Source: Bigelowiella natans CCMP2755 (taxonomy: Eukaryota > Protista > Cercozoa). Taken from it: DNA of 35,964 bases. The notes under the pieces are model-generated. The model worked only from the letters and a program-made list of their open reading frames with translations. It searched no databases and was not told the DNA's origin. Within the stretch, counting starts at the first letter, position 1. The number at the start of each line of letters is the position of its first letter. The stretch spans positions 1 through 35,964 of the forward strand of contig ADNK01002768.1 of assembly GCA_000320545.1 (NCBI GenBank), read 5' to 3'. Below are positions 1-35,964 of the stretch, in pieces. Position numbers and translations under genes: made by a program.

Positions 1-12602: not shown

Positions 12603-12646
<44 letters not shown>

Positions 12647-13241
12647 TTTTGTGTGTGTGTTTGTATTTTTGTTGCGAATTAAGACTCTCAGCAGTCTCGT
12701 TATGATTATGGCGATGATGAATGATGAAGATGGCGTGAGGTCGATTACATATGTTCATGTTCAAAAAGCTGACAACACCCCTTGGCGCCCATTCGCAGCT
12801 TCAGAAGGCGCACTCAGGTGGCAATCTCGTAACATGGACTCCGTTTTTCTGATGGTTTACATACTCGTCACCGAATTAATAAAGAAGAGAAAAAAAGAGA
12901 GCCGCCTGAGGCCGAATTCCACACTCCGTCAAAGGCTTATAACATGCAAATTTGCTTTAGGATCTCTTCATTCAATGGTGAGGGACTGGGAGGCCACGCG
13001 CACTCGTTTAATGAAGGAGACCCACTGGGGCTCAAAGGTTTGTGTGTTAAATATTGAAGTGAAGCACCATGTAAAACCTAAGAAACAAGTAAATGCCACA
13101 CTCGTCTCTTAAGAACACGTGCATGTGCCTATTGGTCGCTTTACGAAACTCCAGGATTTTTTTAGCCCCAGTCTGTTCGATATTTTGTCGATATATAATT
13201 TGTAACAGATTAAGGAATGGGAGGCTGCAGAGTGTGAATGA
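10255..13241 (+). CDS. PAPS-dependent sulfotransferase, NodH/Stf0-like, with signal peptide or anchor
   Basis: Leader MAPLFLLALLLAPARG, then 5'-PSB loop FFLLATPRSGSSWL (TPRSGSSW at 10387-10410) and VGFKWM (GFKWM at 10967-10981). Downstream: NVKVVAL|DRDNLLRKCYS (3'-PB R...S motif, exon from 11338), VKYS|SLCFNPKQELDGIQQFLN, LQKAHS|GSLHSMVRDWEATRTRLMKETHW, and last exon 13209-13241 IKEWEAAECE*. Some internal exons are uncertain. Confidence 0.85.
12605..12660. repeat. (CT)n/(GT)n microsatellite
   Basis: Directly visible in a sulfotransferase intron. Confidence 0.9.
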
Positions 13242-13499
13242 TACACCTAGACGGTGTCATCCCGCGACGCATTCGTTCTGCTGCTACAATATCCGAGAAT
13301 ATTGACATTGAAATTTATCACAAAATGTAATGACTACCTGGTTGATGCAGCCTAGCAGCGTCGCTCGTTCATTGCTACCAGTAATCCAATAATATGAATC
13401 GTAGATGATTCGGATTCTTCTCTGCTGCATACATGCACTACCTTGTATGTCATAGTGCATGTGCATAGCATCACTGTAGCATGGACGACAAGATAAAAA

Positions 13500-14600
13500 C
13501 ATCCTTTCTAGCTACTCTAGCACGATGTAGCCTGCCACTATCCAAATGATTACCGATTTTGCGTGAACAATGAGCACGTTTTGCTGGGTACGGGCATCTC
13601 TGGAACTAGTTAGAGATGTTCACATGTGTCTAGTGATGCATTGCTACGTTTCGAATGTGCCAATCTAGCACTTGATGACTCCACCGCGGTGACATTGAGT
13701 GTGCTAGAGTGGATGGAATGGAATGATTGTGGCTGAAACCGGTAGATCTAGTAGATGTAGCTAGGCAGTTGCGCAACTACGTGGCACACTCTAGCACTTG
13801 CACAACTGTGTCAAGTGTGTAACGAATGGCATGAATTTTCAATTGAGAGTCATTGAGTGCACATTTGCGCGTTCATGTGCGCCCAGGTGCATGCTTTTTG
13901 CGTGCGTGTGCTGAAACTTCGCACGTCCATGAAGCCAGTGTGCACACACCCTCATGAGCTTGCAAAACTTGCTAGCTTGTGGCACGCAAATGCAAATGCG
14001 CTAGCGTGTTCAAAAGTGGCAAGAATTTTTCAATTTTCGCCCGCTGGCAGGCGTTGAAAAATGAGGTTTTCAAGCTGAAATTCGAAAAAAAAATCAAATT
14101 TGAACCTCAAACAGCTAGACAGGCTCCAGTGTGCTTCCAATGTCCAATTGCAACGATTGAGCGCGCCAGGCTGCACGCGCAAAGCACAGTTTGTTCAAAA
14201 CCCACTCGTCACCGGGATTGACACAGTTGTGTGCAATGCTGGAATGTTGGAGTCTTGTGGCCCTTCCCCCACCGCCTTCCCTGCAATTGCCAAACTGGCA
14301 AATTGGGCCAGCTAGCCAGTCAGCAGTCTTGTCCAGTTGTGGTGGAAGCTGGCTAGCTGGGCTCCAGGGCTGGTGATTGTTTCCAAGGTGGATTGATGAT
14401 CCATCACTGGATCAGAATTTTGTCATCAGACACACTCATCTAGTCATCGACGACAAGGACCACGCATGTGTTGCAAATTGCTGATTATCAGCAGTCAAGT
14501 GATGTGCTGAGCTACCCTGACACCTGCACACGCACACACGCACGAGCACTGAGCTCAAATTCTAGTTTTCTGCCACACGAAGGCACAGCTAGACCGTTCT
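13500..14600. other. TpA-depleted, CTAG/TGCA/CATG-rich intergenic block (probable decayed repeat)
   Basis: By manual count, 13822-14485 (664 bp) has only 6 TA dinucleotides, all within CTAG. CpG is retained and there is no credible ORF. Confidence 0.8.
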
Positions 14601-14767
14601 GAATGTTGTCACGAAATGCCAAGTTGTCTCAAACATGCCTACACGTGCGAGCCATTTGCCTTAAATCGATTTCATGACGCCAAAAAACAAACTTCACAAC
14701 TGTTGAGCAAGACGGAATCTCAAAAGCCTTTTTTAGATGCAACAGAGGCGCGGAACCTCGATCATGT

Positions 14768-16215
14768 TCAAGCACTGATGAAAGTGTTGAGTCTGGTTGG
14801 TGTAGGAATGAGATTCGGTCTGCTCTCATTGACATAACTGTGTGTTGCTGTGTTGTTCTTGTCATCAGAAATTATGAAAATTGATCTCGGAGAGAGTTGA
14901 TGAATTTTTGTTGGCTTGCGTTTTGGTATGATTTCATCATTTCGTAGGCCTCCTTTAGAGGGGCATAAAACTTTCCAAAAGCACATCCAAGTCGACAAAA
15001 AAGGTTCAAATCGAACATGCGCATAATACTGACAAAACAGATACAACATCATCACCATGTAGAAAAAAGCATCTTCAAAAGGATCATATGTAATAGAGGC
15101 ATTATTTCTTGATTCAGAAAATGACGTGTCTTGGCTAGCTTCTGAGATGGACACTATGACAAGAGCCGATGTAAATGAAACCATGAATGGAAGCAATAGA
15201 TATAAAAACACAAGTAAGATTCTAAGTTTCATTATGATGTTCTTCATAGAGCGATAGCGTGTTTGTTCCCTCGGTGTCATTAAGCTTGTCCTCTGTGATT
15301 GCTCTGAATGCATTCTCATGACTTGTGAGCGCAGTTGTTTCAAAGGAACGATGATGACAGTAAGACTCAATGCTGCAAGAGCAGCGACAATGAATAATCC
15401 AGCCTGGAATTCAAGCTTGTTTTCATAGAGCAATATTGCTACCTAAGTATTTTTAATAACATGAGAATGAAAACTTGAAGTGCCTAAGAACACCTACCAC
15501 CTACCCCAACAAGATTTAAGATAAAAATTCCAATTGCCCAGGCACAAAGTGAAGAACTTAGCCATCTCGGTATTCTTGCCTCTAGCTTTACTCGCGCAAA
15601 AGAGTTCACAACAAGAAGATACCTAAACATAGGAAAAATCGGTTGCGAAGGCTACAATGGGAGCGTAATTGTTACATGACAATGAATCCAATAATGTATC
15701 CTATGCTCTGAAAAAAGAGGAATTGTTACTCATGCACAAAAAACCATTCCATAATATTATATCTGAACTGCCATCCCTCCGTAACAGACTATGCCAACGT
15801 ATTGCCAGCCTACAGCCATTATTGTCACAACTTTTACACGAAGCATTAAAGGGCTCGACAACTTTGCATATATTTTGAATTTTTGTGAACATGCGTAAAG
15901 ACATACATGATGACCTCGCGTACCAAGATATAGAGGTTCATGGATGCCCTAAAATGTTATGTTTTCAAAATCGATTGAGAGCGTGTGAGAATATAATCCT
16001 TTTAGTATCGATGCTGTTCATGAAAGTTTCTGACCAATACAGAAGCAATGTAAAATGCTCCAAAAGCGAGATTTCCCCTGAACACATCATCAATTGCTAT
16101 GAGTTGAGAAGTTGACATGATTGGGTTATTTGAATGCCCTAAATGCTTGCTATGAGGAAACTTTGTGCGTCAAACCATTGCAAAGGTCGTTTAACGCTGT
16201 TTCTATTAACGGCAT
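14768..16215 (-). CDS. Seven-transmembrane, GPCR-like membrane protein
   Basis: Spliced model: MPLIETALNDLCNGLTHK|QLMMCSGEISLLEHFTLLLY|WASMNLYILVRE|LSSPLMLRVKVVTIMAVGWQYVGIVCYGGMA|SIGYIIGFIV|MYLLVVNSFARVKLEARIPRWLSSSLCAWAIGIFILNLVG|VAILLYENKLEFQAGLFIVAALAALSLTVIIVPLKQLR...KLRILLVFLYLLLPFMVSFTSALVIVSI...AFFYMVMMLYLFCQYYA...tail. This gives seven hydrophobic segments, a long basic loop between segments 5 and 6, and a hydrophilic C-tail. The start codon is tentative and no family-defining GPCR motif was recognised. Confidence 0.7.
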
Positions 16216-16539
16216 ATAATATTTGTAGAATGCAGTATGTCTGTAATATAACAAAAAACTAATTTTTAGCGCAAATTTCGACTCATGAATGCGTCTGTGT
16301 TTCGTCGAGTTGTTCGCCGCCTGTGCCATCACAAGGCGTTCAGAATGTGTAATGACCTCTTGAATCAAGGCAAATCCAACCCTGATCGAATCTAAAGGAA
16401 ACGCAACTCAACTTGGATCAGTCACTCGATTCAAAACTGGAGACATGGACATTCGCCAATTCACCAACCTGTGACCAGCCATGGTGAAGTCATCATTTCT
16501 GCGTGACATTTTCGTGCCAAACACGGCGGTTTATCAGAA

Positions 16540-16916
16540 TGCGACATCACTATGTTGCATGAAACTGGATCGGATTTGAAATCCGATCTGTTACTTCCAC
16601 GTTCTCCCCGCTTGTCCTCGAACATGTTCATCACTGTACACGTGGCGGCAACTTCAAACACGTGTCGCAAATACCAGACGCCCTCATTGTGGGTGCGCGC
16701 TCACTCGGCATGACCGCCTTCAGTCCTCCAGTGATTTGAGGACGCTGACTGAACCTTGCACATTTTTTGCGACATTGAATTTTTGTTGTCGCAAAGTGAA
16801 GTATTCGACCTTTTCTTCGTCCCTTCTTGCAATCTGGAGGACTGCGATTTGTCGCTCAGCAAACAGTGCTTCAATTGGCGCATTTTGGGAACGCGACTAC
16901 AATGCGACATGCGACA
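16540..16916. promoter_or_regulatory. Cluster of TGCGACA motifs in the divergent intergenic region (putative cis-element)
   Basis: Exact TGCGACA/TGTCGCA at 16540, 16663, 16768, 16787, 16903 and 16910. 16766-16795 is an inverted pair TTTGCGACA-N12-TGTCGCAAA. A regulatory role is inferred only. Confidence 0.45.
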
Positions 16917-17640
16917 CCAGCTGGTGTTTCAAACTTGATTATGCCAAAAACCATCCACGTGTTTTTAAGAGCAAATGAGACTTCATAGCTCTTCCTGAAT
17001 TTAGCTCGGGGTCCCAAAAATGAGGTCGTACACGGACAGTCACGAAAAATGGCCGTCGTTTTGTCGGATTTGTGGTTAATTACAGAGCAAGCCGCATCTC
17101 ACAGCAAGGAGGTGGTGTGGTTGTAAGAGATTTCTTTATGACAAAGCTGGTCAGACTGCTGTGCGTGTGCCTTGAATTGTGCGTACATGTCGTAGAAAGC
17201 GTGGATGAACATGAATCTAGGCGATATTTGACAAATTGTCAGCGTGCTCGCACGTATTTAGTCAAAAACCGCATGAGGTTGGTGTTCAATGGGCTGTGGA
17301 GAGCTCAAGGCCATTCAAACATGAAAGGGACGTTAGGTCATCTCGACCATGTGACGTGCAGTAAAGCTGTAGAGTAGCCTCGAGGTTCTTCGTTTGACAA
17401 ACAACGTACGTTCAAAAGCCAGTAAGAAACTCCTGCGTGAGCAGAGGATCCAAATTAGCATGTCCACACCGATGATTGACAAATGTAATCATTCAATGAA
17501 GATGCACATAGTTCATCGAATGTGCACAGACTAGATCACATTTGGTTGTTCCGAAACGGAATAATTTGATTGAGTACATTTAATCAACGCCACTTAATAG
17601 TATTAATTCAATTTTAATTGGAACTCTCTTACATTGTAGG

Positions 17641-20600
17641 ATGAAGCAAGAGAATTCAAAAGACTTTGATGAGGATGAAAAGGCCGGAACCTCAGAAATG
17701 CAGCAAGATCGCGCCGTAGTTTCAAATCCAGAAATAAGTCGAGGAATGAGTACAAGCATCGCTGATTTCTCGATTCCAAGAAGCGACGGAGATTCGAAAA
17801 GGTCCTAGTTTCTCAAATGATAGTATGTAAACCTAACAGTATTCGCCTACTGATTACAATCCTATTACGTTACAAGAACTCATTCTCTTTTATAGCCCAA
17901 AATCGATGGACGAAGATGTATCTAATCCGCACATCATACGGCGTAATACAACAAGATTGGGGAGAACTAGGAGGATCGTTATATATCATAAAGATCTAAA
18001 AATTGCAAAACAAAAAGTCCCTAAACTGTATGAGGAAGTTATTAATAGGGTAGAAAAATGTAAAGAGCTGTGGAAGTCTAGTGCGAATTCCAGCAATTTT
18101 CCAGCAAAGTATCGCTGCTCGTGTGATACAGAGATACGATTTCAAAGAGCAAACAAAACTGCACATAGTACCTCGGATTTTGTACGCCATTTACTCAACT
18201 ATTGCCCAGAAATTACGTCAAACTATCAAGATGACATTGATACCGTTCGCAGTATGAAGCAAGCTAGAGGGTTATCTTCAGCTGCAGAGTTTGATAACGC
18301 CAGCCATGATAGTGGAAGTGGGATGTCCCTAGCTGCAGTTGAATCTTCGAGTCCTCTGAGTAGAGTAAATACGAACGGTTTCCATGAGGAAAATGGAGCG
18401 GGGGGTAGTGCAAAAAGGAAAAGATCTAAGTCAGGTTGGTCGGATTAAGTGTAAATCTTCAATCTGCAATAAGTTCTGACTTAATTCTGTTGAAAAGATT
18501 GTCTAGAATTGCTGCATCCTCACAATTCGCGAATCAATGCGTCCTTGTTCTTTGAGCCTTATGAAGAACGAAAGGATAACTTACACTGCAGTATGTTAAA
18601 AATCGGAGCTGCAAAGGGGTGGAAAGGAATAACAACAGGTGAATGCTATATATCCATTCTCCTTACCCCATTCTCTTACTTCAGCAATTTTGTATTTCAG
18701 ATGCCGAGGAGAAATTCCAAATGCAAACATCTGAGTAATATTCGTAAAATATGTAGTCTCCTGTTAGGTAATTATTTGTTTCGAAACAGTTCTCCAGCTG
18801 GAATTCTTCGGGTATTGATAGGCCAAAATAGTGGGTTTGTTTGCATGATTCAAGAACTATTCCGGATGGCTTATGCCCAAGCAACAACTGGCAAGGAAAG
18901 CTATGAGACTGATTTTACATTAAGGTCGATTACATAGATGACAATAAATGTGGATATTAATAAACCAAGTTACCTAATAGATTCTGGTTTGACGAAAATG
19001 TAATTAAGCAACAGCAAATTACAGTCTACATCAAAAAGGTGTAGGCGTGCATTGTTTTGAAACGAAACAGTTGATACATTAGTAAATTGGAAAAACATCA
19101 TCCATTTGAGGTTCTTATTTAGGAAAAAATCAAATCAATTATGAGTTTAAAACTTACAACTCCAGAGGACACAAAGGAGGAGATTGGCCAATCGGAAAGG
19201 TGTATTTGTCATCGTTGCAAGCTTGATTTAGCACATAAGTCTTTGTCTTTAGATTTGTGTGTCGAATGAAAATTCGTACGATTAAAATAAACGAGGAATT
19301 TTTCTGTATCAATGCTTCAGAAAAGAGCGTTCGAAGTACTTTTCCGATAAAATTGTACTATTCAAGAACGATTGTGACATAAACTTTATTTGCAGAGCAT
19401 GCAGATCTTTGTCACGTGGACCCTTTGGTCTATTATCTTCAATTATGTATGAAACGACAACTAATATATTTGAACATCAATGTAGGTAGTATTCGCAACC
19501 CACTGCTTGATTCTTAAGTTTTCATCCCAAATATCCTTATCAACTGACATAAAGAAGCAAGAGGATATTACTGAGGAGGAAAAGGTAGAATTTCATACAT
19601 CGGAATTGACGCAGAGAGAAACAAGTCTGGTTTTGCACAGTTAAGACTTGCTGTATTGGAATTCTTCCGTCGAATTTCAGAGGATTTTGAAGTCGAAGAA
19701 TATATCAAGTAGCAAAGACATTTTCTAACCTAAAATTGACTCCCTAGTCTTAATGACTCCGTAACATGTCCGTGTTTAAATCAGAGCATGGGAAAAAGAA
19801 TCATATGATAGAGCTCGAGTATATGCTGATGCGAAATCTATCGCTCCAGCGGTTAGATATCAACGTTCGAGTTGCATTAAGTTAACTTCCTGCTAATCAT
19901 CTAAGGTTGATGCCATGGAGGTTTTCGATGTTTTCTCTAAAGGTGGTTATTTTGTTTTGTAGCTAACATCCTAGACTTACAAGACTGTGTTATAGGGTAC
20001 AAAGGAGACATTAAAAACACAATCATTAAGCTGAGAAACAGTAACATACGTTTAACCAGCTTTTGGTTAGGTTCTAAATTTTGTGACTAACACTTAGGTA
20101 GTAGCACAGAGGAAGACAGTGACACTAAAAGATACCAAGTAATACTGATAAACAATCATTTTTACATACTTGACATCTTATGTGATATACAGAATAGAAG
20201 CCAAAAAACATTGGGGACTGAAGAGAACAAAGTGTCCGGTATTAGCCGTCGGTATATTCTGTAGAGCAGCATTTACTAAGTAGTTTGTTTAGGCGGGGCT
20301 AGCCTCTTAGAAATTTCAGGCATGCTATTTAAACGAAACACCCAGGTGAAGCAATGCTAGACATCTTGATTCAAATTTTCAACCAAAAGTGTATGTCAGA
20401 ACATAATCATTTCTCGCTGGACAAAGAAATATGCGACGCTTACTTCAGAATACTTTGCTTATTGCGGTTGAATCATCTCTAAGTAGACCCTTTATACTTT
20501 TAATCTGATTCTTTGTACATCTAGCAGAAGGGGATTGGCATGAATTTCCCCAGTTTTTCTTAGATGTTGAAGATGTAAAGGAGGTAACCATTTTTATTCA

Positions 20601-23600
20601 AATGAAAATCTAAAGTTTATGTTATGCAAGTTCGACATCTAATAATATAGGCACAATATGATCCTTCTAGACCAATGGTCTTTAATCTTATTACAGCTAA
20701 GCAAATGTAAAACTCCATCAGTATGCATCTATCTCATTAGTTTTAAGAGTAAATTTTTTGTAGGTATCAATTCAAAGCAATAGATACAACGACAGCATTA
20801 AAATGGGTACAGACTTTTGATCTCATCGTTAAGACACGGGCACACATGCAGGTATCTACGATGTCATTTTTGTCATCGTTCTTAGTATCACAAGTATTAG
20901 ATGGTTATTTCTAAAAGGATACTGGGGATTACGATGAGCTTTGTAGTAAGGCCGAGAAGTTTCAAAGTTATAAATACGAAATTGTACCATGTGCAGCTGA
21001 TTTAAGGTCGGATCCTCTGGGAACTATCCAGTCATTTTCCTCCCATAGACAGGCCAAGCAACACAGGAGGCAAGAGAGTATATCAGCCTCATCTCAAAAC
21101 TCCCCAGCCCCTCATAATACCCCAAGAGCAAGTTGTTCCATACATGTCATTCAAGAGTTCTCAAACTTTATGGAGAAGGATCCTAGCCTAAAATCGAAGG
21201 TATTTTTGTAAATTCATGAATCTATACGCATTTAAACTTCACTATCAATGATCCAGAGTCACCTCTTCGTTCTCGCAGGTGAAGCAGCTCTGTAATGATG
21301 ATCTACAGATATTACTACTTTTCCTCGAAGTCCTTCACCGTACCGAACCTTTTCGAAAAAGTTCAGTTCGTCAAAAGGCTGCACTTTCCAGATCTACAGC
21401 TACATTGCAGAATAAATCCTTAAGCAAGCAAAACCCCCTTTCAATTCCCGGGCAGCAACATTCTGACTATGAGAGTGATGCAACCTTTCAAAATGCGTTA
21501 CTTAATCCGATTGGAATTCCAAGGGACACTAAATTACATTCTTCAAGTTCCAATCTTCGCCCTAACCTGTTAACGTGTTTACCAGAGAAGTCTACTTCAA
21601 CAGATCGGTCTACTGTTCCAGCTCAAATTAAGAAGTCTATTTCGACAGATTTGTCGACTGTAGGTGGACTTCCGCAGGCAAAAAAATCTATTTTATCGCG
21701 CTTCAGTGTCCAAGAAATTGCACATATTTATTCCTACCTTCGGAACACAGAGGATACGAAAGCAGGAATTTCAAATAGAAAAACTGTAGCTGATGCAGAA
21801 AATATTCAGACTAAAGGGCTTTTGTCAAATTTTTCAATTAGATTGAATCTCTTGCGTAATGTCAAGCAACTATTAATGGTACAAATGCTCTTTTTCTCCC
21901 ATTCGAAAATTGTGTTCTAACACTGATAAAACTTGATAGGAGGAACGATATTGTAAATCTCTCCATGAAGGCCCCGTATGCTGGCATGCCTGTATAATAT
22001 CTCATTTGTTTTATCGGGAGGAAGACGATTCAAAAACAGATGAAGAAGCGCATGATTTATCAACTCTTACCTTGGAAATACTGATCAATGCTCTTCTCTA
22101 TCCGGTACATAGCTTGATTCCTACAGGTGATGGAAAAATCAGAATGATGCATCTAAAAGATTTTTCGAGAAACCTTCGAGTTTCCGTTGCTCTCATATTG
22201 TCTGTAGCAACCAATGAGAAGGTAATCTTTACTGGATTTTACTTCATAGAGTGAAAATGACTATCTGTCTCTTTAGGGTATAAGAATTGTATCGGAATTT
22301 TTCGGTATGTTATTCTCTCGACTCTCCAAAGAGATACCCTGGATTGATCTTGCTCATACTTGGGACTGTATCAATCATACAATTGGGATCATCCTTACAA
22401 TGGTACTCCTCAGACCAATAAATGGAAATCTTGGCCTCCGTGACCCTCTTCAAGAGGACGTTATGAAAATAAACATACAGGATGAAAAGTATTTTGAAAA
22501 TACCGTTTTGTCCATAAATCTTCTCCCCTCAACACAGCATAACACTGCAAATACGAATACAAGATCTGATACTAGTAACAGTACTACAATCAATCCTGCA
22601 GTTGCAGCAATGATAGACGCAGCAAAGAGAGAGGCGGAGAGAGATGCTACGCTGCTTCATATTGTTGGGACCCCTTCTGATATTATACTGGAAAATCTTA
22701 TTAAACTTTGCTATAAGAATTCCGCAAGCTTTGAGAAAGATGAATTTGCTCTAGCATCTTGGTTTGACGAGAAAGGAAATAGAATGCATGTAGTGGAGAG
22801 CTATGTAAGAAAAGCCCAGAAATTACATAAGAGCGGAACCAAGCAATTCAATTATGGTTTAATTTGGAAGGATAAGCTTCGAAATCACATAAAACTCCTG
22901 CGAAAGATTCATGGTTTTTTAAAAGAACTTTCCTGCCAAGCTCTTCGCCAAATAGAGTCGTCCGATGGTGAGAAATATGACCTCTCTTCTAAGGAAAAAC
23001 GAATCCAATCTATGAACATGTTTTACTTACCATTTATTAGCGACACTATCGCATTGCTGAGTCTAATAGACAGTAGATTGTACGAGCCTCTGGATAAGAT
23101 GGGTAATATTGGTAGTTATATCCAACATTTTTGTAAGGAATTTGATCAAACGAAACGAGGGAAACTTTTCCGAGCGACCCAAAAAATAATGTTGAAGAGA
23201 GAAAGAGAGAATTCCACACGATTGGATAAAAAACTCATACAATTGAACCAAGATCGGAGAAAGATGTTTGAGATTTTACTAGTTGGGCCTGAACAGTCAG
23301 GAAAAAGTACAATTTATAAGCAGTTTGTTCATCTCCACGGTACAGGTTTTCGAGATCAAGAAAGATTAAAATATAGATCTCCTGTTTATCAAAATATTAT
23401 AGGATCACTACAAAATCTAATTCGTCACGCTTCTGATAGGATCGCAGAGCAAAAAGATTTGAACGAAAGTTGCCAATTAATCATGGAACAGAAAAAGCTT
23501 GTTTACATGACTTTGAAGCTCCGGAAAGCAATTCTAAGAGTTTGGAACTCCGAAGTTATTAAAAGCACATATGAAAAGCGGTCTGAATTCAAAGTTTGCC

Positions 23601-24395
23601 AGCTTGATGATTCTAGTCACTATTTCCTGAGCAACCTAGGCAGAATAATTACAGATACATTGCCCAACCAACCGTCACATCTTTCACCAAGGCAAAGAAG
23701 CGCAGTTGAAGACGATGGATACGTACCAACACTAGCTGATGTTTTAAATTGTCGAAAAAGAACACCTCATCTTGTTCAGGGGAAATTTAGTGTTCGCACA
23801 GAGTCAGGATCTTCAAAGGATTTTCTTGTAGTTGATAGCGCAGGTCAAAGAGGCTCTAGAAGAAAATGGATCCCATTCTTTGATTCGTGTGATTGTGTCT
23901 TGTTGGTATTATCACTCGTGGGTTATAATAGATATCTCCGAGAACAACCTGACGTCCTAAGAATGCACGAGGCTATAAATCTATTCACGGATATTTTTTG
24001 CCAGTCAACCCTTGAGAACAAGCCTTTTATTATTTTCTTAAACAAATACGATCTTTTTGCGATGGATTTGTTGACTACACCTTTAAGCCGTTGCTTCCCA
24101 GACTATGCAAGGGAACCGGATACTGAACCTGGTAGTAAAGAGGATGTTGATAAGGCTATCGCATTTATCAAAAGAAAAATATTGCGAAAATCTATAAACC
24201 AGCTTGCTAGGTAATTCATTCCAATTGCTAACATGTTGTCTTCAATTCAATTACATGATTCTACTCAGGACAAGATCCAAACCCATATTTCATATCACAT
24301 GCGCTACTGACACTCGCCAAGTGGATAGAATCTTCGTATCAGTGCTACACATAGTTCTCAGGGAAAATATTCAAGCTGCAGGATTGTTGTATTGA
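17641..24395 (+). CDS. Extra-large G-alpha fusion protein (~1,700 aa): N-terminal extension, PH domain, C-terminal heterotrimeric G-alpha domain
   Basis: About 25 short (~53-94 nt) GT-AG introns can be chained in phase from ATG 17641 to TGA 24395. PH domain exons 20293-20851: EISGMLFKR...SRWTKKYATLTSEYFAYC...MVFNLIT...YQFKAIDTTTALKWVQTF. G-alpha motifs: G1 GPEQSGKST (23285-23311), switch I CRKRT, G3 DSAGQRGSRRKW (23834), G4 FLNKYD (NKYD at 24041), G5 TCATDT (24297), C-terminus ENIQAAGLLY. An AG just before the ATG allows for a further upstream exon. Confidence 0.85.
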
Positions 24396-24440
24396 CTCAA
24401 TCAATGACATCGTATGTTCAGTCTAACTCACATCAAGTTA

Positions 24441-25520
24441 CACTGCGTTGATTCACTTGAAGTCTGAGCATTGTGGCCGGTCTTCACGTCTGCTGTGTGT
24501 CGAACATGGTCGAGTTTTGGATGACATCATTCGAATTGTCAATCGGTGCTCGTTGTGACATTGCCTGCATGCATGATGAGAATGCTAACCAAGCCAGCAA
24601 GCCTCGTGTGTTGCGCTTCGTGTCGCACAGATTGAGCAACGAGGACGATTATGAGTACATAAGCGGGTATGAAGGTTGCTGCCCGACATGATTCATGAGA
24701 TTGATTTCATGATTGGCATCGTGTCCTTGAACGCTCAACGACATTTGAACCACATGCCAATCTAGAATGTGCACAATTAAAGTGACCTGCATCCATGTTG
24801 CCATCACGCTTTCCGAACATGGGCAGCAGGCTGTGTTCAAGCCAATTTTTGCACATGCACCACCATGCTAGCATGGGGGGGGCAACATTCATGACAATTG
24901 GACAACACCCACAACTAGACATGCAACTAGCTAGCCAGATGACATGAGATCGATCTGAGCAAATGATGGATATGTTTTTTTGTGAATTCTGTTCGGAGCT
25001 TTGCTAGTTTGCGAGCATGTTAGCATGCTGGCTAGCTGGTATGCAGCGCCCTAGCCATGTTGGACGGAAGTGATCAATCTAGCAATCAAATTGAATTTGT
25101 TCAATGGTCATCCTCATGCGTAGCTGTGCGCAATGCAGCGGCTAGAGCGCTAATGATATCAAATGTGCAATGTTGCTATTCCAGACAGCATGAACAACGC
25201 AATGCAATGTGTGCACAGTGTTCATGCACACATTTCTACGTGCTAGCATGCATCCAGACAGCTTTACCACACGTACACTCTAGACATTAGACTCAAAATG
25301 AAAACACTGCTGCTAGACTGTTGCAACGCTGCACTCCAATAGCCCAAGAGCTAGACTGCACTAGTTGCTTAGTAAATGAAAAAATACGCAGGTTGCGCTA
25401 GTTGTCATTGCCAGCATTTTGTGTCTCTCTGCCATTGCCAAATTGCACAGGACTCAATGATGTGCTTCAAAGTTTATGCCGCTCTCACTATCCACCATGC
25501 TAGCATGCACTAGTGTATGC
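24441..25520. other. Second TpA-depleted, CTAG-rich intergenic block
   Basis: No TA in 24441-24585. 24670-24970 has 6 TA, 5 of them in CTAG. It shares the 13-mer gctggctagctgg (25027-25039) with the first block (14348-14360). Confidence 0.7.
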
Positions 25521-25595
25521 GTGGTGACGTAAGCGGAGGCCGAAATTAATTTTTATTTACAGTTTCCAATGTAGCCCGCACAGGTCTCACATTAA

Positions 25596-27726
25596 CTATC
25601 TTTCTTGCTCTGTTTTCCTTTTTGAACAGCTTCCTGCTTCATTTTGATGGCTCCTACAGTGGAAAAAATAATGTCGATCGTAATTGTTGACGAACATTTT
25701 CCAAGCGCAACATCAGGGTCAAACTACCGTTTTTGAGCTCTTCGTGGAGAGATTTCTTCCAACCAAAGAAAGTGAGGGTCTCAAATAGCACGAACAAGGG
25801 GGCCATTAATAAAGCCTAGATGATTAAAAAATGAACGGATTCGAAAGAATATTTGTAAGAGAGCGAAAGGGCATGAAAATATTGATGAATTCATTCCTGT
25901 TGGCTCGCAACCTCACGCTACGTTCCCTCACTCCTCATCATCTCTCTCACCATCGTCCCCCCCCTGCTAGATTCTTTCATTCGCAATTTGCCGAAAGGCA
26001 GTATCTTTTTTAAAATTGCTTCATAAAACGATATACCTGCGAAAGATTCGTCAACAATGCCGGAGCCCTACCCTCGTGCACCCCTAAATATCATGAACCA
26101 AATCATGATATCAATAGATAATAATTTAATAGAAATGTTAAGGTGTTATGTGTGTGTTTGTGTGTGTGGGGGGGGGCGGGGGGGAGTAGACTAACGTTTG
26201 TTTGAGGAAGATACAGGGATTAAGGTTACGTCTCTCTATCATCAAAGGCTCACGGTACCGAAATCTTAATATCGATATGGTATCCGTCTTATGTCAGATT
26301 ATCGAGTCCGGGGAAAGCGTTCCACGAAATTATACAGTCAACTATTTGTTCTTTCATTTGCATACCATGTCCGTAGAATTGCACGAGCCATGAGACGACG
26401 TGCACCAATGCGTACGTGTTAATACTCACAGGAAAACTGACGTCCACACGGATCAACAACACGCCACAACACAAACAGTACCAACGCACGAATGAGTCGT
26501 CAAAATACAATTTACACGCTTGCGCAGTTGCACGTTATGAGAAGCGACCTGCCCTTCCAGACAGGAGAGAGGGGGTAAATCAGATTTTATGCAATAGGCT
26601 TCAAGGGGAGGAGCAGGGGCATACACATTACACCACACATAGAAGTAGATGGGACCTTTGCACGCAAACTAGAGCTGCAATCACCAGAAGTGACGCGCCG
26701 ATCCCGAAAGAAACCGACACCTTACATTAGTCACGAGGCTTTGTGAGTAATAGGAAGCATGGAGAAACTCAAGGTCAGGGCTAGACAAGATCGAATCGAA
26801 CGGCTAGCAATATCGAAGTTAATATGCCGGTAAGATGCCCGTCTTGGTACAAAAAGCATTGGCGCGACAGCTTTAATCTTTTAATATGTTTAGTTTATGA
26901 TGCTCGCCGTCACCTTAGATCCCATCACAAAGTAGTATCCTGGTTATTGGTTCCCAGACAACACACAAACAAAACGAGTATCAATTGTTCGTTCTGAACC
27001 AAAGAACCCTCGTTAATCTGAAATAACACAGCTGCGTGCATTTGCTAGTCGCTCGTTTCCAAGCCACACAAATTGACATCTCACCAGCATAAATTGCCCC
27101 AAATAGTAGCGAGTAATCAAGAAACGCCGGGAATCCGGGCATGATAGGTGACGTCGCTGCCAGCACTCCAAGTGCGGTGTAAAGCAGTGTGGGGACAAAA
27201 ATGACCTGGATCATCGAGAAACAAACGATATCAGATATTTACAAAAGTTGGTTGGACTGACGGTGGCGTTAGTCATTGTTCTTACGTGGATGAGCACATT
27301 CACTGGCTCCATGTGGTACGACATGTAAAATTTGACTTGCTCTAGGAGTGGAGGGGAGAAGAACGAGGGAGAGAGAATTTAGCACAGCGGATGATAACAT
27401 TAGCCACTTCTCAAGGTTCTACTCAGGCTCACGTTTAAAGTTGAAGAGCTCTCCACGTACAGCAGATTGAATCATACCAACGATTAACTGAAAAAGGAGC
27501 ACGAGCGTGTGAGCGCGGAGGGCGGTGCAAAATTCATACACTGTTTTATCGGCGTTCGAATGAAGGCGTGCAGCACACTTCCCGAGTTTAAAAACAAAGG
27601 CTCGAGCACAGACAACGAATCAAGCAAAGTCGGAAGTTCATTCATCCTCATAGCATCGACCAGCGGCATAAGAATAGCCATGTAGATTTTGAGGGCTTGC
27701 GGGACTTCCTCTTCAAAGCCAATCAT
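25596..27726 (-). CDS. Mpo1-like (DUF962) membrane protein, putative 2-hydroxy fatty acid dioxygenase
   Basis: Exons read MIGFEEEVPQALKIYMAILMPL|LIVGMIQSAVRGELFNFK|QQVKFYMSYHMEPVNVLIH|VIFVPTLL...|...HVVSWLVQFYGH|GVHEGRAPALLTNLSQ|ALLMAPLFVLFETLTFFGW...|GAIKMKQEAVQKRKTEQER*. The motifs YxxYHxxxVNxxIH, WxxQFxGH and HEGRxPAL are characteristic of Mpo1/DUF962. Confidence 0.9.
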
Positions 27727-28400
27727 CGTGGGGCGCGCTTCTTCCGGGAGATGACGAAATATCTTACGGAACTCTAAACATTCGACTACTTTCTAACAAA
27801 TCGCCTCTATCTCTAAAATATTTCCAACGATTATGGAACATTTTCTTTATTTCGCATATTGCAGTCCAAAACTTGCCTCCGAACGCCCAATCGAGGCGTC
27901 GATGCTTTCGACATCCATTACTCTCCTGAAAACTTCGTAATAATATTTTCTAAGCATTATCTCCGAGTACCCCACTTCCTGCTGGCTCTACCCCCCTCCG
28001 TTCACCGACTGGAGACTTCGAAAGGGTCAAAAATATTTAAAATCAGCAATTTTTGCATGTCTTCTTCATGAAATATAGTGATAAGATCCAAAAGAGCTAA
28101 TAATCACGGGGGATTTTTCAGGTTCTTCAACAACGGCGTTTTTATAGATTTTATCAATACATGCACAGCAGTTGGGCAGGTTTATCCTGCGTTTTCATAG
28201 ATACCTTCTCGGAAAAATATTTCAGAAATCCGACAGGTGAGTGGTGCGCAAGGATTCCCAGATACTAAATTGCATTGAAGTACTTGACGCAATGTCCTAA
28301 TCTTATTACATTCCTTTTAATCGACAATGAATTATTATTTTGATAATCAAAAAAGGCAACTCCCATCTTTTTTGTGATAACGTTAAAATCTGAAAGTGCC

Positions 28401-29826
28401 ATGAAGCTTCTTCTCGCCCTTACCCTCGGTGAGCCCGCCCGATCCCATTCCCCTGATCAATTTTGTTTGGAAATGTGTTAAAATTATACAAAAATGAAGA
28501 AAACACGGATTGGGGTGGGAATGTGAGTATTTTCTTCTTTCGCCGTCGTCCATAACGTTTTATATATTAACTTCCGTTAATTTATATTGCTCTTCACATC
28601 ATGGCTTGCTGTCTCAATCGCAATATTTCAAAGCTCTATTTTCTTCTTTTTTTAGGATGTGCTTCCGCTTTGGTCCGTGTACCTATGCAAAAGGTAATAG
28701 AAAACTATATTTTTTCGTTTCTAGTAGGGAATACCACAATTCTGGAATTTACTTCCTAAATCGTTTCTCTTTTCTGTAGTTCGAAAAGACCCTTCGTCAG
28801 GAGTTTCACGAATCTGGATACGCTGTAGCACGCTACGGCAAGGGTGATGATGTTCCTATCAATGACGTCATGGATGCCCAGTATTTTGGTGAAATTTCCA
28901 TCGGTACCCCCGCGCAAAAATTCCAAGTGGTTTTCGACACCGGCAGCTCCAACCTCTGGGTTCCTAGCAGCAAGAAAAAGAGCATTCTTCCTGATTCACA
29001 CTCCAAGTACGATTCCAGCAAAAGCTCTACCTACGTCGCAAACGGCACCAACTTTGCTATCCAGTACGGCTCCGGCTCTCTCTCTGGATTCCTCTCACAG
29101 GACACCGTAACTGTGGGAGATCTTACTGTTGAAAAGCAGGTGTTCGCTGAAGCTACCAACGAACCTGGAATCAGCTTCAAGGTTGCTAAGTTTGACGGCA
29201 TCTGTGGAATGGCCTTCCAGTCTATCTCAGTGGATGGGGTCACCCCTGTCTGGTATGGTCTTCTAGACCAATCCGACTCTAAGGTTTTCGCTTTCTACCT
29301 TGGTAGCACCAACAAGCAACAGCAGTCTGAGATGTTGATTGGTGGAATCGATGAGAAACACTACACTGGCGATATCACATACGTCCCTCTCACCTCCAAA
29401 ACCTACTGGCAGTTTAAGGTAGACTCGATGACCGTTGGCAGTGACGTGAATGAACAAAACTTCCAAGCAATTGCTGACACTGGTACTTCGCTCATGGCTG
29501 GCCCAAGCCCTGTCATGTCTGCTATCAACAAGGCTATTGGAGCAAAGAAGATGATCATTGGAAATGAGTATCAGGTCGACTGCAGCAAAATCGACTCTAT
29601 GCCTACTGTTAACATCCAGCTCAATGGAAAGAACTTTCCCCTTGCTCCTCAAGACTACGTACTCCAGGTATCGCAGGGAGGCCAAACACAGTGCCTGAGC
29701 GGATTCATGGGTCTCGACGCACTCACTTCAAGGGAACTCTACATTCTCGGAGACGTTTTCATTCGCAAGTACTACACAATCTTTGACGCTGAGAACTCTC
29801 AGGTCGGATTCGCTACTGCTGCATAA
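28401..29826 (+). CDS. Cathepsin D-like pepsin-family (A1) aspartic protease precursor, 370 aa
   Basis: Exons 28401-28428, 28656-28693 and 28780-29826 give signal peptide MKLLLALTLGCASA, propeptide LVRVPMQK, then DAQYFGEISIGTP. Both catalytic motifs are present (FDTGSSNLW, ADTGTSL), plus flap YGSG and ILGDVF. There is no saposin-like plant-specific insert. Confidence 0.97.
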
Positions 29827-29969
29827 GGCAAACGTATGACCAGTAAAAAGGCTGGGTAGATTATTGTATGTGGTCGACGTATTTTCCAAGTGGAATACAT
29901 CGGTAGATTTCATTGTCTCTATCTCCATATAAGATCACTGCACTTTATGTCCACAAGATTATATCATTA

Positions 29970-30810
29970 TGCTAGCATGGCCAAAGCTGAAAGTGCATCG
30001 AACACATATAGCGCCTACTTAGCTAGTATGGGCGCATGCGCGCATCTAGATCTAGACCTGCATAAATATAATAATCAACGTAGCCAGCTAGCCAGGCAGC
30101 TCTAGAGCTAGATTATAGACACGTAATGTCATATGTACATTATATGTATATGCTATTACTATGTCTATTATCTAGCTAGATCTAGAGATGGCTAGAAGAT
30201 TTGCCACTGCTAGACTGACGATACTAGCTAGTTCAGGGTTAGAGCTGTTTGATATCGCTAGATTAGATTTGTGACAGACTAGCTAGCTAGCAGATAGATC
30301 GATAGTTCGGAGATGTTTCAAGTCCTTTCTTTAAGTTTTCGATTCGCGCGCGCGCATGTGCACTAGTGCACGCTGCAACACGCGCTAGCTAGCTATAGCA
30401 CATTCACCATCTAGCCATCTCTGTGGATCTCTAGCTAGCTAGATCTAGCTAGCTAGATCTAGCTAGCTAGCCACAAGCCATTTATGTGCGGATCGCACAA
30501 CTTTCTAGCTGCTAGCGCTTTGTTCTATTGATTGCTAGGTTGCCCAGTGACGACGCCTAGCTAGGTAGCTCTAAAGCTACAGCTACAGCTTGTGCGCTGT
30601 GCACGTTCACTACATGCGATAGGAACAAAACGAGTCGTTCAGGTTTGCTGACTTTTGACTCGAAAGATTCGTGCGCATTCGACATGCCACAGTGAAATGC
30701 GCTACTAGCGCAAAATCAATGCATGGACATGTGCATGCATCTCTTGCTCGCGCTATTCGATTTGCTAGCGCAATCACATCTAGATGTGACGACAATCTAT
30801 CTAGCTAGGC
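29970..30810. repeat. CTAG/AGCT-rich palindromic low-complexity block
   Basis: Dense ctag/gctagc/tctaga arrays. Perfect 40-bp palindrome (CTAG)3-AT-(CTAG)3-AT-(CTAG)3 at 30431-30470 and a 14-bp palindrome gtgcactagtgcac at 30358-30371. Confidence 0.85.
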
Positions 30811-30923
30811 ACTAAAAATGCCACATCAATGCATTTTCACTGATGGAATTGGTTTCGTAGCATTCATGAAATGGTAGTGACCGATGCAAGCAGCCAAAAC
30901 GAATTGCGAGTGTGAGCATGCGT

Positions 30924-31215
30924 CTAATATGGATAAGGCCCGCCCCCCCCCTTCTGCATCGCCATCATTGCCTTCAGTTTTTCGTCTTCGTTTCCGTAAT
31001 TTAGCTTACGTTGGATTCCTGGAGTTCCCATGCGCTGGCGATTCGCTGTGTTTACTACTAAGTTTTTCACCCCAGACAGATCTCTTAACAGCTTTTGGAC
31101 GAATCTCATGTTCTCCGGAACCGATTCATGCTGTCGGAAATCCCCAGCTCCCTGTCGTATTGACACATACAAATATATATGTTTATATTTTATACTTATA
31201 TCTACATATGTTCAT

Positions 31216-31256
<41 letters not shown>

Positions 31257-32739
31257 TGTGAAGCATCAACATTGCTCACTCCGCATCATATATGCAAACT
31301 ATGCACGTGCAAAAATAGACGTAGCATCGACGAACGATGCCGTACATTGTCGTTGAGCAACTTGAACATCTTGCCAACAACTAAATCTTTGATCTCGTCT
31401 ATTATGCGGGGGTAATCTGCTTTGATGGCAGCAGGGTACGCGGCCTTAACCCTCTCTTCAACTTCAACTCTGATCTTCGCATTCATCTCGTCGTGAGGGA
31501 TATCCCAGCGCTTATATTTCTGCACAATTTCTCCCCTTATTTTTTGCTCGATCTTTCTCATAACGCGGGGATCTCCCGTTATCCGTTGCAAAATCTCCGT
31601 CCTAGCTTTGTGCGTGTACACTTGGACCTGCCCACGGAGCAAGAAAGAAAACCGACAAAAAAAATTGAGACGTCACGTTCTTATATAAACGCATACTGTA
31701 AATAATCATATATGCGTATTCTACATCAAACGCCAAAAACCATTGCCACCCGTCCACACACAGCATGCAATCGCCGCTCCTCTTCGCCACAAACAAAAAG
31801 AGAATCTTACGTGCCGCGTAAGGATGTAGAGCGCCATCTCAAGCACCATAACCTCGTCCTTCAACAGGGACTCATACCTGTCGCGTAAGAAAAACCCATC
31901 GGAATTGCCACCGACACGCACTGCTAGCTACATCGGAGGAAGAAGAAGAAGAAGACCGGTCACAGCAAATCTACTATCTATACACACTGACGAAAGCGTT
32001 ATCGTTTTGGGCACTACCATTCCTCGGAAACCTTCCACTTCCTCCTCCCCCCTTTGCCCTCGTGAGGCGCGAGATTTCCATCACTCGCTGCTCTCCGCCT
32101 CATCTTCTTATGCTCCTCCTTCGCCTTTTTGATGTGCTCGAAGCAGCCCCGAACGAGGGCCTCCTTGAGGGTGAGTATATGCACGGGCAAGGCGAAGAAC
32201 GACGAGAATGACGACGAAGGCCCCGAGGATTGGCGACTCAAAAACGACGATGACGCGCGGCCAACATCGGCGTTCGCGCTTTCTGAAAGCGCCATCAATT
32301 TTGCGCCAGCCCCATCAGCAGCGTTGATATTGGTGCCGTCGCTGCCCACCCCCTGTCCCACGCCGCCGTGCAACCCGGTTTCGCGGGAGAAACAAGGCCC
32401 GAAGAGGGGGATGGAGCCCCCGGGCTGCGGCGCAGCAAGCGTTGCGATGTGAGACAGTGAGTTCTTCAGAATCTGCTTCAAGACGCGCTCGGCATTTTGG
32501 TAGAACAGCTGTTTTGCGAAGGAGGGCATTGAGAAGAGGAGTGGAAGAAAGAAGGGGGGGGAGAGGAGGGGGGGCAGTCACAACGACAACGACGTGAAGG
32601 AACAAAAATAAAATCGGAAGGTGTGAGCTGGCGATTCGCCGGAAATAAGGGGTCGTTTTGGAAGGGGGGAACCAAAAGTGCATGTACCGGTGAGCTACAT
32701 ATGTATATTGCTCTATCGATCTATGTGTATGTGTGTGTC

Positions 32740-32783
<44 letters not shown>

Positions 32784-33806
32784 CGTGGTATTGAAGAGAA
32801 TGATCAATACCTCGTCTCCCCGTTTTTTCCCCCGATGTTTGCCTTCCTCGTTGGAAGGTGACGTATCTCCGCTATAACTCAAGAACCCCCCCGCCCCAGG
32901 ACTGGGCGTGTATAAAGCTCCTGGTGGTGAGCGACGGTTTGAGCTTCAATGCAACGTGCCTCCCCCCTCCCCCCTCCCCCCCCCTTCTTTCCCTTCCTCA
33001 CATAAACGCTTATGCTCGTACCAACACAACAGACCAGAGAGCATTGGCCAAAAATAAGAGGAAAAGTCGCAGTATTCACCTGGCGTCCGAGGGCCGGGGG
33101 TAAGTGCTTGCTGCTGGAGATGTCCTGGAGAGCGCAGCAGGAACGACGAAGAGTGCGGGGATGTTGTTGATGAGCTCCGCCGCATTGTAAGGGGCGAAGA
33201 CGTAGACGATGATGACGACGCCGAGCCCGACCTGGATATCATGTTGTTTATGATGTCACTGACCAGAACCCGCAAAACGAGGAAACAGAGAAAAGAAAGC
33301 ATGCGCTGATTATGAGGTTCCGATATTTTTGACTCCGACACTGATGCTCTCCGCACAAATCTCACGTCCGCAAGGGAAAACCACAGCTGTTACCGATAAT
33401 TTTCAATTTCCCAAGTAATCAAAAGAAATAGACACGGTGATAGACGAGTAACATGCTGATTTTGCTGGGCGAGAGGGGGGGGGGGGGGGGAAGGGGGATG
33501 GGAGGGAAAAAAATTACGATGTATTTTGCATCTGGAAACGCTTTCCGGCACTCCGTCGTTCGTCGCGCGAGATGGGCAAGACCGCCATCGATATGAATTT
33601 GTAGTTTGAATACAGAACGGCCGCGAGAAAAGACACCAATAGAGCCTGAGATTACGAAGGATGCATTTATGTCATGTGTGCGACTGAAGTTTTGGTTATA
33701 GTTGCAGTTGTGCGTGCGTGCGTGCGTGCGTGCGTGTATGTGTGTGTTTGCGTGTATGGGTGGGTAGGAGGGGGACGGGCGAGCGAGAACAATCGATCGA
33801 TCAACC

Positions 33807-33858
<52 letters not shown>

Positions 33859-34125
33859 GAGAGAGGGAGAGATGAGAGAGGGGGAAGATTGAAGGAAAAA
33901 GACAAAAACTATTTTTCCAACAGCAAATACAAATAACTACGAGCAAAGCCAAAACGATTTTTCGAAGACAATGCCAATTCTTCCTCTTCGTTTTCCCAGA
34001 GTGTTGTGGCGACTACAACCTGTGCGGACCGGAGGCTCCGTGCAATCGAAATGTCGGATATCGCCGAGAAAATACGCGCTCTCTCCATCTCGTAGGTAAT
34101 GAAAACAAGACCCGCCAAGGCACGC

Positions 34126-34170
<45 letters not shown>

Positions 34171-34436
34171 GTATGGTTAGACACCAGACACAACCTAACC
34201 CAGAACTAATACCCTTATTCATTTCCCCACACACATCATCATTCGTCGTCGTGGTCATCGTTAATGCACCAACTAATGCCACTCCCTCGTCGTCGAGGTC
34301 GCCGATACTCTACTATCTAATGTAGCTTCAATTCTACAATACGTACAGTAAACGTGTGGTGGCCGAGATCTCCTCCAAGTCACCTAGAGTAACTTTGACC
34401 CGACGCAACTTGGGATCGATTTTCTTTTTTCACACA

Positions 34437-34473
<37 letters not shown>

Positions 34474-35318
34474 GCACACGCGCGCAAGCAAAACCATATA
34501 TTAGAGTGTGATTTCACGCCGTGAAAGAACAAACGGCCAATTCAGAGGAAATGAAGCACTCCGAGAAAACCTGCGCGGTCTTTCTCATGCTCTCCGAAAC
34601 TTCTCGCAAGTCCAGCCTTCCGCCCACGAAACTTTGGATGAATTTTTCCCAGTTTCGCTCCCGAACGTGGATACTGTCGCCGCCGCGTTTGCTCGCCCAC
34701 GCGGTTCGCTGACTGAGCATGTCATCCGCCGCCATTCCTGCAAATCCGCGCTTGTTCTCCGAGTACATTGCCTTGTCACGGGGAGGCAGGACTGAAGCCT
34801 TCAACAAGCCTGTAATGGGTGGGCCGGTGAGCGGTTTCATTATCATAATTGCATTTTGCATTTTTCAACCAACACTAAATCAAACCCAATCCGAAAAGGA
34901 CCAAAGTAGGCGACAATATGGGACGGATGACCCCCCCCCCCCTCCCCTCCTCCTCCCGCCAATGCATCAACGATAATAGATGATGCGCTCTCCCCTGCCC
35001 CATCTTCTCACGGCTCCTATCAATTCTAATATAGTACCGGTGAGAAGACGACGGTGGAAATACACCACGAATACCGACACATCTCGGGTCATGATACGTG
35101 AAGTATCATGAGTAACCGTGTTTGACAAAGAACTATGATTCACAGACGCACAAAACACACACACGCACACACATACAACACGTAGAAAACCAAATCAGAA
35201 AAGGAAATGCTCGACTCAATAACGACTCAAAAAATAACAACAATAACATCAACGTTGAAAAATCCTCACCTCATCTTTCTCATAAGATTAACACACACCA
35301 CACACACAAACACACACA

Positions 35319-35374
<56 letters not shown>

Positions 35375-35714
35375 CACAAACACGTTCACCGACACACGCG
35401 CGCGCACTTGCGAGGAGGCTCCAAAAGCAAATGCATATTTTTGAACTCAAAACGTTTGCACCTCAACTACTATCACATTCTTACCGAATGACAGTCGAAA
35501 GCAAAACCAAGATCTGAACCCACACGATGTGCCATAGATTCCTTTTTACATCCCTTTTTTGGTCTTCCCCGTAGGCTCGTAACGAATAGACCCCCCCCCT
35601 TCCCCAGGGATAAGCGCCATACATATCACCGAGCGACTCTGGCAGGGTGCTATTGGCCTGGGACATAATTGGGTGGTGCCGGATGAACGCAACAAGCCCT
35701 GCTCCAACGAGCGC
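30924..35714 (-). CDS. Large multi-exon hypothetical protein, 5'-truncated at window end (could be more than one gene)
   Basis: GC-richer exon-like ORFs bounded by GT/AG and separated by microsatellite-filled introns. Examples: ...SVLPPRDKAMYSENKRGF...NWEKFIQSFVGGRLDLREV; MPSFAKQLFYQNAERVLKQILKNSLSHI; QVQVYTHKARTEILQRITGDPRVMRKIEQKIRGEIVQKYKRWDIP...; terminal exon GAGDFRQHESVPENMRFVQKLL...GGGPYPY* ending at 30924. No family recognised, and not all junctions are resolved. Confidence 0.6.
33809..33880. repeat. (GA)n microsatellite
   Basis: Directly visible, intronic. Confidence 0.9.
35291..35371. repeat. (CA)n/(GA)n microsatellite
   Basis: Directly visible, intronic. Confidence 0.9.
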
Positions 35715-35964
35715 CTACGGAAGAAACTCTTATGAGAATTCCAAATCAGGCAACGAAAAGAAAGGGGATGGGGGGGGGGGGGGGGGGGGAAAAAATCCAT
35801 GGGGGAAGAAAAATTGAATTTTTGTCTGGTTTTTTGGTTGGGAAACATGTTTTTTATGGCGCCATTGTTTTTTTAATTTCCCCCCCCCCCCCCCCGGGAG
35901 AGGCCCGCGATTTTCGGGAAGAATTGGGCAAACCCCAACCCAATCAGGGGGTTCTTAGCCTGGT

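What the first reader, a model, noticed from the sequence alone, without database searches (positions are those of the whole stretch)
17641..24395. Giant G-alpha: ~1,350-aa N-terminal extension with a PH domain fused to a complete G-alpha domain
Seen: a phase-continuous chain of ~26 exons links an unambiguous PH domain (20293-20851) to a G-alpha GTPase with G1-G5 and a G-alpha-type C-terminus (ENIQAAGLLY). The single exon ORF 22307-24214 already fuses ~300 aa of non-G-alpha sequence to the GTPase. Established: canonical G-alpha subunits are ~350-400 aa and membrane-anchored by N-terminal lipidation, and plant XLGs have long extensions but not, as far as I know, a PH domain. Inference: there is no MG lipidation start, so the PH domain may replace lipid anchoring. 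This would be an independently evolved, phosphoinositide-targeted extra-large G protein.
Basis: partly seen in the sequence, partly recalled or inferred. Interest (0 to 1): 0.85.

Follow-up and report, generated by a model that had tools for sequence, protein, structure and literature searches.

The report
Giant PH-solenoid-G-alpha protein, Bigelowiella
The alga Bigelowiella natans expresses a gene that joins a lipid-binding PH domain and a long helical scaffold to a complete, apparently active G-protein alpha subunit.

Summary
The core observation holds. The window is Bigelowiella natans nuclear DNA. Assembled transcripts from several independent studies splice the PH exons (20293-20851) in frame to the G-alpha exon. 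Read from a spliced transcript, the PH domain passes Pfam's threshold (32.7 bits, cut-off 25.1) and G-alpha scores E 1.7e-75. The G1-G5 motifs, the catalytic Arg and Gln, and a G-alpha-type C-terminus are all present.

The length is not confirmed. The first reading frame (ATG 17641, exons E1-E5, 334 codons, possibly a BED zinc finger) ends at TGA 19139-41. In every observed junction it is out of frame with the PH-G-alpha frame. The supported product is 1,171-1,234 aa (ATG 19915 or 20322), with about 800-860 aa ahead of G-alpha. A 1,668-aa fusion needs a junction that was not observed (19038 to 19486).

Orthologues of 1,409-1,424 aa in Chlorarachnion, Gymnochlora and Amorphochlora carry an N-terminal PH, a DUF4704-like (neurobeachin-type) solenoid and G-alpha. 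A sister group adds RGS. None starts with Met-Gly. The public JGI model covers only the 380-aa G-alpha part.

I found no paper describing this architecture. This scan has already flagged paralogues of the family on other DNA of the same genome (s1-729311, s1-707992). Verdict: a real, new variant of extra-large G-alpha. Its function is inferred, not shown.

The parts
17278..17405 (+). 5' untranslated exon (E0) of the long transcript. Its 5' end is approximate.
   Evidence: Loose ends of the X1 and X6 contigs map to 17376-17405. L005 bases 1-120 align to 17287-17406. The GT-AG intron is 17406-17639.
17641..18924 (+). ORF1, 334 open codons in exons E1 17640-17801, E2 17896-18434, E3 18507-18638, E4 18701-18734 and E5 18790-18924. 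Probably a separate upstream cistron or gene, with a possible BED-type zinc finger in E2.
   Evidence: Frames were checked. Pfam finds nothing. The only database relative is the same locus in another strain. The protein atlas gives a zf-BED lead at score 0.90. No homologue lies in the orthologues' loci.
18981..19038 (+). Alternative exon E5b (58 nt). It is the only way to bring ORF1 into phase with the PH-G-alpha frame, and only if spliced on to 19486.
   Evidence: The junction 18924 to 18981 is seen in the first sub-contig of L005, which then runs on unspliced to 19080, with an in-frame TAG at 19042. Donor 19039 scores 4.1 bits and the acceptor 5.9 bits. The junction 19038 to 19486 was not observed.
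19123..19199 (+). Exon E6 (77 nt). ORF1 ends here at TGA 19139-41, and the PH-G-alpha frame (+1 relative to ORF1) opens here.
   Evidence: The X5 and X6 contigs and the second sub-contig of L005 join 18924 to 19123 and 19199 to 19486. Frames were checked.
19486..20238 (+). Exons E7-E13: 19486-19584, 19641-19708, 19785-19851, 19906-19942, 19996-20040, 20098-20138 and 20193-20238. They are open in the PH-G-alpha frame. The first in-frame ATG is at 19915-19917 in the context GCCATGG, which gives a 1,234-aa product.
   Evidence: The joints are seen in three runs and are exact GT-AG. Frames were checked.
20239..20292 (+). A 54-nt GT-AG intron, often retained. When retained, an in-frame TAA at 20277 cuts the frame. 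The next ATG, at 20322, then gives the 1,171-aa product.
   Evidence: It is retained in X6, L005 and L006. Unitig breaks at 20292/3 in X1 and X5 and frame continuity indicate that it is also spliced out.
20293..20851 (+). PH domain, carried on five exons: 20293-20345, 20400-20466, 20528-20583, 20651-20706 and 20764-20851.
   Evidence: PF00169 scores E 1.1e-7 and 32.7 bits (cut-off 25.1) on the spliced L005:1963-2400. Blastp to the orthologues' PH regions gives E 1e-14 to 1e-16.
20918..21878 (+). Linker exons E19 20918-21199 and E20 21279-21878. The sequence is Ser/Thr/Pro-rich and probably disordered.
   Evidence: No Pfam hit. The region aligns poorly in the family alignment. pLDDT is below 50 at the start of the model.
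21940..23200 (+). Alpha-solenoid plus a conserved pre-G-alpha helical region (E21 21940-22221 and the first part of E22). It is homologous to the DUF4704-like (neurobeachin/BDCP) region of the orthologues.
   Evidence: Blastp aligns ORF2 residues 548-701 with P0156 residues 461-628 at E 1.5e-6. Orthologues match PF15787 at E 5e-6 to 4e-9. The AlphaFold2 model is all-helical with pTM 0.70. Structure searches return only generic helical-repeat matches.
23207..24395 (+). G-alpha domain, on the rest of E22 up to 24210, then intron 24211-24268, then E23 24269-24395 with stop TGA 24393-24395. It has an alpha-N helix, a helical domain and motifs G1-G5.
   Evidence: PF00503 scores E 1.7e-75 on the spliced ORF. 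The match to solved Gt/Gi/gustducin chains is E 2e-44 over residues 28-368 of a 369-residue chain. Motifs were read.

Best explanation
The locus encodes an extra-large G-protein alpha subunit of about 1,171-1,234 residues. From N- to C-terminus it has a PH domain, a disordered Ser/Pro-rich linker, an alpha-solenoid related to the DUF4704 region of neurobeachin-type proteins, a conserved helical region, and a complete G-alpha.

Shown:
- These parts form one spliced, expressed reading frame.
- The domain identities are established.
- The protein is orthologous to 1,409-1,424-aa proteins of other chlorarachniophytes.
- The nucleotide-binding and catalytic residues are intact: the P-loop GPEQSGKST, the switch I Arg and Thr, the switch II DxxGQ, NKYD and TCATD.
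- No candidate start has an N-terminal Met-Gly.

Inferred:
- The G-alpha is a working GTP switch.
- Lacking a lipid anchor, it is held at membranes by its PH domain.
- The solenoid serves as a built-in scaffold for partners.
- The conserved alpha-N helix and the C-terminal ...AAGLL tail leave coupling to G-beta-gamma and 7TM receptors possible.
- In B. natans the switch I residues that RGS proteins contact (canonical T-T-G) read T-P-H. From memory of the RGS-insensitive G183S/G184S mutants, this predicts insensitivity to RGS.

The 334-codon frame upstream (17641-19141) is most likely a separate cistron or gene. It shares long read-through or conjoined transcripts with the G-alpha gene and is not part of the G protein.
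For: Transcript evidence:
- The X1 (3,493 nt) and X5 (3,695 nt) contigs run from 20292 into the G-alpha exon. The X6 contig (5,749 nt) covers the whole locus.
- The JGI transcripts L001, L005 and L006 agree.
- All 22 introns are GT-AG, and 20 of them are 53-94 nt long.

Domains:
- Searches identify PH and G-alpha. One search aligns the G-alpha region end to end with solved G-alpha chains.

Family:
- One search lists long relatives. Searches show PH + DUF4704 + G-alpha in P0009, P0010, P0156 and P0072, and PH + RGS (+GYF) + G-alpha in P0012, P0015 and P0164. In P0013, whose gene call starts inside the PH, only RGS + G-alpha was found.
- names Chlorarachnion, Gymnochlora, Amorphochlora and Partenskyella as sources.
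- In a quick tree, the giant G-alpha domains fall on one side of a branch (SH-aLRT 84). They split into two subclades at 99, and B. natans lies in the solenoid-only subclade.

Start site:
- The orthologues' Met1 lies about 25 residues before the PH domain, and the C. reptans 5'UTR is only 163 nt.
- ATG 19915 sits in the context GCCATGG.
- L006 starts at 19379.
- Read depth rises downstream of E6 in X1 and X5.
Against: - The PH-G-alpha frame stays open for 106 codons (E6-E9) upstream of its first ATG. This has a chance probability of about 5e-4 and suggests that coding sequence enters from upstream.
- Intron 20239-20292 is retained in three assemblies, so the exact N-terminus is unsettled.
- Nothing here tests lipid binding, GTPase activity or binding partners.
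- The PH domain has only part of the canonical phosphoinositide motif: Lys in beta1, and W-T-K-K-Y instead of W-[KR]-x-R-[WY] in beta2.
- Pfam does not detect DUF4704 in the B. natans sequence itself, only in its orthologues.
Confidence: 0.7

Rival explanations
1. One reading: one protein of about 1,670 aa that starts at ATG 17641. ORF1 would be joined in phase to the PH-G-alpha frame by using exon E5b (18981-19038) and skipping E6. E5b and E6 would then behave as mutually exclusive exons that switch the fusion on or off.
For: - The path E5 to E5b to E7 is the only phase-continuous one. It gives 1,668 codons without a stop (and my own frame bookkeeping).
- The junction 18924 to 18981 exists in L005.
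- The splice-site scores fall within this gene's range.
- It would explain the 106 open codons upstream of ATG 19915.
Against: - The junction 19038 to 19486 was not seen.
- The L005 contig reads through 19039-19080 into an in-frame TAG.
- X5, X6 and L005 all join E5 to E6 to E7, which ends ORF1 at TGA 19139-41.
- X5 shows no extra depth over E5b.
- The orthologues have nothing upstream of the PH domain.
- ORF1 looks like an unrelated BED-finger protein (a weak lead).
Confidence: 0.25
2. The PH exons and the G-alpha exon belong to separate mRNAs, and the apparent link is an assembly artefact across neighbouring genes.
For: Contigs can merge overlapping transcripts (caveat printed). The public JGI model 43485 covers only the 380-aa G-alpha part.
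Against: - Fifteen exact GT-AG exon-exon junctions chain the PH exons to the G-alpha exon in three studies and in two JGI transcripts.
- The frame is continuous across them.
- Orthologues encode the same fusion, one of them as a complete ORF on a transcript.
Confidence: 0.02
3. The architecture is the same, but the PH domain is not a lipid anchor. It would be a protein-binding module, for example for G-beta-gamma as in the GRK2 PH domain, or for the protein's own G-alpha or solenoid. The protein would then act as a soluble scaffold switch of the ROCO/LRRK type, independent of receptors.
For: The phosphoinositide motif is incomplete. The G domain is embedded at the end of a long helical scaffold. 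The conserved RRKxF segment directly precedes the alpha-N helix.
Against: Basic residues are kept at two of the three key PH positions across the family. The conserved C-terminal ...AAGLL tail argues for receptor-type or Ric-8-type contacts. No direct test was made either way.
Confidence: 0.25

Closest known systems
Plant extra-large G proteins (XLG1-3)
   Same: [quoted passage not shown]
   Different: The XLG extension carries a nuclear localisation signal and a Cys-rich region (PMC3718340), not a PH domain plus alpha-solenoid. Arabidopsis XLG2 is reported to lack key nucleotide-binding residues (bioRxiv 10.1101/795088), whereas this protein keeps them. XLGs are plant-specific. No joint phylogeny was run.
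Canonical heterotrimeric G-alpha (Gi/Gt/gustducin class, e.g. 8yky_A, 1got_A)
   Same: The match is end to end (E 2e-44). It covers the alpha-N helix, the helical domain, G1-G5, the catalytic Arg and Gln, and a C-terminal hydrophobic tail.
   Different: - The G-alpha domain sits at residues about 859-1221 of a roughly 1,234-aa protein.
- There is no Met-Gly or Cys lipidation site.
- The P-loop reads GPEQSGKST rather than GAGESGKST.
- Switch I reads R-K-R-T-P-H rather than R-V-K-T-T-G.
- A 20-residue insert precedes switch I.
Chlorarachniophyte PH-solenoid-G-alpha proteins, database entries annotated only as hypothetical or uncharacterized: Chlorarachnion reptans P0009, Gymnochlora P0010, Amorphochlora GAB5370219.1 (P0156)
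   Same: They are collinear with this protein over PH, solenoid, pre-G-alpha helices and G-alpha. Overall identity to them is 30-33%, and 46-51% within G-alpha. They fall in the same Gα subclade, with 99% SH-aLRT support.
   Different: The B. natans protein is about 180 aa shorter. It lacks the N-terminal part of the solenoid and the long insert in the helical domain. It has a degenerate YPRLKxLKD...WQAWLLPLLFD motif and a long branch in the tree. It also carries an unusual 5' region containing ORF1.
PH-RGS(-GYF)-solenoid-G-alpha relatives (Partenskyella P0164, P0012, P0013, and B. natans locus C2963)
   Same: The same PH, solenoid and G-alpha backbone. They form the sister subclade.
   Different: They carry an RGS domain, and often a GYF domain, between the PH domain and the solenoid. 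They keep the switch I Gly that RGS proteins need. The window's gene has no RGS domain and reads T-P-H at that position.
BEACH-domain proteins (neurobeachin, LRBA)
   Same: The orthologues' solenoid matches Pfam DUF4704, the neurobeachin/BDCP alpha-solenoid region.
   Different: There is no BEACH domain, no PH-BEACH unit and no WD40 repeats. The match is weak and is not detected in the B. natans sequence itself.

Membership tests
G-protein alpha subunit (Pfam PF00503) | Profile match above the curated cut-off, covering both the Ras-like and the helical domain | tested here: met
   254.7 bits against a cut-off of 48.8, covering profile positions 2-332 of 333, on the spliced ORF. The match to solved G-alpha chains is end to end.
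G-protein alpha subunit (Pfam PF00503) | Nucleotide-binding motifs G1-G5 and the catalytic Arg (switch I) and Gln (switch II) | tested here: met
   GPEQSGKST, R-K-R-T, D-S-A-G-Q-R, NKYD and TCATD align to the canonical motifs.
G-protein alpha subunit (Pfam PF00503) | N-terminal lipid modification (Met-Gly myristoylation and/or Cys palmitoylation next to the alpha-N helix) | tested here: not met
   The candidate starts read MEVFDV (19915), MLFKRN (20322) and MKQENS (17641). The orthologues start MTAVSS, MLQHMP and MDERKP. The alpha-N helix is internal.
G-protein alpha subunit (Pfam PF00503) | Binds G-beta-gamma and is activated by a 7TM receptor | not testable with these tools
   Only the conserved alpha-N helix and the C-terminal tail are visible. 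No complex prediction was run.
PH domain (Pfam PF00169) | Profile match above the curated cut-off | tested here: met
   32.7 bits against a cut-off of 25.1, E 1.1e-7, profile positions 2-101 of 105, on L005:1963-2400. The score is only 22.2 bits if translation starts at ATG 20322.
PH domain (Pfam PF00169) | Phosphoinositide-binding basic motif K-Xn-[KR]-x-R in beta1/beta2 | tested here: inconclusive
   The beta1 Lys is present. Beta2 reads W-T-K-K-Y in B. natans and W-V-K-R-Y in the orthologues. The motif definition is from memory.
Plant extra-large G proteins (XLG) | N-terminal extension with an NLS and a Cys-rich region; plant lineage | tested here: not met
   The extension is PH plus linker plus alpha-solenoid. 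The organism is a rhizarian alga. The XLG features are taken from PMC3718340.
Chlorarachniophyte PH-solenoid-G-alpha family (undescribed) | Collinear homology over the N-terminal PH, the solenoid, the pre-G-alpha RRKxF region and a G-alpha with a GP(G/E)QSGKST P-loop | tested here: met
   Four collinear blastp segments align to P0009, P0010 and P0156. Family-invariant residues lie in all four regions. The tree places it in the solenoid-only subclade.
BEACH-domain proteins | BEACH domain with PH-BEACH and WD40 repeats | tested here: not met
   No such Pfam hit appears in the B. natans ORF or in its orthologues.

The most novel reading that the evidence does not exclude
Chlorarachniophytes may have evolved a distinct class of giant, lipid-anchor-free G-alpha proteins. 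In this class a PH domain and a neurobeachin-like solenoid would make the G-alpha a self-contained, membrane-targeted scaffold switch, with RGS-bearing and RGS-insensitive paralogues dividing the labour. At this locus, mutually exclusive exons (E5b or E6) would additionally decide between two outcomes: a BED-finger ORF fused onto the G protein (1,668 aa), or the two proteins made separately from one transcription unit.
Probability: 0.15. Interest if true: 0.75.

Novelty: new variant of a known kind. Interest (0 to 1): 0.6.

Why it matters
G-alpha subunits are regarded as small (350-400 aa), lipid-anchored proteins, with the plant XLGs as the classic extra-large exception. This locus shows a second, unrelated route to an extra-large G-alpha. 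It is conserved across a whole algal class, keeps its catalytic residues, and comes in versions with and without a built-in RGS domain.

Surveys of G-protein evolution that relied on the JGI gene models saw only a 380-aa G-alpha at this locus, so the fusion escaped them. De Mendoza et al. 2014 (PMC3971589) noted only a B. natans G-alpha expansion.

The family offers a natural experiment in replacing lipid anchoring with a PH domain, and in wiring a G-alpha to a scaffold in cis. From my own knowledge, not checked here, Amorphochlora can be transformed, which would make the idea testable.

The finding also shows that the gene model at this locus needs correction.

Tried and rejected
- Exon-by-exon tblastn of the orthologues against the window found only the last two exons, because the other exons are too short.
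- Pfam on single exons E19-E22 and on the ORF1 exons gave nothing.
- An exact-pattern scan of metagenome contigs for exon E7 found nothing, although L005 contains the pattern. Records of this organism are therefore left out of that collection, and no second scan was made.
- An alternative acceptor at 19166 would fix the frame, but it scores -4.1 bits and was rejected.
- Other routes to a fused frame were considered: an alternative donor at 18831, an E6 variant ending at 19201, the long form of E6 (19123-19335) with 19396-19584, and frameshifting or slippage at the A6 run (19124-19129). All either hit stop codons or have no support. The A6 run is identical in every RNA contig.
- Strain differences are too few to give dN/dS for E6-E13.
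- Foldseek and VIA-align searches with the solenoid model gave only generic helical-repeat matches. Foldseek found no match at E <= 0.001. The best VIA Z was 10.6, below the level that is meaningful for helical repeats.
- Anantharaman et al. 2011 (Gene 475:63), the paper most likely to list G-alpha fusions, is not held.
- The joined spliced model built from the window was never sent to a search or folding tool. The transcript loci L005 and L006 served as references instead. The joined frame was checked only inside scripts.
- No complex prediction was run.
Full report
**Organism and starting point.** The large ORF 22307-24211 matches Pfam G-alpha (PF00503) at E 1.7e-69 over its residues 301-628. 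About 300 non-G-alpha residues therefore lie in the same exon. Its only identical database protein is the JGI model Bigna1/43485 of Bigelowiella natans. That model is 380 aa and covers only the G-alpha part. The window is thus nuclear DNA of a chlorarachniophyte alga (Rhizaria), and the public gene model is truncated.

**Transcript structure.** Contigs of three RNA data sets from three different studies were laid on 17600-23590.
- They show fifteen exon-exon joints that are identical in all three runs. All resolve to exact GT-AG introns of 53-79 nt.
- One X6 contig of 5,749 nt spans from 17640 to beyond 23590.
- The X1 (3,493 nt) and X5 (3,695 nt) contigs run from 20292 into the G-alpha exon.
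- Three JGI transcript records of other B. natans strains agree: L001 (2,747 nt), L005 (5,661 nt) and L006 (4,263 nt).
- The last intron is 24211-24268. It gives ...QLAR/TRSKPIFH... and the C-terminus ENIQAAGLLY.

My exon model has one 5'UTR exon (up to 17405) and 23 further exons, listed under parts. All 22 introns between these 23 exons are GT-AG.

Three introns are retained in the X6, L005 or L006 contigs: 17802-17895, 18435-18506 and 20239-20292. I take them to be introns for three reasons. Unitigs break exactly at their borders in X1 and X5. Their sizes are typical for this gene. The frame closes only when they are removed.

**The PH domain and the fusion.** Anchored at the stop codon, the frame is open back through the PH exons, and on to exon E6, once intron 20239-20292 is removed. 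That is 1,340 codons.
- On the spliced transcript, L005:1993-5505 (1,171 aa) gives G-alpha at E 1.7e-75 and PH at 22.2 bits.
- Adding the ten residues upstream of ATG 20322, which are the same in the spliced and retained forms, raises PH (PF00169) to 32.7 bits and E 1.1e-7. This is above the curated cut-off of 25.1 and covers profile positions 2-101 of 105.
- The same stretch aligns to the PH regions of the orthologues at E 1e-14 to 1e-16.

The central observation is therefore confirmed: a PH domain and a G-alpha lie in one expressed reading frame.

**Where the protein starts.**
- The frame opened by ATG 17641 (ORF1) is open for 334 codons through E1-E5.
- In the E5 to E6 to E7 junctions seen in X5, X6 and L005, ORF1 ends at TGA 19139-41. 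The PH-G-alpha frame is +1 relative to it.
- A second form in L005 joins E5 to 18981 and reads on to an in-frame TAG at 19042.
- An acceptor at 19166 would repair the frame, but it scores -4.1 bits.
- The only phase-continuous path is E5, then E5b 18981-19038, then E7. It gives 1,668 aa. Its second junction was not observed.

Four points argue against a fusion:
- The orthologues start about 25 residues before the PH domain.
- The complete C. reptans transcript has a 163-nt 5'UTR and nothing resembling ORF1.
- L006 starts at 19379.
- Read depth rises downstream of E6.

ORF1 has no Pfam match. It carries a C-x-C...H-x4-C pattern, and a language-model search links it weakly to BED zinc fingers.

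One point argues for a fusion. The PH-G-alpha frame is open for 106 codons upstream of its first ATG (19915, in the context GCCATGG). By chance this has a probability of about 5e-4.

My reading is that the G protein is 1,234 aa, or 1,171 aa from ATG 20322 when the intron is retained. I give the 1,668-aa fusion about 25%.

**Family.** A search of 1.84 billion representative proteins gave a tight group of long relatives well above all canonical G-alphas.
- Pfam shows PH + DUF4704 (neurobeachin/BDCP solenoid) + G-alpha in Chlorarachnion reptans (1,409 aa), Gymnochlora (1,411 aa), Amorphochlora (1,424 aa, annotated as hypothetical protein) and P0072.
- Pfam shows PH + RGS (+GYF) + G-alpha in Partenskyella (P0164, and its truncated cluster representative P0015) and in P0012. 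P0013, whose gene call starts inside the PH region, shows RGS + G-alpha. P0012 and P0013 come from unidentified assemblies.
- The family alignment is collinear from the PH domain to the C-terminus. Invariant residues lie in the solenoid, in a pre-G-alpha RRKxF segment and in G-alpha.
- In a quick tree, the giant G-alpha domains fall on one side of a branch (SH-aLRT 84) and split into two subclades at 99. B. natans lies in the solenoid-only subclade on a long branch.
- The B. natans genome has about 30 G-alpha loci. At least three further loci resemble the giant family: C2963, C2461 and C484.
- Two earlier notes of this scan describe such paralogues on other DNA. Only their existence was checked here.

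**The G-alpha domain.** It aligns end to end with solved Gt, Gi and gustducin chains at E 2e-44. The following are present:
- the alpha-N helix;
- the P-loop GPEQSGKST;
- switch I R-K-R-T, with the catalytic Arg and the Mg-binding Thr;
- switch II D-S-A-G-Q-R, with the catalytic Gln;
- NKYD and TCATD;
- a hydrophobic C-terminal tail.

Unlike its relatives, B. natans reads T-P-H where canonical proteins read T-T-G. From my memory of the RGS-insensitive G183S/G184S mutants, this predicts loss of RGS sensitivity. That is an inference, not a test.

**The middle region.** An AlphaFold2 model of residues 340-800 is all-helical, with pTM 0.70 and pLDDT of 70-90 in two blocks. Structure searches gave only generic ARM/HEAT-like matches. 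I therefore describe it as an alpha-solenoid scaffold and no more.

**Mechanism.**
- Shown: the architecture, its expression, and the conservation of the catalytic residues.
- Inferred: the PH domain replaces lipid anchoring, the solenoid scaffolds partners, and the G-alpha acts as a GTP switch that may still meet G-beta-gamma and 7TM receptors.
- The PH domain keeps only part of the classical phosphoinositide motif, so a protein-binding role is a live rival.

**Literature.** Seven full-text searches found no description of a PH-G-alpha or solenoid-G-alpha fusion. De Mendoza et al. 2014 (PMC3971589) note a B. natans-specific G-alpha expansion but no such architecture. Anantharaman et al. 2011 could not be read.

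The joined spliced model built from the window was not sent to any search or folding tool. Transcript loci served as references, and the joined frame was checked only in scripts.

**Verdict.** This is a real new variant of a known kind of protein, but it is shorter than claimed. It is one member of a family that this scan has already met elsewhere in the same genome.

Noticed in passing
window 17641-19141: A 334-codon upstream frame (ORF1) in the 5' part of the long transcripts. It has no Pfam match and no relatives outside B. natans. It carries a C-x-C...H-x4-C pattern, and a weak language-model lead points to BED zinc fingers. It may be a separate gene conjoined with the G-alpha gene by splicing.
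   Followed up: partly
window 17802-17895, 18435-18506, 20239-20292: Three of the 22 introns are retained in several independent transcript assemblies, and each brings in a stop codon. The other introns are cleanly removed. This may be regulated intron retention.
   Followed up: partly
window 18925-19485: A hot spot of alternative splicing lies between E5 and E7. It includes exon E5b (from 18981), E6 (19123-19199), a long E6 form (19123-19335) spliced to 19396, and a transcript (L006) that starts at 19379. The two introns here (198 and 286 nt) are far longer than this gene's usual 53-94 nt.
   Followed up: partly
L001:531-533 = window 22163-22196: Transcript contig L001 lacks 34 nt that have no GT-AG ends and are flanked by a 3-nt repeat. 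The loss shifts the frame. It is absent from all other contigs, so it is probably an assembly or reverse-transcription artefact.
   Followed up: partly
L005:1388-1397: L005 is a scaffold with a 10-N gap. It places two alternative isoforms, both containing the end of E5, one after the other. It is not a single molecule.
   Followed up: yes
G000:C2963:103378-108620 (-), C2461:61457-64930 (-), C484:33657-38222 (+): These are further loci in the same genome related to the giant family. C2963 matches the PH-RGS-solenoid-G-alpha type over nearly its full length. For C2461 and C484 only the PH and solenoid parts matched clearly. Neither appears among the PF00503 hits, so their G-alpha may be degenerate.
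   Followed up: partly
window 14768-17000, minus strand: A head-to-head neighbour gene with hydrophobic, membrane-protein-like ORFs (for example 14768-15433). Another first-stage note calls it 7TM-like. The shared promoter region would lie at about 17000-17280.
   Followed up: no
L007 (GCA_014466275.1), L008 (GCA_977009605.1), L002 (ENA metagenome scaffold): In these unidentified assemblies the family members are encoded without introns (for example 1,477 aa from 4,434 nt). The B. natans gene, by contrast, has 22 introns. The family may extend beyond the cultured chlorarachniophytes.
   Followed up: no
window 23207-24395; JGI model Bigna1/43485: The public gene model covers only the last 380 residues and uses a slightly different final splice (QLAR/SKP instead of QLAR/TRSKP). 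The locus needs re-annotation.
   Followed up: yes
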